From positions 76,017-140,016 of the forward strand of contig DATIHN010000016.1 in assembly GCA_035480635.1 (NCBI GenBank): a DNA stretch of 64,000 bases. Reading direction: 5' to 3'. The DNA is from Candidatus Saccharimonadales bacterium. Lineage in GTDB: Bacteria > Patescibacteriota > Saccharimonadia > UBA4664 > DATIHN01. The notes beneath the pieces were generated by a model, which was given only the letters and a program-made list of their open reading frames with translations, was not told the DNA's origin and did not search any database. This document shows, piece by piece, positions 1 to 64,000 of this stretch (the stretch's first letter is position 1; each line of letters opens with the position of its first letter). Made by a program: the position numbers and the translations under genes.

Positions 1-37
1 TACTTCACCTTATAAGAACGAATTTAGCGATTAAGAA

Positions 38-415
38 CTAAAGCTCTAAATCAGCTAGTTCTTCCAGCTCTTTTTTGGTTTGAGCCTTGATATCAGTTTC
101 GTCTTCAGCTGTTGGTTCAGGCTCTTCTTTAACGGCTTCAACCGCCTCAGTTCTTTCGCCTTCTCCCTCTGGTTCAACAATTTTTAGGTTGACTCGCGAA
201 TCGCTCTTGGCGCCCAAAACTCTCAGGAGTGTCCGGATACTTTTAGCCGTAGCGCCGGCCTTACCAATAACTTTGCCCATGTCGGCTGGATCAACCGTTA
301 GTTCTAGCAGCACACCCATGTCATCTACTGTTCTTTTAACCTGAACTGCATCGGGGTTAGCTACCAAGGCTTTTACAACATATTCAACAAAGGCTTGATC
401 AATTTCAGTTGCCAT
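38..415 (-). CDS. khpA: KH-domain RNA-binding protein (KhpA/YlqC-like) with an acidic C-terminal tail
   Basis: 125-aa ORF. N-terminal region ~VIGKAGATAKSIRTLLRVLG matches the KH-domain GxxG loop. Sits immediately downstream of rpsP, as in the conserved rpsP-khpA arrangement. Confidence 0.7.
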   Translation of the reverse strand: MATEIDQAFVEYVVKALVANPDAVQVKRTVDDMGVLLELTVDPADMGKVIGKAGATAKSIRTLLRVLGAKSDSRVNLKIVEPEGEGERTEAVEAVKEEPEPTAEDETDIKAQTKKELEELADLEL

Positions 416-468
416 GGTTCGTCCTCTGATTACATACTAATAATAGCGTATCATGGCAAAATGTCGAA

Positions 469-1026
469 CTAAGCGTCTGTTGGTTCAGGCTTGGCATCAG
501 CTTCGGTTGAAGCTACTTCAGCCGCTACCTCGCTAGTCGCTTTGGCCGCACTAACGTCTTCGGCCAGACTAGCGGCCGTTTCGGCCTGGTTGGTTGGTTC
601 GTCTTTTTCGGCCACAGCATCAGCGTGCTCACTGGCCACCTCTGTCACACTGGCAGCCGATTGGTCTGATTCATCGCTTGAGGCGGCGACTGCCTCGGTT
701 TCAGCAGCTTGATCATTGGCCGGAGCCGCTTCCACTGTTGGCTGTGACTTTTTGGCCGGTCGGTTGCGGGTTGTAAGTTGAACCCACTCCGGCACGACTA
801 TCTTCTCTTGCTGTAATAGTTTAATCACGGCGTTCGATGGTTGGGCCCCATTGTTAATAAATTTTGTGGTCTCGTCTTTTTTAATAACCAATTCTTTAGT
901 GTGGGGATTATAATGGCCCAAAATCATGACAAATTTACCGATGGCAGCCCGCCGGGAGTCGGCGGCCACAATTCGGTAAGTTGGATACTTCTTACGACCG
1001 GTTCTGGCTAAACGTATAACTAACAT
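469..1026 (-). CDS. rpsP: 30S ribosomal protein S16 with a long low-complexity Ala/Glu-rich C-terminal extension
   Basis: N-terminus MLVIRLARTGRKKYPTYRIVAADSRRAAIGKF is canonical S16. The 185-aa length comes from a C-terminal acidic/Ala-rich tail. Confidence 0.9.
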   Translation of the reverse strand: MLVIRLARTGRKKYPTYRIVAADSRRAAIGKFVMILGHYNPHTKELVIKKDETTKFINNGAQPSNAVIKLLQQEKIVVPEWVQLTTRNRPAKKSQPTVEAAPANDQAAETEAVAASSDESDQSAASVTEVASEHADAVAEKDEPTNQAETAASLAEDVSAAKATSEVAAEVASTEADAKPEPTDA

Positions 1027-1107
1027 AGAACTAAAGAATTCTAGCTGTAATCAGGGTAAAAGTCAATTATAAACGTTCGGGCCCCAGTTTTTGGCTGGGG
1101 CCCATGT

Positions 1108-1836
1108 CTAGCTGGCTGCGACCGAAACTAATGCCACTGGTCGTTGCTGCCGATAGCGCAAGTTATGAATAATTGCAATCACCCGGGGGTCGAACATCAG
1201 CGCCAAATGTCCCGATGCCAGCGGCAAGCTACGCACCAGTTGGACATCTAGCCCAGTTGGCAAGTCGCTAGGCAAGTGCCTGCCGAAATAGTAACGGCGA
1301 ACGTCGGTACCCTCAGGGAATTCCAGGTCGAGCGCTGAACTGTGCGGCCAGACCAAGCCATCGCTAGCCCCGGCAATCAGCCGCACTGGAATCTCGGGGT
1401 CCCACTCAGTGGCGATGCGCTGCCGCAAGTTCTGGATGACTTCGCTTTCGGGGTGCATTTGGTTAATAGCCGGCAAAGTCCGGTCAAAGACCCAGGCCAG
1501 CGGCGCCGGTATGAACCTGACCCACTTGGTGCCGCCCAACGGTCCACAGAGCGAAACCACGCCGCAGACGTCACTGGGATGGTCGAGCGCATACATGAAG
1601 GCGTGAATAGCACCCTGCGAGTGCCCCATCTTGACCACCGGGCCGAGCGGCTCGATCCAATTGGCTAGGTCATCGGACAAGGTTTGATTAGTCAGCGGCA
1701 TGCTGCCCATGCCGAATTCCGGGATGGCAAATGGCCTGGCATCCCCCTCCAACCGATGTACGAGGTATGCCGTGTTGGCCACCCAACCTTTGATTACCCC
1801 AGTACCGCAAATCGTTGCTAGCGGTGCCAAACTCAT
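1108..1836 (-). CDS. alpha/beta-hydrolase fold protein
   Basis: GHSQG nucleophile-elbow motif (MGHSQGAIHAF). 242 aa. Confidence 0.6.
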   Translation of the reverse strand: MSLAPLATICGTGVIKGWVANTAYLVHRLEGDARPFAIPEFGMGSMPLTNQTLSDDLANWIEPLGPVVKMGHSQGAIHAFMYALDHPSDVCGVVSLCGPLGGTKWVRFIPAPLAWVFDRTLPAINQMHPESEVIQNLRQRIATEWDPEIPVRLIAGASDGLVWPHSSALDLEFPEGTDVRRYYFGRHLPSDLPTGLDVQLVRSLPLASGHLALMFDPRVIAIIHNLRYRQQRPVALVSVAAS

Positions 1837-1905
1837 TTCAGCCCCCTATGTCAAGAGAACTAGACTACTCTTGTAATAGCACAAGCACTTTACTTGCACA
1901 ATAGT

Positions 1906-2595
1906 TTATTTTTTGGCGTAGTCGGCTAGAGCTTGTTCGGCCGCCATTTGTTGCGCGGCCTGTTTGCTGGATCCTGTCCCCTTGCCCAGCATTTTCTTGC
2001 CAACGTAGACACCGACCACGAAGGTTTTATCGTGATCGGGCCCGCTCTCATCTAGAACCTTATAAGCTGGCGTGATGCCGTCATGATCTTGGGCCATTTC
2101 CTGAAACTTGCTTTTGGCATCGACCCAAGTACCGGTTTTGAGAATCCCGGGCAACTGAGCAATCATGTTCTTAGCAATGAAGTCGGCGGCGGCATCGTAG
2201 CCTTGGTCAAGATAAATGGCTCCAATAATAGCTTCGGTGGCATTAGCCGAAATTAACATTCGACTGCGATCATTGCCCTTGGTTTCGCCGCGACTAAGCT
2301 TCATAAAGTTCATCACCCCCAACTCCTCGGCCACAGCCGCCAGCGACTCAGTTTTTACCAGAGCGCTGCGCCAGTTGGTTAGATCCCCTTCTGGATTTTC
2401 ATAATTACGATACAGATGGTCGGTAACGACTAATTCCAGCACGGCATCGCCCAAAAATTCCAAGCGTTCGTTGTGCTCTAAACCCAGTTTAGGGTGTTCA
2501 TTTAAATATGAGCGATGAATGAAGGCCCGTTCTAATAATTTGGGGTCATTGAACTTCAACCCTAAAACGGCTTCGAACTCAGACACATCAGTCAT
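1906..2595 (-). CDS. rnc: ribonuclease III
   Basis: RNase III signature ERLEFLGDAVLELVV. C-terminal dsRBD-like region with KKxAEQxAA. Confidence 0.9.
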   Translation of the reverse strand: MTDVSEFEAVLGLKFNDPKLLERAFIHRSYLNEHPKLGLEHNERLEFLGDAVLELVVTDHLYRNYENPEGDLTNWRSALVKTESLAAVAEELGVMNFMKLSRGETKGNDRSRMLISANATEAIIGAIYLDQGYDAAADFIAKNMIAQLPGILKTGTWVDAKSKFQEMAQDHDGITPAYKVLDESGPDHDKTFVVGVYVGKKMLGKGTGSSKQAAQQMAAEQALADYAKK

Positions 2596-3071
2596 GATTT
2601 TAATTTCTCCAATCCCATCCGAAAGAGCTTTTCGGTGTCCTTGTACTCAATTAGTTTTAGGGCTTCCTCAGACTTAAACCACTTAACGTCGATGATGCCT
2701 TCGCTATCGCCCATTTTAAGGTCATTTGTGTTTTTGGTGGCTTCAGTTAGAAATACGCTAGTGGTCATAAAGATCAGCTTACCGGCCCGACGGTAAAAAA
2801 AGTAGATGTTGTCTAGTTTGTGGCGAATTTTGAGGTGCTTTAAGCCGGTTTCTTCGCCGATTTCGCGCAAGGCCGTTTGCTCCAGCTTTTCGCCTTTTTC
2901 GACGTGGCCTTTCGGAATTGTCCAGCGGCCCTTGTGGTCTTGGATCATCAAAATCTCGAGCTCGCTACCGCGGCCACGATAAACCACCCCGCCGGCGGTG
3001 AATTCGCGCACCGCCCTACTTGGCTGGGTCTGAGTTGGCTGCTTTGGCTTGATGGTCTTCTTCTGGTTCAT
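2592..3071 (-). CDS. NUDIX hydrolase (start uncertain; the long ORF extends to 3287 but overlaps nusB)
   Basis: Nudix box [18 protein letters not shown] (GX5EX7REUXEEXGU). ATG at 3071 (MNQKKT...) chosen to limit overlap with nusB. A GTG at 3012 is an alternative start. Confidence 0.6.
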
Positions 3072-3498
3072 AGAAATCACTCTGGCGATAAATAGTACCG
3101 AGTACTCCGTTGACAAATTTGCTGGAATTTTCGCCCCCAAAGGCCTTGGCCAGCTCCACGGCCTCATTGATGGCCACTTTGGGCGGCACATCGCGCTTAA
3201 AGCACAATTCGTAAACTCCGATTCGCAAAACGATTTTATCGATTTTGGCAATTTGATCGACCGGCCACTCTGGTGCTGCCGGGCCAATCATGGCATCGAT
3301 GTTGTCTTGCTCTTTCAATACTCCCTGAACAATATCGTGGACGAAGTCTGTATCGTCGATGGCATTGGAAAATTCGCCCAGGTTGCGCTCTAGGATGGGG
3401 GCTAACACAACATCCTTTTCCTCGCTAGCGGCCCGAAAGTCATACTCGTAGAGTGTTTGCATCGCCACAATTCGGCCGAGATGACGATTGGATGCCAT
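3016..3498 (-). CDS. nusB: transcription antitermination factor NusB
   Basis: 160-aa ORF. NusB-like helical protein ([20 protein letters not shown]...) with typical length and position near rpmF/yceD. Confidence 0.8.
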
Positions 3499-3653
3499 TA
3501 TTTGTTCTTAAGAAGCCCCAATTTGGCGGCCCGCACCAGGCGATGCGGCAGGGCAACACCAGCCACCATCACAAGTTGCGGTTGCTTGAGTGCGTCGTGA
3601 CTGCGGCGTTGGCCCTTGGTACTATTGGTCGTTCGTTTCTTTGGAACTGCCAT
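3498..3653 (-). CDS. rpmF: 50S ribosomal protein L32
   Basis: Not in the ORF track because it is under 60 aa. Reverse-complement translation [51 protein letters not shown] is canonical L32. It sits directly downstream of yceD, as is typical. Confidence 0.85.
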
Positions 3654-4141
3654 TACGGTCCTTTCTTGATTCTTGGTCTATTCCCTAGTTCTTGAATTTC
3701 GTGTTTGTGGTCTTTGGTTTGGCGTTGACCACATTCGGTACACAAGCCGGCGCAATCAGTGCTACAAAGCTGCTGAATCGGGATACTTACCAAAGCCTCT
3801 TGGCGCAACAGCGGCGTTAGATCAATTTCGCCTCGGCGCGTTATCGGCCATTCATCCTCACCTGGATTTAAGTTAAAGAGCCCGGTCAAATTCACTTGAG
3901 CCTGATGCTCGTAGGTATCCAAACAACGGTAGCATTCCAATTTAAAGACCAAATCGGCGCTGCCTTTGAGCGCTAGCCCCTCATCCAATTTGGTCAAACT
4001 GAATTGGCCGCTAACCGGTTGTGAGAGTTCAAGATCTGGGATGTTAGGGTACTCCCCCTCAATCGTGAAATCGGTGCTGGCACCGACATCACCAGCCAAG
4101 ATGTGACTTACATTTATGTGCATGTGCACTCTTAGCGCCAA
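3653..4141 (-). CDS. yceD: YceD/DUF177 family protein (large-subunit rRNA accumulation protein)
   Basis: 162-aa ORF with CxxC...CxxC pairs (CYRCLD ... CAGLCTECGQ). Conserved yceD-rpmF gene order. Confidence 0.75.
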   Translation of the reverse strand: MALRVHMHINVSHILAGDVGASTDFTIEGEYPNIPDLELSQPVSGQFSLTKLDEGLALKGSADLVFKLECYRCLDTYEHQAQVNLTGLFNLNPGEDEWPITRRGEIDLTPLLRQEALVSIPIQQLCSTDCAGLCTECGQRQTKDHKHEIQELGNRPRIKKGP

Positions 4142-4231
4142 GTATAGCCTAATTTGGCAGTTTTGACAATTATTTGATCACAAAATTAACTAGTTTATGC
4201 GATACGACGATTGGTGCCAAACAATTTTTTC

Positions 4232-4678
4232 TCAGGAGACCTGACCTTCGTCTTCGGAGCCAACGGGTTTTCTGACTTGGGCTGGTGATCTTGGAGTTCT
4301 GGTGGACGCACCTTTCTCATAATCTAATACCTTCATACCACCTTCCACTGGTTTTACATTCTTGTCCTTCGAGGAATCATCTGTAAAATCAACGCCGAAC
4401 TTTGCTATATCACCAGATGCCTCGCCCATCTCCTTTTTAATTTGTTCAGCACTTTCTCCACGTTCGACCATTCTCTGCCCCACATTTTCTGCTAACTGGC
4501 TGGCTCTTTCGGCATAAGTTCCTGCCGCATTAGACCACTCAGCCATTTCTCGCCGTCTGGCTTCAGCCTCGGGACCACTGGCCTTTGCCACTTCTTCCAT
4601 AGCCTTGAACTTTGATTCATCAGGACTACCACTGGTAACCTCTTCTCCTTCAGGACCTGGCCCATCTTCTGCACCCAT
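4232..4678 (-). CDS. hypothetical acidic, low-complexity protein
   Basis: 148-aa ORF rich in E, G and A. No recognisable motif. Confidence 0.45.
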   Translation of the reverse strand: MGAEDGPGPEGEEVTSGSPDESKFKAMEEVAKASGPEAEARRREMAEWSNAAGTYAERASQLAENVGQRMVERGESAEQIKKEMGEASGDIAKFGVDFTDDSSKDKNVKPVEGGMKVLDYEKGASTRTPRSPAQVRKPVGSEDEGQVS

Positions 4679-4721
4679 GATTACCCCTCCTTAAGTTAAA
4701 AATCTAATATTAACTACAGGC

Positions 4722-7616
4722 TTACTTTATCACAAAGTTAACCAGTTTGCGGGGCACTACAATGGTTTTAGCGATTTGTTTGCCCTCAAGATGCCGAGCG
4801 ACGTTTTCAAGTTCGGCAGCGGCTTTTTTGAGGTCATCTTCATTTATTGCAGGATCAATCGTTAATGTAGCTCGGAGTTTACCATTAACTTGGACCGGGA
4901 CTTCGATTAATTCTAGGCGGACGTACTTTTCATCATACTTAGGCCAGGTGCTAACGTGCACGCTTTCGGTGCCGCCTAGCTGCTCCCATAATTCCTCGGC
5001 CACGAAGGGGGCGAAAGGTGCCAGCAGCTGCACCAAAGTGTTGAGAGCGGTGGCCCAGGCGTCATGGGCATCGGCAAACGGCAAATCAACTTTCAATTTA
5101 TAGAGTTCGTTGGTTAGCTCCATTAATGCTGCTACAGCCGTGTTGAAGCTAAAGCTGCCAATGTCGTCCGTAACTTTCTTGATGGTGCGATGGGTGGCCG
5201 ACTGCAAAGCCGTTTCTAGTTCGGTCTTTGAACTACCTGAACCTACCTTAATCTCATCAAATTCCTGTACCAGTGCCCAGACTCGTTTGATAAAGCGTTG
5301 CGCACCATCTATGCCATTAGGGTTCCAGTCGACATTTTGGTTATAGGGCCCAATAAATAACTCATAGATGCGTAAGGCATCGGCGCCGTAACCTTGCTCG
5401 GTAATATCATCAGGCGTCACTACATTACCGTAGCGCTTACCCATTTTTCGGCCGTCGGCCCCACCAATCAGACCCTGGTTGCGCAGCTGTTTGAACGGTT
5501 CCTGGAAATTGATCAGGCCTTCATCGGCTAGAACCTTGGTCCAGAACCTGGCATAGAGCAAGTGGGCCACGGCATGCTCGACCCCACCCACGTAGGTATC
5601 AACCGGCAGCCAGTAGTTAGCAAGCTCTGGTTCAAAAGGGGCTTTGTCGTTGTGGGGGTCAGCGAAGCGTAAAAAGTACCAGCTACTATCCACGAACGTA
5701 TCCATAGTGTCGGTTTCGCGTTTGGCTGGCCCAGCACATTTTGGACATTTGGTGTTAACAAATGATTCGACCTTGGCTAGTGGCGATTGACCGCTGCCGT
5801 CAGGCAAATAGTCTTTGACTTCCGGCAGAATAACTGGCAAATCAGCTTCTGGCACTGGCACCGTGCCGCAGTTGTCGCAATAGATAATTGGAATCGGTGC
5901 GCCCCAATAACGCTGGCGGCTGATGAGCCAATCGCGCATGCGGTAATTGGTGTTAGCTTCAGCCTGGTTTTGCTTAGCCAAGAACTCAGTAATGGCTGGC
6001 CTGGCTTCGGATGAGCTCAAACCATCAAATTCGCCGGAATTATACAGAATGCCATCGCCTGTCCAAGGTTTAGCCAGAACAAACTTATCGTAGGCATAAC
6101 GATGGAGGTCGTCATGAACCTTGCTACCAGCTTCTGCCACACTTAGCCATTCAACTTTGAACTTACCGTGCTCATCGGGCTCGAGTTTTTGACCACTTTG
6201 TTCGGTGTTCTCTAGTTCAAAATAGAAGGCAATGGCATCAATTGAACGGGCCACCTTTTTAGAGTGAGCAAAGTAGTTATGATGAATGGTTTCTGATTGG
6301 CTAATTAACTTCAAGTTCTTGTAGCCAGTCTCCTCGGCCACCTCGCGCCTGGCCGTTTGTTCGGGATCTTCATCCTCATCGATCCCCCCACCGACAAAGA
6401 GGTTGCCCCCACTACCGTCACCCCAGTTAATCGAGAGAAGTTTTTTGGTTTTAGGATCCCGCACCACTGCTACAATACTTCGGCGGTGTTCCGGGTTTTC
6501 CTGCGGCGTGCCTGTGACAGGCTCAATTGAAGTTTTTAATGGGATATCGTATTTGCTAGCAAACTCAACGTCTCGCTCATCATGACCGTCACCAAAAACC
6601 GCACCCGTACCATAGCCTGGCAAAACAAAATCGGCTAACCAAATTGGCAACTTCTCATTATTAACTGGGTTGATAGCGTAGCTGCCGGTAAAGACGCCGG
6701 TTTTTTCCCGATCGGTTTCCATGCGCTGAATGTCCGATTCAACGGCGGCTGCCTTCTGGTAAGACTCAACTGCCTTTTTCTGAGTCGGCGTGGTCAGTTT
6801 TTGAACCATTGGATGCTCGGGGGCTAAAACCAGGAACGTAGCACTGTAAATCGTATCAATCCTGGTGGTGAATACTTCGATTGCCTCTTTTGAGCTCTCA
6901 ACCTTAAACTTGACCTTCGCTCCATGACTGCGACCAATCCAGTTGACCTGCATGGCTTTGATATTTTCGGGCCAGTCAATGTTTGCAAGATCATCCAACA
7001 AGCGATCAGCATAATCGGTGATTTTGAAGAACCATTGATTCAAACGGCGCTTCTCGACCTCGTGCCCACAGCGTTCGCAGACGTTTTTGGTACCGTCTTT
7101 AATAACTTGCTCGTTGGCGAGCACAGTTTTATCCTGCGGACACCAATTAACGCTAGCTTCGGCCTTGTAGGCTAAATCTCGATGATAAAACTTCAGAAAC
7201 AGCCATTGAGTCCAGCGATAATAATCGGGTTGGGCAGTATTGATTTCGCGCGACCAGTCGTAGCTGATACCAACGGCCGAAATTTGCTGCTTGAATGCGG
7301 CGATGTTTTTGGCTGTTGATTCGGCCGGTGACGTACCGGTTTTAATCGCAAAGTTTTCGGCCGGCAGGCCAAAGGCATCCCAACCCATGGGGTGGAGAAC
7401 ATTGAATCCCTGCATGCGTTTAAAACGGGCGTGGGCATCGGAAATAACATAGTTTCGAACATGGCCAACGTGCATGGTCTCACCGGATGGGTAGGGAAAC
7501 ATTTCGAGCTCATAAAACTTAGCTTTGGCTGGATTTTGATCCGCCTGATAGAGCTTAGTATCATCCCAAACTTTGGCCCACTTGGCTTCAACTTCGGCTG
7601 GTATATACTGCTTCAT
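4722..7616 (-). CDS. leuS: leucyl-tRNA synthetase with an inserted NUDIX-hydrolase domain in the editing region
   Basis: HVGH class-I motif near the N-terminus and a KMGKR (KMSKS-like) motif. The CP1/editing region is recognisable (GTGAVFGDGHDERDVEFASKY ... YNSGEFDGL). An extra ~140-aa domain with a perfect Nudix box GGGIDEDEDPEQTARREVAEETGY lies between them. 964 aa in one uninterrupted frame. Confidence 0.92.
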   Translation of the reverse strand: MKQYIPAEVEAKWAKVWDDTKLYQADQNPAKAKFYELEMFPYPSGETMHVGHVRNYVISDAHARFKRMQGFNVLHPMGWDAFGLPAENFAIKTGTSPAESTAKNIAAFKQQISAVGISYDWSREINTAQPDYYRWTQWLFLKFYHRDLAYKAEASVNWCPQDKTVLANEQVIKDGTKNVCERCGHEVEKRRLNQWFFKITDYADRLLDDLANIDWPENIKAMQVNWIGRSHGAKVKFKVESSKEAIEVFTTRIDTIYSATFLVLAPEHPMVQKLTTPTQKKAVESYQKAAAVESDIQRMETDREKTGVFTGSYAINPVNNEKLPIWLADFVLPGYGTGAVFGDGHDERDVEFASKYDIPLKTSIEPVTGTPQENPEHRRSIVAVVRDPKTKKLLSINWGDGSGGNLFVGGGIDEDEDPEQTARREVAEETGYKNLKLISQSETIHHNYFAHSKKVARSIDAIAFYFELENTEQSGQKLEPDEHGKFKVEWLSVAEAGSKVHDDLHRYAYDKFVLAKPWTGDGILYNSGEFDGLSSSEARPAITEFLAKQNQAEANTNYRMRDWLISRQRYWGAPIPIIYCDNCGTVPVPEADLPVILPEVKDYLPDGSGQSPLAKVESFVNTKCPKCAGPAKRETDTMDTFVDSSWYFLRFADPHNDKAPFEPELANYWLPVDTYVGGVEHAVAHLLYARFWTKVLADEGLINFQEPFKQLRNQGLIGGADGRKMGKRYGNVVTPDDITEQGYGADALRIYELFIGPYNQNVDWNPNGIDGAQRFIKRVWALVQEFDEIKVGSGSSKTELETALQSATHRTIKKVTDDIGSFSFNTAVAALMELTNELYKLKVDLPFADAHDAWATALNTLVQLLAPFAPFVAEELWEQLGGTESVHVSTWPKYDEKYVRLELIEVPVQVNGKLRATLTIDPAINEDDLKKAAAELENVARHLEGKQIAKTIVVPRKLVNFVIK

Positions 7617-7706
7617 CTTTTATCAACTTTACCTGTCATTCTCTGGCTTGACCAGAGAATCTAATCACAGAGATCCTCGCATCACGTGCAAGGATGACAG
7701 CTATTA

Positions 7707-9017
7707 CTATTTTGCCGAGTCATAATCTTCGAATTGTTCCTTTTTGGTGGCCTGCCACTGGGCCGTCTGCCGGACTAATTTACTCCTGTCGGCGAGATTG
7801 CGCAAGACTTGGGCGGCAGCCTCTTCGCTAAAGACGCCGTTCTGGGAACCTTTAACCAAAATGGTATCGCCTGGCTGGATCAGGGGTTTCAAATATTTGC
7901 CGGCGGCGTAGGGCGACATGAATGATTTGATTTGACCCGCCTTAAGCCCCGCCTTAACGGCGGCTGGCACCAGGATGTCTTGGGCCTGGCGGCCAATGGT
8001 GATGAGTAGATCCAGCTGTCCGCAAGCTGCTCCAACTAATTCATGCCCCTCGCGAGCATAATCACCTAATTCATTCATCGAACCCAGTACGGCGATTTTG
8101 CGCCCGGTCGCAATTTTAGCAAGCGCCGCCAGAGCGGCTACCACGGCATCTGGGCTGGCATTGTAACTATCATCGATGATCAAGCTGTTATTCACCCCGT
8201 TTAGTAAATTCATCCGGCCGGCCACCGGTTTGAAATCAGCCAGGCCGCTAGCAATTTCAGTTTGACTTAGACCCAATTCTTGCCCAACAGCGGCTGCGGC
8301 CATCAAGGCATAGAGGCTGTGTTCGGCCACCACGTTGGTCTCGACATTGATCACTTTCTGACCCAAATCTAGTTGGCCGCTCAGAGTGTGGTTTTGGCTG
8401 ATTGATGTAAGAGTAAAATGGACGGCACCGGACTGGCCGTAGGTGATAACCTTTTGTTTGAGCTCGCTCTGGCGCATCTTTAGACCCTCATCATCGCCAT
8501 TGATTACGGCGACCTTGGAGCCGCGGGCCAAGCCAAATTCCTCATCGATAACGGCCTGCTTGGTTTTAAACTGGAGCATGTGTTCTGGAACCGTGGCAGT
8601 GACTACCCCAACATCGGGCTTGAGGAATTTCATGAAAGCCGGGATGTCACCGGGCTGATCGGTGCCCAATTCAACTAGGGCCACATCATAGTTGTAGTCT
8701 GTTCGCACAACTCTCCTGGCGGCTTTGAAGGTCGCTAGCCAAGCTAGGGGGTTATAAAGCGCTGGAACCTCTAACCCCAGAATTGAAAGTGGCACCGAAA
8801 TCGGATCATTATAATTGCCCTCGTGGTGATTAACGCGAAACTTTTGCTTTAATACGCTAGCAATCGCTAGTTTAGTTGAAGTTTTGCCAACGCTTCCGCC
8901 GACTGCCACCAATTTTAATTCTGGATTAGCTTGGCGCAATCGCCTAACATAGCCCTCGAGTACTGAAGCGAACAGTAATTTAAAAGAGCGTTTCATCGCC
9001 AGCCTCCATATGATCAA
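7707..9017 (-). CDS. murF: UDP-N-acetylmuramoyl-tripeptide--D-alanyl-D-alanine ligase (Mur ligase family; MurF-like)
   Basis: Mur-ligase P-loop VAVGGSVGKTSTK. C-terminal ILVKGSQ resembles MurF. The true start may be M8 (coordinate 8996). Confidence 0.75.
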   Translation of the reverse strand: MIIWRLAMKRSFKLLFASVLEGYVRRLRQANPELKLVAVGGSVGKTSTKLAIASVLKQKFRVNHHEGNYNDPISVPLSILGLEVPALYNPLAWLATFKAARRVVRTDYNYDVALVELGTDQPGDIPAFMKFLKPDVGVVTATVPEHMLQFKTKQAVIDEEFGLARGSKVAVINGDDEGLKMRQSELKQKVITYGQSGAVHFTLTSISQNHTLSGQLDLGQKVINVETNVVAEHSLYALMAAAAVGQELGLSQTEIASGLADFKPVAGRMNLLNGVNNSLIIDDSYNASPDAVVAALAALAKIATGRKIAVLGSMNELGDYAREGHELVGAACGQLDLLITIGRQAQDILVPAAVKAGLKAGQIKSFMSPYAAGKYLKPLIQPGDTILVKGSQNGVFSEEAAAQVLRNLADRSKLVRQTAQWQATKKEQFEDYDSAK

Positions 9018-9207
9018 CTGACTCTTTCGCAGCCTCAGAATCTAGCTGATTATTCCCAATTTCAACATCATTCAGGCCAGACCTTATGTCCTTAACATGT
9101 TTAAGTCTGCGTTCGCTACGAATAGCGTTAAGTTCCTCTGGCGTCGGCATACGATAGACGTCCCGGGCATCATCGGACGGTCGCTCGGTTGGAAGTTCTG
9201 CGCTCAT
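8980..9207 (-). CDS. small hypothetical protein (75 aa)
   Basis: ORF only. Its end overlaps the murF start by 17-38 nt. No motif. Confidence 0.3.
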   Translation of the reverse strand: MSAELPTERPSDDARDVYRMPTPEELNAIRSERRLKHVKDIRSGLNDVEIGNNQLDSEAAKESVDHMEAGDETLF

Positions 9208-10526
9208 ACTCCAGTACAGCTACTTGGCAGCTGCTCCCCGTTTTGGGCCTTGGTAAGCCAAGCCAGAGTGTCTTTATAGCTTTTTACCATAATGCTGTAA
9301 TGACTGGCATCGGGATAGGTTTGGATTTTGGCTGGCCCCGAACCGGCTCGACAAAGTAACGATAGGGCGTTGGTCTGCTGGTCGGGCAGGATAATATTAT
9401 CTTTTTGGCCCTGATTAATTAGTTTGGGCGTGGCCGTAGGTCCCGACCAGGACCGATTGGCCACCAAATCAGCCGCCAAATCGGGATAACTCGATGCTAG
9501 CGTAGAGGTTTTCAAAGCCGTTAAAAATTCCGGGGTGTAGACTTCTTCGGCTTTAGGCCAATATTTGACACTGTTGATGCAGTGTCCTAAGACGTCAGTT
9601 TTTAGAGTCGGGATCCACTTGGCTTGCAATATCGTATTAAGCGGAAAAGTCTGGTCGTAATAATCACTGTAGCTAACTAAAACATAGGGACCGAACCAAA
9701 CAATGTTTGCACCTCTGGCGATATCAGCCAAAGTTGTCGTAACATCGCTAACTGGCGCAAACGCCACCAGGCCTTTGATCTTTAGGTCTGGAGCATAAGA
9801 CGGTGCGATCTTATCAGCCCAAGCCACAGCCTGCCCACCCTGGGAATACCCAGCCAAGAACAGCCGGTTGCGGTCCAAATTTTTATAATCTCCCAGGTTG
9901 AAGGTTGCCCGAGCCGCATCCAAGACAGCTCGGCCCTCTAGTTCGCCCACCATGTAATGATGCAGCCGCGAACTATCGCGCATGCCTTCATAATCAGTAA
10001 TCACTACGGCATAGCCTTGGCCGGCATAAGCCGCCGCATGTGATTCATAGTTAGCCCAATTCGCTAAAGCTGGCACCTCTAGGCTGGCGGCGCATTCGTC
10101 GCCAATGCCGGTAGTTCCGGGTCCGAATGAGATTAGCGGGATTTTGCTAGATGTGTTGGTCCTTGGTAAATAGACCCGGGCGTAGAGGTCAATCTCCTGA
10201 CCTTGAGTATCAACACTGGTGTATTTTAGTAAGCGCTTGCTGATAGCGTTTTGAGCCGGCACGGTATCGGCACCGTAATTTTGTTTGGCCAGCGCATTCA
10301 CCTCCTCAACTGAATAATTCCGGATGACCTCCTGAGAAATTATTTTGCCGCCGGCGGGCTGATGAGAATGGCTAATTGGCAATATATCGCTAGGGGTTCT
10401 AAGAATCGAACGTTGTCCCAAGTAGACCCAGAGACCTAGTCCAATGACGATAATCAACAGTCCAGACAGCCAGTACTGGCGCTTGATGCGATTTCTGATT
10501 GATTTGAAAGTTATTTTTTTGCCCAT
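9204..10526 (-). CDS. membrane-anchored secreted alpha/beta hydrolase (secretory lipase-like)
   Basis: N-terminal TM/signal anchor. GYSQGG nucleophile elbow (LAGYSQGGQAVAWA). 440 aa. Confidence 0.6.
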   Translation of the reverse strand: MGKKITFKSIRNRIKRQYWLSGLLIIVIGLGLWVYLGQRSILRTPSDILPISHSHQPAGGKIISQEVIRNYSVEEVNALAKQNYGADTVPAQNAISKRLLKYTSVDTQGQEIDLYARVYLPRTNTSSKIPLISFGPGTTGIGDECAASLEVPALANWANYESHAAAYAGQGYAVVITDYEGMRDSSRLHHYMVGELEGRAVLDAARATFNLGDYKNLDRNRLFLAGYSQGGQAVAWADKIAPSYAPDLKIKGLVAFAPVSDVTTTLADIARGANIVWFGPYVLVSYSDYYDQTFPLNTILQAKWIPTLKTDVLGHCINSVKYWPKAEEVYTPEFLTALKTSTLASSYPDLAADLVANRSWSGPTATPKLINQGQKDNIILPDQQTNALSLLCRAGSGPAKIQTYPDASHYSIMVKSYKDTLAWLTKAQNGEQLPSSCTGV

Positions 10527-11011
10527 TGGTAACTCATTATTTTCATATCAACCCCATAGAGTTTATCGGTGCCTTCGAGTTTGAATCCATACTTGCGGTA
10601 ATAATCTTCATAATTGTGAGTTACCAAACTGATTCGCTCCATGCCTCGACTGCGCACAACCTCGACGAAACTATCCAGCAATTTAGTCCCGAGTTTGGCC
10701 CCACGCGCGTCTGGCCGAACGTAGAGCCAGTAGATTTTGGCGCTGGCATTACCGTTGGTAACGCCAATAATGTAGCCGACCAGTTCCCCGTTACGCCAAG
10801 CTCCCAGTAAGATTCGTGATGGTCTAAAAGCCGCTACCAGCAAACGGATCAGACTATTTTCGCGCAAGACCTGAGCTCGATAGGGTCCCGGAAAGTAGCT
10901 AAAGTCGCTCGCCACCGCCGATTGGAACAGGCGATGGAGCTGGCTAACCTGCCCAGGATTAATGCTTGCGATATGCGTATCTGTTTTCACCCTAAGCATT
11001 AGTGTGATCAA
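10511..11011 (-). CDS. GNAT family N-acetyltransferase
   Basis: 166-aa ORF. Acetyl-CoA-binding motif region ARGAKLGTKLL (Q/RxxGxG/A-like). Confidence 0.65.
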   Translation of the reverse strand: MITLMLRVKTDTHIASINPGQVSQLHRLFQSAVASDFSYFPGPYRAQVLRENSLIRLLVAAFRPSRILLGAWRNGELVGYIIGVTNGNASAKIYWLYVRPDARGAKLGTKLLDSFVEVVRSRGMERISLVTHNYEDYYRKYGFKLEGTDKLYGVDMKIMSYQWAKK

Positions 11012-11081
11012 AAAACTGATCTAATGCAACTAGGTTAAGGACGATAATTGCCTTTTGGCGCGGATTCGACTAGTGATCATT

Positions 11082-11157
<76 letters not shown>

Positions 11158-11266
11158 GTGTCCAAAATGTTACATTAACAGGTTTACCTAATTTGTTCAA
11201 ATAATCAACTTGACTTATTGAACCAAAACTCTTACCCTTTAATAAAGTTTAGGCTTCGAGCCAACT

Positions 11267-12994
11267 ATGCCAGCTTCAAGAACAAAAACCTCACACAAAA
11301 AAAGTCGATCGACCGCAAAAAAACAGTCTAATGCGGGCAAAGGTTATATTACGATCAAAGGTTTTGCACCGTTCAAAAAGCGCCGGGTTGGAATTTTTGC
11401 CGCCCTGTTTGCAGTTTTTGGCTTAGCCTGGCTGATTTTGGCTCATGCCATTGCCTCATTTAGTCTCGTCGGCACCCACCCCCAGGCCGCCCTGCAACCA
11501 ACTGCCACCGGTCAGACTATCCAGACCCTCAAGGCCTGGAACGGTAAACTCTATGCTGGTTATGGTGATTGGGCCCAGAATACCGGCCCCATCGACATCA
11601 ACCCGCTTGATCTGACTAGTAAGACTTTTGCCACCCAACCCCTACTAAGTGCCAATACTGATGCCATCATTTTATTCCGCAGCCTGAATGGCAAACTGTA
11701 TGCGCCCTCAACCGATCCGCGCAAAGATAAAACGACCGGACAAGAAGCCGATTTTGCCCTCGGCGATACCAGCACTGGCGTTGAAACTTGGACCAATCAC
11801 GTCAACCAAGCCGGCATGACTCATGTTTTCGACATGACGTCCTTTGGCGGCAATCTGTGGATGGCAGGCTCAAAAGGTTATAATGCCGTCGTTTACCGCA
11901 GCAGTGATGGCGGCGCCACCTGGACTCAATCCCTTAGTGAGCCCTCGCAAACCAGTTGCGGTATCGTTGCCGCTCGATATTACTTTATGGTCGTCTATAA
12001 TAATAAACTGTGGGTCCAGGCTGGGGATTTGGGCTGTAGTGTTCATCCCAATTCTATGGTCTTTGATGGCACTAGTTGGTCCAGTGGACCAGCCATTACC
12101 ACATCGCGCTCGGCCTATAATGCCAATACGTTTGCTGGTAAGGTCGTGATCCAAGATTGGCAATCGGTTTCGGCCAGCGCCCTGCGGACATTCAATGGCA
12201 CGACCAACTCGACGGTTCTGAGTTCTGTTTTTAACTACACTATCGCAAGCGATGGTTATTTATATGCTCTACAATCGAATGGCAATGTTAGTAAAAGTCT
12301 AGATTTAACCAATTGGACGGTGGTTGCCACTGCGCCAACCACCGCCCGAAGTATCGAAGTTATGAACGGTATTATCTATGTCGGTACAACTGATTCTAAA
12401 ATTTACGCGGCCGATACCGCCAGCCAGTCCGACACTACCGCCCCATCTGTCTCAATTAGTCAGCCATTGGCCGGCGCAAGTGTCAGCGGCACAACGACGC
12501 TCGCGGCTATAGCGAGCGATAATGTTGGGGTAACCAAGGTTGAATTCTACGTCAATGGGACTTTGGTTGGCAGCGACACCTCATCGCCCTATAATGCAAG
12601 CTGGAATACCGCTGGCTACGCCAATGGATCATATTCAATTTCGGCCATCGCCTATGACGCCGCCGGTAATACAAGGGTCTCTGTGGCTGTAGGAGTCACT
12701 GTCAACAACCTGGTAGTAACTGATACCACTCCGCCAGTTGTTACTATTACCAAGCCCACCGATGGTACCGTCGTCCACCGCAAAGTCTCGATAACTGTAA
12801 CTGCCACCGACAACGTCCAAGTTGCCCGGATCGAAGTCTACGGTGATTCAACCCTGTTAGGGACGGTCTACAATGCTTCGGCTACCATAAATTGGGATAC
12901 GCACGCCTTGGCCAGTGGTCCCCATAGCGTTACGGCCAGAGCTTACGATGCTGCCGGCAATTCTACCTCGACCAGTATCAACGTAATTAAATGA
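11267..12994 (+). CDS. large surface protein: N-terminal signal anchor, beta-propeller/BNR-like middle region and two C-terminal Ig-like (Big) repeats
   Basis: Lys-rich n-region plus TM. Two ~90-aa internal repeats (…SVSGTTTLAAIASDNVGVTKVEFYVNGTLVG… / …TVVHRKVSITVTATDNVQVARIEVYGDSTLLG…) typical of Ig-like domains. Confidence 0.6.
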   Translation: MPASRTKTSHKKSRSTAKKQSNAGKGYITIKGFAPFKKRRVGIFAALFAVFGLAWLILAHAIASFSLVGTHPQAALQPTATGQTIQTLKAWNGKLYAGYGDWAQNTGPIDINPLDLTSKTFATQPLLSANTDAIILFRSLNGKLYAPSTDPRKDKTTGQEADFALGDTSTGVETWTNHVNQAGMTHVFDMTSFGGNLWMAGSKGYNAVVYRSSDGGATWTQSLSEPSQTSCGIVAARYYFMVVYNNKLWVQAGDLGCSVHPNSMVFDGTSWSSGPAITTSRSAYNANTFAGKVVIQDWQSVSASALRTFNGTTNSTVLSSVFNYTIASDGYLYALQSNGNVSKSLDLTNWTVVATAPTTARSIEVMNGIIYVGTTDSKIYAADTASQSDTTAPSVSISQPLAGASVSGTTTLAAIASDNVGVTKVEFYVNGTLVGSDTSSPYNASWNTAGYANGSYSISAIAYDAAGNTRVSVAVGVTVNNLVVTDTTPPVVTITKPTDGTVVHRKVSITVTATDNVQVARIEVYGDSTLLGTVYNASATINWDTHALASGPHSVTARAYDAAGNSTSTSINVIK

Positions 12995-13013
12995 CTTCAG
13001 TTTAGTTGGATTG

Positions 13014-13181
13014 TTAAATAATTTTGAAGATTTTCAGGATCAAATAGCCTAATCCGCTAAGGATTGAGAGGCCGAGCAGCCACGCTACGAAAAAACCAAA
13101 ACCAAAGCGAAAGCCGTCGCTAAATCCAAAACCGTTTGGTGGCACGATATCGGTATTAGCACCAAGTAAATTCTTTTTCAT
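13014..13181 (-). CDS. small Gly/Phe-rich membrane peptide (hypothetical)
   Basis: 55 aa from M17 of a 71-aa ORF. GFGFxDGFRFGFGFF tract followed by a TM helix. Lies between the surface-protein and sortase genes. Confidence 0.3.
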   Translation of the reverse strand: MKKNLLGANTDIVPPNGFGFSDGFRFGFGFFVAWLLGLSILSGLGYLILKIFKII

Positions 13182-13203
13182 TGCTTGAATTGTACCATAA
13201 CCA

Positions 13204-13980
13204 TTAAGGTTGAGGCTTAGCAATAACAACTATCCGTTCAGTCTGACGTTTGTCGTAGCAGGTGTAGATCGTTAGCTGGCTATCGCTAGTTGGGTTTAAT
13301 ATGGCCGTATCGTTTTGGTTGATGCGTTTAGTTTCACTAACGCTATAGGCGAGGCGAGTGCCGTACCAATCAACATAGATGGTATCGCCAACCGCAACCT
13401 CGCCTAAGTTATACAGCGTCGAAGTATTTGGGGGCAGATATTTAAAACGGTGACCAGATAGCACCAAGTTGTCGCCAGCAATTTGACCACGTTGATGCCA
13501 GACTCCTTCGTGTTTTTTCAACACGTCCAGCGAGGCCCCCTCTAAGATAGTCGTATCAACCCCAATCTTGGGAATAATAACTCGATTATGGTTAGAGTCT
13601 GGAGCAGCAATGGCTTGGGTATCGCCAAAGCTGCCAATTTGTTTTTGAACCTGAAATTTAACACTAGGATAGAGTGGGTAGAGCACCAAAAAAACCCCGG
13701 CGATTAACAAGGCCGACAGAGTTGGCACAGCGATACCACGCTTCAAAGTCGGAACTAATTTGCGCCAATGGCTGGGTTTAGGTGCTGACTCAAAGCGAGC
13801 CGGACTGAAAGTAAAGAATCCCGAGGGCGCCGGATCGTCCCAATGTTTCGGCTGGCGATAGGCGATCTTTTGGGCATCGTCTATCTTATAGACCCATCGC
13901 CTAGTTATCAGTGTCCGGTTAGGTCTAAAGTTGGCGGGCTCTGGGATCAGCCGGCCGAGCTTATACTTGGTCGCGGCCAA
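13204..13980 (-). CDS. sortase (transpeptidase), likely class E
   Basis: N-terminal TM anchor. Catalytic His in LSGHRF and catalytic Cys in the TLxTC-like motif QLTIYTCY. Conserved Arg downstream. Confidence 0.75.
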   Translation of the reverse strand: MAATKYKLGRLIPEPANFRPNRTLITRRWVYKIDDAQKIAYRQPKHWDDPAPSGFFTFSPARFESAPKPSHWRKLVPTLKRGIAVPTLSALLIAGVFLVLYPLYPSVKFQVQKQIGSFGDTQAIAAPDSNHNRVIIPKIGVDTTILEGASLDVLKKHEGVWHQRGQIAGDNLVLSGHRFKYLPPNTSTLYNLGEVAVGDTIYVDWYGTRLAYSVSETKRINQNDTAILNPTSDSQLTIYTCYDKRQTERIVVIAKPQP

Positions 13981-15148
13981 TTTTGGTGACCAAGATTAGG
14001 CCAGTTGTTGCCCCAATCGCTAGCACCAACCCAAGCAAGGTTAAGATAGCGGTATTATCACCGGTTGGAGCAATTTGAGTGGTGGCTGGAGCGGCGGTGG
14101 CAGTATTGACGCTGATGGTGAAGGTCGAAGCCGTGCGATTCCCAGCCCCGTCAGCCACAGTGATAGTTACGGTGTGATCACCATTGGCCAGATCTTGGCT
14201 AATGCCGATGGTCCATTTACCGCTGGCATCAACGGTGGCGGTCCCGGTCTGGTTATCGGGAGCAATTGCTACTGAAACGGTAGCACCGACCTCAGCTGTA
14301 CCGGCGATGGTCGGGTGATTGTCTGTGGTCGAAAGGCTGGTTGCGCCTTTGGCAACGGTTTTTGACCCGACAGTTGTGATTTGGGCTGCCACTGGGGCGG
14401 TACTATCAATCATGAAATCAGCGACTGTTTCAGCGTTAGCGCCATAGGCCACCCAATCACTGGTGCTATCGCCCACGGCAAAGCGGGCCTGCCAATGGTA
14501 CGAACCGTCATGCAAATCAGTTACCGCCACCTTGGCTGCAATATTACCGCCGGTAGCAGTCAGGCTGCTGCCCTTATAGTTGGGCTGCCCGGTGAAGGCA
14601 GTTCCGACTGGTTGGACCTCAACTTGCGGCTCAACGCTACCACTGTTGGCCGAGGTCGTCATCGTAAAATCAAGTTCGAGTGGGTTTTTGGTCAGAGCAC
14701 CAGTAGCTAAAGTTTGAGTGCTAGCATCTTTTTGGGCTAAATCAGTTGGTGCCACTGCAGTGACCGGCACAGTTTGAGCTGGTTGTTGGCTGGTTTGATT
14801 GTGGGATGGCCGATAACTCTTGAAGTACCAATAGGTCCCACCACCGGCCAACAGCAGTACCAGTAGAATTATTAAACCAATGATGATTGGTCGATTATTG
14901 TGAGGTGATTTTGGAGCCGGCGGAGCCCCTGGTGGCGGAGGTGGTGTTGGTGGTACCGGCACTTCAGGTGGGGGAAGCGGCGATTGATCCTTTTTACTGG
15001 CCGGTTTTGTTGGCGCCGCCACCGCTGGTTGCACGATGGTTCCAGGATGTAAAAAGTCTACCCGAGTACTAGCATGAGACTCGTCCTCGTCCTTGAGGTG
15101 CTCGAGTAGGGGATTAACTTTTGGAGTTGTTTGAGTCGTTGGCTCCAC
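13961..15148 (-). CDS. sortase-substrate surface protein (Pro-rich region, Ig-like domain, C-terminal sorting signal)
   Basis: C-terminus QIAPTGDNTAILTLLGLVLAIGATTGLILVTKIGRDQV has an LAxTG-like IAPTG motif, a hydrophobic stretch and a basic tail. It overlaps the sortase gene by 20 nt. Confidence 0.7.
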   Translation of the reverse strand: MEPTTQTTPKVNPLLEHLKDEDESHASTRVDFLHPGTIVQPAVAAPTKPASKKDQSPLPPPEVPVPPTPPPPPGAPPAPKSPHNNRPIIIGLIILLVLLLAGGGTYWYFKSYRPSHNQTSQQPAQTVPVTAVAPTDLAQKDASTQTLATGALTKNPLELDFTMTTSANSGSVEPQVEVQPVGTAFTGQPNYKGSSLTATGGNIAAKVAVTDLHDGSYHWQARFAVGDSTSDWVAYGANAETVADFMIDSTAPVAAQITTVGSKTVAKGATSLSTTDNHPTIAGTAEVGATVSVAIAPDNQTGTATVDASGKWTIGISQDLANGDHTVTITVADGAGNRTASTFTISVNTATAAPATTQIAPTGDNTAILTLLGLVLAIGATTGLILVTKIGRDQV

Positions 15149-15221
15149 ACTTCGCCTCTCACTTAAGCAATATCATACTACTTAAGCTTGGGGTGGTGCA
15201 ATCTTTTCAAACTGATAATGT

Positions 15222-15527
15222 TTAGTAATTCGAGACGTCTTGATTCGATGCTGCTGGTTGCAGGTTGGGTTGGCCGGACTGATCTACGCCTTGGTTATTA
15301 GTGCTCGGATTAGATGTCTGTTGGGGGCTGGTGGTTGTGCTCTCAGATCCGTTGGTCGGTGCGACTTGAATATCCGGTTGAGTCGATGTGGATGCAGTTG
15401 ACTCGGTTTGGTCGGGATGGATTTGATTAGAAACAATTTGGCTAGTGCCAAAGATAACTAGGACACTCAATCCGGCTAGTAAAAATATGGTGAAAGTTTT
15501 TTTATCGATCAGTAATTGATTAGACAT
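15222..15527 (-). CDS. small secreted/anchored Ser/Thr/Gln-rich protein
   Basis: Start trimmed to the second Met (MSNQLLIDKKTF...) because the annotated upstream Met overlaps tRNA-Ala(CGC). TM helix followed by a low-complexity tail. Confidence 0.4.
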   Translation of the reverse strand: MSNQLLIDKKTFTIFLLAGLSVLVIFGTSQIVSNQIHPDQTESTASTSTQPDIQVAPTNGSESTTTSPQQTSNPSTNNQGVDQSGQPNLQPAASNQDVSNY

Positions 15528-15536
15528 AGTTTTCCT

Positions 15537-15612
15537 TGGTGGAGCCGGGGAGACTCGAACTCCCTGCCTCAGCAATGCGAATGCTGCGCTCTACCGGGTG
15601 AGCTACGGCCCC
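15537..15612 (-). tRNA. tRNA-Ala (anticodon CGC)
   Basis: Reverse complement GGGGCCGTAGCTCACCCGGTAGAGCGCAGCATTCGCATTGCTGAGGCAGGGAGTTCGAGTCTCCCCGGCTCCACCA. G3:U70 pair, anticodon loop UUCGCAU, encoded CCA. Confidence 0.9.
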
Positions 15613-15699
15613 GTGCCGCTGCCGGTACCTTAAAGGCCTAGACCGCTTGTAGCTTAACTGAGATTGGCTGGTTTGGCCAGTTTTTTGTTCGAGCAGCCT

Positions 15700-16953
15700 C
15701 TACCAAATGAGGTCTTTACCGGCAACTTCTACCCGATCGCCCGCCTTAAGTCCCTTCTGCTCTAACTTTTTAACAATGCCCAATTTAGTTAAAATATCTC
15801 GCAAACGGGCTAGGCTGTCAGGGTTGGCAAAATCAGTCCGTTTGGCAAAACGCTCTGGTTTTTGGCCACTGATGCGCCAACCGCTATCAAGTTTTTCAAT
15901 TTCCCAAGCCGCTTCAGGTAGTTTGGTGTTGGATAGATCATAGACGAAAGGCGTCTCGGATTCTGGTTGGCTGCGGTGTTGGCGCAAAATTTCGGCCACA
16001 GCTCTTAGTAACTCGGCAAGACCCTTGTGAGCCGGAGCAGAAATGGCATAAACGGGTCTTTTAGTGGCTTTTTTGAGTTGAGCAACGATCAGTTTTACCT
16101 TAGCTGGCTCAAGACCATCGATTTTAGTGAGGACCACGATCTGCTCTTTATTTATTAAGTCATGGCCGTAACTTTTGAGTTCTTGTTGAATCAGGCGGTA
16201 ATTAGTCACCACGTCCTGACTATGAGCATCAATCAAATGCAGCAAGATGCTAGTGCGTTCAATATGGCGCAGGAACTCATCGCCCAAGCCTTTACCTAAA
16301 CTAGCGCCCTCGATTAACCCCGGGATGTCGGCGGCCACGAAGCTGTCGTCATCGATTGCTACCACCCCAAGGTTCGGCACTAGGGTGGTAAATGCGTAGT
16401 CGGCAATTTCCGGCCGAGCATTAGAAATGACTGATAACAGGGTCGATTTACCAGCGTTGGGTAATCCAATCAGGCCAACATCGGCCACCAGCTTTAGTTC
16501 CAACCGCAGCTGCATTTCCTCACCGGCCTCGCCCAATTCGGCCACCCGAGGTGATTGGCGGGTTGAAGACACAAAATGAGCGTTACCAAAGCCACCGCGG
16601 CCGCCTTGGGCCATAACTTGGCTTTGGCCATCTTCGGCTAGATCGGCGATTTGTTTATCGCCCACATAAACCATGGTGCCAACGGGTACTTTGATGGTTA
16701 TGTCCTCGGCCGATTTGCCATGAGCCTTGTTTTTGCCACCCATTTCGCCGTCGCTAGCAGCGAGAGACTTGTGGTTACGAAAACTGGCTAGGGTATTTAG
16801 GTTGTGATCGACTAGAAAAATAATATCGCCGCCATGGCCGCCATCACCACCGTCGGGGCCACCTTTGGCCCGATATTTTTCGTGCAAAAAGCTGGTCCGG
16901 CCATCGCCGCCTTTGCCAGCTTTAACTTTTATTTCGACATTATCTGCAAACAT
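15700..16953 (-). CDS. obg: GTPase Obg
   Basis: N-terminal Obg fold MFADNVEIKVKAGKGGDGRTSFLHEKY. G-domain motifs GLPNAGKST and DIPGLIEGA. Confidence 0.92.
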   Translation of the reverse strand: MFADNVEIKVKAGKGGDGRTSFLHEKYRAKGGPDGGDGGHGGDIIFLVDHNLNTLASFRNHKSLAASDGEMGGKNKAHGKSAEDITIKVPVGTMVYVGDKQIADLAEDGQSQVMAQGGRGGFGNAHFVSSTRQSPRVAELGEAGEEMQLRLELKLVADVGLIGLPNAGKSTLLSVISNARPEIADYAFTTLVPNLGVVAIDDDSFVAADIPGLIEGASLGKGLGDEFLRHIERTSILLHLIDAHSQDVVTNYRLIQQELKSYGHDLINKEQIVVLTKIDGLEPAKVKLIVAQLKKATKRPVYAISAPAHKGLAELLRAVAEILRQHRSQPESETPFVYDLSNTKLPEAAWEIEKLDSGWRISGQKPERFAKRTDFANPDSLARLRDILTKLGIVKKLEQKGLKAGDRVEVAGKDLIW

Positions 16954-16969
16954 AGTTTTATTTTACCAA

Positions 16970-17010
16970 GTTTATTAAACCGACAACCCCCGGGTCCGAA
17001 GACCCGGGGG
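16970..17010 (-). terminator. Rho-independent terminator (CCCCCGGGUC-UUCG-GACCCGGGGG followed by UUGUCGGUUU)
   Basis: Perfect GC-rich hairpin with a UUCG tetraloop and a 3' U-rich tract on the minus strand, directly upstream of the obg start. Confidence 0.7.
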
Positions 17011-17649
17011 CAACTTTCCGCCAATGCGGTCGGAGGAAACTGGCGATCAGCTCGGTCTGACCAACTCAGTCTTGCACATTCTGGTGACACAGTCGCCACG
17101 AGGCAGATGGTCACCGGAACTCCGGAGTGCTTGCTCTATGCGCCCTTGCGGGATCACCGGGGTTGACCCGGGCCGAGATACGGATTCTTGATTAGGCAGT
17201 TCCGTAGAACCTTATCGGCATGGTGGACTCGCGTCCAACCACCACCTTACTCTGGTGAGCTGACTACTTGGGTCGGTGTGGCCGTCCCAGATGGTCCCAG
17301 AGTAGTGCCAATTTCAAGTGGAGTTTCCTCCGCGAGGTAGAGCTGACGGATCCGATGGCAGGGTAGCAATCGAACCGCCTCTCGTCACGTGGGTGTCTAA
17401 TCCGCGTGAGTCAGCCAGACCTCTCTTGACGCTTGGCACTGGCCCCGTCCTTTCACTGCCCGAAGGCAAGCGACAGTTTCGGGGCACCGACGCTTCGCTC
17501 CGCTCCGCTTGGTCGACCCGGTCAGGTCTTCCTTTTGGTGGTAGCTAGCATCGGTTCGACCGGCTGTGGCCGCGCTCGAGGCACGTTCCGCAAACCAGTG
17601 CGAATTGTCAATCTGTTCTCGTCCACTCTGCATTACGAAGACCAAACAG
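16975..17649 (-). ncRNA. candidate large structured non-coding RNA (~675 nt, class unknown) with its own promoter and an intrinsic terminator
   Basis: GC-rich in an otherwise AT-rich intergenic context. No plausible ORF on either strand (the only ORFs are low-complexity R/S/A-rich). Minus-strand promoter TTGATC-17-TATATT at 17656-17684. Perfect 10-bp stem with a UUCG loop followed by a U-rich tail at 16970-17010. An 11-bp perfect long-range helix (17001-17011 pairs with 17322-17332). Internal UUCG-capped hairpins. Confidence 0.5.
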
Positions 17650-17655
17650 GACCTA

Positions 17656-17684
17656 AATATAATCCTTTCAAAAACAACGATCAA
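17656..17684 (-). promoter_or_regulatory. sigma70-like promoter (-35 TTGATC, 17-nt spacer, -10 TATATT) driving the candidate ncRNA
   Basis: Hexamers and spacing read from the minus strand just downstream of the LysM-CHAP stop and a weak terminator hairpin. Confidence 0.45.
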
Positions 17685-17775
17685 GCATAAGCAATTTGAT
17701 TTTTACAGATTAGAAACATTAAAAACCAAAATTTTCTCAAAAAAGTTATCCACAGTTTTGGATGGCCGAGATAGC

Positions 17776-19020
17776 TTAATAAATGTAGCGGAACTCGCTG
17801 GCTGGTACCGTTCGCGACGAGATGTGGTTCCAACCGCCGTTGTAATTCATTTCCGAAACCGTCACCATGCCGCCCGAAACTCCCTCAACATAGGCCACAT
17901 GGCCGTAGTAACCACCGGAGGTCCAAGCGATGGCGCCGGCGGCCGGGGCTGAGCCCACGGCGTAACCGCTAGCTTTGGCATTGTAATACCAGGCAGCAGC
18001 ATTGCCCCAGTTACTGGGCACATAGCGGCGGCTAGCCACGTAGTAAGTGCAATAACCATAGGCGTAACCATTACCGCTGAAGGCCAACCGAGGCAAGAGG
18101 CGGCTGTTACGCCCGCTGGTAGCGATAGCAATGTTGGTGGCGGCCTTGGCAGCTGGAGCATCAGCTTTGACGCCATCGGGGATGATAATTTGTTGGCCAG
18201 GTGTTAGACCCTTAACCTCAGCATCATTAAAGCTCAGGATTTGAGCGGCATTCGATTGATATTTAGCCGCCAAACTATCGGCCGTATCGCCCCCTTGAAC
18301 GGTGTAGAGCAAGCCACTAATCGGCAAAATAGTTAGGGCTTGACCGGGCTTGATGTTATCAGAGTCAGTTAAATTATTAGCCCACTTAATGGTGGCGGTT
18401 GTGACATTAAATTTAGCCGCGATACCGGAAAGGGTATCGCCATCGGCCACGCTGTAATTAATAATAGTGTGCTGATCGGCCCCGCTGGTGGCAACGGCCT
18501 GTCGTTTATTCAAAAAGTCACTACTGGAAGTAGGTAGGGATATTTGCGCGCTCAAAGCCGAAGCGGTCTGATTAGCATCGGAAGCAATCGTCAAATTAGT
18601 TTTGGCTGCTACCACTGCTGCCACATTGGCAGCCGAAGCCTCATCCAAAACTGAACCCAGCCCAGCCGGAGAGTTAATTAAACTGGCTTGATGGCTCGAA
18701 GCCGAGCTCCCAGCCACAACCACGAGTGTAATTGCGCTGGCCACTGCCACGTGCAAACTAAGCCTTTTGGCAGTTGGTTGAGCCAGGACTGTGCGCACAT
18801 TCTTAACTTGGTTTTCAGTTGCTCGGGCTAGTTCGGCCGAGCGGTTTTTGGCGTCTGTTAAACGTGGGAGTTTTGTTTTAGAGATGGACTCGGCTGCTCC
18901 GGTTCCAAGCTGCCAGGTGGCAGGCGGGAACGATTCGAGGGAGCCGCTGAAGGCTTCTCTACTAATGTGATTTCTCCACCCCAAGCCGGTATTACTACCG
19001 ATTGGGAAACTAAGGGCCAC
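17776..19020 (-). CDS. peptidoglycan hydrolase: two LysM domains plus a C-terminal CHAP (NlpC/P60-like amidase/peptidase) domain
   Basis: LysM repeats (YTVQGGDTADSLAAKY…, YSVADGDTLSGIAAKF…). CHAP region CTYYVASRRY…GHVAYVEGV with the catalytic Cys/His. GTG start with an AAGGAAG RBS. Confidence 0.8.
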   Translation of the reverse strand: MALSFPIGSNTGLGWRNHISREAFSGSLESFPPATWQLGTGAAESISKTKLPRLTDAKNRSAELARATENQVKNVRTVLAQPTAKRLSLHVAVASAITLVVVAGSSASSHQASLINSPAGLGSVLDEASAANVAAVVAAKTNLTIASDANQTASALSAQISLPTSSSDFLNKRQAVATSGADQHTIINYSVADGDTLSGIAAKFNVTTATIKWANNLTDSDNIKPGQALTILPISGLLYTVQGGDTADSLAAKYQSNAAQILSFNDAEVKGLTPGQQIIIPDGVKADAPAAKAATNIAIATSGRNSRLLPRLAFSGNGYAYGYCTYYVASRRYVPSNWGNAAAWYYNAKASGYAVGSAPAAGAIAWTSGGYYGHVAYVEGVSGGMVTVSEMNYNGGWNHISSRTVPASEFRYIY

Positions 19021-19299
19021 GTCTTCCTTGCAAAATTGCGAGCAGAAGGACTTCGACCTTAGGTTAATACCTTCGTATCGACGTTGCCTCTAGGTAACCA
19101 ATGAGCAAAAACTATAGCCACAAGGCAATAAGCTAATGCTTATTAATGTACTTGTTAAGGATAACAAGGCCACTTTAACCTGTCAACCGTAGCTAAACCG
19201 CACAACTCACGTATGTCAAACATGACAATTCAGCTTGGAATATAAATGAAAACGGCGGCTCGAGATTGCTCTCAAGCCGCCGGGGTCTTGGCTGGCTAA

Positions 19300-20094
19300 C
19301 TAGCGAGCAAAGACGTTGCGGATGATCTCATCATCGCGTACCCATGCCAACCAACAGTCTGGATCGTGAACCCTAGCAGGAAGTGCCGTGGGTTCCACGT
19401 CACGTACTGGCCGATAGTTGGGACCCATGTTGGAGCCCAGGGTCGTGACTACATCCAGATAATGCTGCCCGACTGCGATCGGCTGGCCACAACCAGCACA
19501 ATTGGTCTGCAAACCTTCCGGAACTACCAGATAGGTTAACTGGAATGCTGAGTTGTCGTGGCCGTCGTATAGATCAGGGTGGGTAAATCGCGCCATAGCA
19601 AAGATGGCCCCATCACGATAGGCCTCCAAACGTGGTAACCCACAGTTTGTCATAACCCCGAAGAATCCGCTGCCGGTTCCAAGATTCGCTTGACCTAAGA
19701 CTGCCTCGCAAGCTTGGTTGAGGTCCATGCCCTGCCGCAACAGTTCGGTTATGGCTGGTGGTACCAGCATCGATGGAGTGGCACCCCAACCCAGCCGACC
19801 TCCGCGGTCAACAATTGCGATCCAGCCGCACTCCATAATCGAGCCACTTTCACTCCACAACCCACCCTCCATACCCACACCGAAATCGGCTGTAGATTGG
19901 GTCATGGCATTTCCAGCTCGAGTCAGCGCACCCAAACGAGCAGTTGCCATCGTCATTGGTTGATCTGGAACCCCAGAATCGACGCTTCGGCCGAAGACAT
20001 CCCAGTGTTTTTCAGGCCAAACTTTCGTGAAAGCCTGCAGGGTCGCCGCAATTTTGACTGGGTTGGTTGTGCCAACACATACGCTTGGCATCAT
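19300..20094 (-). CDS. yjjX: inosine/xanthosine triphosphatase (YjjX family) with a ~90-aa C-terminal extension
   Basis: N-terminal ~175 aa align with YjjX (TTNPVKIAATLQAF…VDSGVPDQP…GFFGVMTNCGLPRLEAY). The extra C-terminal region contains CAGC…DPDC. Locally higher GC than neighbours. A Rho-independent terminator follows at ~19265-19300. Confidence 0.65.
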   Translation of the reverse strand: MMPSVCVGTTNPVKIAATLQAFTKVWPEKHWDVFGRSVDSGVPDQPMTMATARLGALTRAGNAMTQSTADFGVGMEGGLWSESGSIMECGWIAIVDRGGRLGWGATPSMLVPPAITELLRQGMDLNQACEAVLGQANLGTGSGFFGVMTNCGLPRLEAYRDGAIFAMARFTHPDLYDGHDNSAFQLTYLVVPEGLQTNCAGCGQPIAVGQHYLDVVTTLGSNMGPNYRPVRDVEPTALPARVHDPDCWLAWVRDDEIIRNVFAR

Positions 20095-20310
20095 GCCTCC
20101 AATTCGAACGTCAAAGAACTGACTAATTGTTAAATAAAATTGGGGCTATTTCAAGCCTGAGCGTGATATTGTTTTTTGAGTTTTAGTCTAAGGATCCAAT
20201 GCGCATTAGATGTTTCGACAAGCTCAACATGACAGGCTATGAGATTGCCGCGTCGTTTTACTCCCTCGCAATGACAATTGAAAATTGATACTTGGGAATT
20301 GACAACTCTA

Positions 20311-21306
20311 CTACAAATATTTGGCCACGTTGGCCTGGTGTTCAGCAAAGGTGCGGGCAAAATGGGTATTGCCGTCTTTGTCGGCCACGAAGTAGAGGTA
20401 ATCGGTGCTAGCCGGGTTAATAACGGCGTTGATGGCGCCTAAGCCGGGGTTAGCGATTGGGCCAGGCGGCAAGCCGGGGTGCAGGTAGGTGTTGTAGGGC
20501 GAAATTATTGATCGGATATTGGTGACGTTGGTTTGCCCATTGAGCTGGGCACCGTAAAGAGCCGTTACGTCGCTTTCGAGCGCCATACCAATCCGCAGAC
20601 GCTTCAAGAAAACTTGGGCCACAATCGGCCGATCAGCCGCATGAGCCACTTCACGTTCGATGATGGAGGCCATAGTAATACACTGGTGCAGGTTCAGGCC
20701 CTGTTTGGCGCAACCTGCGACCGTTTCAGACGTGATTTTAGTGCCAAAGTTATTCAACATGGCTTGAACGAGTTGATGAGGAGTGGTGCTAGGCGAAATT
20801 TCGTAAGTATCAGGAAAGAGATAGCCCTCGAGGCTGGCACCAGCTGGGCGGTCAATCAAAAAACTACCATTGTACGTATCGTGTTCAATGGCTGCCGGCA
20901 AATCACCGCCACGCAACCATTGGCTAAGAGCCGCGGCTTCAATTTGCTGGGTAGTTTCGCCCTCGCGGACCAAAAAGGCTTTGTTTACCACAATGCCACG
21001 AGCAATAATTTTGGCGTTGGTGGCTGCCGTGTCAGCTGGGGAGAGTTCATAGTAGCCGGCTTGGATCTTGCGACGCAAGCCGTGCAAAGTGACGTAAACA
21101 TTAAAAGCCCAGCGGCTGCGGATAATGCCAGCTTGTTGCAACTTGGCCGAAATAGCGTTGACCTTTTGGCCGGGGTCAATGCCAAAGGCGATGGGTTCTG
21201 CGAGCTTGGTGTTAGCCGGCCGCAGTTCATAGCGATAGCTAGCGTAGGCCGCCACAATTAGCAGCCCCGCGACTACACCAGCCCCAATCAGCCACCAGCG
21301 CTTCAA
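20311..21306 (-). CDS. mltG: endolytic murein transglycosylase MltG (YceG family)
   Basis: N-terminal TM followed by the YceG-like domain (…GYYELSPADT…, …LYFVADKDGNTHFARTFAEH). Confidence 0.8.
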   Translation of the reverse strand: MKRWWLIGAGVVAGLLIVAAYASYRYELRPANTKLAEPIAFGIDPGQKVNAISAKLQQAGIIRSRWAFNVYVTLHGLRRKIQAGYYELSPADTAATNAKIIARGIVVNKAFLVREGETTQQIEAAALSQWLRGGDLPAAIEHDTYNGSFLIDRPAGASLEGYLFPDTYEISPSTTPHQLVQAMLNNFGTKITSETVAGCAKQGLNLHQCITMASIIEREVAHAADRPIVAQVFLKRLRIGMALESDVTALYGAQLNGQTNVTNIRSIISPYNTYLHPGLPPGPIANPGLGAINAVINPASTDYLYFVADKDGNTHFARTFAEHQANVAKYL

Positions 21307-21677
21307 TGATTCTCCAAATAATCTTGTAGGATTTGGGCGGCCGCGGCATCGTCAACGGCTTGACCACTAGATGGTAGATTTTGGCTAGTGAGCGCCTCAT
21401 CCTGCAGTGTCACTGGCAAACCTAAACGTTCTAAATCTTGAGCAAACTGGCGCACCTCAGCCGTTTGGGCTGTGTCGTCGCCATCAAGGTTACGGGGCAA
21501 GCCAAGGACGATATCGGTAATGCCCTCCGAAGTAATCAGTGAACGCAGTGTGTCCACCAAGGGCAGATGGTCGCGTTCAATTATCCGCCAAGGCCTGGCC
21601 ACTTTGATGGCATCGTCGGCAATGGCTAGCCCAACGCGCTTAGCGCCATAATCTACCCCCAAAAAACGCCTAGCCAC
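21303..21677 (-). CDS. ruvX: Holliday-junction resolvase-like RuvX/YqgF
   Basis: LGVDYGAKRVGLAIAD N-terminus and the DExx core characteristic of YqgF. 124 aa. 4-nt overlap with mltG. Confidence 0.85.
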   Translation of the reverse strand: MARRFLGVDYGAKRVGLAIADDAIKVARPWRIIERDHLPLVDTLRSLITSEGITDIVLGLPRNLDGDDTAQTAEVRQFAQDLERLGLPVTLQDEALTSQNLPSSGQAVDDAAAAQILQDYLENH

Positions 21678-23361
21678 TAGTAGTTGCTACCTTAATTTCA
21701 ATCTTGATTTTGCTGGCCCGGCGCGGTAGTTTGGTATCCCAGCTCGGCCAGAGCGTAATCTCGGAATGATCAACACCGGGGGTCTTGTTGATAATATCCA
21801 TGGCATCCCCCAGCTTTTTGCCCTTAATCTGCTTGGCCAAGGCCGCAGTATCGATTTTGGGCCCAGCTGAGGCCTCGGCTGCAACATGAATATTTTGACT
21901 ACCACCCGTGTTCTTTTTAATGACTTGGAATTGGGCGCTAGCCGCTCCGTTATCGTAAATTTGGTTGCCCGGGCCAATCTGTTTAGTAATGTTTTGATCG
22001 AGCAGAGCGTTCAAGTCATCATTGCTAATGGCCAGAGCATCATAGTTGGCGGTGACTTTAACGGTGACATTGGCGGCTTCGGCGCCGACGGCCGGGATGC
22101 CGGAAACATTGCTAGGGGTTTGGGTCATAGTCTCGTTCATCATGCGGTAACCATCGGTAACTTTTTTGACCAAATCGGCCTGAGCACCGTCTTTGTCTTT
22201 GCTGAGCAAATCAGCTACGGCCCCATCGATGTCACTCTGCTGCACTACTGTGACAGTTTTAGTTGTACCCCCGCCCATTTGACCGCCCTGGAATTTGACG
22301 TTGAAGGCACCCGAACTGGGGATTGAGCCGACTGTGTAGCTAGTCGGGGCTAAGTTGTACGAATCACCGTTTTCGGCCGCCGTTACACCGACCGAAGCCG
22401 TCGTTGGGTGGCAGACACCACCGGAGATCGTGGCATCGGGTACAGCGATGGCTGAGTTACCCAAGAATCTGTGGCCATCGGCTGCCGTATAAACTGTCCC
22501 GGCCGCAATAGTACCGGGATTGTAGCAGTTATTGGTAATGGTGATGGTGCCGGTAGCTTTGGTGCCGGCGTCTTTTTTACCGGTGGCGGTCACCTGCTCG
22601 CTGAGGTCTTTGCTCGATTGGACTTCCTGAGCTTTGACGGTGCCGGCACTTATATTTGAGCTGGGTGCACTAGGGTCGGCTGTAAAAGTCGCTTCAGCCG
22701 GGACTTTGCTACCTTTAGCAAAAACCGTTACATTAGCGCGCTCTAGGAAAAAGTTCGCAAATAACAGGCCAAAAACGATGACCAGTGCCAACGCCCCCCA
22801 AAAGACGCGTTTTTGCATGGCGTTAAAGTCTGGCACCCGAGCCATCTTTTTGCTTTCAGCTGGCGAGTCACTGATAGGCTTCTTGGTCATGGTCGGTTTA
22901 TCGTCACTGGTGTCAGGTTTTTTGGTGTCTGTAGCTGGTGGCACAGCCTCGTCTTTGGCAGCAGCGGCTTTGGCCGCGGTTGCCCCAGCCGCCACACCCG
23001 CCATGGCCGCGGCCGTCTCTGGTCTGCCAGTTTCTTCGGTGCCGCCATCAATGACTTCGGTGGTGGGATCGGGTTCCTTGACGTTAGCTTCGGGCACACT
23101 GGCTTCGGCCCCCAATTTATCGGCGACGGCCAGCCCGACCCGACCGGCCAAATGACTGCTCAATCGATCAGTCGTAACCAGCACCAATTCTTTCTTGCTT
23201 TCGTCGGCGGCTTTTTTGAGCAATTTCAAGTTGATCATGCTCTGCAATAGCGTCGATCGCTTGGGTACCACAATCGAAACGTCGCCGGCCTGGCTGGCCT
23301 TTAGTTTTTCGACGGCGGAAGTAATGTCTTCGTCGTTTTCCAGATATAAAACGTCGCTCAT
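21670..23361 (-). CDS. bitopic membrane protein: ~190-aa cytoplasmic N-domain, one TM and a large Thr/Gly/Ala-rich extracytoplasmic domain (hypothetical; possible divisome-associated protein)
   Basis: TM helix VFWGALALVIVFGLLFANFFL. No FtsZ GTP-binding motif. Overlaps ftsA (4 nt) and ruvX (8 nt), so probably co-transcribed with ftsA. Confidence 0.55.
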   Translation of the reverse strand: MSDVLYLENDEDITSAVEKLKASQAGDVSIVVPKRSTLLQSMINLKLLKKAADESKKELVLVTTDRLSSHLAGRVGLAVADKLGAEASVPEANVKEPDPTTEVIDGGTEETGRPETAAAMAGVAAGATAAKAAAAKDEAVPPATDTKKPDTSDDKPTMTKKPISDSPAESKKMARVPDFNAMQKRVFWGALALVIVFGLLFANFFLERANVTVFAKGSKVPAEATFTADPSAPSSNISAGTVKAQEVQSSKDLSEQVTATGKKDAGTKATGTITITNNCYNPGTIAAGTVYTAADGHRFLGNSAIAVPDATISGGVCHPTTASVGVTAAENGDSYNLAPTSYTVGSIPSSGAFNVKFQGGQMGGGTTKTVTVVQQSDIDGAVADLLSKDKDGAQADLVKKVTDGYRMMNETMTQTPSNVSGIPAVGAEAANVTVKVTANYDALAISNDDLNALLDQNITKQIGPGNQIYDNGAASAQFQVIKKNTGGSQNIHVAAEASAGPKIDTAALAKQIKGKKLGDAMDIINKTPGVDHSEITLWPSWDTKLPRRASKIKIEIKVATTSG

Positions 23362-24620
23362 GCCTGAATCGCCTTGGTTAGTTTTTGGACCAGTCCCTCT
23401 GTAATACTACCAGTGTTTACGGCATCGAGCCCAAGGTTAGCTAGCCCCATTGGGGTAATGTCGGCATAGCTAGTTAGCTTGCCGGTGGTATCGTGAACTC
23501 GCGTGACTTCTGATGGCGAAATGTGACTGACGGTTGGCTTGCGAGCAAAAGGCAGGCTTTTATACCAAGTGCTGCCTTTGAGCGCTTGAACGATTTCAGG
23601 CAAACCAGTGCCACCACCGCAGAGCAAAATCTTGGAAGGCAAATGATCAACCTTATTAAACTCAGCTAGTGAAAGCTCGACGCCCGAGAGCCAAACCTCA
23701 ATATCGCCGGCCAAAGCTTCCTCCACTACTTTGCTATCAGCTTGATTTAGTTTGCCGCTAGCATAATCAAGTTTCATTTGTTCGGCACGCTCAAAACTGC
23801 TGCCCTTGGCTTGAGCGATGCGCTTGGTAAAACTGCGGCCGCCAATGGCAAACATTTTGGTGCCTTCAACACCACCATTATTAACAAGCGCAATATCGGT
23901 CGTTCCACCGCCGATATCGATGAAGATGGCACTAAATTCGGCCGAATCCTGTTCGCCGACCGATTTGGCCACCGCAAAGGGCTCGGCCGCAATGTTTATT
24001 AAGTTCAAATCCAAGTGGTTAGCCACGGCTTGGAGTGCGCCCAAATGAACCATGGGAGCGAAGGCGTTAAAGAGTTGGATACTAACGTCCCGGCCCTGGA
24101 AGCCGATCGGGTTTGTGACGCGGTAGCCATCGATTTGAACATCAACGATAGCAGTATTAACCAGCTTAACGTCAATTTCTTGGTAGCCGGTTTCCCAACT
24201 GAGCTGTTCCCGGGCCCGCTCAAAGGCTCGGTATTGGACCTTGTCCAAAATCTTTTTCAACTCTCCCATATCGATCGGGACTTGAGGGTTGGTTCGCTTA
24301 TATTTAATAGTGGTAGAGGCACCTTTGACCAGTTCGCCGGCAATACCAATGACGGCGTCTTTGGCCACCAGCCCACTCATATTTTCAGCTACTTTGAGAG
24401 CCGCATCGCAGTTTTCGACCACGCCGGCAATATCGGTCACGGCCCCAGACTGCATATCGGTCAAACGCTGGCGTTGGCGGCCAACGCCGACAATATCAAT
24501 ATGATTACCCTCGACTTTTCCAATCAGAGCTTTCACAAATTCAGTGCCAATATCGAGGGCCACCAAATACCTGGGCCCCGCCGGCCGTTTGGATAATTTC
24601 TGGAGTAATTTTAAAGCCAT
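23358..24620 (-). CDS. ftsA: cell-division protein FtsA (actin-like ATPase)
   Basis: YLVALDIGTEFVKALIG…IVGVG phosphate-1 motif. IFIDIGGGTTDIALV phosphate-2 motif. C-terminal amphipathic helix. 420 aa. Confidence 0.8.
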   Translation of the reverse strand: MALKLLQKLSKRPAGPRYLVALDIGTEFVKALIGKVEGNHIDIVGVGRQRQRLTDMQSGAVTDIAGVVENCDAALKVAENMSGLVAKDAVIGIAGELVKGASTTIKYKRTNPQVPIDMGELKKILDKVQYRAFERAREQLSWETGYQEIDVKLVNTAIVDVQIDGYRVTNPIGFQGRDVSIQLFNAFAPMVHLGALQAVANHLDLNLINIAAEPFAVAKSVGEQDSAEFSAIFIDIGGGTTDIALVNNGGVEGTKMFAIGGRSFTKRIAQAKGSSFERAEQMKLDYASGKLNQADSKVVEEALAGDIEVWLSGVELSLAEFNKVDHLPSKILLCGGGTGLPEIVQALKGSTWYKSLPFARKPTVSHISPSEVTRVHDTTGKLTSYADITPMGLANLGLDAVNTGSITEGLVQKLTKAIQA

Positions 24621-24681
24621 GGCTCCTTATAATTGTAACGCTTAGAGGGTGTTTTGGCTAACTTCCTAATAATTTTAACTA

Positions 24682-25158
24682 TTAAGCCCTATCTATTAAA
24701 TAACGGCTAAACGCAGCCATGTCTTCTTGGTAGGCTGTCAATTGTTCGGCTGTGACTTCGTCCGGAGTAGAACCTGGTTGCACTTTAAACGCACCGTAGA
24801 TACCTCTTTCTTGCAACCCAAGTCTGTGATTTGGGTCACGGTGTTGATTAAACTCAACCAATATCGGCTCAAACCGGGCACGTTGTTGTAGGTTTCGCTC
24901 GCGCCATTGCGCCTGCAGAACGGGATTATCCCTCCAACCCTCTGGCTCATCGGTTTCGATGTCAACATAGGGCAATGGAAATCCATCCAAATGCCCCTCA
25001 CATGAACCGCTAGTTTCGAAACCATTGAGCTTCAGGGCTACTACCGTCTCTTTAATGCGATCATCGATGGGTGTACCTAGTTTATCGGCAATTTGATCAA
25101 CTTCAGCACGGATGACATCGATGTCTTTTGGTTCATGGTCTGAAAGTTCTTCGGGCAT
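24682..25158 (-). CDS. hypothetical protein (158 aa from the internal Met, MPEELSDHEPKD…)
   Basis: The longer ORF (to 25269) would overlap the alaS 3' end. An internal ATG sits 2 nt after the alaS stop. Confidence 0.45.
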   Translation of the reverse strand: MPEELSDHEPKDIDVIRAEVDQIADKLGTPIDDRIKETVVALKLNGFETSGSCEGHLDGFPLPYVDIETDEPEGWRDNPVLQAQWRERNLQQRARFEPILVEFNQHRDPNHRLGLQERGIYGAFKVQPGSTPDEVTAEQLTAYQEDMAAFSRYLIDRA

Positions 25159-25160
25159 GC

Positions 25161-27086
25161 TTATTCTAAGATAGCTTTGATCCGCCGCACCCCGGCCGAG
25201 CTGGCTTCTTCTTTGATGATTTTGAAGTGGCCCAAAACGCCAGTGTGTTCCACGTGCGGGCCGCCGCAAAGTTCCATACTATAAGGTTTGGCTGGGTCGC
25301 CGATAGTGTAGACCTTGACGGTGTCACCGTACTTTTCGCCAAAGTGCCCGCGAGCTCCCATATCCAGAGCTTCTTTGGTTGGCATCTCCTTGAACGTCAC
25401 CGGCAGGTCAGCTTTGATAGCGTCATTAACGATCTTTTCGACCTCGCGCTGTTGCTCGGGCGTGACTTTACCGTGGTGGCTAAAGTCAAAACGCGTCCGC
25501 TCGGGCGTGATGTTACTCCCTCGCTGCTCCACATCATCACCCAAAACTGTTCGCAAAGCCTTGTACAGCATGTGGGTGGCAGTGTGGTATTTGATGGTTT
25601 TATCAGATTGGTCGGTTAACCCACCCTTGAACACACCCTTGGTGGCGGTGCGCGACCGCTCGCGCTGTTCGGTCATCAACTGATCAAAGTTTTCGCGCCA
25701 GTCATCTGCAAGTTGAATGTCCCTTTTCCCTGCCTCTTCAGCTGACAGTTCGGGTGGGAATCCATAGGTGTCAAAAAGCTTAAATATTAGCTCCCCCGTT
25801 AAGAGCAACGGACCCTCCACTTCGCTCCCATCCTTCTCGGATCCATAATGCAAGAATTCGAGCCTCAGTTTATCAAACTCTCGTAATCCTTTTCTTAGCG
25901 TTTGGCGGAAGACTTTTTCTTCGTGCTCCAGAATTCGGATAACTTTGTCTTCATGCTTAATTACTTCGGGGTAGGCGTCGCGATAAAGATTAGCCACCAC
26001 CGGTGCTACCTCGCGGATCAGGCCCTGCTCAATGCCTAGTTCGTGGCCGCGGCGAATGGCCCGGCGCAGTAACCGCCTCAGCACATAGCCCTGACCGGTG
26101 TTACTCGGCATGACGCCGTCGCAAGCCATAAAGACCGCACTGCGCATATGGTCGGCTATGATGCGTTTGGCTTCTACGTGATCTTGATACTTCTTGCCGC
26201 TAATTTGCTCCAGCTTCTCGATAATCGGCCACATCAGGCTGATCTTAAAGACATCCGAATTATCTAGCGCCGCCGCCGCAATCCGCTCTAGTCCGCCACC
26301 AAAATCAACGTTCTTGTGTGGCAGATCGACTAAACCGTCATCCTTAGTTTTGACATACTGCATAAAGACCGAGTTAGCGATCTCCAAGAAACGGCCGCAA
26401 TCGCAATTGGGATGGCAATGCATGCCCCACTTGGCGTCGTGTTCGATACCGTCAAACAAGTAGAAAACCTCGGCACTAGGGCCACAAGGATCCCCCACGG
26501 GGGTAGTTCGCGGGCCTTTTTCGCCCCGATTCCACCAGTTCTTCTTTACGTCATAGAGAAATATGCGTTCGTCTGGCTTGATTCCGCGATTGTAGCTGTC
26601 CGCTTCGGAACCCATTTCGGCCACCTTCGGGTCGATGCCTTTGTCTTTGAAAAGTTTGGTCCAAGTCTCCACGGATTCGGTATCGCGTGGGATTTTGTAT
26701 GTATCATCACCAATTAAAGCCGTGACGTAGAGTTTTGTTGGATCAAGTCCAACCACATCAGTCAAAAACTCAAACAGCCAGGGCAGCTGCTCGGCTTTAA
26801 AGTACTCACCCAAGCTCCAGTTGCCAAGCATCTCAAAAAAGGTGGTGTGGCGATTGTCGCCGACTTCGTCGATGTCTTCAGCACGAAAGCATGTTTGTGA
26901 ATTGACCAAACGGGTGCCGGACGGATGTTTCTGCCCCAACAAATACGGCAGCAGTGGCTGCATGCCGCTGCCAGTAAAGAGCGTAGTCGGGTCGTCTTGC
27001 GGCACCAAGTTAGCCCGCGGAATAATCGTGTGGTCTTTGGCTTTAAAGAAATCTAAGTATTTCTGGCGAATTTCGGAAGCGTTCAT
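25161..27086 (-). CDS. alaS: alanyl-tRNA synthetase, short form (catalytic and editing domains, no C-Ala domain)
   Basis: N-terminus MNASEIRQKYLDFFKAKDHTIIP. Editing-domain HxxxH (HTATHMLYKAL). 641 aa versus ~875 aa for the full-length enzyme. Confidence 0.9.
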   Translation of the reverse strand: MNASEIRQKYLDFFKAKDHTIIPRANLVPQDDPTTLFTGSGMQPLLPYLLGQKHPSGTRLVNSQTCFRAEDIDEVGDNRHTTFFEMLGNWSLGEYFKAEQLPWLFEFLTDVVGLDPTKLYVTALIGDDTYKIPRDTESVETWTKLFKDKGIDPKVAEMGSEADSYNRGIKPDERIFLYDVKKNWWNRGEKGPRTTPVGDPCGPSAEVFYLFDGIEHDAKWGMHCHPNCDCGRFLEIANSVFMQYVKTKDDGLVDLPHKNVDFGGGLERIAAAALDNSDVFKISLMWPIIEKLEQISGKKYQDHVEAKRIIADHMRSAVFMACDGVMPSNTGQGYVLRRLLRRAIRRGHELGIEQGLIREVAPVVANLYRDAYPEVIKHEDKVIRILEHEEKVFRQTLRKGLREFDKLRLEFLHYGSEKDGSEVEGPLLLTGELIFKLFDTYGFPPELSAEEAGKRDIQLADDWRENFDQLMTEQRERSRTATKGVFKGGLTDQSDKTIKYHTATHMLYKALRTVLGDDVEQRGSNITPERTRFDFSHHGKVTPEQQREVEKIVNDAIKADLPVTFKEMPTKEALDMGARGHFGEKYGDTVKVYTIGDPAKPYSMELCGGPHVEHTGVLGHFKIIKEEASSAGVRRIKAILE

Positions 27087-27101
27087 TGGTCTAATTGTAG
27101 C

Positions 27102-28169
27102 CTACCTGTTATGAGTGGCCAATGCCGGTTTAGCACTGGAGATGATGCCGCTACCAACTACGCGGTCGCCATCGTAGATTACGGCCGATTGTCCAGGTGT
27201 AACGGCCCGCTCACTGCGATCCATTTTGATGACGTAAATTCCACCCGACTTTGAGATGGTGCAGTCAATCAAGTTGCCCATATGCCGCGTCAGCACCTGA
27301 TACCGTTTACCAGTTTCAATATCATCAAATAGGTGTGGATTCTCAATCTCGAATTCATCACTAAATAGTTCCATGCCACGCGGTTCATCGGTCACATAAA
27401 CGGTGTTGGTCGTCATATCTTTACTGGTGACATAATATGGCTTGCCACCACCCACACCCAAACCTTTGCGTTGACCCAAGGTGTAGAAAATGGCGCCCTC
27501 GTGTTGGCCAATTTTCGTGCCGTCGAGTAGCTTAATGGGGCCAGGCTCAGCTTGGACGTACTGGCTCAAAAAATCTTTAACACCAATCTCCCCCACAAAA
27601 CAGATGCCTTGCGAGTCGGGCTTTTTGGCTGTTGGGAGCCCAAATTTAGCTGCTAATTTACGAACCTCGGCCTTGTGATACTCCCCAATCGGCATCAAAA
27701 CCTTACCCAGCGACTCGGCTGGCATACGGCAGAGGAAGTAGCTTTGGTCCTTGCCCGGATCAAGGCCTTTGAGCAACTGACCATCCTTGATTCGGGCATA
27801 ATGCCCCGTCGCAATCAAATCGGCGCCGTCAGCTAAAGCTGCCTTTAAAAACAAGGCGAACTTGACCTCCTGGTTACACATAATGTCAGGGTTGGGCGTG
27901 CGGCCGGCCTGGTATTCTGCAATCATGTAATCGACCACCAAATGCTTGTATTGGTCCTGAAAATCAAACACCTTGAACGCAATATCAAGCTTGGCCGCCA
28001 CCGCTCGGGCGTCAGCTAGGTCTTGCTGCCACGGGCAAATGTTCCCGGCCACATCCTGGGTCCAGTTTTTCATATATACGCCAACCACCCGGTAACTTTG
28101 CTGCTTCAAAAGCGCAGCTGTGACCGAGCTATCGACTCCCCCACTCAAACCAACATAAACCGTTTTCAT
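27102..28169 (-). CDS. mnmA: tRNA-specific 2-thiouridylase MnmA
   Basis: PP-loop VGLSGGVDSSV. Conserved catalytic Cys residues. 355 aa. Confidence 0.9.
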   Translation of the reverse strand: MKTVYVGLSGGVDSSVTAALLKQQSYRVVGVYMKNWTQDVAGNICPWQQDLADARAVAAKLDIAFKVFDFQDQYKHLVVDYMIAEYQAGRTPNPDIMCNQEVKFALFLKAALADGADLIATGHYARIKDGQLLKGLDPGKDQSYFLCRMPAESLGKVLMPIGEYHKAEVRKLAAKFGLPTAKKPDSQGICFVGEIGVKDFLSQYVQAEPGPIKLLDGTKIGQHEGAIFYTLGQRKGLGVGGGKPYYVTSKDMTTNTVYVTDEPRGMELFSDEFEIENPHLFDDIETGKRYQVLTRHMGNLIDCTISKSGGIYVIKMDRSERAVTPGQSAVIYDGDRVVGSGIISSAKPALATHNR

Positions 28170-28215
28170 AAGGAGTATTATATAAGAAAAGGGTTCTTTA
28201 GTCTATGAAGTGTTA

Positions 28216-28244
28216 TTGACAAATGTCAATATTTATACTAGAAT
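28216..28244 (+). promoter_or_regulatory. near-consensus sigma70 promoter (TTGACA-17-TAGAAT)
   Basis: Exact -35 consensus, 17-nt spacer and a -10 matching 5 of 6 consensus positions, upstream of the 28283 CDS. Confidence 0.6.
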
Positions 28245-28282
28245 CACATAAGTTTTTCCGCACCCCGACAAATGAGGCATCG

Positions 28283-28729
28283 ATGGAATCGACCCAAAAT
28301 CACAGCCCCAAGACTAGAAGCTGGCTTTGGATAGACTGGCTCTTCTTGATAGTCGCTGGTCTTAGCGTTATTGCCATTGCCCTAAACGTGGCGTTCTTGA
28401 TTGATGCGAAAAAGTTCGACGACGCATTCAACCCAACGCGGATCAGGGAGCGAGCAAGGACCGAACTGGTACATCACCTAGAGCACGTCGGGGTAGAGGT
28501 TGTGGCATCAAAGACCCAATACTTGGTACTCAAACTGAGCGCCAAGTGTCCGCACTTTCCCGTAAAGCTTGGGTATGAGTTCGTCGACATGACCCACTAT
28601 GACGCTTATTTGGTGGTGGACCCCAGTGGTGCGGCCATGCAAATTCAGCGTTCGGATGACTTCGCCTACATCTACCCGCAGTGCTACGACCGAATTCCTC
28701 CCTATCCATGGGGTACCGGGAGAAGCTAA
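28283..28729 (+). CDS. hypothetical membrane protein
   Basis: Start moved to MESTQNH because the ORF-track ATG at 28223 lies inside the promoter hexamers. One TM helix. A hairpin terminator follows at ~28745-28775. Confidence 0.5.
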   Translation: MESTQNHSPKTRSWLWIDWLFLIVAGLSVIAIALNVAFLIDAKKFDDAFNPTRIRERARTELVHHLEHVGVEVVASKTQYLVLKLSAKCPHFPVKLGYEFVDMTHYDAYLVVDPSGAAMQIQRSDDFAYIYPQCYDRIPPYPWGTGRS

Positions 28730-28781
28730 ACCCCGCAAGGGACCTCGTTAAATCGAGGCGCCCGGCGGGGCGTTTCGTTTA

Positions 28782-28809
28782 TTGACTAATTTCAAATTAC
28801 TCCTATAAT
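28782..28809 (+). promoter_or_regulatory. near-consensus sigma70 promoter (TTGACT-16-TATAAT)
   Basis: Hexamers and spacing read directly. GAGGAG RBS before the ATG at 28848. Confidence 0.6.
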
Positions 28810-28847
28810 TATGCCATCTCGCACCTTGAACTGAGTGAGGAGACCAG

Positions 28848-29306
28848 ATGATACTCTGGCACTACCACTTCGACTGGGACAGCCTTCTAGTAGTGCTCTG
28901 CATGGTAATTGTCGTCATGATTCTTCTAGGATTTCACTTGCGTAACAAGACGGATCTTTTGGCGACTTTCTTGGTAGCTGTCTTGATGTTCGTCGTACTA
29001 GGCGGGGCAATGTTGACCATGGCTGGCCACGTCTACTATCAAGATCAAGCCAAAAAGGAAGACAAACGAGCCAGGGCAGAGCTTATCGACCAACATTTCG
29101 AAGTCATTTGGGTCGACACCCTAAATCACAAAGCCAAAGTGGGTGTGCCCAACTACCGGCCGGTTAATGGCTACCCGACATGCCAAATCGAAGCCGGCCT
29201 CCGGGAAATCAAGAAGACCTGGAGGGTGATGTTCCCTCTGGATCAAATGAACGGCCCTCTGGCGCCACAACAATTGCGCTTTATCTGCGATCAGCGGATC
29301 AAGTGA
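28848..29306 (+). CDS. hypothetical membrane protein (two TM helices)
   Basis: 152-aa ORF with a strong RBS GAGTGAGGAGACCAG-ATG. A UUCG-loop terminator hairpin follows at 29311-29335. Confidence 0.55.
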   Translation: MILWHYHFDWDSLLVVLCMVIVVMILLGFHLRNKTDLLATFLVAVLMFVVLGGAMLTMAGHVYYQDQAKKEDKRARAELIDQHFEVIWVDTLNHKAKVGVPNYRPVNGYPTCQIEAGLREIKKTWRVMFPLDQMNGPLAPQQLRFICDQRIK

Positions 29307-29340
29307 AACAGCCCTCGACTTCGGTCGGGGGCGTTGCTCT

Positions 29341-29517
29341 TTAATAGGGCGAATTAGTGGTGGTACTTGAGTTGTTGTTGTGATTATGGACGTAGTAGTA
29401 GGCCACGCCAGCGTAAATGACGCCGCCGATGATGACATAGATTAGAATCCACTGCCATAGCGGCCGTTTGCCATAACCCTTTTTATACTCCGATTTGGGT
29501 TGATTTTCGTCTGCCAC
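29341..29517 (-). CDS. small TM peptide (58 aa, GTG start)
   Basis: AGGAGG-5nt-GTG on the minus strand. Translation VADENQPKSEYKKGYGKRPLWQWILIYVIIGGVIYAGVAYYYVHNHNNNSSTTTNSPY. Not in the ORF track. The overlapping 105-aa ORF 29121..29438 is judged spurious. Confidence 0.4.
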   Translation of the reverse strand: MADENQPKSEYKKGYGKRPLWQWILIYVIIGGVIYAGVAYYYVHNHNNNSSTTTNSPY

Positions 29518-29557
29518 AAAAGCCTCCTTTATTAGTCTTACTATACGCTGGCTGGGC

Positions 29558-30526
29558 TTAATCCGTAAAATCTTGGGTAATCATCAAGCCGTAGCGCCCC
29601 CCATCAATTATGCCGATGCCAACGCTCGCGTAATCCGAATCCAAAATATTGGCGCGATGACCCGGTGAATTCATCAGACCCTGGTGAGCGAGAGGAAGGG
29701 TTGGGGCAAGAGCTAGGTTTTCGCCCGCTGCCAAAAAAGTTACGCCACCTTGGTGCATGCGCTCAAAAGGATCCAAGCCCTCGGGCGTAATGTGCGAAAA
29801 GTAGCCACGAGCAAACATATCGCGGCTGTGATCGCGAGCCACCTGCTGAGCCTTTACGTTGATTGTAAGTGGGGCTAATCCTTGGCTGGTTCGTTCTTGA
29901 TTGACCAGTTCCAGCATGCGATTCTCTAGGTCCGGGCGAACAGTGCCATTGGTGACTTTGAACCCAAGAGCAATCGATTCATTGTCGGTTTTAGGTTCAA
30001 CCGTGACAAAGTTGAAAGTCGAGAGATTTTGGTTGATAAAGTGGTTAACCTCGGACTGCAATTGATTGGTCGAAGCAAGCATAGTTGAGCTGATGCGGCT
30101 AGCGGCTAGAGCATTCTTCAGACCGGCTGGCAGCGGTAGACCAACCAAAACAATCAGGGTTAGAGCCACTAGCACCAAATATGATAGGGCGCTCAAAGTG
30201 GCGGCGGCGGCTTTAGAAATGCTCATTCCCAATGATGAGCGCTGGTGCCGGAGCGGCCAAAACTTCCAAAGGGCCAAGTAAAGACCTTCGACCAATGTCC
30301 AGGCTAGAACGAAAGCCAAAATCGGGGTGATGGTTGGTGGCAAGCCAATGTGATGGGCCAGCCAAGAACTCAAATGTTGATAGGCCACAAGCCCGGCCAA
30401 AGTTGCAAGCAACAGTCCGCCCACATCAAATAGCACCCGCACCAGCCCAGTTTCGGCGCCGCGCATAATGGCTCGAATCAGGCCGGCGACGATGGCTAGA
30501 TCGATTAACCAACCCGCTAGCGTCAT
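29558..30526 (-). CDS. CvpA-family membrane protein fused to a C-terminal CAP/SCP domain
   Basis: N-terminal multi-TM CvpA-like region. C-terminal CAP-domain motifs (GYFSHITPEG…, HQGLMNSPGHRANIL). Confidence 0.6.
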   Translation of the reverse strand: MTLAGWLIDLAIVAGLIRAIMRGAETGLVRVLFDVGGLLLATLAGLVAYQHLSSWLAHHIGLPPTITPILAFVLAWTLVEGLYLALWKFWPLRHQRSSLGMSISKAAAATLSALSYLVLVALTLIVLVGLPLPAGLKNALAASRISSTMLASTNQLQSEVNHFINQNLSTFNFVTVEPKTDNESIALGFKVTNGTVRPDLENRMLELVNQERTSQGLAPLTINVKAQQVARDHSRDMFARGYFSHITPEGLDPFERMHQGGVTFLAAGENLALAPTLPLAHQGLMNSPGHRANILDSDYASVGIGIIDGGRYGLMITQDFTD

Positions 30527-30527
30527 A

Positions 30528-31118
30528 CTACTTACTCCCGGTCACCATCAAAAAGACGGTTTTTTGCAATTCAGACAGCGTTAGACCGTAAGCATAGGGG
30601 TTGGCCCACCAGCGCGACCGCCGCCAGGATTGATCGGGCGCCGAGTGATTGATAATTTTGACGTCCGGTCCCAGCGCCCGTGAAAAGCTAATGGCTGCTC
30701 GACGTTGGTGATAGGGCGACGTCACCAAAATGATGCTATGGATGGCGTGGTTGTGAGCAATCGAAGCCACCGCCTCGGCATTCTGAGCTGTGTTGGATGA
30801 GGCCTCGTCGATAATGATGGCATCGGGTTCAATGCCGGCCTCAATGGCCAATCGCTCCATAGCTCGGGCGTTGGAAGGGCCGCTTGAATCTTGAGCCGCG
30901 CCAGAAAATATTAGCGTCGGGGCATATTGGTCGCGATAGAGCTTGATGGCTTCTCTAGCCCGAGCGTCGGTTTCGCCGCCGCTAATAGCCACGATGGCAT
31001 CGGCATGAGCCAGTTGACTCTGGGGCGCCAAAAAGTAGCCTATGCCGAAGACTAACCCGATAACCAGTCCGCCTAAGCCGACCGCCACAACTATCAACCA
31101 CACCACTGCCCTTTTCAT
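30528..31118 (-). CDS. SanA/YdcF (DUF218) family protein
   Basis: N-terminal TM. DUF218-like core (IVAISGGETDARAREAI…LIFSG). Confidence 0.55.
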   Translation of the reverse strand: MKRAVVWLIVVAVGLGGLVIGLVFGIGYFLAPQSQLAHADAIVAISGGETDARAREAIKLYRDQYAPTLIFSGAAQDSSGPSNARAMERLAIEAGIEPDAIIIDEASSNTAQNAEAVASIAHNHAIHSIILVTSPYHQRRAAISFSRALGPDVKIINHSAPDQSWRRSRWWANPYAYGLTLSELQKTVFLMVTGSK

Positions 31119-31138
31119 ACCACCTATTGTACCAATCT

Positions 31139-32290
31139 TTAGGCTTTGATCAGGCTCCTTAAGGTTTGTATAAACTGATCTAATTCGGTTTGAGTCGTCG
31201 ATCGCCCTAACGTCAAGCGCAATGACGAATTGGCTTGATCTAGAGTTAAGCCAATCGCTAACAGCACATGTGAGGGCTGATTGTTCGAAGCCCCGCAGGC
31301 GGCGCCGGTGGCCACGGCAAAACCAGCCGCATCGAGCTTGTAAACCAAATCCTCACCGTTTTGCTTATCAATACGAAAATTAATAATGCTAGGCAGGCTG
31401 TGTTGGGGATTGTTGATTGTGAGCCCCGGTATTTTCGTCAGTTCTGATTTTAAGAATCGGTTCAGCTCACCGTAGCGCCGCTCGTCTGCCTGCCGGCGCT
31501 GTTCGGCCAATTCCAAGGCCGTGGCAAAACCCGTCGACTGCACCAGCGATTCACTACCGCTGCGCAGTCCCTTCTCCTGCCCACCGCCGTAGATCAGTGG
31601 CTCTAATTTGGTGCCAGTGCGAACGTAAAGCGCGCCTGCACCCTTTGGTCCATAAATCTTGGCGCCGTTTAGAGCCATCAAGTCCACGCCCAGCCGGCTG
31701 ACTTGCAGGCTGAGGTGACCGGTGGCTTGGGCGCCGTCGCTAAATAAATAAATCGGCAGATCAATGCCGCGTTTTTTGCGGTCGGCGCCAGTGCTAGCGA
31801 TTAGTTGAGCAATTTCGGCCATTGGTTGAATGGTGCCTAGCTCGCTATTCGCCAAACCGATACAGAGCAAGACAACATTATCAGCTATTAGCTTTTCCAG
31901 CTGGTCGCGGTTGATCCGGCCGTTCTTTTTAACTGGAATCAACCCACCCCTATCACCCAGTTTTTCAATAATGGCCAAAACGGCCTGATGCTCAGTCGCC
32001 AGCGCCAGCACTCTACCCTGTGGATAACTTTTGCTGACGCCCTGAATGGCAAAGTTGACTGCCTCGGTCCCACCGGCGGTAAAGATAATTTCGCTCGGTT
32101 TGGCGCCCAAAACCATGGCCACCTGCTTGCGGGCAGCCTCCAATGCTAACTTAGCCGCCCGCCCTTCGGCATATAGGCTTGAGGGATTAGCAAACTCACC
32201 AGCCAAATACGGCTCCATAGACGCTTTGACGGCTGGGTCGAGCGGCGTGGCTGCCGCATAATCTAAATAAACCCTCTTTTCAGCTTTCAT
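31139..32290 (-). CDS. cysteine desulfurase (class-V aminotransferase, IscS/NifS-like)
   Basis: MKAEKRVYLDYAATTPLDP N-terminus. PLP-Lys region (SDGAQATGH). 383 aa. Confidence 0.8.
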   Translation of the reverse strand: MKAEKRVYLDYAAATPLDPAVKASMEPYLAGEFANPSSLYAEGRAAKLALEAARKQVAMVLGAKPSEIIFTAGGTEAVNFAIQGVSKSYPQGRVLALATEHQAVLAIIEKLGDRGGLIPVKKNGRINRDQLEKLIADNVVLLCIGLANSELGTIQPMAEIAQLIASTGADRKKRGIDLPIYLFSDGAQATGHLSLQVSRLGVDLMALNGAKIYGPKGAGALYVRTGTKLEPLIYGGGQEKGLRSGSESLVQSTGFATALELAEQRRQADERRYGELNRFLKSELTKIPGLTINNPQHSLPSIINFRIDKQNGEDLVYKLDAAGFAVATGAACGASNNQPSHVLLAIGLTLDQANSSLRLTLGRSTTQTELDQFIQTLRSLIKA

Positions 32291-32324
32291 AGGCGCAAAT
32301 TATACAATGAAAGTCTAAGATGGT

Positions 32325-32822
32325 CTACTTGCGTAGTGTAGCAATGAGTCTCTGTTGATCAATAAATAAATCAAGGGCGTCATTTATTGTCGGTACAACA
32401 ATATCTGAGCTCAATAGTGTTTGAACATGTACTCCCTCGGCTTGTAGGGTCACGATTCGAAGTTTTACGATCTTCATTAGCTCCAGGTCGATTAAGCCAT
32501 TGCCAATTGCGGCACATGCTTTTGGATCCAACTTAGCAGCCTGGTGACTTTTTTCAATTCCGTCCTTGGCTAAGCTCCAATCAATACCCAAGTCCCTAGC
32601 AACATCATCTGCATCACCACGTGTATTACCAGTAAAAAAGATCAGTTTAAATCCTTGGTCTTTCAGTTTGGCAAGCCGCTCCATTACGCCCTCGGGAATT
32701 TTCCCCCCGACAGTCAAAGTGCCGTTTAGGTCTAGGATGATTGTATTTATTTCAAATGAATTTTCACCTGGGATTTCATATATCATGCAACCATCATAGC
32801 AAACCGAATAATGCTTCAGCAT
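32325..32822 (-). CDS. HAD-superfamily phosphatase (KdsC/YrbI-like subfamily)
   Basis: Motif I DLNGT. KLIFFTGNTRGDADDVARDLGI… IGNGLIDLELMK. Confidence 0.55.
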   Translation of the reverse strand: MLKHYSVCYDGCMIYEIPGENSFEINTIILDLNGTLTVGGKIPEGVMERLAKLKDQGFKLIFFTGNTRGDADDVARDLGIDWSLAKDGIEKSHQAAKLDPKACAAIGNGLIDLELMKIVKLRIVTLQAEGVHVQTLLSSDIVVPTINDALDLFIDQQRLIATLRK

Positions 32823-33552
32823 TCTTGGTGGTAGCGACTGATAGCTCTTCGGCCGACTCCCCGCGCAAGTTGGCTAGGAACTCGGCGATGATTTTGGTGT
32901 GGGCTGGCTCGTTGCACTGACCGCGGTGGGGTGCCGGGGTTAGATAAGGACAGTCGGTTTCTAACAACATTCGATCAAGCGGGCAGGCTTTGGCTGCGGC
33001 CAACTGATATTGGTATTTAGTAAAGGTCATAATACCGTTATAACCTACGTAAAAACCCTGGTCCAAAACTTTATTCAACGTCGCCTCGTCTCCTGTAAAA
33101 CAGTGCACCACACCGCGAACACCTTTATAGTTCTCCAGCACCCGGAAAAAGTCGTCAAAGGCCTCGCGGACATGAAAAACTAGGGGTTTATCCACAGCCT
33201 GAGCAATGTCGATCTGGGCCTGAAAAGCCTTTATTTGATCCCTTTTAGGTGAGTGTTCATAGTAATAATCCAACCCACATTCGCCAATGGCTACGACTTT
33301 GGGGTTGGTGGCCAGGTCTTTAATAGCTTCAAGGGTTTTTTGGCTGAGTTTGGCATCATGCGGATGCAAGCCGACCGTGGCCCAAACGCTGTCATGACTA
33401 TTTGCTAGGTCGATAGCTAGTTTACTGTCATTATCGTCTACACCAATAGCGATGATTTTAGTCACGCCGGCCTCGACTGCCCTGGCCATGACCTCGTCGC
33501 GATCACTATCATAGACGTCCTGGTGAATATGGGCGTGGGTGTCGATGAGCAT
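32794..33552 (-). CDS. tatD: TatD-family metal-dependent DNase/hydrolase
   Basis: Canonical N-terminus MLIDTHAHI at M37 of the longer ORF, which uses a GTG at 33660. The upstream extension is low-complexity. Confidence 0.8.
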   Translation of the reverse strand: MLIDTHAHIHQDVYDSDRDEVMARAVEAGVTKIIAIGVDDNDSKLAIDLANSHDSVWATVGLHPHDAKLSQKTLEAIKDLATNPKVVAIGECGLDYYYEHSPKRDQIKAFQAQIDIAQAVDKPLVFHVREAFDDFFRVLENYKGVRGVVHCFTGDEATLNKVLDQGFYVGYNGIMTFTKYQYQLAAAKACPLDRMLLETDCPYLTPAPHRGQCNEPAHTKIIAEFLANLRGESAEELSVATTKNAEALFGLL

Positions 33553-33553
33553 G

Positions 33554-33934
33554 TTAGTTAAGGTTAAAATTCCACCACTTATATTTAACACCAGTTCTCT
33601 TAAGAGCTTTCTTCCATTTTCTGTATTCAAAGCCAAATCCACCTGCGTTTTTGCCTCCACCGCCTAAGTATTTTGGGTCAGTCAAAGAGACTACGAAGTT
33701 ATCGCTGGGAGTACGAAAGGTAAACCCCGAGGTAACAGAATTGGGACTAATAGTGATTTCTCTAGCTTTCAACTCAAACAGGAGCTTGCCATCATCAGAC
33801 AGCTGAATGATGCTGTTAGGCTGTATAGTCAATTGACCGGCTCTAAAGTGCCCTGCATACTGTGTGCCTGTTTCTGAACTTGGGGTTGACCCCCGAACCC
33901 ACCACACTGACGCTGATAATACGTTTTCAGGCAT
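33554..33934 (-). CDS. hypothetical 126-aa basic protein wedged between metG and tatD
   Basis: Its ATG overlaps the metG stop (ATGCCTGA). Its stop abuts the tatD ATG. Gly-rich and Lys/Trp-rich C-terminus (…GGGGKNAGGFGFEYRKWKKALKRTGVKYKWWNF). Confidence 0.45.
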   Translation of the reverse strand: MPENVLSASVWWVRGSTPSSETGTQYAGHFRAGQLTIQPNSIIQLSDDGKLLFELKAREITISPNSVTSGFTFRTPSDNFVVSLTDPKYLGGGGKNAGGFGFEYRKWKKALKRTGVKYKWWNFNLN

Positions 33935-35363
33935 TTGATTCCACTTTGGGGAAGAGAATCCCAACCGAGGTATCAACAGTTGAGCCACCAAGAGTTTTTT
34001 GGATTTTTTCGGCCGTGGTTGGCAAAAACGGTGCTAGCAAGCCAGTGATTTGAAGCAGATCAGAGATGATATGCTTTAAGACTTTTTCCAGCTGGTCTTT
34101 ATCGGTTTTTGCCAGCACCCAAGGTTTTTCCTCGTCAACCATCTGGTTGAGCCCGCGGATTTTGACCCAAATGTCTTTCAATGCCGCCTCAAAATGATAG
34201 TTTTCAATCGAATCTTCAATATCTTTGACGTCATGGGTGTGGGGTGGGTTGGCGCCAATCTGGCCGTCTAAATATTGCACTGCCATTTTGGCCACCCGTT
34301 GAACTAGGTTTCCGAGCTCGTTAGCCAAATTACTCTGGTAAACTTTGGACAGGCGGTCTTGGCTAAAGTTGCCGTCGGCACCAAAGGGGAATTCTGAGAG
34401 CAAATAGTAGCGTAAAGCATCGACCCCGTAAGTTTCGGAAATATCCAGTGGGTTAATGCCATTACCAAGTGATTTGGAAATTTTTTCGCCATCGACGGTA
34501 AAGAAGCCATGTGCCACCACCCGTTTGGGCAATTCCAACCCAGCACTTAAAAGCATGGCTGGCCAAATGATGCAATGAAACTTGATAATGTCTTTGCCGA
34601 TAACATGCAGATCCGCCGGCCACCAATCTTTGTAATCCGCTTTGGGATAGCCGACGCCAGTTAGATAGTTAATTAGAGCATCAACCCAAACGTAAACGAC
34701 TTGCGAGGGATCAAACGGCAGCTTGATACCAAGGGTTTGATTGGCCCGGCTGATGCTGATGTCTTCCAGACCGCGATCGATAAAGGCCAGCACCTCGTTG
34801 CGCCGGCTTTCAGGTTGGATGAAATCCGGGTGCTGATCGATGTGTTTTTTGAGCGCGTCTTGATATTTCGACAATTTGAAGAAGTAGTTTTCCTCCTTGA
34901 TGAATTCCGGCGGGGTTTTGTGAACCGGGCAGAGCCCCTCGATCAATTCGTCTTCTTTGTAAAACATTTCACATTTGTAGCAGTACAACCCCTCATAGAT
35001 GCCTTTGGTTATATCGCCGGCGGTGTGAATCTTGGTTACCACATCGCGCACGGCTGCCTCGTGGTCCGGCTCCGAAGTCCGGATGAAGCGATTGTAGCTA
35101 ATCCCTAGAGCATCCCAGGTGCTCTGCCACTGTTTGGCCATGGTGTTGGTGTAGGCTTCGATCTCTTGGCCAACCTCTTTGGCCGATTCGACGGTTTTTT
35201 TGGAGTTTTCGTCGGTGCCAGTTAAGAACCAAACCTTGTCTTTACCTAATTTAGCGCGCCAGTAGCGGGCCAAGACATCGGCTGCAATGGTATCGTAGGC
35301 ATGACCGATGTGCGGCTTGTCGTTGATATAAAAAATGGTGGTTGTAATGTAGTACTTAGTCAT
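33927..35363 (-). CDS. metG: methionyl-tRNA synthetase (short form)
   Basis: HIGH motif (KPHIGHAYDTI), KMSKS-like KISKSLGN and a Zn-knuckle CxxC. 478 aa. Confidence 0.9.
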   Translation of the reverse strand: MTKYYITTTIFYINDKPHIGHAYDTIAADVLARYWRAKLGKDKVWFLTGTDENSKKTVESAKEVGQEIEAYTNTMAKQWQSTWDALGISYNRFIRTSEPDHEAAVRDVVTKIHTAGDITKGIYEGLYCYKCEMFYKEDELIEGLCPVHKTPPEFIKEENYFFKLSKYQDALKKHIDQHPDFIQPESRRNEVLAFIDRGLEDISISRANQTLGIKLPFDPSQVVYVWVDALINYLTGVGYPKADYKDWWPADLHVIGKDIIKFHCIIWPAMLLSAGLELPKRVVAHGFFTVDGEKISKSLGNGINPLDISETYGVDALRYYLLSEFPFGADGNFSQDRLSKVYQSNLANELGNLVQRVAKMAVQYLDGQIGANPPHTHDVKDIEDSIENYHFEAALKDIWVKIRGLNQMVDEEKPWVLAKTDKDQLEKVLKHIISDLLQITGLLAPFLPTTAEKIQKTLGGSTVDTSVGILFPKVESNA

Positions 35364-37236
35364 GATCTTGTCGCTTAATTCCGGGGAGTCGGTGCGGCCG
35401 TAATCTTACCATAATAAGATAAGCCAAACCAAGTACGGCGCCAAGGGTGATGAGGCCGAGCGGCCAGTGGACAACCGAAACCGTTGCCTGGGCCATGACC
35501 AAACTGACAGCACCAGAGCTGCCCGTTAGTTGGGCAGTTTGGCTTTGATCGTGACCTAGGTCAAAACGAAAACGTCGAATGGTTTGACCGGGTGCCAAGT
35601 TACCGAAACCGACTTTATGATTTCCAACACTAACGCTATTGGCCGAGATGACCTGCTGGCTGGCATTACTCACACTGATCCGTTCCAGATTAATAAATGG
35701 CAAAATGCTATAGCGACTGAGGTGAAGCGAAACGGTTGCCAGCGTTTGTGGAGCCGCTTCGGCGTAGGTCAGGGTGGTTTGTTCGTATTGATAGCCAGTA
35801 TCCTGGCCGCCGGCCATCACCGGTACTGGCAGTTGATCGTTCCCACCCCAAACGGCAAAGGCAAAATGATCCAGATCGCTTTGACCAAATAGATCAAACT
35901 TTTCGCCCCACGTTGGATCCAGCGTCATCCAGCCAATGCCCGGCACGTAAGCCTCGACCCACGAATGCAAAGAATCGACTACGCTATCGGAAGCCTTTAA
36001 ATTGCCGCTGTAACCATAGCCAACTGGCATCCGAGCCGGAATGCCTTGGGCTCTAAGCAGCGCCACCAACAGATCCGAATATTCCAGACAAACCGCATTA
36101 GTCGGATTGGCTAAAGCTTTGGCTGCACCTTGGCGAATGTTGAATTTAATCTTGTCGGGGTTATAAGTTAAGTGATCAACCACATATTGGTAAGAGGCCC
36201 GAACGTTGTCGATGACCGGCGCATTAGGTTGGTTTATTTGTTTTGCTGCGGCCGCCACACTGCCATCGGTTTGCCAATACTTGGTACCCGCAGTATAAGT
36301 TTTGACCAAATCCGATGGGATATCGCTCTGCTTCCCGGAAGCCGCTAAGTTGTAATCTAGGTATTTGACCTCTCCCGTCACAAGCGTTTTGACAACCAAA
36401 TGGGTGCGGGCCGGCACGCGGTAGTCAGCCAAAATGTTGCCATCGGTATCCAATCGGGTACCAGCGGGCTTAGGATCAAGCGATTCAATTGTGATGTGTT
36501 GATTATTGAGGTTGGGTGGCAAGGTAATGGTCATGGTTTTGGCCAGTCTAGAATCATTATGAAGGGGGAAGTTAAAGTTGGCCTGATAGATCGTGGCATT
36601 GCCAAAACTAAGCGCTAGCGACTGGTTGGAAAGCGTTGATTGGTTAAAGTCGAAGTAGAGTCGGCCCGGCGAGGCTCCTGAGGCCGCCGGTTGAGCACCG
36701 CGAAAGTGGGGGGCGCCGAAGTCCTGTGGCACGTCGACTCTGGCAGTGTAGGCGCCAATACTAGCATCTTGGGCAATGGCCGGGACAAAGACGGTATGAG
36801 CACCACCATGGCTTTCGATTAAACCTGTGGCAGAATAACTCACCACAAAAGTCCAAGTTTTGCCGGAGCCAAAGTTCTGGCGAGGGAAGGCCAGCGTCAG
36901 TTGCTGGTAATTGTAAGGCACTCCGCTCTGGTTACTTTGGCTAGCTGCACTGGTTAAAGGGATATTGCCGCCATCGCTATAGTGAGCCTCGAGGCCGGAG
37001 ATAGTATCGACCGGTGTGGTTAGTTTGACTTGAGTTAAAAATTCCCGAGCCGTTTGGTTGGTAACGGTGTAAGTTTCCGTTACGGCCGTGGTAGTTGCAT
37101 TCTCCACCCGGTAAGTAATATGAGCGTTGAAGTTAAAGCTAGCCGCACTCGAAGTCCCGTGAGGCAAGATCGACGTAACCAACAAGGCCAAAGCTATTAG
37201 AACCGTAAATCGCCGAATCTGGGCTAGGACTTTCAC
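35356..37236 (-). CDS. secreted transglutaminase-like cysteine-protease-family protein with a C-terminal TM anchor
   Basis: Signal peptide. Transglutaminase-core region NAVCLEYSDLLVALLRAQGIPARMPVGYGY. C-terminal TM followed by a basic tail. Confidence 0.65.
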   Translation of the reverse strand: MKVLAQIRRFTVLIALALLVTSILPHGTSSAASFNFNAHITYRVENATTTAVTETYTVTNQTAREFLTQVKLTTPVDTISGLEAHYSDGGNIPLTSAASQSNQSGVPYNYQQLTLAFPRQNFGSGKTWTFVVSYSATGLIESHGGAHTVFVPAIAQDASIGAYTARVDVPQDFGAPHFRGAQPAASGASPGRLYFDFNQSTLSNQSLALSFGNATIYQANFNFPLHNDSRLAKTMTITLPPNLNNQHITIESLDPKPAGTRLDTDGNILADYRVPARTHLVVKTLVTGEVKYLDYNLAASGKQSDIPSDLVKTYTAGTKYWQTDGSVAAAAKQINQPNAPVIDNVRASYQYVVDHLTYNPDKIKFNIRQGAAKALANPTNAVCLEYSDLLVALLRAQGIPARMPVGYGYSGNLKASDSVVDSLHSWVEAYVPGIGWMTLDPTWGEKFDLFGQSDLDHFAFAVWGGNDQLPVPVMAGGQDTGYQYEQTTLTYAEAAPQTLATVSLHLSRYSILPFINLERISVSNASQQVISANSVSVGNHKVGFGNLAPGQTIRRFRFDLGHDQSQTAQLTGSSGAVSLVMAQATVSVVHWPLGLITLGAVLGLAYLIMVRLRPHRLPGIKRQDHD

Positions 37237-37322
37237 CTTATTATTCTATCAAACTGCTTGCGCTTTGCTTGACATTACGAAATCTGGAGTCATAATAAAG
37301 CATAAGAATTAAAAGAAACATT

Positions 37323-37910
37323 ATGCCAAAAACTAAAACCAAACCAAACGGATTCAATCTCGCGCGAAAGTTAAACTTTAGTAAGAGCCAGCTGGCCGCT
37401 ATCATTGCAGCCGGTGTGGCTATCGGCGGCTTTGTGGCTTATCAAACTTTTGCCGCCACAGTACCACCGTCAAATCTAAGGCAAACCATATCTGGTGGCG
37501 CTGGCGGAGGCGGTGTGACAACTATTAGCACATGGGTTATTAACACAGTTTCGGCCACTCCTTATGGGGCAGCCACACCAGCTCTTAACATGAAAAATTC
37601 TGATCCTCACTACTGGCAAACAGGCAATTGGAATTTTTCTACGGGGTTCAATAAAACATCCGACTACTTGAAGTCGCTAACAAGCGATGGGTGGCCCAAG
37701 TCAAACACGTTTCTTTGTGGTAATTCAAATAGCTACTTCTATGGCATGGGGCCACTGCAAACCCCCTACGGACCATTGTACTTTGGCCAAGTCTACCGGC
37801 TCTACAACAACAAGTGGCAAGTCAAATGGGCCAATTACAGCACTGTTACCAAAGGTTGTTCGACATCAACGAATTGGATGGACGTAACTCCTGGACCCGG
37901 GAACCTGTAA
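37323..37910 (+). CDS. secreted hypothetical protein, paralog A (conserved MPKTKTK leader)
   Basis: The N-terminal 45 aa are shared with the downstream gene at both protein and DNA level (first 22 nt identical). The C-terminus is Asn/Tyr/Trp-rich. Confidence 0.6.
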   Translation: MPKTKTKPNGFNLARKLNFSKSQLAAIIAAGVAIGGFVAYQTFAATVPPSNLRQTISGGAGGGGVTTISTWVINTVSATPYGAATPALNMKNSDPHYWQTGNWNFSTGFNKTSDYLKSLTSDGWPKSNTFLCGNSNSYFYGMGPLQTPYGPLYFGQVYRLYNNKWQVKWANYSTVTKGCSTSTNWMDVTPGPGNL

Positions 37911-37945
37911 TTCGATAATCCAGAAATAAGGAGGTTATTTACCTT

Positions 37946-38473
37946 ATGCCAAAAACTAAAACCAAATCGAACGGGTTAAATCTTACCAAGCGCTTAAACT
38001 TCAATAAGGGGCAGCTGATCGCTATCATTGTGGCTGGTGTGGTCATTGGCGGCTACGTGGCCTACAAAACCTTTGCGGCCGGTCCGGCCACAGTTACGGG
38101 CTGTAAAACTCGAGTTAATGACCCAACTTATGGGCCACTAATATATGTCCACTTTACGGTTCGAAAATATGACCCAGATATGAATATCGCAGTCGCTTAT
38201 AAAGCCGATAAGATTAAGACCTACAGTAACGGCTACGTTATTGATCGCTCGGGCAACTGGTCGATTATTCAGCAGAGCGGTTTTAACAGTAATAATCGAG
38301 CCTATATGAACGGTGTTGATGGCAGTGTTGTCGACGACCCCTACTGGGAAGTCGATCTATTTAAGCCTGGGTGGCATTGGGGGTCTTACGCTCACCATGT
38401 AAGTTGGTTACCGTTTTGCGGTACCAGTGGCTCGCCGAGGAACATCTACATCGACTGGGGTCATTCGACCTAG
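37946..38473 (+). CDS. secreted hypothetical protein, paralog B (conserved MPKTKTK leader)
   Basis: Same leader plus TM. Unrelated C-terminal domain. RBS AAGGAGG before the ATG. Confidence 0.6.
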   Translation: MPKTKTKSNGLNLTKRLNFNKGQLIAIIVAGVVIGGYVAYKTFAAGPATVTGCKTRVNDPTYGPLIYVHFTVRKYDPDMNIAVAYKADKIKTYSNGYVIDRSGNWSIIQQSGFNSNNRAYMNGVDGSVVDDPYWEVDLFKPGWHWGSYAHHVSWLPFCGTSGSPRNIYIDWGHST

Positions 38474-39384
38474 TCTTTTTTGCGAACTAGGCTAGGTAGG
38501 GGCGTGCGTTTTTCGCCCCCTTCCTTTTCGCCTTTATGAACATGGCCGCCCCATTTAGGCAGCAAGCTAGCGGCAAAGAGCAGGGCGCCAACAGCCGCCA
38601 ATCCGATCATGGTAAATAGTAAGCGCTGAGCTACACCGGCGGCCGATAGAGCCACCAGATTATTGACCGAAGTTGTCAGCGGGTTGCCGCTGCCAGCCTT
38701 GGCCAGCTGATGCGAGGCTAGGTTGGGTATCATTCTAAGCAGAAAGTAATAAGCGCCCAGCCAAGCTAGGGAGTAGATACAGCCGCGGCCCAGTGAGCGC
38801 CAGCGGTTGTGAGTAGCTGTTAAAACGACTAGAGCTGCCAGCACCAGGCTAGCCAGCGCCAGCAGCCATTTGCTCTGGGCGACGCGGCTAAGCCAGGGAC
38901 TGACGGTGGGATTGCGACTGGAGGCAGTTGAAGCTGGCGTTTGGTTGGAGCTAGAACCGTTGGTCGAATCTTGTTGAGCACCAGGTTGGATCATTAGCTT
39001 CTGACTCAGGCTAGCGGCTTGTTCGGCTGAAAGGTGAACTCCCAAAGATTCGACTTGCAGCACGATGCCGGATAGATCCAAGGTTGGCACCGTTCCACCC
39101 TGGCGATAGGTCTGCTCCAGTGCATGCAAATACTGATCAATATTGGTGCGCAGATATTGGGCCGTTACAACCTTAGTTAAGGCGGCTTGCAAAGTGGGGT
39201 CGCTCTGATTATCGGCGATGGCTTTGGGTAGTTGCTGGGCCAGAGTGTCATAAACCCCCGATTTATCGGCTTGAGCGGCCACAAAATCAGCCTTCAAAAT
39301 GGTTGAATCAAGGCAAAAGGCCATGATGGCACCAGACAAGCTGACAGCAAACAAGGCGATGAAAAATTTATTCAAGAAATTCAT
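38470..39384 (-). CDS. hypothetical polytopic membrane protein
   Basis: Start placed at MNFLNKFF, whose ATG overlaps the ksgA stop (ATGA coupling). Multiple TM helices. Confidence 0.55.
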   Translation of the reverse strand: MNFLNKFFIALFAVSLSGAIMAFCLDSTILKADFVAAQADKSGVYDTLAQQLPKAIADNQSDPTLQAALTKVVTAQYLRTNIDQYLHALEQTYRQGGTVPTLDLSGIVLQVESLGVHLSAEQAASLSQKLMIQPGAQQDSTNGSSSNQTPASTASSRNPTVSPWLSRVAQSKWLLALASLVLAALVVLTATHNRWRSLGRGCIYSLAWLGAYYFLLRMIPNLASHQLAKAGSGNPLTTSVNNLVALSAAGVAQRLLFTMIGLAAVGALLFAASLLPKWGGHVHKGEKEGGEKRTPLPSLVRKKD

Positions 39385-40220
39385 ACGAGGTTGTGGGCGG
39401 TGGCGGCTTGGTAGAGCCGGTGCCAATCGGCCAGAGCTAATTCTTGGGCCCGCTGAGTTGGGCTAACTTTGGCCTGACGTAAAACAGCCAGGATGACGCT
39501 AGAATCGGCGTTTAGTCCTCCGGCCAGGGCGTTTTTGAGTTGTTTGCGGCGCTCACCAAAACCGGCTTTTATCAAACGAAAGAGGCGAGTTGGTTCAGCC
39601 GGGAAAGCCTGTTGCGGGCGGCGATTTAAGCTCAGTACGGCCGAATCAACTTTGGGAGCCGGCCAAAACTTGTGCCTCTCAATCACCCCCACCATTTTAG
39701 CATAAGCGTAATATTGAACACTCAAAGCTAGGATCGACATTTGCCCGGGACTGGCCACGATCCGTTCGGCCACTTCTTTTTGGACCAAGATCGACATAGC
39801 AGCCGGTGGATTTGGGCTTTCTAATAACAACCGTAGTAATTTGGAGGTTAAATAGTAGGGGATGTTCGCCACCACTTTATAATCAGTTGGAAGCGTCTGG
39901 AGATTAAAAACCATGATGTCTCCTGAGACAATTGTTAGATTAGCGGGCGGTTGTTGACCCAGAATTTGGACCAAATCGGGATCGGCCTCAACGCAAGTCA
40001 CGGCCTTGGCCAGGGCACATATTTTAGAGGTTAAAAAGCCAATCCCCGGCCCGATTTCTAGGATCGTATCGCTGGTTTTGATGGTGGCAGCTGCCACAAC
40101 CATATCCAGGCTCGGTTCATCAATTAAAAAATTTTGACCCAAACTTTTTTTGGGGTGAATATTGGCCAAGCGAACAGCTAGTTCGGTGTTGTGATTTGAC
40201 GATAGGGGAGGCGGCTTCAT
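39381..40220 (-). CDS. rsmA: 16S rRNA (adenine1518/1519-N6)-dimethyltransferase RsmA/KsgA
   Basis: LGQNFLIDEPSLDMVV N-terminus. SAM-binding motif EIGPGIGFLT. NIPY motif. Confidence 0.9.
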   Translation of the reverse strand: MKPPPLSSNHNTELAVRLANIHPKKSLGQNFLIDEPSLDMVVAAATIKTSDTILEIGPGIGFLTSKICALAKAVTCVEADPDLVQILGQQPPANLTIVSGDIMVFNLQTLPTDYKVVANIPYYLTSKLLRLLLESPNPPAAMSILVQKEVAERIVASPGQMSILALSVQYYAYAKMVGVIERHKFWPAPKVDSAVLSLNRRPQQAFPAEPTRLFRLIKAGFGERRKQLKNALAGGLNADSSVILAVLRQAKVSPTQRAQELALADWHRLYQAATAHNLV

Positions 40221-40295
40221 CTCCCCTACTCTACCCTATTTAGGGTCTTTTAATAAGTTAAAGGCGGCTCCGTAGAGCCGCCGGTTGGTCGCTTT

Positions 40296-40604
40296 TCAGG
40301 CGACTTCTGGGCTGAGTTGGTTTTGCCGATGGTTATCGGCGATGGCTTCGCGCATCAGTCGACGACCCTCACAAGTCATGCGGAAACAGAGACCGTCGCC
40401 TTCTTCTAGGAACCCATTGATGACCAGTTCCCGAAGCACCTCTGGGGTGATGCCTCTGATCTCGGCCGCGTAGACACAGTGGTCGTCAAAGACCAGTATC
40501 CCGCCTCTGTCAGGCTTACACCATTGCAGCCAACCGTCACCCGGTTGGATGTAAAAGATCTCCAGCGCGGTTTGTTGGATCAATTCCTCGGTCAGTGCCA
40601 TCAT
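40296..40604 (-). CDS. small winged-helix-like protein (102 aa), paralog of the ORF at 40838-41161
   Basis: Start MMALTEEL overlaps the stop of an upstream 33-aa peptide (ATGATG/TGA). C-terminal GFLEEGDGLCFRMTCEGRRLMREAI resembles a wHTH wing (Y/FRxT..G..L). A Rho-independent terminator follows at 40264-40284. Confidence 0.45.
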   Translation of the reverse strand: MMALTEELIQQTALEIFYIQPGDGWLQWCKPDRGGILVFDDHCVYAAEIRGITPEVLRELVINGFLEEGDGLCFRMTCEGRRLMREAIADNHRQNQLSPEVA

Positions 40605-40702
40605 CGAACCGCCATGACGCGCTTGAAGCTGGCAACGGCGTAGATGGCCGAAATTGCCAGGGCTGATGCAGTACCTGCGACTGTCCACTTGACCACCTTC
40701 AT
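40601..40702 (-). CDS. putative 33-aa hydrophobic peptide MKVVKWTVAGTASALAISAIYAVASFKRVMAVR
   Basis: Strong RBS AGGGGGAAAC-ATG. Stop overlaps the next start. Confidence 0.3.
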   Translation of the reverse strand: MKVVKWTVAGTASALAISAIYAVASFKRVMAVR

Positions 40703-40712
40703 GTTTCCCCCT

Positions 40713-40823
40713 TCACTTGTGGAGTAAGCGCGGAAATCGCGGCTGATCGTTATCGAAGAAATCGATGATTGGTCCCAAAACCAATCCGACCGTCATAACC
40801 GCAGCCAGTGCCGCTACCGACAT
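40713..40823 (-). CDS. putative 36-aa hydrophobic peptide MSVAALAAVMTVGLVLGPIIDFFDNDQPRFPRLLHK
   Basis: GAGAGG RBS 10 nt upstream. Reading frame read manually. Below the ORF-track size cutoff. Confidence 0.3.
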   Translation of the reverse strand: MSVAALAAVMTVGLVLGPIIDFFDNDQPRFPRLLHK

Positions 40824-40837
40824 CACCAATTTGCCTC

Positions 40838-41161
40838 TCACGATCGCGCCTTAGAACGAACCGCCCTCTTGTGAGCTGCTTTGGTCATACGGTAATGGCA
40901 GTCCGGTTTGGCCTCCAAAACGCCGGCTTGTATCAGGTGAACGACAGGCCGCATTGTCATACTCAGCAGTAGTTCAGAACCGTCGTAGAAACCAGGGCCC
41001 TGCGGGCCGCTGTATATATAGCGGATGAGGGTGCCAGCAGGATGAGATGAGAAAAGTTGGATGATTTGACGTTCGGCGCCCTCGTCGCGCGGATCCTGGC
41101 TGGAATCAACCCCCGCATCACTCCACTCCACGCCGTCGTAATAGAAGCCCGAGGCCGTCAT
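40838..41161 (-). CDS. small winged-helix-like protein (107 aa), paralog of 40296-40604
   Basis: C-terminal …GVLEAKPDCHYRMTKAAHKRAVRS aligns with …GFLEEGDGLCFRMTCEGRRLMREA of the paralog. Confidence 0.45.
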   Translation of the reverse strand: MTASGFYYDGVEWSDAGVDSSQDPRDEGAERQIIQLFSSHPAGTLIRYIYSGPQGPGFYDGSELLLSMTMRPVVHLIQAGVLEAKPDCHYRMTKAAHKRAVRSKARS

Positions 41162-41164
41162 TGA

Positions 41165-41290
41165 TCAGCCCCTTCCTGAGTCATAGGCCGCCAGCGCATT
41201 CAAGAGCATGGCACTGGCGATCGAGCCAGCACCAACCAGGGCCAAACCGAAGATGCACGTTCGGGTAGTGATGATAAAGCCCTTCTTCAC
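41165..41290 (-). CDS. putative 41-aa hydrophobic peptide (GTG start) VKKGFIITTRTCIFGLALVGAGSIASAMLLNALAAYDSGRG
   Basis: GGGGGTAAAAA-GTG RBS. Stop TGA sits 4 nt before the ATG of the 107-aa gene (GGAAGGGGCTGATCAATG). Confidence 0.3.
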   Translation of the reverse strand: MKKGFIITTRTCIFGLALVGAGSIASAMLLNALAAYDSGRG

Positions 41291-41400
41291 TTTTTACCCC
41301 CATGCTACCGAATGGTATGCCAGCCATTGTGCAACTTTACAAATAAATAATCAAGACTTTTCGGATCCGAGAGCTTACCCTCGGATCCTAGTCACCACCC

Positions 41401-41721
41401 TTAAGCAGTGACGAAGCTGGCGGCCGGCACGTCGTAGGTCGAATGGTTGATCATCACTCGCCCCAAGTAGCGGTGGTACGGGCTGTAGCGACCAGGTTCG
41501 CGGGTGTGTTCAATCAGCAGACCATTCAGTCGGTAACCATCCGGCGCCACTAGCAATTGATCACAGTTGGCAACCAACTGGTCCGCGGTCCCAGCAATTT
41601 GGACTAAGAACTCATCCCCAGGCAACAGCCGAACTACGTCGACTGCCACTCTGACTGTTCCGAGCTTTGGCATGATCCGCCGACAGGCCGGCTCACTGCC
41701 CTTAACTAGAACTTGGGTCAC
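41401..41721 (-). CDS. hypothetical protein (106 aa)
   Basis: ORF only. Relatively high GC. No motif recognised. Confidence 0.45.
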   Translation of the reverse strand: MTQVLVKGSEPACRRIMPKLGTVRVAVDVVRLLPGDEFLVQIAGTADQLVANCDQLLVAPDGYRLNGLLIEHTREPGRYSPYHRYLGRVMINHSTYDVPAASFVTA

Positions 41722-41847
41722 TCTATCCCCTTTTGTTGGTACGAACTTAGATAAGTTACTTTGATTATATTCGGTTTTTGTTCGGTTTGTAAAGAGTTTT
41801 TCTCAAATAAATTTCCCTCACTCGGGAAGGCATTCTAACTTCTCTCC

Positions 41848-41925
41848 CCACCAATTTTTTATGTAAGCTCTTATTTCTTACCCCTGTAATACTTTGTATG
41901 GCCGTCGATACAAAAAAATTGGTGG
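41848..41925 (+). repeat. H1 hairpin repeat, copy a (forward)
   Basis: ccaccaattttttatgtaagc…[~40-nt loop]…cgatacaaaaaaattggtgg. A 13-14-bp stem including a 6-7-bp A:T run. Confidence 0.7.
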
Positions 41926-41951
41926 GGCTTGTTTCTTTTCTAGATCATCTT

Positions 41952-42004
41952 GAGCAGATTGCTCAGTCTATATCTCCCCTTACTTAGTTCTTCGCAATCT
42001 GCTG
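41952..42004 (+). repeat. H2 hairpin repeat, copy a (forward)
   Basis: gagcagattgc…[31-nt loop containing ctcccc]…gcaatctgctg. A 10-bp stem. Confidence 0.7.
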
Positions 42005-42055
42005 TTTGGATTTAATAAATACACTCTTCTAGCTGAGGTCTGAATTACTCCATTT

Positions 42056-42108
42056 AGCAGGTTGTGAGGGGTTTGGTAGTGGGAGAAAGTAAGCGAACAA
42101 CCTGCTCC
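42056..42108 (+). repeat. H2 hairpin repeat, variant copy b (reverse orientation, compensatory stem changes)
   Basis: cagcaggttg…gtagtgggagaaag…caacctgctc. A-to-G and T-to-C changes on opposite arms keep the stem paired. Confidence 0.65.
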
Positions 42109-42130
42109 TATTGATCCAAAAGATAAACTC

Positions 42131-42213
42131 CCCAGCCCATTTTTTTGTATCGACTAAGTTAGTAGTCGTAATGGGAGTATGAAGAGTCAGCTTACACAAA
42201 AAATGGGCTGGGG
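42131..42213 (+). repeat. H1 hairpin repeat, copy b (reverse orientation); it ends 20 nt downstream of the rpf stop
   Basis: cccagcccatttttttgtatcgac…gcttacacaaaaaatgggctgg. The ~100-nt block 42113-42215 is nearly identical to 50150-50252. Confidence 0.7.
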
Positions 42214-42232
42214 GGAGAAGTTAGTACCTGGT

Positions 42233-43387
42233 TTAAATAAGCCCGAGCTTGACGGAGCAGACCGGCCAGGGCGACCAGCCACGGCGGGCCTGAACGACTT
42301 TGGCAATCGCATCTTGAGTCGCGGGATCAGCGTCGCTTGGCAAACCGGTGCCGCCGTTTGATTGCCAGGTACCCAGATCGAACTGGTAGGCGCCATAATA
42401 ACCATTGCCGCTGTTACGGGTATAATTATTACCTGTTTCACAAACCCGCAAACGATACCAAACATCATCCCGAATCTTGGTACCGACATGAATCACTCGA
42501 TTGACGGGATTCACCAGATTGGCCACATTCAAAACTTGGCGCTGAACCTCAATGCCATCGTGATAATTAATTTTATAGGTCACATCGCGGCCGCCAACGC
42601 TACCTGCTTCGACCACTCGGCTCTCGCCCTGGTACATCGAATCATCACGAACGGTCTGAATATGATTAGCTAGATCCTCATGTTTAGTTACAACGACTTC
42701 CGTCACCCGAGTGATGGTAATGTTTTCGCCCGGCACAATTTGATTGCTCAATGGCACCGAGGTCGTATCTTGCTCCCCCATCGGTATGTGCTTTTCTTGC
42801 AATAAGCCAGCCACCGTAGTGGCTTGGGTCCGCAGTTGTCTAGTGGCGCCGTCAACGCTCAAGACCACTGGTTTGGCCCGTTTGACTACGACCTTTTCGC
42901 CCACCGTCCCATCGCCAACGAAGTTGGTCACGAAAGCATCGCTAAATTGGTCCTCGGGGTAGGTGTTAATCCCGGCATCCCCCGTGATCAAGCGCGGACT
43001 GCCATGCGGAGAATCAACCATCTTTTCGGTCGTGCCGTCTTGAACTAAAACTGGTCGGGCTCGGTACACGTTGATATTAAAGAAGCCAGTTGGAATTTGA
43101 GTGTTAGCAGCCGGCTCTACCAGATCGTGCGGTCCCAGTTTGGAATTTGTTCGCGCCAAAACTTCGCCCACGGTACTAGCGTCGGTCGTAAAGATGCGCT
43201 TTTGGCCATCCGCAAAGTAGCTAACCACCTTGGCCGAGTCGGCGTAGGCGCGACCCGTGGTGGGTAGTTTTCCGGCTAAGATTGCGTAAGTAACGATAAT
43301 GATGAGAATGCCGACCAAACCGTAGATGCGTGGTGCTGTCGGCACCCGGCCCCGGTGGGACCGATTGGTGTTGCCTAAAATCGACAA
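42233..43387 (-). CDS. resuscitation-promoting factor, RpfB-like (TM anchor, DUF348-like repeats, G5 domain, C-terminal Rpf transglycosylase-like domain)
   Basis: C-terminal WYRLRVCETGNNYTRNSGNGYYGAYQFDLGTW is the Rpf lysozyme-like signature with the catalytic Glu. TTG start. Confidence 0.75.
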   Translation of the reverse strand: MSILGNTNRSHRGRVPTAPRIYGLVGILIIIVTYAILAGKLPTTGRAYADSAKVVSYFADGQKRIFTTDASTVGEVLARTNSKLGPHDLVEPAANTQIPTGFFNINVYRARPVLVQDGTTEKMVDSPHGSPRLITGDAGINTYPEDQFSDAFVTNFVGDGTVGEKVVVKRAKPVVLSVDGATRQLRTQATTVAGLLQEKHIPMGEQDTTSVPLSNQIVPGENITITRVTEVVVTKHEDLANHIQTVRDDSMYQGESRVVEAGSVGGRDVTYKINYHDGIEVQRQVLNVANLVNPVNRVIHVGTKIRDDVWYRLRVCETGNNYTRNSGNGYYGAYQFDLGTWQSNGGTGLPSDADPATQDAIAKVVQARRGWSPWPVCSVKLGLI

Positions 43388-43528
43388 GCCTCTTAGTTAA
43401 ATCCAAGAGCTTTTGTTTCCACCTTTTTGTTTCTGTTAGTATCCTAGCAAAACCGCTCAGGCTGTCAACGCTTATCCACATGTTTTGACGATAATCAATA
43501 CTTTTAGTCAATATCTGATTGTAGGTAA

Positions 43529-43557
43529 TTGACTACATCTGGCTATTATGCTAAAGT
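43529..43557 (+). promoter_or_regulatory. sigma70-like promoter (TTGACT-17-TAAAGT)
   Basis: The ORF-track TTG start at 43529 coincides with the -35 hexamer, so the CDS start was moved downstream. Confidence 0.4.
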
Positions 43558-43594
43558 AATGCCAAGTCGCAAAGTCCAATTTCGATCAAGGGGA

Positions 43595-43960
43595 ATGAAG
43601 TTGACTGATGCAACCGAAGCCGTCGAAATCATCGAGGGTCGTGGCCCAGAAGAGATTGAACGTGTCATCGACAAGCACCTAGGTACAGCGCCACCGCTCT
43701 ACTACTGCAATGATCAGATCAGTGTCTTAGTTGTGGCTCGTACCAGTCAACCTGATGACGGACGCACGTGGCACCCAGCCAAAACATCCCGATCCGATGA
43801 GAAGACACAGTCGGCGAGGGTTGCCTCTGCCATCATCTCTGAGTTCAGAGCCCAACCAGAGGAATTTTTCTTCGAAGCCAAGGCCGAGGAAGTAGCTGGG
43901 AGTCCAGCACTCTGTTTTACCCGTCGGAACGTCGCAAAAGATCTGCGGGTCGTTGAATAA
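43595..43960 (+). CDS. small hypothetical protein, paralog 1 (121 aa from MKLTDATEAV)
   Basis: Shares …GTAPPLYYCNDQISVLVVARTSQPDDGRTWH with the downstream gene (…RTAPLRFAIDRELGVLVTEAAGNEAPDDSRQWV). Confidence 0.5.
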   Translation: MKLTDATEAVEIIEGRGPEEIERVIDKHLGTAPPLYYCNDQISVLVVARTSQPDDGRTWHPAKTSRSDEKTQSARVASAIISEFRAQPEEFFFEAKAEEVAGSPALCFTRRNVAKDLRVVE

Positions 43961-44009
43961 CCCGCTTACCACGAGGAATCCGCCTCGGCGGTAGGCGGGT
44001 TTCTCATTT
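43961..44009 (+). terminator. intrinsic terminator, copy 1 of a duplicated 49-nt sequence
   Basis: cccgcttacc…ggtaggcggg stem followed by tttctcattt. Nearly identical sequence (one mismatch) at 44786-44835. Confidence 0.6.
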
Positions 44010-44010
44010 G

Positions 44011-44038
44011 TTGACAAAACTCGTGTTTATGATAGAAT
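44011..44038 (+). promoter_or_regulatory. strong sigma70 promoter (TTGACA-16-TGaTAGAAT, extended -10)
   Basis: Consensus -35, TG motif and a -10 matching 5 of 6 consensus positions. AAGGAGG RBS then GTG at 44085. Confidence 0.6.
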
Positions 44039-44084
44039 CGGGTCCTAGTCGCATACCCTATTCGACTCGCACAAGGAGGCCACT

Positions 44085-44498
44085 GTGGCCGAAGCCATCT
44101 TCATCAAATTGCGCGGCAGTACCGACGTTGTCGAAGAAGGTCGTGAACGTATCCAGGCAATTTTGGAGTACCAATTTCGCACTGCACCACTGCGGTTCGC
44201 CATAGACCGCGAACTCGGTGTGCTGGTGACCGAGGCGGCAGGTAATGAGGCGCCGGACGATAGCCGCCAATGGGTCGACATTCATGACATGTCGGAATGG
44301 GACTTCCCCGTTTCTCATGCCAGGCAGCTTTCTGAGGTCATAGACACTTGGCTGAAAGACCTCAGTGATTCCCAAAGAAAGGACCTGTGTCGAGCCCAGC
44401 CTTTCGAGGTTCACGGCCTGCAACTGATCGGCTTCCAGGCGAGAACACGGCGGATCGGCGAAACCAGGGTGCTGGCATTCGTCCCGGCTTGGGTCTGA
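44085..44498 (+). CDS. small hypothetical protein, paralog 2 (137 aa, GTG start)
   Basis: Paralogous to 43595-43960. Stop overlaps the next gene (TGATCATG). Confidence 0.5.
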   Translation: MAEAIFIKLRGSTDVVEEGRERIQAILEYQFRTAPLRFAIDRELGVLVTEAAGNEAPDDSRQWVDIHDMSEWDFPVSHARQLSEVIDTWLKDLSDSQRKDLCRAQPFEVHGLQLIGFQARTRRIGETRVLAFVPAWV

Positions 44499-44500
44499 TC

Positions 44501-44785
44501 ATGACCGATGCGCCCAGCGATGACGACCTGACGACACAAGAACGCGAGCTGCTAGCCGCCCTGCTCTACGGCTCAACCGAAGAGAAAGCTCTGGCCTTAA
44601 GAGCACTCGGCGTCATCCCGGCCGAGGAACTATTAGATGAGTTCGGCAAGCTGACAGACGAGCAAAAGGCTGTCGTCATTGACAGAGCAATTTTCTTGCG
44701 CTACGGCCCGACCGGCATGAACGATGCGGAGGCCATCGTCGCTGCCATGCAAGAGTGGCACGATGGCAAGCTCAAGCTCCCCTAA
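44501..44785 (+). CDS. small acidic helical protein (94 aa, MTDAPSDDDL…)
   Basis: Start placed at the ATG immediately after the upstream stop. The longer ORF-track version (from 44387) would overlap the preceding gene in another frame. Confidence 0.45.
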   Translation: MTDAPSDDDLTTQERELLAALLYGSTEEKALALRALGVIPAEELLDEFGKLTDEQKAVVIDRAIFLRYGPTGMNDAEAIVAAMQEWHDGKLKLP

Positions 44786-44835
44786 CCCGCTTACCACGAG
44801 GAATCCGCCTCGCCGGTAGGCGGGTTTCTCATTTT
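44786..44835 (+). terminator. intrinsic terminator, copy 2 of the duplicated sequence
   Basis: Same hairpin plus T-tract as at 43961-44009. Confidence 0.6.
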
Positions 44836-45394
44836 ATGACAACAGAAACTTTTTGATGAACCCGATCTTGAACGTCAAAGTATAGGCGATTGAAAAAGCA
44901 TGCCCTCTGGTTCTAACCCGCAAATCAGCTGCGCCAGGGACGGTGGCAACGCTTGGATCAACGGTATTATCGCTGAGTGGCCTAATGGTCAGTAATTTTT
45001 TGGCTAAATTTTCATCTTCACTTAGATACTGATCGGCTATTTTGGCAGCCGTTAGAAAGGCCGGACTGCGCTTTTGCATGGTAACTGGGTTGAGATAATT
45101 GCTGTCCAGTACACCACAAATGCTGACGATCCGTTGTGTTAATTCTGGATTCCTGGCCGCTAGAATGATAGTCGCACTAGCCCCGGCACTGGCACCTACT
45201 ACACCAATCAGGTTCCGGCAGCCCTCCGCCGCAGCCAGCAATTTTTGATACTTGGGTTCAAAATCTCCGCCATCCTCCCAGGCTAATTCGCACACATGCA
45301 GCCGCACTCCGTACAATCGCCAGAGTGGCCTAAGCCAGATGTAGAGACGTTCGTTGTTGGTGCCGAGGCCAGGGATGAGGATAACGTCGCGCAT
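44834..45394 (-). CDS. alpha/beta hydrolase (esterase/thioesterase-like)
   Basis: GASAG nucleophile elbow (IGVVGASAGASATI). 186 aa. Start abuts the pcrA stop. Confidence 0.55.
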   Translation of the reverse strand: MRDVILIPGLGTNNERLYIWLRPLWRLYGVRLHVCELAWEDGGDFEPKYQKLLAAAEGCRNLIGVVGASAGASATIILAARNPELTQRIVSICGVLDSNYLNPVTMQKRSPAFLTAAKIADQYLSEDENLAKKLLTIRPLSDNTVDPSVATVPGAADLRVRTRGHAFSIAYTLTFKIGFIKKFLLS

Positions 45395-47506
45395 CTAGAC
45401 TTTGGTAATCGGAGCGAAGCTCAGGCTTAGTTTTTTGACACCCAAATGAGCAAAGGCGGCTGTCAGCTCATCACCATCGACGCTGACCACGATGCCCTCA
45501 CCAAATTTGTTGTGGCGGATTTTATCGCCGGCCTGAAAGGATTTGTGAACTGGTTCGAGTTTAGGCACTTCAACTTCTTGGGCCGTTTGGGAGCGAGTCA
45601 GCTCCGGTGGAATATCGAGCAAAAAGCGCGACGGCGGGTTGTGGCTGGTGTTGCCATAAAGCAAGCGCGAATTGGCATGAATCAAATAAAGCCGCTCGCG
45701 AGCCCTCGTCATGCCGACGTAGCAAAGCCGGCGTTCCTCCTCCAGCTCGGCTAAATCAATTTGGCTGCGGCTATGGGGGAAAACGTTTTCTTCCATGCCG
45801 GTCATGAAAACGATGGGAAATTCCAGCCCTTTAGCGGCATGCAGCGTCATCAACGTCACGGCATTGGTATCGCTAGAATAATTATCAAGATCCGAGATTA
45901 GCGCGATCTCTTCCAAAAAGCCTTCCAGGCCAATATCGTCGTAGGTTTGAGCCACACTGATTAATTCTTTGACGTTTTCGACCCGCTCCGCGGCTTGAAT
46001 GGTGCCATCGTCCAGCCATTCCAGGTAGCCACTGCGTTTGATGACGAGCTCCAAAAACTGGCTGGTCAGCATGCCTTCACTGGGCTCCTGCAAACCCCGA
46101 ATCAACAAGGCAAATTGCTTGAAGGCTTGGACCGCCCTTGGCGTCAGCCCGGTGATTTGATCAGCACTTTCCAGGGCCTCGAGCAAAGGTAGCCCGCTGC
46201 TATTCTTGAAAGCAATCAATCGTTCCAAACTTTTATCACCCAACCCCCTGGGTGGTAAATTAACGATGCGGTTGAAGTTGATCAGATCCTCGGGTTGATA
46301 AATGAAGCGCAAATAGCCCATGACGTCCTTGATCTCACGGCGCTCGTAGAACCGAGTACCGCCGACGATTTTGTAGGGCAAGTTGTTGCGTAAAAAAGCT
46401 TCCTCCAGTGAACGCGATTGAGCATTGGTCCGATAAAGCACCGCAAAATCGGCCAGCTCGCGCTTTTCTTCGATAATCAGCCGATTGACCTGCAGCACGA
46501 TGGCCTCGCCCTCTTGAGCCTCGTTGTAAACTTGCTCGATGACTACGCCGTGGCCGCGATCGTTTTCGGTCCAAAGCTCTTTATGGGAACGTTGTTGGTT
46601 TTTGGTAATGATGGCGTGCGCTGCATCCAGAATGTTTTTGGACGAGCGATAATTCTGCTCGAGTTTAATGACGGCAGCTTCGGGATAATCTTTTTCGAAA
46701 TCGAGAATGTTTTGAAAGTTGGCCCCCCGCCAAGAATAAATTGATTGCCAATCATCCCCCACTACGCAGATATTGCGGTGGGTCGCGGCTAGGAGCTTAG
46801 CAAAAATATATTGGGCCCGATTGGTGTCTTGATACTCATCAATCAGGATGTATTTGAACTGATCCTGATATTTTTTGAGCAGTTCGGAATTGTGGCGAAA
46901 GGCCTTAACGACTTCAAAGATTAGATCGTCAAAGTCCAACGCGCCGGCATCGCGCAACAGCTTTTGATAAACTGTGTAGACGCGTGCGGCCGTGGTTTGG
47001 GCCGGCCCGTAGGCCACGGCTTTGTAGGCGGCCGCATCAATTAGTTCGTTTTTGGCACTCGAAATCAAACCGGCAATCATCGGCGGTGCAAACTGCTTTT
47101 CGCTAATGCCCAGGCTGCGCATGGCAGCTTTAGTGGCAGCTAGCGCATCTTGTTGGTCGTAGATGATGAAGCTGGCTGAGAGCCCCAGATCTTTGGCTTC
47201 TCGGCGCAGAATCCGTACGCAAATCGAATGAAAGGTGCCCATAAACGGCAGATAGTTGCGATTATCGGGGTGCTTGCCTAGTAGCTCCAACACGCGCTTA
47301 CGCATCTCCCCGGCCGCTTTGTTCGTAAAAGTCACGGCCAAAATATTCAGCGGGCTGATGTGACAATCGGCCACCAAATAGGCGATCCGGTGGGTCAGGG
47401 CCTTGGTTTTGCCGCTCCCCGCCCCGGCCAACATCAAAACTGGGCCTTCCGTTGTTTGAACGGCCTGGCGTTGGGGTGGGTTTAGGTCTGTTAGTAAATC
47501 TGGCAC
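45395..47506 (-). CDS. pcrA: ATP-dependent DNA helicase PcrA/UvrD
   Basis: LNPPQRQAV…GPVLMLAGAGSGKT (Q motif plus Walker A). UvrD motifs throughout. 703 aa. GTG start. Confidence 0.9.
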   Translation of the reverse strand: MPDLLTDLNPPQRQAVQTTEGPVLMLAGAGSGKTKALTHRIAYLVADCHISPLNILAVTFTNKAAGEMRKRVLELLGKHPDNRNYLPFMGTFHSICVRILRREAKDLGLSASFIIYDQQDALAATKAAMRSLGISEKQFAPPMIAGLISSAKNELIDAAAYKAVAYGPAQTTAARVYTVYQKLLRDAGALDFDDLIFEVVKAFRHNSELLKKYQDQFKYILIDEYQDTNRAQYIFAKLLAATHRNICVVGDDWQSIYSWRGANFQNILDFEKDYPEAAVIKLEQNYRSSKNILDAAHAIITKNQQRSHKELWTENDRGHGVVIEQVYNEAQEGEAIVLQVNRLIIEEKRELADFAVLYRTNAQSRSLEEAFLRNNLPYKIVGGTRFYERREIKDVMGYLRFIYQPEDLINFNRIVNLPPRGLGDKSLERLIAFKNSSGLPLLEALESADQITGLTPRAVQAFKQFALLIRGLQEPSEGMLTSQFLELVIKRSGYLEWLDDGTIQAAERVENVKELISVAQTYDDIGLEGFLEEIALISDLDNYSSDTNAVTLMTLHAAKGLEFPIVFMTGMEENVFPHSRSQIDLAELEEERRLCYVGMTRARERLYLIHANSRLLYGNTSHNPPSRFLLDIPPELTRSQTAQEVEVPKLEPVHKSFQAGDKIRHNKFGEGIVVSVDGDELTAAFAHLGVKKLSLSFAPITKV

Positions 47507-47542
47507 TCCCCTATTTTACCAGTTCCCTACCCTATAAAACTA

Positions 47543-47571
47543 TTGACTTATTCAAGTGTTAGTAGTATAAT
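47543..47571 (+). promoter_or_regulatory. consensus sigma70 promoter (TTGACT-17-TATAAT)
   Basis: Read directly. Lies between the divergent pcrA start and the 47595 ORF. Confidence 0.6.
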
Positions 47572-47594
47572 GGTGTTTAGTTCTTGTTCACTCC

Positions 47595-47942
47595 TTGAAA
47601 GGACCTCCTTTGCTTACTTACCCCATATTTACTGTCATCGGCGTAATAGTCGCTTCAACTTCCGCATTCCTGTGCTCCGCTGCGTTCTATCGCTGGCGGG
47701 CCAAGGATGCCCGTCGCCGCATGGAGGAGCTAGTTCAACTGCGCACAGACATGTGGCGCCGTGGTGTCGATCCCGACGACGAAACGGCGGCGTCTCTCGA
47801 CCGCTTCTTCAGACTCGTCAATGACTTGGACCAACTCGATGCAGAAACCGACACTAACTGCGGAGTCATTCGCTCCGCGCTGGTGCACAAACTCGCAAAG
47901 GGTTTAAAGAGAGAACACGACAAGCACGCCGTCGCGGCGTGA
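47595..47942 (+). CDS. small membrane protein (N-terminal TM plus charged helical tail; TTG start, uncertain)
   Basis: 115-aa ORF. Very short leader after the consensus promoter. Confidence 0.4.
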   Translation: MKGPPLLTYPIFTVIGVIVASTSAFLCSAAFYRWRAKDARRRMEELVQLRTDMWRRGVDPDDETAASLDRFFRLVNDLDQLDAETDTNCGVIRSALVHKLAKGLKREHDKHAVAA

Positions 47943-47996
47943 ACGGCTCCGACTAGGAGAGGTTATCCGACCTCCCCGGTCGGAGCCTCTTCTTTT

Positions 47997-48380
47997 TTAC
48001 TCTTTGGGCTCTTCCCAGGGTGTGGCTAATTGAAAGTAGTTGCCATCGGGATCGGCCAAGCAAGCTAGCATGGTCTTTTGATCGGTGGTGTCCCCACTGG
48101 GATGAGCGGGCTCACTAACCACTTCGGCGCCCAAACCTTTGATGCGGTCAAACTCACCTTTGACGTCGGTGGTCTCAAAGAAAAAGATCAGCCGACCGGG
48201 CGTATCGTTCTTACCATGAACCTCACTATGTGGCCCAACCATGATGCCACAGCTTCCGACGCTCCAACCCGTAAAGGGCTTCATATCCCAGGTAGGTTTG
48301 CCTAGTACCTTGGTGTAAAACTCGACCAGTTTTTCGGGGTTTTCCGAAGAAATCATTAAGCTATTTAAATTCAAACTCAT
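47997..48380 (-). CDS. glyoxalase/bleomycin-resistance (VOC) family protein
   Basis: 127 aa with a betaalphabetabetabeta-like pattern. Conserved His/Glu positions (…HSEVHG…, …GAEVV). Confidence 0.55.
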   Translation of the reverse strand: MSLNLNSLMISSENPEKLVEFYTKVLGKPTWDMKPFTGWSVGSCGIMVGPHSEVHGKNDTPGRLIFFFETTDVKGEFDRIKGLGAEVVSEPAHPSGDTTDQKTMLACLADPDGNYFQLATPWEEPKE

Positions 48381-48513
48381 AATACCTCCTCTTTTATAAA
48401 TTAAGACCTGACTTCAATTGTAATTGGCGACTTGGGGCTTTGCCAAGCTCAAGAATAAAGAAATGACCCGAACTGTTGGGTTCGGGTCGAGCGGTTTGGG
48501 CAGATCACAGGCC

Positions 48514-48810
48514 TCAGGCTGGCTTATAGGCCGTATGTCTGGCGGCGTATCTTCGTCCTCGAGCGGTCAGGCAATAGGCGTTCGACATGTACTTGATGTC
48601 ACGGATGACCTTTTGATCGTGCCAATCCCCGGCCCGAATATGAAGGCGCAGCTCTAGGGTCGTGATCCAGCAGCGAGCGCGGAACCTAGAGATGCTGAAC
48701 TCCTTTCGCAGTTCGCTGGCTGTCCAATGCTGATCTTCGCTACTCCACTGCTGCAGCTGCCGATAAAGGTTGATCCGCTGGGCTGTCGTCATTATTGAAC
48801 CCCTTTTCAA
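48514..48810 (-). CDS. hypothetical small basic protein
   Basis: ORF only (98 aa). A possible internal start MTTAQRINLY. Confidence 0.35.
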   Translation of the reverse strand: MKRGSIMTTAQRINLYRQLQQWSSEDQHWTASELRKEFSISRFRARCWITTLELRLHIRAGDWHDQKVIRDIKYMSNAYCLTARGRRYAARHTAYKPA

Positions 48811-48914
48811 GCGAATGCATCGATGGTTCTACCCACCCAGAACGCCAACATGATGCGCTCATGCTAATAAATTTGCAAGACTTTCAGACGGCAACCAACC
48901 TAAGCCATTTTCCC

Positions 48915-48993
48915 TAGCCCATTTTTTATGTAAGCTCTCATTTCCTACTACCATAACCATTCGTGCTTATGTCGATACAAAAAAATGGGCTAG
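48915..48993 (+). repeat. H1 hairpin repeat, copy c (forward)
   Basis: tagcccattttttatgtaagc…gtcgatacaaaaaaatgggcta. The outer stem covaries relative to copy a (ccaccaa/ttggtgg becomes agcccat/atgggct). Confidence 0.7.
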
Positions 48994-49017
48994 GGTGTAT
49001 ATCTTTTAGATCATCTG

Positions 49018-49070
49018 GAGCAGATTGCTCAGTTTATTTCTCCCCTTACCTAATCCTTCGCAATCTGCTG
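49018..49070 (+). repeat. H2 hairpin repeat, copy c (forward); it ends 30 nt downstream of the tpiA stop
   Basis: gagcagattgctcagtttatttctccccttacctaatccttcgcaatctgctg. Confidence 0.7.
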
Positions 49071-49100
49071 TCTGGATAATTGAAGATGGAGAGTAGCGAA

Positions 49101-49847
49101 TTAGTGCTGGGCGGCTTCGACGATCCGAGCAAATTTGCTAGCGTTCACGCTAGCCCCACCCACCAGCAAACCATCGACCTCCCCCAGGCTCAGAAAGGCC
49201 GCAGCATTATCACCATCAACGCTGCCGCCATAGAGCAAGCGAATTTGGGCGGCTGATTCGCCGAATAGTTCAGTGATGGTTTGATGAATCAATCTGGCTA
49301 CCGGAATAACATCGTCCGGCCGGGCAAAATTACCGGTGCCAATTGCCCAAATCGGTTCGTAAGCCACTACGACTTGATCTAAATCTTCTTTGCTGACAAA
49401 GTGCAAACCGACCGTCAACTGATCCACGACAACCCGGCTGGTTAGCTCCTCACTACGTTCCAGCAACGTTTCGCCAACGCACAAAATTGGTTGGATGCGA
49501 TTGCGCAAGGCCGCCGCCACTTTTTTGGCCACCAATAAATTATCCTCGCCAAAAACCTGACGCCGCTCGGAGTGGCCGATGATGGCATAATCGACCAGGC
49601 CCTTGAGCATGGCGGCCGAGGTTTCGCCGGTGAAGGCGCCATTGTCCTCGAAATAAAGATTTTGCGCGCCCAGTTTGAATTTTTTGTCATCGAGCTCACG
49701 CGACACCGGGTAAACATCGAGCATGGGTGGGCACAGCACGACTTCGGCCTGGCCGGCATGGACCATTTTGGCCAGTTTTTGGTAATAAGTACTAGCCGCC
49801 CCTGGGCTAAAGTGTTCCTTCCAATTGCCAACAATCAGTTTTTTCAT
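49101..49847 (-). CDS. tpiA: triosephosphate isomerase
   Basis: MKKLIVGNWKEHF N-terminus. Catalytic-His region IIGHSERR. YGGS near the C-terminus. Confidence 0.92.
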   Translation of the reverse strand: MKKLIVGNWKEHFSPGAASTYYQKLAKMVHAGQAEVVLCPPMLDVYPVSRELDDKKFKLGAQNLYFEDNGAFTGETSAAMLKGLVDYAIIGHSERRQVFGEDNLLVAKKVAAALRNRIQPILCVGETLLERSEELTSRVVVDQLTVGLHFVSKEDLDQVVVAYEPIWAIGTGNFARPDDVIPVARLIHQTITELFGESAAQIRLLYGGSVDGDNAAAFLSLGEVDGLLVGGASVNASKFARIVEAAQH

Positions 49848-49925
49848 ATCACCTCGATTGTTTGTATCATAAGCGTTTTGGGCTGAAGTATCAATTTCCC
49901 AATCACTCGTGGTCAGATTTCATGA

Positions 49926-49985
49926 TTTCTCTCCCCACCCAGCTTCATCCGCTCCCACCCTATCTCCTCCTATCCTATCTGCCCT
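49926..49985 (+). repeat. pyrimidine-rich (C/T) tract preceding M3
   Basis: ttctctccccacccagcttcatccgctcccaccctatctcctcctatcctatctgccc. Similar C/T-rich tracts occur at 63750-63800 and 41812-41850. Confidence 0.5.
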
Positions 49986-49994
49986 GCGTCTTTT

Positions 49995-50070
49995 ACCGTT
50001 CGGCCTTAAGACTGGCTCGCGAGTTATCGTCGCTCGCTAATAGGACGAACAGTCTTTCGGCTCGAACGGT
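49995..50070 (+). repeat. M3 hairpin repeat, copy a
   Basis: accgttcggccttaagactg…[loop with the palindrome gctcgcgag]…cagtctttcggctcgaacggt. Outer 8-bp stem and inner 7-bp stem. Identical apart from a few substitutions to 63818-63893. Confidence 0.7.
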
Positions 50071-50094
50071 GTATTTTCTCATTAAAATCCATAT

Positions 50095-50156
50095 AGCAGA
50101 TTGCGAAGATGTAAGTAATGGGAGAGATTGACTGAGCAATCTGCTCAATTTGAACC
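50095..50156 (+). repeat. H2 hairpin repeat, copy d (reverse orientation)
   Basis: cagcagattgcgaagatgtaagtaatgggagagattgactgagcaatctgctc. Confidence 0.7.
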
Positions 50157-50169
50157 AAAAGATAAACTA

Positions 50170-50250
50170 CCCAGCCCATTTTTTTGTATCGACTAAGTTA
50201 GTAATCGTAATGGGAGTAGGAAGAGAGAGCTTACACAAAAAATGGGCTGG
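50170..50250 (+). repeat. H1 hairpin repeat, copy d (reverse orientation); it ends 10 nt downstream of the pgk stop
   Basis: cccagcccatttttttgtatcgac…gcttacacaaaaaatgggctgg. Confidence 0.7.
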
Positions 50251-50259
50251 AAGAAGAGC

Positions 50260-51423
50260 CTACTTTTTGATTAGCGGCTCCAAGCCGGGTAATTTATTAC
50301 CAGCCATTAATTCTAGTCCAGCTCCACCACCAGTGGAAACAAAGCTAAAATCATCGGCCATATGAATTTTATCCAGGAATGCCGCCGTATCGCCACCGCC
50401 AATAATGCTGGTGGCCGAAGTTGCCGCAATAGCCCGGGCCAGTTTTTTGGAACTTTTGGCAAACTGGTTAAATTCAGCCACACCGACCGGGCCATTCCAG
50501 ATAATAGTGCCGGCTGACTTGATAGCTTGAGTGGCTTTGGCTGTAGTGGCCGGACCGATATCGGCAATGATGTCGCCAGTTGATACTTCGTCCAAGTTTT
50601 TAACGGTAGCCTTAGCGCGCGGTCCTAGTGAGCTCGCTACTACCACGTCTACTGGCAAAATTAGGCTGACTTTGCGCTTCGTGGCTTCGGCGCTAATATC
50701 ACGCGTCAACTGCATCTGGTCCTTTTCATAGAGACTCTTACCGACTTCCCCGCCGTCGGCCGCAATGAAAGTGTTGGCCATAGCACCGCCGATTAACATG
50801 CCGTCAACTTTTTTGAGCAGGTTTTCAATCAAGGGAATTTTAGTTGAAATTTTGGCTCCACCAACGATGGCAAATAGTGGTCGTTTGGGATTATCCAGAG
50901 CCGAAGTGATAGCCTCGACTTCCTTTTGGACTAAAAAACCAGCGGCCGCGGGTAGCAGTTTGGGTAAACCGACGACTGAAGCGTGAGAGCGATGCATAAC
51001 GGTAAAATCATCATCAACATAAGCGTCACCTAAAGCTGCCAGGGACTTAGCAAACTTAGCATCATTGGCTTCCTCGCCCTTTTTCAGGCGCAAGTTTTCG
51101 AGCATGATGACATGACCTGGTTCCATATCGGCAATAGTTTGCTCGACTGCGGGTCCGGTTGAATCCGGCACAAAAGCCACGGCTCGTTTGAGCAAGCGCG
51201 ACAGCACTGGCGCAACCGGAGCCAAACTTTCCCCCTCCTTACTCAAATGACTAATTAAAACGACTTTGGCTTGGTGTTTAATTAAATATTGAATGGTTGG
51301 CAGAGCGGCTCGCAGGCGCTGGGTGTCTTTGACTTTGCGCTTTTCGATTGGGACGTTCAAAGCCGCTCTGAGCAAGACCACCCGGCCCCGGACATCTAGA
51401 TCTTCAACCGATTTAAGCCGCAT
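50260..51423 (-). CDS. pgk: phosphoglycerate kinase
   Basis: VLLRAALNVP region and nucleotide-binding motifs (…GGGDTAAF…). 387 aa. Confidence 0.92.
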   Translation of the reverse strand: MRLKSVEDLDVRGRVVLLRAALNVPIEKRKVKDTQRLRAALPTIQYLIKHQAKVVLISHLSKEGESLAPVAPVLSRLLKRAVAFVPDSTGPAVEQTIADMEPGHVIMLENLRLKKGEEANDAKFAKSLAALGDAYVDDDFTVMHRSHASVVGLPKLLPAAAGFLVQKEVEAITSALDNPKRPLFAIVGGAKISTKIPLIENLLKKVDGMLIGGAMANTFIAADGGEVGKSLYEKDQMQLTRDISAEATKRKVSLILPVDVVVASSLGPRAKATVKNLDEVSTGDIIADIGPATTAKATQAIKSAGTIIWNGPVGVAEFNQFAKSSKKLARAIAATSATSIIGGGDTAAFLDKIHMADDFSFVSTGGGAGLELMAGNKLPGLEPLIKK

Positions 51424-51524
51424 GGCTCACCTCATTCATACTTCTATTGTAAACCCTTGAGCTTAAACGGAGCAAAGTCGAAAGGTCGAGCGCCCCGAGC
51501 TCATTTGAACTCAGGGCGCTAAGA

Positions 51525-52412
51525 TTAGGCCGGTTTGATCAGATCGCTCTCGCGCTTTTCGCGCGGAACTCCGCGCAATTCACGCACAATGCCGATCTTG
51601 GCCAGCAACCAGAGGGTGTAGAAAGTGGTGTCGTACTCCCACCAATAGAACCCCTGCCGGGCCGAATACATGTAGTGGTGATGGTTGTTGTGCCAACCTT
51701 CGCCGCCGGTAAAGAGCGCCAGGAACCAGTTGTTGCGACTGGTGTCGCTGGTGGCGTAGCGGCGCCGGCCCCAAACGTGCGCCAGCGAATTGATGGTGAA
51801 GGTGCCATGCCAGAGCAGCACGGTCGAAGCAAAGAAGCCGATGAACAGCCCGGGCAGGCCGGCGTAGAGGAAGCTGAAGATGGCCAGCGCCCACGGGCCG
51901 ATCATGTTCCACTTGTTGACCCAGACCAACTCGGGGTATTTGGCTAGATCCGGGATGCGATCCCATTCGGTGTCGCCGTATTTATCGCACAGGATCCAAC
52001 CGACGTGGCTCCACCAAAAGCCCAGCTTGGGCGAATGGACGTCGCCATCGGCATCAGAGAAGCGGTGGTGATTGCGATGATGCGCCGCCCACCACAGCGG
52101 ACCTTTTTGGGCAGCCGTGGTCCCAGCGAAGGCGAAGACGAACTGCGAAAATCGGTTCAGCTTGTAGCTCTTGTGCGAGAAGTAGCGGTGGTAGCCGCCA
52201 GTCAGGAAGAACATCCGCACGAAGAACGAGACCGCTAGTAGCACCCAGGCCTTGCGGTTGTCCCACCACATCAGGACGCCAAACAGAGCCAGTCCGTGGA
52301 GGGCCAGAAACGGGATCGAGCTGATCCAGTTAACGTGCATGTCGGGCGTTTTGGCCAGCTTGGCCTCGGCGCGTTCTGGTGTTGCTAGGCCGATGGCCAT
52401 GCTTACTCCCAA
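51525..52412 (-). CDS. acyl-CoA (Delta-9-type) fatty-acid desaturase, membrane-bound
   Basis: Three His boxes (HRYFSH, HHRNHH, HNNHH). High local GC produces several overlapping spurious ORFs in other frames. Confidence 0.8.
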   Translation of the reverse strand: MGVSMAIGLATPERAEAKLAKTPDMHVNWISSIPFLALHGLALFGVLMWWDNRKAWVLLAVSFFVRMFFLTGGYHRYFSHKSYKLNRFSQFVFAFAGTTAAQKGPLWWAAHHRNHHRFSDADGDVHSPKLGFWWSHVGWILCDKYGDTEWDRIPDLAKYPELVWVNKWNMIGPWALAIFSFLYAGLPGLFIGFFASTVLLWHGTFTINSLAHVWGRRRYATSDTSRNNWFLALFTGGEGWHNNHHHYMYSARQGFYWWEYDTTFYTLWLLAKIGIVRELRGVPREKRESDLIKPA

Positions 52413-52477
52413 CTGTTGTGAACGTGCAGTGAGATTAGTATAAAACGCTTACGGCTGAAGCGCGATACGAAATTTAT

Positions 52478-53170
52478 TTAGGCAACTTGAATTTGATTTC
52501 GTTTGATGTAGTCTCGGACCATTTTGGCCTTTTCCAGCTCGATGCGTTTGGTCTCAACGTAGTGATCAAGCAATTCATCGAGTGTGAAAATAGAATGAAA
52601 CCCGACACCCTGGGACGTCAAATATTCCATGGCTCCTTGCTGCCTATCAACTACTGTTAGAATGTCGTTTACTACCAAACCGGCTTTTTCGGCTGCATTT
52701 TTAAATAGCGATTTATTGTAACCACCTGAAGTATGATCCTCGACTACCATCAAAACGTGACCTTTTTGGTAATCGCCCTTGATTGGCCCAACAAAGACTC
52801 TTCGACCGTCGGCTTCTTCTTTACCAAACTCTAGTAACTTATTTTCCCCGTCAGGCTCAAGTTTGGCCAGCTCTTCAGCAACCGGCTGAGCGCCCTTAGG
52901 TACTGCCGCCATTCGGTCGTATTCCAAACCTTTTTCGCTGATTAGATCGCTAAAGAGTCCGGCTGCCAAAACGTATATTCTTGGCAGTAACTCGGTCCCA
53001 GCTTCCCCCGGTTTGGGGTAGTGTAAATAAATTGGCGAAAGTTCCAAATCTGGATTAGCTTCATGAGCTGCTAGTTTAAAGGCCCCGAATTTAACGGTGT
53101 CGCTATCAAAATATAAGTCCGCTAACTCTTTTTGTTTCAAATTCAGTACATGCTGACTTGGTTTCGCCAT
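52478..53170 (-). CDS. pyrE: phosphoribosyltransferase, orotate-PRTase-like (within the pyr cluster)
   Basis: PRPP-binding motif HVLMVVEDHTSGG. Adjacent to and co-oriented with pyrF. 230 aa. Confidence 0.55.
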   Translation of the reverse strand: MAKPSQHVLNLKQKELADLYFDSDTVKFGAFKLAAHEANPDLELSPIYLHYPKPGEAGTELLPRIYVLAAGLFSDLISEKGLEYDRMAAVPKGAQPVAEELAKLEPDGENKLLEFGKEEADGRRVFVGPIKGDYQKGHVLMVVEDHTSGGYNKSLFKNAAEKAGLVVNDILTVVDRQQGAMEYLTSQGVGFHSIFTLDELLDHYVETKRIELEKAKMVRDYIKRNQIQVA

Positions 53171-53171
53171 A

Positions 53172-53993
53172 CTACCTCCTCAATTTATTAATATCATCGC
53201 GTAATTTCTGGGTTTCACTGCGTGCGGCTTTAGCAAAATCAGCTCCCGAGCTAGCAAAGATGATGCCGCGGGACGAACTAATGATTAGTCCGGCTTTGTC
53301 TTTACGCAAGCCATTATTGAGCGTGGCCTCTAAATCACCGCCCTGAGCGCCGATACCGGGCACCAGAAACCACATCTCCGGCGCCATGGCTCGGATCTCG
53401 GCCATTTCTTTGGGATAGGTGGCGCCAACCACCATCAGGCAGTCGCCTTGTTTGCTCCAGTCATCTACGACGTGTTTGGCTACAATTTGATAGAGCGGCC
53501 GGCCATCGATGGTTAAGTCTTGGAATTCGCCAGCGCCGGGGTTGGAGGTTCGACAAAGAATGATCAGGCCCTTTTGATCTTGAGCCAAGAAGGCCGTTAG
53601 CGATTCTTTGCCCAAATATGGGTGCAGCGTCAAAGCATCGACCCCCAGGTAATCAAAAACGTATTCAATGTAGCCGTCGTTGGTTGAGCCGATATCGCCG
53701 CGTTTGGCATCAAGAATGATGGGAATATCGGGGTGTTGAGTACGTAAATAATCGCAGGTGGCTTTTAGCGCCGCCACACCATCGGCGCCCAGAGCCTCAT
53801 AAAAAGCGGCCTGAGGTTTGTAGGCCAAGACCAAATCGGCGGTGGCATCGATAATGGCTTTGTTAAAGATAAATTGCGAAAGTTTTTGACCCTTGAATTG
53901 GGTGGGTAATTTACGATGGTCTGGATCCAAGCCGACGCAAGCTAGAGAATTACGAGCTTTGGCCGAGGCATTTAATTTATCGCTAAATTTCAC
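53172..53993 (-). CDS. pyrF: orotidine-5'-phosphate decarboxylase (type 2)
   Basis: Catalytic motif ILDAKRGDIGSTN. Start moved to a GTG with a GGGAGG RBS (VKFSDKLNASAKARNSLACVGLDPD…), because the longer ATG ORF (to 54173) overlaps pyrD on the opposite strand. Confidence 0.8.
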   Translation of the reverse strand: MKFSDKLNASAKARNSLACVGLDPDHRKLPTQFKGQKLSQFIFNKAIIDATADLVLAYKPQAAFYEALGADGVAALKATCDYLRTQHPDIPIILDAKRGDIGSTNDGYIEYVFDYLGVDALTLHPYLGKESLTAFLAQDQKGLIILCRTSNPGAGEFQDLTIDGRPLYQIVAKHVVDDWSKQGDCLMVVGATYPKEMAEIRAMAPEMWFLVPGIGAQGGDLEATLNNGLRKDKAGLIISSSRGIIFASSGADFAKAARSETQKLRDDINKLRR

Positions 53994-54026
53994 AGAAGCC
54001 TCCCGTGTGTTATCTTTTAAGCTAGC

Positions 54027-55118
54027 ATGGCAGCTAAACTCAAGCAACCAATCTACGATCCAGCCAAGACCTACGACGATAACTTTGACCAAGGTCCCTT
54101 TTGGGACAAAGTTGATGGGATCGTGGCCAGCCAAGGCGATCCGGCCCATCGTTTTTTGGGCCAGCCGATTCATTCGCGCTTTGGCATCCCAGCGGGTCCC
54201 TTACTGAACAGCAATTATATTAAGCGAGCCTTTGAACATGGCTACGATGTGTTGGTCTATAAAACTCAACGCAGTCGGCCTTTCGGTGTCAATGAATTTC
54301 CCAATGTTTTGTTTTTGGATGTGGATGGTGATTTGACGCTAGAAAAGGCCGCCCAGCCCCAACTGGGTAAAGCCGATACCAAAAAGGCCGCTCACGAATT
54401 TTCCATCACCAACTCCTTTGGTAACCCATCGCGCGGACCGGAATATTGGGTGGATGATTTGAAGAAAGCCATTAGTTACCAGGGCCCGGGACAGCTATTA
54501 CTAATGAGCGTTTGCGGCACGATTGAGGGGGATCAATCGAGCGCTGATTATTTTGGTGATTTTGCGAACGCCGCTAAACTGGCCGCCGATGCCGGAGTAA
54601 GCGCGATCGAACTAAACCTCTCCTGCCCCAATGTGGCTAACGAAGGCGTTATTTGCTACACGCCCGAGGCCGTTATTGAAATCGGCCGCCGAACCAAAGA
54701 GCTGGTGGGTAATGTTCCTCTGGTAGCCAAGTTTGGCTACTTTGCGCCCGACCAGCAGGATTTGCTGGAGCGAATCATCAAGGACAGTTCGCCTTATTAT
54801 TCGGCCTACTCGGTTATAAACACCATCGCCGCTCCGGTGGTTGATGAGGCCGGCGAACAAGCCTTGCCTGGGCCGAACCGTTTGAAGAGCGGCGTCTGCG
54901 GCGCTAGTATTCGCTGGGCGGGGTTGGATATGGTCCAGCGCCTGGCCGCTTTACGCCAAAAGCTGGGTCTAGATTATGAAATTATTGGGGTTGGTGGCGT
55001 CATGAACGCTGATCATTTTAACGATTACCGCTCAGCCGGCGCCGATGTGGTCCAATCGGCCACCGGAGCCATGTGGAATCCGTTGCTGGCTAGTGAAATC
55101 AAGCTCGATCAAGCCTAA
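54027..55118 (+). CDS. pyrD: dihydroorotate dehydrogenase (class-1-like) with an N-terminal extension
   Basis: LNLSCPNV active-site motif. FMN-binding Gly-rich C-terminal region (IGVGGV). 363 aa. Confidence 0.8.
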   Translation: MAAKLKQPIYDPAKTYDDNFDQGPFWDKVDGIVASQGDPAHRFLGQPIHSRFGIPAGPLLNSNYIKRAFEHGYDVLVYKTQRSRPFGVNEFPNVLFLDVDGDLTLEKAAQPQLGKADTKKAAHEFSITNSFGNPSRGPEYWVDDLKKAISYQGPGQLLLMSVCGTIEGDQSSADYFGDFANAAKLAADAGVSAIELNLSCPNVANEGVICYTPEAVIEIGRRTKELVGNVPLVAKFGYFAPDQQDLLERIIKDSSPYYSAYSVINTIAAPVVDEAGEQALPGPNRLKSGVCGASIRWAGLDMVQRLAALRQKLGLDYEIIGVGGVMNADHFNDYRSAGADVVQSATGAMWNPLLASEIKLDQA

Positions 55119-55185
55119 GCTTGCGATTATAAAAATATTGTGATATAAATGAGCCACTTTTCTGGAACCTAGACCTGGAGGGGTC

Positions 55186-55548
55186 ATGTCGATGAAACGA
55201 GCGCAAGTTCATGTTGTCGGTAAACCGAAAGATCTTTGGGTCTACAGCCACTACGGCGCCGACACAGTTGCCGAAGATGTCGGAAAGGCTTTGAAAAAGG
55301 TCCTCGATTTCGCTGGGGTTCAAGGCTGGCGAGATGCCAGCCTGGTACTGCCCCACATCATTCACCAAATGATGTCAACCGAAGACCGAAGCGTACGAGT
55401 CGTGGTCAAACCACCAGCGGGTTTTGATTTTGACCTCGTCGTAGACTGTTTGGCTCTTGAGGTACGCCCAACTACGGCCATGGGCAGAATGATTGTCAGT
55501 TTCGAGTCGTTCATCGAGATGGTCGCTCCAGCCTCAGCCACAGCCTGA
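55186..55548 (+). CDS. hypothetical protein (120 aa)
   Basis: ORF followed by a strong bidirectional hairpin terminator (gggcccacggtg-aaca-ccgtgggcc) at 55566-55592. Confidence 0.45.
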   Translation: MSMKRAQVHVVGKPKDLWVYSHYGADTVAEDVGKALKKVLDFAGVQGWRDASLVLPHIIHQMMSTEDRSVRVVVKPPAGFDFDLVVDCLALEVRPTTAMGRMIVSFESFIEMVAPASATA

Positions 55549-55597
55549 CGAAAGTCCGAACCTCGGGCCCACGGTGAACACCGTGGGCCTGAATTCT

Positions 55598-56641
55598 TTA
55601 TAAAATCCGGCCGCTGCCAGGTTTAGCCATCACTTCATCATTCTCAAAAACCGTTTGGCCGCGCAAAATCACTTTTTGAACCCGCCCGAAAGCCGTTTGG
55701 CCGGCAAAGGGGCTCCAACCGCACTTGGTTTTAAGATCCTCGTTCTTGATGACGAACTCCCCGGCGCTGACCTCGACGTGGCTGGTCGGATCAGCCTTCA
55801 GGCCAATAATTTTACGCGGGTTGGTGGAGCATTTAGCGATGATAGCTTCGCGGCTAATTTTACCCTCACGCTCAGCCTGCAAAAGTAGCGGCAGGGTTGT
55901 TTCCAACCCCGGCACCCCAAAGGCGCCTTCGTCTTTTTCGCTTCGCGTGTGCGGAGCATGATCGCTTTCGATGGCGTCAACTTGGTCGAGGTTTGACCAC
56001 AGATAATCAACGTCAGCTTGGGGTTTGAGTGATGGCTTCATCATGCCATAATTACCCAAACGCTTTTCGTCGCTGGCGTTCAAAAACAAATGGTGGGGCG
56101 TGATGCCGCAACTAACCGGCAAGCCGGCTTTTTTGGCCTCAAGAATTGGCAGTAACTCAGCCCGACTGGAAACGTGGCAAACGTGGGTGGCTTGGCCGGT
56201 TTTGGCCGTCACTTTCAGCGCTGTTTTGATGACGTCCGCCTCAGCGTGCAGCAGAATTGGTTTAGGGCTACTCCAAGCCCTAAAGATTTTTTCGAGGTGG
56301 GCTGGGTCGAGCAAATAATTGCCGGTGGTGACGTTTAGATACAGCTTCAGACCCGACGTTAATTTCATGGCTCCAGCGAACTGGTCCAAATTATCGCCTA
56401 GCGATCCAAAGTGAAAACCAACGTCGGCTACGATCTGACGCCTAGCCGAGGCGATTTTAGCTTTTAACAGCTTGACGGTGGTAATAGCTTCGGCATTATT
56501 AGGCATATCGTAGACGGCAGTATAGCCACCGGCTAAGGCGGCTTGGGTGCCGGTGTAGAAATCCTCTTTTTGGGTTTGGCCGGGATCGCGCAAGTGGACA
56601 TGCAAATCAACTAGGCCGGGGAGCTTGATAATTTCAGTCAT
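55598..56641 (-). CDS. pyrC: dihydroorotase
   Basis: Metal-binding HVHLRDPG and DLHVH motifs. Start set at MTEIIKLPG, which overlaps the pyrB stop (ATGACTGA). The longer N-terminal extension is low-complexity and overlaps pyrB. Confidence 0.85.
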   Translation of the reverse strand: MTEIIKLPGLVDLHVHLRDPGQTQKEDFYTGTQAALAGGYTAVYDMPNNAEAITTVKLLKAKIASARRQIVADVGFHFGSLGDNLDQFAGAMKLTSGLKLYLNVTTGNYLLDPAHLEKIFRAWSSPKPILLHAEADVIKTALKVTAKTGQATHVCHVSSRAELLPILEAKKAGLPVSCGITPHHLFLNASDEKRLGNYGMMKPSLKPQADVDYLWSNLDQVDAIESDHAPHTRSEKDEGAFGVPGLETTLPLLLQAEREGKISREAIIAKCSTNPRKIIGLKADPTSHVEVSAGEFVIKNEDLKTKCGWSPFAGQTAFGRVQKVILRGQTVFENDEVMAKPGSGRIL

Positions 56642-57557
56642 GATTTTTCTCCAACACCCATTCCAAAAGTGCCATGCGAATAAACATACCATTGCCAGCC
56701 TGGCGAAAGTAGGCCGCTCTGGGGTCACTATCAACGGCCGGGGTGATTTCATCAACTCTAGGCAAGGGGTGCATGAGGATGGCGTCTTTTTTGAGTAAGA
56801 TCATATCTTTCGCATCAATCACGAAGGTTTGAGCCAGTTTGGAGCTATCAAAGCGTTCTTTTTGGACTCTGGTCCAGTAGACCACATCGGCCAACTTTAA
56901 GGCTGATTCGATATCACTGGTTTCATTAAACTTGGTGCCCTGTTTTGTTAAATGATCGGTGATGTCGCGGCCGATCTCCAAGCCAGGCGGCGCCAAAAAA
57001 GTAATTTGATTGGCCTTGAACTTGGCTAGCAGATAGGCCAGCGACCGGGCCGTGCGGCCGTGAGCTAGATCGCCGCCGATAACGACATGCAAATTATCGC
57101 TGCGGCCCAGCTCCTTTTGGATGGTGTAGAGATCAAGCAGGGCCTGGGTCGGGTGCTGGCCCATGCCGTCGCCGGCATTAATGATTGGCACGCTGCTTAT
57201 GGCAGCGGCTCGCTCAGCGGCCCCGGTTTCGTTGTGACGCAACACAATCACATCGGGGCGATATTGGCACAGCGTTTTGATAGTGTCCTCGAGGGTTTCA
57301 CCCTTGGCGGCTGATGAGAATTCGCGGGCGTTTTCGGTGCTGACGACTTGCATGCCCAGGTGTTGGGCGGCCGCGTTGAATGAGACTCTAGTCCTAGTCG
57401 AAGGTTCGTAAAAAATCGTAAACATCATATTACCCTCGAGTAACCTAATTTGCTGGCCGTTCTTTTGATCAATCAAGTGCTCCAACTCAGCAGTCCGGGC
57501 AAATAGAGTCTCAATAAAACGTCGATCAAATTGTTGGGCTTCTAGGACATGTCGCAT
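56634..57557 (-). CDS. pyrB: aspartate carbamoyltransferase catalytic subunit
   Basis: STRTR carbamoyl-phosphate motif and the HPLP motif. 307 aa. Confidence 0.9.
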   Translation of the reverse strand: MRHVLEAQQFDRRFIETLFARTAELEHLIDQKNGQQIRLLEGNMMFTIFYEPSTRTRVSFNAAAQHLGMQVVSTENAREFSSAAKGETLEDTIKTLCQYRPDVIVLRHNETGAAERAAAISSVPIINAGDGMGQHPTQALLDLYTIQKELGRSDNLHVVIGGDLAHGRTARSLAYLLAKFKANQITFLAPPGLEIGRDITDHLTKQGTKFNETSDIESALKLADVVYWTRVQKERFDSSKLAQTFVIDAKDMILLKKDAILMHPLPRVDEITPAVDSDPRAAYFRQAGNGMFIRMALLEWVLEKNHD

Positions 57558-57650
57558 ACCCGCATTATAGGGTAGAGTTTGGTCTTAACCAATAAAGCCT
57601 TGTAAAAGCGGCGCCAACCTACGTATACTGGACTCGTAAGGTAGGGAGTT

Positions 57651-57821
57651 ATGGGAAGAATCGAAGAACTGATCATTGTTTTCCTGATCATCCTTTTGCT
57701 CTTCGGTGCCAAGCGGATTCCGCAACTGGCCCGGAGCATTGGTCAATCGATCAATGAGGTCAAGAAGGGTGTCGCAGAGGGGAGCCCCAAAGACGACGAT
57801 CAAGACAAAAAGTCGTCATAG
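57651..57821 (+). CDS. tatA: twin-arginine translocase subunit TatA/E
   Basis: Not in the ORF track (56 aa). MGRIEELIIVFLIILLLFGAKRIPQLARSIGQSINEVKKG… is the canonical TatA TM plus amphipathic helix. AGGGAG RBS. A hairpin terminator follows. Confidence 0.8.
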   Translation: MGRIEELIIVFLIILLLFGAKRIPQLARSIGQSINEVKKGVAEGSPKDDDQDKKSS

Positions 57822-57949
57822 TTCCTAGTTAGATAAAGCGGCCCGTTGAATTTTAACTCAGCGGCCGTTTTGATATTGATTTACATATAAACCCGCGGAG
57901 AAGACTGCGCGCCTCGAAAATACTTACGCCTAAATGGTATGATTGCCGT

Positions 57950-58819
57950 ATGAATGTCATTTCGGTCCAGGATGTTACTAAAGATTTTGGCTCAACCAAG
58001 GCTTTGCGGGGTATCAACTTGACGGTCGAATCAGGTCAGGTCTTCGGCTTTCTGGGTCCCAATGGCGCCGGTAAGACCACCATGATTCGAGCCATGATGG
58101 ACTTCATCCGCCCGACCAGTGGCAGTATTCGAATCTTTGGGGCTGATTCCCAATCCGCCAGCGCGGACTTGAAGCAAAAAATTGGCTTTCTGTCAGCCGA
58201 TAACGCCCTCTACCCCCATTGGACTGGCCGTACCCATATTGATTTCGCTGCTCGCCTGTCCGGCAAGGGCCAATACGTTGACGAAATAGTTCGCCGGCTC
58301 GATTTGAACTTGAGCGCCAAGGCCGGCCAGCTTTCAAGTGGCAATAAGCAAAAATTAGCTCTGGCTTTGGCTGTAGTCGGTGATCCTGAGCTTTTGATTA
58401 TGGACGAGCCGACGAGGGGATTGGATCCGCTACTTCAAAATGAGCTCTACTCCACCTTGGGTGAATTCAAAGCTAAGGGCGGTACCATTTTTCTTTCGAG
58501 TCATAACCTGGGCGAAGTCCAACGTATTTGCGACACTGTCGCAGTTATTAATCGGGGAAAGTTAGTGGCCGAAAAATCTATGAACGACTTCCGTGATATG
58601 CATGTTCATATGGTTAGTGTGGTGGTAGCCAAAACCGTTGACCCTAAGCAATTTAATTTGAAAAACGTCGATGTTGTCTCCAGTCAAGGATCATCTCTAA
58701 CCCTAAAAGTCCGCGGCGATATCAACCCAATATTATCCCAACTAAGCCAATTGGATGTTAAAGACCTAGAGGTTAGCCACTTAAGTTTAGAAGAAGTCTT
58801 TATGGAGCTGTATAAGTGA
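57950..58819 (+). CDS. ABC transporter ATP-binding protein
   Basis: Walker A GPNGAGKTT. ABC signature LSSGNKQKLALA. Walker B LLIMDEPT. Confidence 0.9.
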   Translation: MNVISVQDVTKDFGSTKALRGINLTVESGQVFGFLGPNGAGKTTMIRAMMDFIRPTSGSIRIFGADSQSASADLKQKIGFLSADNALYPHWTGRTHIDFAARLSGKGQYVDEIVRRLDLNLSAKAGQLSSGNKQKLALALAVVGDPELLIMDEPTRGLDPLLQNELYSTLGEFKAKGGTIFLSSHNLGEVQRICDTVAVINRGKLVAEKSMNDFRDMHVHMVSVVVAKTVDPKQFNLKNVDVVSSQGSSLTLKVRGDINPILSQLSQLDVKDLEVSHLSLEEVFMELYK

Positions 58820-59628
58820 ATCGGGTCTGGGTCATCATTCGCCGCGATCAAGCTGATCGCAAGGTTTCATTGATTATCTATTGCGCCGTTATTCTAGCCT
58901 TCATCACTCTCTATTCCTCGCTCTACCCTTCGATTCACAGCCAGGCCGCTAATTTGAATCAGCTTTTGAAATCCTACCCCAAAAGCCTGGCCAGCGCCTT
59001 TAACCTCGAAGACCTATCATTTGATACCCTGGAAAAATACATTGCGGCTGAAATCTTTAGTTTTTCCTGGTTGATTCTGACCATTATATTAATGTTATCG
59101 CGGGCGGCCAACGCTCTAGCGGGCGAAGTCGAACGCGGCACTATGAGCTTTCTATTATCGCAGCCGATTAAGCGCCTACAACTTTTTGCCGCTAGGTACT
59201 TATCCAACTTGATTACGCTACTAATCTTTACGGTTGTTTCAGTTCTCGGCATCATCCCAATCGCTAGCGCCTTCGGCAATCACCCCATGGCCGGGCGTTT
59301 TGTAGAGCTGCTTTGGCCAACCTTGATGTTTGGTTGGACGATAATGGCTCTCGGCATGATGCTCTCAAGCTTCTTTAATGAGCGCTCTCGAGTCTATTTT
59401 GTAGCCGGCGGTATGCTTATGATCATGTATGTTCTAAATATCGTAGCCGGCCTCAAGGATAGTCTGAAGTGGGTGGGTAAAATTTCGGTTTTTCACTACT
59501 TCAATCCGCAGCAAGTCTTGGTTCACGGCCACCAAAACAGCGCTCTGTTTTTGGTTTTTAGCTTGAGTATTGGGGCTACTACCAGCATCGGAGCTTGGTG
59601 GTTCAACCGTCGGGACCTGTCGGTTTAA
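58816..59628 (+). CDS. ABC-2 type transporter permease
   Basis: Six predicted TM segments. Overlaps the ATPase gene by 4 nt. Confidence 0.7.
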   Translation: MNRVWVIIRRDQADRKVSLIIYCAVILAFITLYSSLYPSIHSQAANLNQLLKSYPKSLASAFNLEDLSFDTLEKYIAAEIFSFSWLILTIILMLSRAANALAGEVERGTMSFLLSQPIKRLQLFAARYLSNLITLLIFTVVSVLGIIPIASAFGNHPMAGRFVELLWPTLMFGWTIMALGMMLSSFFNERSRVYFVAGGMLMIMYVLNIVAGLKDSLKWVGKISVFHYFNPQQVLVHGHQNSALFLVFSLSIGATTSIGAWWFNRRDLSV

Positions 59629-59637
59629 GAGCCGGTT

Positions 59638-60321
59638 ATGAAGCAGGGTATGGTCAAAACATTTACCGACCGCTTTCCCTTCGTCGGCCCAATATTTTGG
59701 ATGGTCAGCTTCCAGTACTATTTGGCCCAACTGATTGTGGCAGCGGCTTGGACCATTCCGTATAGCATAACCATCAACACCATCAGCGACCTAGGCAATA
59801 CGGTCTGCGGGATCTACAACGGCCGTTACGTCTGCTCGCCCCGCCATGCCCTCATGAATGTTTCGTTCGTGACTCTGGGTATTACCATGATGATTGGCGC
59901 AGTTTTGATCTACCAGGAATTCCGAGAGAACTTGGGCGGGCTAATTGGTTTTAGTTTTATGGGTCTGGCCGGGTTGGGCACCATTTTGGTCGGGCTATTT
60001 CCCGAAAACGTTAACGCCACTTGGCACCAGCTTGGCGCTGCCTTGCCATTCTTTGTCGGCAATTTAAGTATGATTATCCTGGGGCTTAGCCTTGACATTC
60101 CCAGGCCTTTGAAAATTTACACCCTTTTCTCTGGTTTCATTTCTCTAACTGCGGCGGTACTATTTACCAGCCATCATTTCTTGAGTTTGGGTGGTGGTGG
60201 GATGGAAAGAATCGCCGCCTACCCGCAGACTATGTGGATAATAGTATTTGGTCTCTATATCTCAACCAACCACCTGAAGGCTGCTAATCAAGCCGATTTG
60301 AGCGCCAACATTAAATCATAG
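59638..60321 (+). CDS. DUF998-like polytopic membrane protein
   Basis: Six to seven TM helices. Follows the ABC genes. Confidence 0.5.
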   Translation: MKQGMVKTFTDRFPFVGPIFWMVSFQYYLAQLIVAAAWTIPYSITINTISDLGNTVCGIYNGRYVCSPRHALMNVSFVTLGITMMIGAVLIYQEFRENLGGLIGFSFMGLAGLGTILVGLFPENVNATWHQLGAALPFFVGNLSMIILGLSLDIPRPLKIYTLFSGFISLTAAVLFTSHHFLSLGGGGMERIAAYPQTMWIIVFGLYISTNHLKAANQADLSANIKS

Positions 60322-60848
60322 ATCTTGCACACAGTGTTGGAGTTGCGAGCCGTCATCTGTTTATGCAATTTGGTGCCAACTAGTTTAACCATTTTGCTTT
60401 CGATAACCTTACCACGATCAATTCGCCAGACCACGGCACCGGGGAAATACTTAACGTCTTCAATTTCTGGATCGTTTGGTAATTGCTCCACAATGTTTGG
60501 ATCATCAATCTCGGGCCACAAAAACAAAACATCGCATTTCATATTTGTGTCATTGACCCACGAATTTGGAATGGCTTCGACCAGCTTTTCCACTTGATCA
60601 ATATTTCTGAGTAACACTTTGACGCTGAAGCCAAAATCGTGCTCAATGGCAGCTTCGATCTGAGCCGTCAGTTGTTGCTGATCACGAGACTCAGTTAAAA
60701 ATATGACATTACCGGAATTGATATAAGTTTTCACAGCACTTAAGCCCAGTCGCTCAAAAGTCACTTTGAGTTTGGCCATCTCGACCTTGCCCGTCCCCCC
60801 AACATTGATACCTCTAAGTAATGCTGCGTAGATCATAATTATTACCAA
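60288..60848 (-). CDS. DUF1697 family protein
   Basis: MIYAALLRGINVGG N-terminal motif characteristic of DUF1697. The real start is probably M5 at 60836. Confidence 0.6.
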   Translation of the reverse strand: MVIIMIYAALLRGINVGGTGKVEMAKLKVTFERLGLSAVKTYINSGNVIFLTESRDQQQLTAQIEAAIEHDFGFSVKVLLRNIDQVEKLVEAIPNSWVNDTNMKCDVLFLWPEIDDPNIVEQLPNDPEIEDVKYFPGAVVWRIDRGKVIESKMVKLVGTKLHKQMTARNSNTVCKIYDLMLALKSA

Positions 60849-60853
60849 TAAAT

Positions 60854-60872
60854 TGGTGACCCCAGCGGGATA
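60854..60872. repeat. 19-nt direct repeat of the tRNA-Glu 3' end (attggtgaccccagcggga; also at 60983-61001 inside and abutting the tRNA)
   Basis: Exact 19-mer match seen by eye. The spacer between the copies holds a bidirectional terminator hairpin (caggcaagcctg flanked by A-run and T-run). Confidence 0.6.
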
Positions 60873-60984
60873 CGGGCTTGGCTGGTGCCAACCCTAGCTG
60901 TCTCGCTGTGCTCGACTAGTCGAACTGAAATGTTCGAATCTCGCACCCCAATAAAAAAATTCAGGCAAGCCTGCTATTTTTTAT

Positions 60985-61060
60985 TGGTGACCCCAGCGGG
61001 ATTCGAACCCGCGTTGCCACATTGAAAGCGTGGAGTCCTGAACCACTAGACGATGGGGCC
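60985..61060 (-). tRNA. tRNA-Glu (anticodon TTC)
   Basis: Reverse complement GGCCCCATCGTCTAGTGGTTCAGGACTCCACGCTTTCAATGTGGCAACGCGGGTTCGAATCCCGCTGGGGTCACCA. Anticodon loop CUUUCAA. T-arm GCGGG-TTCGAAT-CCCGC. Encoded CCA. Confidence 0.85.
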
Positions 61061-61225
61061 ACGTCGCAGCGGCACTTACGGCTGACGTCCGACCTTGGGC
61101 GGACTCTAGCCTTCACATCGCTGCTCCTTACCGCATTGTAAACGGCTTACGCCTGGTTTCCAATGCGGTTATTCAAAGACAGATTCATACAATAACAGCT
61201 TTTCTTAATTATATCAATTAGTGCC

Positions 61226-61594
61226 TTACTGGAGGGCGGCGACGACTTTTTCGACCACCTGCTTGGGACTGTAGTCGCTTTTGACCATGACACTCTTGGC
61301 TCCCAGCTTCATAGCCTCTTTGGATCTGGTCTCATCACTTAAATTGGTCAAAATAATAACCGGGATAGGTTTGGTCAGTTCATCGGCTTGCAAGCGACGC
61401 ATCACCTCAATACCGTCCATATCTGGCATCATAATATCTAGCAAAATAAGATCGGGTTTAACTTGACTGGCTTTTTGCAACCCGTCACCCGGGAGTAAGG
61501 CCGAAACTACCTCAATATCGGAAAAACTAAAAATTCGTTCATACATCCGTACAATTAATGGATCGTCGTCGATTAAGAGAATTTTTTTGGCCAT
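61226..61594 (-). CDS. stand-alone response-regulator receiver (CheY-like, no output domain)
   Basis: KILLIDDDPLI…DLILLDIMMPDMDG…ILTNL. Conserved Asp pocket and the phospho-acceptor Asp. 122 aa. Confidence 0.85.
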   Translation of the reverse strand: MAKKILLIDDDPLIVRMYERIFSFSDIEVVSALLPGDGLQKASQVKPDLILLDIMMPDMDGIEVMRRLQADELTKPIPVIILTNLSDETRSKEAMKLGAKSVMVKSDYSPKQVVEKVVAALQ

Positions 61595-61595
61595 A

Positions 61596-63689
61596 TTACT
61601 CTCCTTTCTTCAGTTTAGAGGGTTTTGCCGCCGGCAACGTTAGACTAAAGGTCGTGCCCTTCCCCGGCTCTGATGACTCCAGGCGAATTAATCCGCCCAT
61701 CCCTTCCATCAGCATTTTGGAAATATAGAGGCCGAGACCGGTCCCATGAGTCGTGTCCCTGGCACTCCCAGGCTTGAGACTCCCCGGCGTCGCTCGCGAG
61801 AGAATGTTTTCTTCGGCCTGCTGAAACTTTTTAAACAGCAGATTGTGTCTCTCTGGCGGAATGCCTTCGCCGGTATCGGTCACAAAAATGCGAACGTAGT
61901 CAGGATGCGATTCCAGCCGCATAGTAATGCTACCGCTGTGGGTAAAGGTTACAGCATTTGAGAGCAAATTAATCAAAACTTGTCGCAGCTTGATTTGATC
62001 AGCCCTGGCCACAATTTTACCTCGACCATCCAGAATCTCCAATTTCAGTTCAAGACCTTGTTGACCAACAGTATGCTGATATTCCTTAACCAACCCTTGT
62101 AGCAGTTCTGGCAAATCAACCGCCGTGAGCTCAAATTTAATGCGATTTTGCTCTAGTCTCGAGGTATCTAGGAAATCGTTGACCATTTGGATCAGGCGTC
62201 GGCTAGAATCATAAATGTCTTTGGTCATACCGGCTAGCTCCGGATTTTTAACTTTCGGAATGACGTGCTCAGCGATCATGGCGGCGTTGCCCATGATGAC
62301 AGTTAGCGGCGTTCTAAGTTCGTGCGAGGCGATCGAAAAGAACTCATCCCGAGCTCGCTTCAGGCTGCGTTCAAGAGTGATGTCTTCGAATAAAATGATA
62401 CTCCCAATCACCGGCGCTTGACCCGGTGATTCAGTCACCGGTGCCACATAGATCCGCAAGAATTTCTCTAATAGTGGGACCTCGCCCAAACTATGGCTGG
62501 TGATGGTGTTAATAGCATTGCTGATGGTTTGCTCCAACTTAATTTTGGGCATGAGTCGTTCGAGCTCGGCTAGTTTTACCTCCTTGGCTCGTTTCGGGTC
62601 GGCAAATAGAATTCGTCTGGCGGCGTCATTAACCATGGTGATATTTAGGTTGGCATCGGTCATGATGAAACCGATGTTAAAAGCATTAATGGAAGCTCTC
62701 AGCCTGGTATGGGCTTCTTCTAATTGCTGCCGGTTTTGGCGGAAGTATTGGCTAAGCAGTAGGGCAATCTGGCCAAACTCGCTGGTACTGGTGCCGAGTT
62801 CTTCGAGATTATTAGGGTCCTTAGTAGCAAGCGTTCGAGATATTTTATTCAAAGGGTTAGTCACGTAGCGAGTCAAAAACCAGAGTAGGGCTAGTAGTAC
62901 CGGGATAACGATGATAACGAAGTTTTTCACGCGCTGGGAATTCTGGGTATAGAGTTCACGAATGCTTGGAGCATCAGCTGTAGCCTGTAAGCGGGCGATG
63001 GTTTGGCCATTCATATCGCCTAGAGTCTTGTCGATGACGACCTGGCCCGTGCTCGGATCAGGCATGGTTGGGTTATCGTTGCCGCTCAGTAAATTGACGT
63101 TACTTTTTGAATCGTTACCCAGGCGTTGGCGAAATTCAGCGTTGTAGAGCCGGCCGACAAAGAAGTAGCCTTGGGGCACGGTTTGTCGGTTCGGGTCATT
63201 AGATGGGTGGATGGTGGCAGCTCGGATCTCGACGATGCCTGAAGATGTCCGCACAAAAAAGTGGGCTAGGCGCTGTTTAGTAAACACTTGAGCGATTTCG
63301 GCTTTCGATAACGGCAAGTCGATGGCCGAGACATTCGAACCATTATTCTGATAAACCTTGGTGCCATCGGTCCGAAAGACCCAAATAGCATCGACCTGAT
63401 AGGTGCTAAGAGCAGTATCCAGGTTGTCTTGAGCAAATTTTTTGGTGGGTTTTTTGACGAAAGCCACCATATCATCCCAATAGGTGTAGTCGGTTGCCAA
63501 GTTGGCCTGGGGTTCACCATCCAAGCGGTAAACGGCCGAAAACAGCCGTTGGCGTTCATCGACGACGTCTTGGTATAGAGTCTCGGTGTGGCGCTTTTCA
63601 CTCTGTGATAAGACGAATAGACCGATGGCTGCGGCAGCTAGCAGAGCAAGCATCAGCAGTATGACGCGATATTGGGTTTTGATTTTCAC
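61596..63689 (-). CDS. sensor histidine kinase with a large extracytoplasmic sensor domain
   Basis: N-terminal TM, ~250-aa periplasmic domain and a second TM. HisKA H-box SHELRTPLT. HATPase_c G-boxes (DTGEGI, GTGLGL). Confidence 0.85.
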   Translation of the reverse strand: MKIKTQYRVILLMLALLAAAAIGLFVLSQSEKRHTETLYQDVVDERQRLFSAVYRLDGEPQANLATDYTYWDDMVAFVKKPTKKFAQDNLDTALSTYQVDAIWVFRTDGTKVYQNNGSNVSAIDLPLSKAEIAQVFTKQRLAHFFVRTSSGIVEIRAATIHPSNDPNRQTVPQGYFFVGRLYNAEFRQRLGNDSKSNVNLLSGNDNPTMPDPSTGQVVIDKTLGDMNGQTIARLQATADAPSIRELYTQNSQRVKNFVIIVIPVLLALLWFLTRYVTNPLNKISRTLATKDPNNLEELGTSTSEFGQIALLLSQYFRQNRQQLEEAHTRLRASINAFNIGFIMTDANLNITMVNDAARRILFADPKRAKEVKLAELERLMPKIKLEQTISNAINTITSHSLGEVPLLEKFLRIYVAPVTESPGQAPVIGSIILFEDITLERSLKRARDEFFSIASHELRTPLTVIMGNAAMIAEHVIPKVKNPELAGMTKDIYDSSRRLIQMVNDFLDTSRLEQNRIKFELTAVDLPELLQGLVKEYQHTVGQQGLELKLEILDGRGKIVARADQIKLRQVLINLLSNAVTFTHSGSITMRLESHPDYVRIFVTDTGEGIPPERHNLLFKKFQQAEENILSRATPGSLKPGSARDTTHGTGLGLYISKMLMEGMGGLIRLESSEPGKGTTFSLTLPAAKPSKLKKGE

Positions 63690-63749
63690 CTCGCGCTCAC
63701 CATAAGCATTATAAATAGTTTACCACCTGGACGGCCTGATACGGAACTT

Positions 63750-63800
63750 CTTACCCCCCAGCACTATTCTCCCGCTCCCACTCAATCTACCCCCACGCCT
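63750..63800 (+). repeat. pyrimidine-rich tract (cluster 4)
   Basis: cttaccccccagcactattctcccgctcccactcaatctacccccacgcc. Confidence 0.45.
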
Positions 63801-63817
63801 TTTGCCCAGCGTCTTTT

Positions 63818-63893
63818 ACCGTTCGGCCTTAAGACTGGCTCGCGAGTTATCGTCGCTCGCTAATAGGACGTACAGTCTTTCGGCTCGAACGGT
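63818..63893 (+). repeat. M3 hairpin repeat, copy b
   Basis: Matches 49995-50070 apart from a few substitutions. Confidence 0.7.
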
Positions 63894-63914
63894 TATATTT
63901 ATTAAACATTCATA

Positions 63915-63966
63915 CAGCAGATTGCGAAGAACAAAGTAGGGGGAGATATTAACTGAGCAATCTGCT
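63915..63966 (+). repeat. H2 hairpin repeat, copy e (reverse orientation)
   Basis: cagcagattgcgaagaacaaagtagggggagatattaactgagcaatctgctc. It is followed by tagatgatctag and the start of an H1 arm (…cccaccaa) truncated by the window edge. Confidence 0.65.
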
Positions 63967-64000
63967 CTAGATGATCTAGAAAAAGACACCCACCCACCAA

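Follow-up and report, generated by a model that had tools for sequence, protein, structure and literature searches.

The gene tpiA of a Candidatus Saccharimonadales MAG (candidate phyla radiation) is bracketed by two inverted repeat units. These probably belong to a lineage-restricted, non-coding and modular interspersed repeat, a selfish element of MITE-, BOX- or REP-like type that has spread within this genome. Here, we describe five H1+H2 units located at three intergenic sites within ~78 kb, which comprise the window (the whole stretch of 64,000 nucleotides that was analysed) and 14 kb of extra flanks. The family makes up ~1.5% of these 78 kb. The repeats are not an assembly artefact: an independent NCBI MAG and four Logan assemblies share the same sequence.

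Each unit comprises ~180 nt and is composed of the hairpin H1, a conserved U-rich tract and the hairpin H2. H1 is long and spans 84 nt (stem of 18–20 bp, loop of ~45 nt), and H2 spans 53 nt with a stem of 10 bp and a conserved CUCCC..UAC loop. In two of the five units a third module is added that consists of the hairpin M3 and a polypurine tail; such an M3-bearing element reaches ~340 nt. A TAA or TAG triplet stands 10–11 nt before H1 in every unit. When shuffled sequences were used as reference, the core motifs of H1 and M3 gave four and two matches, respectively, with none expected, and the H2 motif gave eight matches with 1.7 expected. The units are non-coding with every frame full of stops and no conserved ORF; a conserved small ORF was considered and dropped because a 1-nt indel shifts the frame between copies.

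Two of the units stand back to back. U1 (41836–42017, plus strand) is the inverted partner of U2 (42041–42223, minus strand), which lies in sense orientation after an rpf-like gene (stop codon 42233–42235). This pair measures ~390 nt and has inverted arms of 165 nt. The next two units flank tpiA. U3 (48901–49079, plus strand; 117.5 and 96.2 bits with the covariance models R1 and R2) contains H1 at 48912–48995, a T-rich linker at 48996–49017 and H2 at 49018–49070, with TAA at both edges. It reads forward on the plus strand and is therefore inverted relative to the tpiA transcript. U4 (50082–50262, minus strand; 124.2 and 96.4 bits) lies in sense orientation directly after pgk, with H1 at 50171–50250, a linker that is U-rich on the minus strand at 50147–50170 and H2 at 50094–50146; its outermost three nucleotides are the pgk stop codon. 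Next to it are the M3 core hairpin (49995–50070, minus strand) and the polypurine tail (49923–49994, minus strand), the latter being C/T-rich on the plus strand. The second copy of M3 (63745–63893, minus strand) comprises a core at 63818–63893 and a polypurine tail, and is located upstream of a histidine kinase gene (61596–63689). It is accompanied by U5 (63903–64000, minus strand), of which H2 and the start of H1 are present before the window ends. In L012 the copy of U5 is complete (9606–9792), and it starts at the TAA that ends the histidine kinase gene upstream of it.

The modules of these units form a mosaic. U2 and U4 are 92% identical in H1 but only 69% in H2, and U1 and U4 are 90% identical in H2 but only 68% in H1. 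The block 50150–50252 is nearly identical to a second block, as the earlier note had seen (95 of 103 positions), but the match is 42111–42213; the position given there, 42113–42215, is 2 nt off, and in that register only 32 of 103 positions are identical. Short-read assemblies break within H1 and M3, as expected for multi-copy sequence. Neither the H1/H2 covariance models nor nhmmer revealed further or degenerate copies in the window and the 14 kb of extra flanks.

The earlier note had predicted three stable hairpins in the inter-cistronic RNA, and H1, H2 and M3 do fold well, with −26.4 kcal/mol (z −5.1), −14.5 kcal/mol (z −2.4) and −35 kcal/mol (z −3.7), respectively, each z being relative to shuffles. 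Double (compensatory) changes occur at 8 of 35 predicted H1/H2 pairs among only five copies, and the pairing of both H1 and H2 is maintained through such changes. The stem of H1 has a G+C-rich base (CCAGCCC/GGGCUGG, extendable), after which all five units show UUUAUCUUUU-like tracts; the tract that directly follows H1 is likewise TTTATCTTTT-like in each of them. Because a U-rich tract always follows, H1 is terminator-like. Its loop of ~45 nt is atypical for an intrinsic terminator, and a consensus terminator scanner made no call. Another duplicated terminator hairpin is found elsewhere in the window (43958–44017 and 44783–44842). Rfam 15 yielded three tRNAs only for the whole window at gathering score, and at E ≤ 10 the region 48800–50300 gave just spurious miRNA-precursor matches and no matching family.

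The tpiA locus was compared with related genomes. The gene tpiA (49101–49847, minus strand; 248 aa; Pfam TIM, E 1e-78) occupies its ancestral position downstream of pgk (50260–51423, minus strand; 387 aa; Pfam PGK, E 4e-137). The inverted arms around it (48916–49077 and 50087–50248) are 162 nt each, lie 1009 nt apart and show 80% complementarity with a longest identical run of 21 nt, so that the bracketing by inverted H1+H2 units described in the earlier note is confirmed. U3 does lie downstream of tpiA, but at a shorter distance than the 30 nt given there: its end at ~49079 leaves 21 nt to the stop codon of tpiA (49101–49103). The spacer between pgk and tpiA (49848–50259) is, as had been claimed, long and filled with repeats, and measures 412 nt instead of 410 nt. 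Six relatives were compared (TpiA 71–79% identical; ~68 kb of their sequence). In five of them the same spacer has only 37–54 nt, namely 37 nt in L010 and L011, 50 nt in L007 and L021, and 54 nt in L020, and thus the suspicion that it is abnormally long here was borne out when this check was run. The sixth relative, L009, carries an unrelated GIY-YIG insertion at the same point between pgk and tpiA, which marks this point as a tolerated insertion site. In all six repeat-free relatives tpiA is syntenic with pgk, and nhmmer profiles and two covariance models detected no unit and no M3 in the ~68 kb. As the relatives have short spacers without units, the spacer of 412 nt represents a derived insertion.

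The sequence on both sides of this insertion is conserved. The pgk stop codon TAG (50260–50262, minus strand) has the same codon position in the relatives L007 and L009. On the far side, a native proximal block upstream of tpiA (49848–49894, minus strand) with the RBS AGGTGA and the promoter-like TTGATA-17-TATGAT lies outside the repeat. On this side of the insertion, conservation covers the block AAAAC(C)GCTTATGATA...AGGTGA-ATG in front of tpiA, and the GCTTATGAT part of the native block is shared by all relatives. Judged from this, the insertion point is exactly after the ancestral pgk stop, with the promoter-like/RBS block of tpiA left intact. The U2+U1 pair is likewise a clean insertion of ~440 nt relative to L007, with the rpf stop codon on one side and a conserved promoter block on the other.

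The bracket around tpiA would thus be the result of two independent insertions, and tpiA itself would not have moved. An element of ~340 nt (H1-H2-M3-tail) would have inserted right after the ancestral pgk stop, upstream of the promoter-like/RBS block of tpiA, and a solo H1-H2 unit in the opposite orientation 21 nt past the tpiA stop codon. The units are apparently mobile, and their copies may be mobilised in trans by a transposase encoded elsewhere; no transposase and no RAYT were found in the 78 kb examined, and no TnpA or TnpB nearby. The left ends of all five units suggest a preference for insertion beside TAA/TAG. These triplets stand at the unit edges and belong, in the U2/U1 pair, to the inverted termini. 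Comparison with the empty sites in L007 revealed no direct repeat flanking the insertions, and a TA or TNA target-site duplication was rejected on the same comparison. Solo units have no clear terminal inverted repeat (TIR). The outer ~20 nt of the polypurine tail (49923–49943) resemble an inverted copy of the unit left terminus and could represent a degenerate TIR; the match of the tail to the U1 terminus is 13 nt exact (TTCTCTCCCCACC) and marginal against shuffles. DGR, retron, CRISPR and attC were dropped as candidates since a reverse transcriptase and an integrase are lacking and neither A-specific variation nor regular spacing is seen.

The earlier note had proposed that the inverted arms could delimit a composite element with tpiA inside, or could mediate inversion of the tpiA segment. 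Both are extremely improbable. It is true that the 162-nt arms flank a 1-kb segment whose gene has its own promoter-like site, and that an inversion would therefore be viable. However, tpiA follows pgk in six relatives lacking the repeats, and a gene at its ancestral position with a conserved proximal promoter-like/RBS block does not fit a composite transposon. No transposase lies near tpiA, no recombinase gene is adjacent, and at other sites the same units stand alone or as a back-to-back pair. In place of the non-ancestral cargo, flanking transposase or recombinase and two orientations typical of composite transposons or invertible segments, the window, the NCBI MAG and the four Logan contigs have one order in common, M3 – tpiA – unit – downstream genes. 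This single orientation in six assemblies, together with arms that are only 80% identical and have perfect identity over at most 21 nt (a poor substrate for homologous recombination), leaves inversion unsupported; orientation was judged on assemblies, and minor inverted subpopulations would need reads. It is also very unlikely that the units are native transcription terminators copied by recombination or gene conversion instead of transposable elements. H1 with its U-tract comes right after the stop codon in all three sense-oriented copies, the duplicated hairpin at 43958–44017 and 44783–44842 is a second one of terminator type in the window, and the modules are mosaic, all of which speaks for copied terminators. 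Yet with two or three hairpins and 180–340 nt the units are far oversized for this function, and two of the five are antisense to local genes. Moreover, the relatives have short spacers and nothing homologous at these sites, which means that the sequence was gained de novo at three loci unrelated to each other, a gain for which ectopic conversion does not account where flanking homology is lacking.

Two further readings start from the RNA. The inverted units might pair over ~160 bp in pgk-tpiA read-through RNA and enclose tpiA, and RNase III would cut this stem and thereby release or destabilise a monocistronic tpiA mRNA, similar to rRNA processing stalks or Correia hairpins. Several findings agree with this model: the two unit RNAs are predicted to reach −209.5 kcal/mol when co-folded, against −95.6 kcal/mol for two separate folds, 145 long-range pairs join the arms in the minimum-free-energy fold of the full 1383-nt transcript, the window includes a gene for RNase III (1906–2595), and RNase III binds and cuts Correia elements (PMC2649163). 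Nevertheless we consider it unlikely. The local hairpins H1 and H2 form first during transcription and H1 looks terminator-like, and thus read-through to the distal arm is doubtful. Moreover, a single unit is found at the histidine kinase locus and two others are direct neighbours without a gene in between; the bracket looks incidental.

For M3 and its C/U-rich flank it can be asked whether they are a functional RNA by themselves with H1 and H2 as mere neighbours, either a leader that acts in cis on the gene downstream (minus strand) or a small RNA of the plus strand. Such a small RNA would have a C/U-rich seed resembling an anti-Shine–Dalgarno sequence, a stable hairpin and a U-rich tail, and a T-rich run does follow the M3 hairpin on the plus strand. 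The two copies are oriented alike and lie shortly before a gene start (tpiA and the histidine kinase, respectively), and their cores are ~99% identical although the adjoining modules share only 69–86%, which is beyond simple neutral decay. However, this near-identity is equally explained by recent gene conversion, the genes downstream of the two copies are functionally unrelated, and two copies are too few for covariation. M3 has no Rfam match at E ≤ 10 and is absent from relatives at the same loci, and an exact-pattern scan of JGI metagenomes and viral contigs found no related sequence. We regard a function of M3 on its own as unlikely. Quite improbable is a combination of both ideas, in which insertions in opposite directions would give a ~160 bp stem processed by RNase III (a maturation of tpiA mRNA like that of rRNA operons) and the near-invariant M3 would be a portable regulatory RNA, which the element brings to positions upstream of genes of a genome-reduced episymbiont.

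The interspersed selfish repeat remains the preferred reading, and it has no sequence relative in the searched genomes, metagenomes, viral contigs, plasmids and phages. When species-representative genomes, JGI metagenomes and viral contigs were scanned for the module patterns, no related copy came up; H2 had no matches at all in JGI metagenomes and viral contigs, nor had M3 and H1 in viral contigs. Searching the whole spacer by blastn against plasmids and phages gave no match, and the only long open frame across M3 matched none of the called proteins, which were searched for mis-called ORFs. The sole H2 match in species-representative genomes, downstream of a dnaJ-like gene of Oceaniserpentilla sp. 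4NH20-0058, is a hairpin with the same arms and a different loop; it is not the same element. One match of the M3 stem pattern in JGI metagenomes was a chance match inside a high-GC coding region.

By architecture, the closest analogues are pneumococcal BOX and SPRITE repeats, REP/BIME sequences and Correia elements, and the family described here adds a new member to a familiar class of bacterial repeats. BOX and SPRITE are repeats with modular or terminator-like hairpins (PMC3049150). BOX of Streptococcus pneumoniae (boxA-boxB-boxC; PMC3049150) is likewise non-coding, intergenic and built from separable recombining modules, which in our case are combined as H1+H2, H1+H2+M3 or back-to-back pairs. 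Both have extensive predicted RNA or single-strand structure, no transposase, no evident target-site duplication and a likely effect on co-transcribed genes. This resemblance, drawn from descriptions of BOX, is architectural only: no sequence similarity is apparent and Rfam gave no hit, the hosts are Patescibacteria/Saccharibacteria versus Firmicutes, and a tandem array like that of boxB is absent here, where the modules are long hairpins with compensatory changes. SPRITE (PMC3049150) is dispersed downstream of coding sequences, and its core is a stem of unusual length with a T-rich tract behind it, similar to H1 with TTTATCTTTT, whereas the units described here have H2 in addition and sometimes M3, an H1 loop of ~45 nt and two of five copies antisense to their neighbours. 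Correia elements (CREE, NEMIS) of Neisseria are analogous hairpin repeats (PMC2649163). They are small and non-autonomous, their inverted arms give long transcript hairpins that are RNase III substrates, they can alter the expression of adjacent genes and their presence or absence varies between related genomes. Their TIRs are defined and measure 26 bp, and they duplicate a TA target, neither of which is evident in our units. Analogous repeats are also covered by a review of MITEs (PMC10969869), and the present family is MITE-like in being small (< ~600 bp), non-coding and dispersed with presence or absence versus relatives, but no target-site duplication was found.

PATEs, which are derived from IS200/IS605, carry a subterminal hairpin close to each end and lack TIRs and target duplications; a similar arrangement is seen here, with no clear TIR on solo units and no evident target duplication. 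They insert beside a short conserved motif, to which TAA/TAG before H1 would correspond in all five units. Our hairpins far exceed typical IS200/IS605 end hairpins in length and the right boundary is uncertain, and a relationship with PATEs is considered as a lead only. Proteobacterial REP/BIME and REPIN sequences, mobilised by RAYT, are extragenic palindromes that are found after stops or between cistrons as in our case, and their alternating orientation recalls the U2/U1 pair, which resembles a doublet. Their palindromes have 20–40 nt, whereas our units have ~180 nt with two distinct hairpins. Roles of REP/BIME include protection of mRNA 3′ ends and attenuation. In sense orientation after the pgk, rpf-like and histidine kinase genes, H1 with its U-tract may similarly act as a terminator or as a hairpin that protects the 3′ end. 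This would partly uncouple the expression of tpiA from that of pgk and leave tpiA dependent on its retained proximal promoter.

Saccharibacteria and other bacteria of the candidate phyla radiation have small, streamlined genomes with short intergenic spacers. In the literature we found no report of MITE- or REP-like repeats in these bacteria. No general principle is altered by the present family, but a structured and apparently proliferating repeat would mean that even streamlined genomes still tolerate selfish DNA, with a tolerated location exactly after stop codons and ahead of the promoter of the next gene. The repeats described here break short-read assemblies of their host and inflate signals of unusual intergenic regions, and they may uncouple the expression of the normally tight glycolytic pair of pgk and tpiA.

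The ORFs of triose-phosphate isomerase (tpiA, 49101-49847; Pfam TIM, E 1e-78) and phosphoglycerate kinase (pgk, 50260-51423; Pfam PGK, E 4e-137) are both located on the minus strand and are separated by a gap of 412 nt (49848-50259). tpiA is bracketed by an inverted repeat with arms of 162 nt (48916-49077 and 50087-50248) that are 80% complementary; the bracketing itself is as the earlier note had described. The unit it had seen downstream of tpiA is present, at 21 nt and not 30 nt from the stop codon, and the block 50150-50252 is indeed nearly identical to another one (95 of 103 positions), which lies at 42111-42213 and thus 2 nt away from where it had been placed.

Repeat finding over the whole window, nhmmer profiles and two covariance models agree on five copies of a unit composed of hairpin H1, a U-rich tract and hairpin H2: U1 (41836-42017, plus strand), U2 (42041-42223, minus), U3 downstream of tpiA (48901-49079, plus), U4 directly after pgk (50082-50262, minus) and U5 (minus), which starts at 63903, runs past the window end and is complete in a further sequence of the same genome (L012, 9606-9792). 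The H1 stem of 18-20 bp (CCAGCCCAUUUUUU.../...AAAAAAUGGGCUGG) encloses a loop of some 45 nt in which GTAAGCT and GTCGATAC do not vary, the U-rich tract (TTTATCTTTT and variants) is conserved in all five units, and the H2 stem (GAGCAGATTGC/GCAATCTGCT) carries an invariant TCTCCC..TAC in its loop. An extra hairpin module, M3, has two core copies (49995-50070 and 63818-63893), both with a polypurine tail in minus-strand reading. H1 and M3 core motifs have zero expectation in shuffled sequence, the H2 motif gives 8 matches versus 1.7 expected, and the hairpins fold more stably than shuffles (z -2.4 to -6.1). These modules occur in three arrangements: gene stop, unit, M3, tail and next gene (from pgk to tpiA and between two histidine kinase genes); gene stop, unit, 33 nt, inverted unit and promoter (after an rpf-like gene); and the solo inverted unit downstream of tpiA. 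In U4 the loops of H1 (50171-50250) and H2 (50094-50146) have the decamer CTCCCATTAC in common, and CTCCC..TAC is present again in loops of the other units. This suggests either an old duplication relating the two hairpins or a candidate common binding motif, which is anti-Shine-Dalgarno-like on one strand and reads GGGAG on the other.

Among the five copies, the only ones available for this count, 8 of 35 predicted base pairs are kept by two-sided changes, for example CCAGCCC/GGGCUGG versus CCACCAA/UUGGUGG in H1 and GCAGAUUGC/GCAAUCUGC versus GCAGGUUGU/ACAACCUGC in H2. The genealogies of the modules are discordant: U2 and U4 are 92% identical in H1 and 69% in H2, whereas U1 and U4 are 90% identical in H2 and 68% in H1. 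The M3 cores are about 99% identical to each other but their attached H2/H1 modules only 69-86%. Therefore, the family behaves as a set of separable modules undergoing exchange; simple neutral decay does not account for the near-invariance of M3.

TpiA is 100% identical to the protein annotated from a Candidatus Saccharimonadales MAG, and the same DNA is found in NCBI MAG GCA_964637125.1 and in Logan assemblies of SRR9179559-63, with zero differences inside the repeats. Over 20.7 kb the window shows six differences from this MAG, all of them within 52 nt (47363-47414) in the 5' part of a uvrD/pcrA-like gene, a segment that may vary between strains or be a small patch of recombination. In five of six relatives the pgk-tpiA spacer is short: 54 nt in L020 (TpiA identity 79%), 50 nt in L007 (77%), 37 nt in L010/L011 (71%) and 50 nt in L021 (71%). 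The sixth, L009 (74%), has 575 nt because an unrelated GIY-YIG gene is located there. As neither the units nor M3 were detectable by nhmmer and covariance models in about 68 kb of these relatives, the long and structured spacer, which the earlier note had rightly considered unusual, is derived and was made by insertion. A long spacer shared by related genomes, which by that note would have spoken against its reading, is not what the relatives show. The pgk stop codon TAG is ancestral, being at the same codon in alignments with L007 and L009, and AAAAC(C)GCTTATGATA...AGGTGA-ATG immediately 5' of tpiA is kept in every genome compared. The insertion here lies exactly between these two landmarks, and so does that of L009 (spacer 9426-10000), between TAG and the conserved AAAACCGCTTATGATA block, with the GIY-YIG ORF (9580-9960) on the opposite strand and repeated 'tcatcctgag...cgaaggatct' motifs. 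There, a mobile element has hit the same "safe" spot independently. Comparison with L007 likewise shows that the U2+U1 pair was cleanly inserted: its roughly 440 nt separate the stop codon of rpf from a promoter block that is conserved. On the other side of tpiA, between U3 and a glyoxalase gene, a 98-aa ORF (48514-48810, minus strand) with its own terminator-like hairpin (48488-48465) lacks a counterpart at the corresponding place of L007 and L020; to a 94-aa ORF of L010 it is only distantly similar (26% identity, E 3e-4). The stretch beside tpiA is a slot in which small genes vary.

We suggest that the repeats stem from a non-autonomous interspersed repeat whose copies proliferated within this lineage, and that two independent insertions happen to face opposite ways around tpiA. 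TAA or TAG is found 10-11 nt ahead of the H1 stem in all five units (in U4 and U5 this triplet serves the upstream gene as stop codon) and TAA also 7-11 nt after H2. These flanking triplets hint at a TAR target or at an IS200/IS605-like architecture (subterminal hairpins, without terminal inverted repeats (TIR) or duplication); the unit boundaries are insecure since some homology extends beyond the right-hand TAA. For the M3-bearing elements, a putative TIR exceeds shuffled sequences by a small margin only, and no target duplication is seen against the empty sites in the relatives, so we infer the mode of movement. The three units directly after stop codons (of pgk, the rpf-like gene and the upstream histidine kinase) are all oriented with H1 and U-tract in the transcript, and the H1 stem is rich in G+C at its base. 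H1 with its U-tract would likely form the 3'-end hairpin or terminator of pgk, and tpiA would then be served by its retained proximal promoter; in this genome, a promoter-like TTGATA-17-TATGAT lies within the conserved block before it.

Such placement would also be explained if the units were terminators copied by recombination, but this leaves their size, the antisense copies and the arrival at three unrelated loci unexplained. A duplicated terminator of unrelated sequence to H1, H2 and M3 does occur as a 60-nt direct repeat (43958-44017 and 44783-44842, plus strand, 95% identical), each copy starting at the TAA stop of a small ORF and forming a hairpin of -29 to -33 kcal/mol followed by TTTCTCATTT. 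Two tandem paralogous ORFs (37323-37910 and 37946-38473), each with MPKTKTKPNG at the N-terminus, have their starts marked by another direct repeat (43 nt, 88% identical, at 37318-37360 and 37941-37983). In a read-through transcript the two arms could pair into an RNase III stem around tpiA, like rRNA processing stalks or Correia hairpins, the latter known RNase III substrates (PMC2649163). The predicted co-fold of the arms (-209.5 kcal/mol versus -95.6 folded separately), 145 long-range pairs in the minimum-free-energy structure of the transcript and an RNase III gene at 1906-2595 are consistent with this possible but unsupported reading. M3 could be a functional RNA, either leader or small RNA, being conserved between copies and located upstream of two genes; against this, there are only two copies, it is missing from the relatives and it has no relative in databases.

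That the arms delimit a composite element carrying tpiA, as had been proposed, is not supported: since every relative has tpiA behind pgk, the repeats did not carry the gene in, and neither transposase nor recombinase is encoded in the window or 14 kb of extra flank. The proposed inversion of the tpiA segment likewise finds no support. A single order (M3, tail, tpiA, U3, downstream genes) is seen in the window, the NCBI MAG and four Logan contigs; Logan contigs stop 39 nt past pgk (within H1) and within the M3 core, which means that these stretches are repeated and leaves the pgk side unsettled in those assemblies. With at most 21 consecutive identical bases the arms are a poor substrate for RecA-type recombination; minority inverted forms would need reads to be seen.

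In architecture the repeat comes closest to BOX elements in its modular hairpins, to the terminator-like SPRITE of pneumococcus in its long stem with T-tract (PMC3049150), to REP/BIME doublets in the alternation of orientation behind stop codons and to Correia elements in its inverted arms, which make RNase III-type hairpins. REP is ruled out by the unit size, and classical MITEs and Correia elements require TIR or target-site duplication, where the present repeat shows at most the marginal TIR of the M3-bearing elements and no duplication. BOX and SPRITE belong to another phylum, and the likeness is one of architecture, not of directly compared sequences. Searches of Rfam, plasmids and phages, and pattern scans of viral contigs, JGI metagenomes and species-representative genomes, turned up no match to the repeat. 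A single hairpin, the sole match among 185,579 species-representative genomes, lies just 3' of a dnaJ-like ORF in Oceaniserpentilla sp. 4NH20-0058 (NZ_BAABWE010000011.1, 204-288, minus strand; covariance model R2, 28 bits, E 2e-4); its arms are identical to those of H2 (GAGCAGATTGCTCAG ... CTTCGCAATCTGCTC) and its loop is different, which reflects either convergence or distant relatedness. The repeat is a new family of the well-known bacterial interspersed hairpin type. Our literature search found no report of MITE- or REP-like repeats in Saccharibacteria or Patescibacteria, so the host is a genome-reduced lineage where such repeats were not previously described. The finding would gain in significance if transcript data revealed that RNase III acts around tpiA, or if the near-invariant M3 turned out to have a function.
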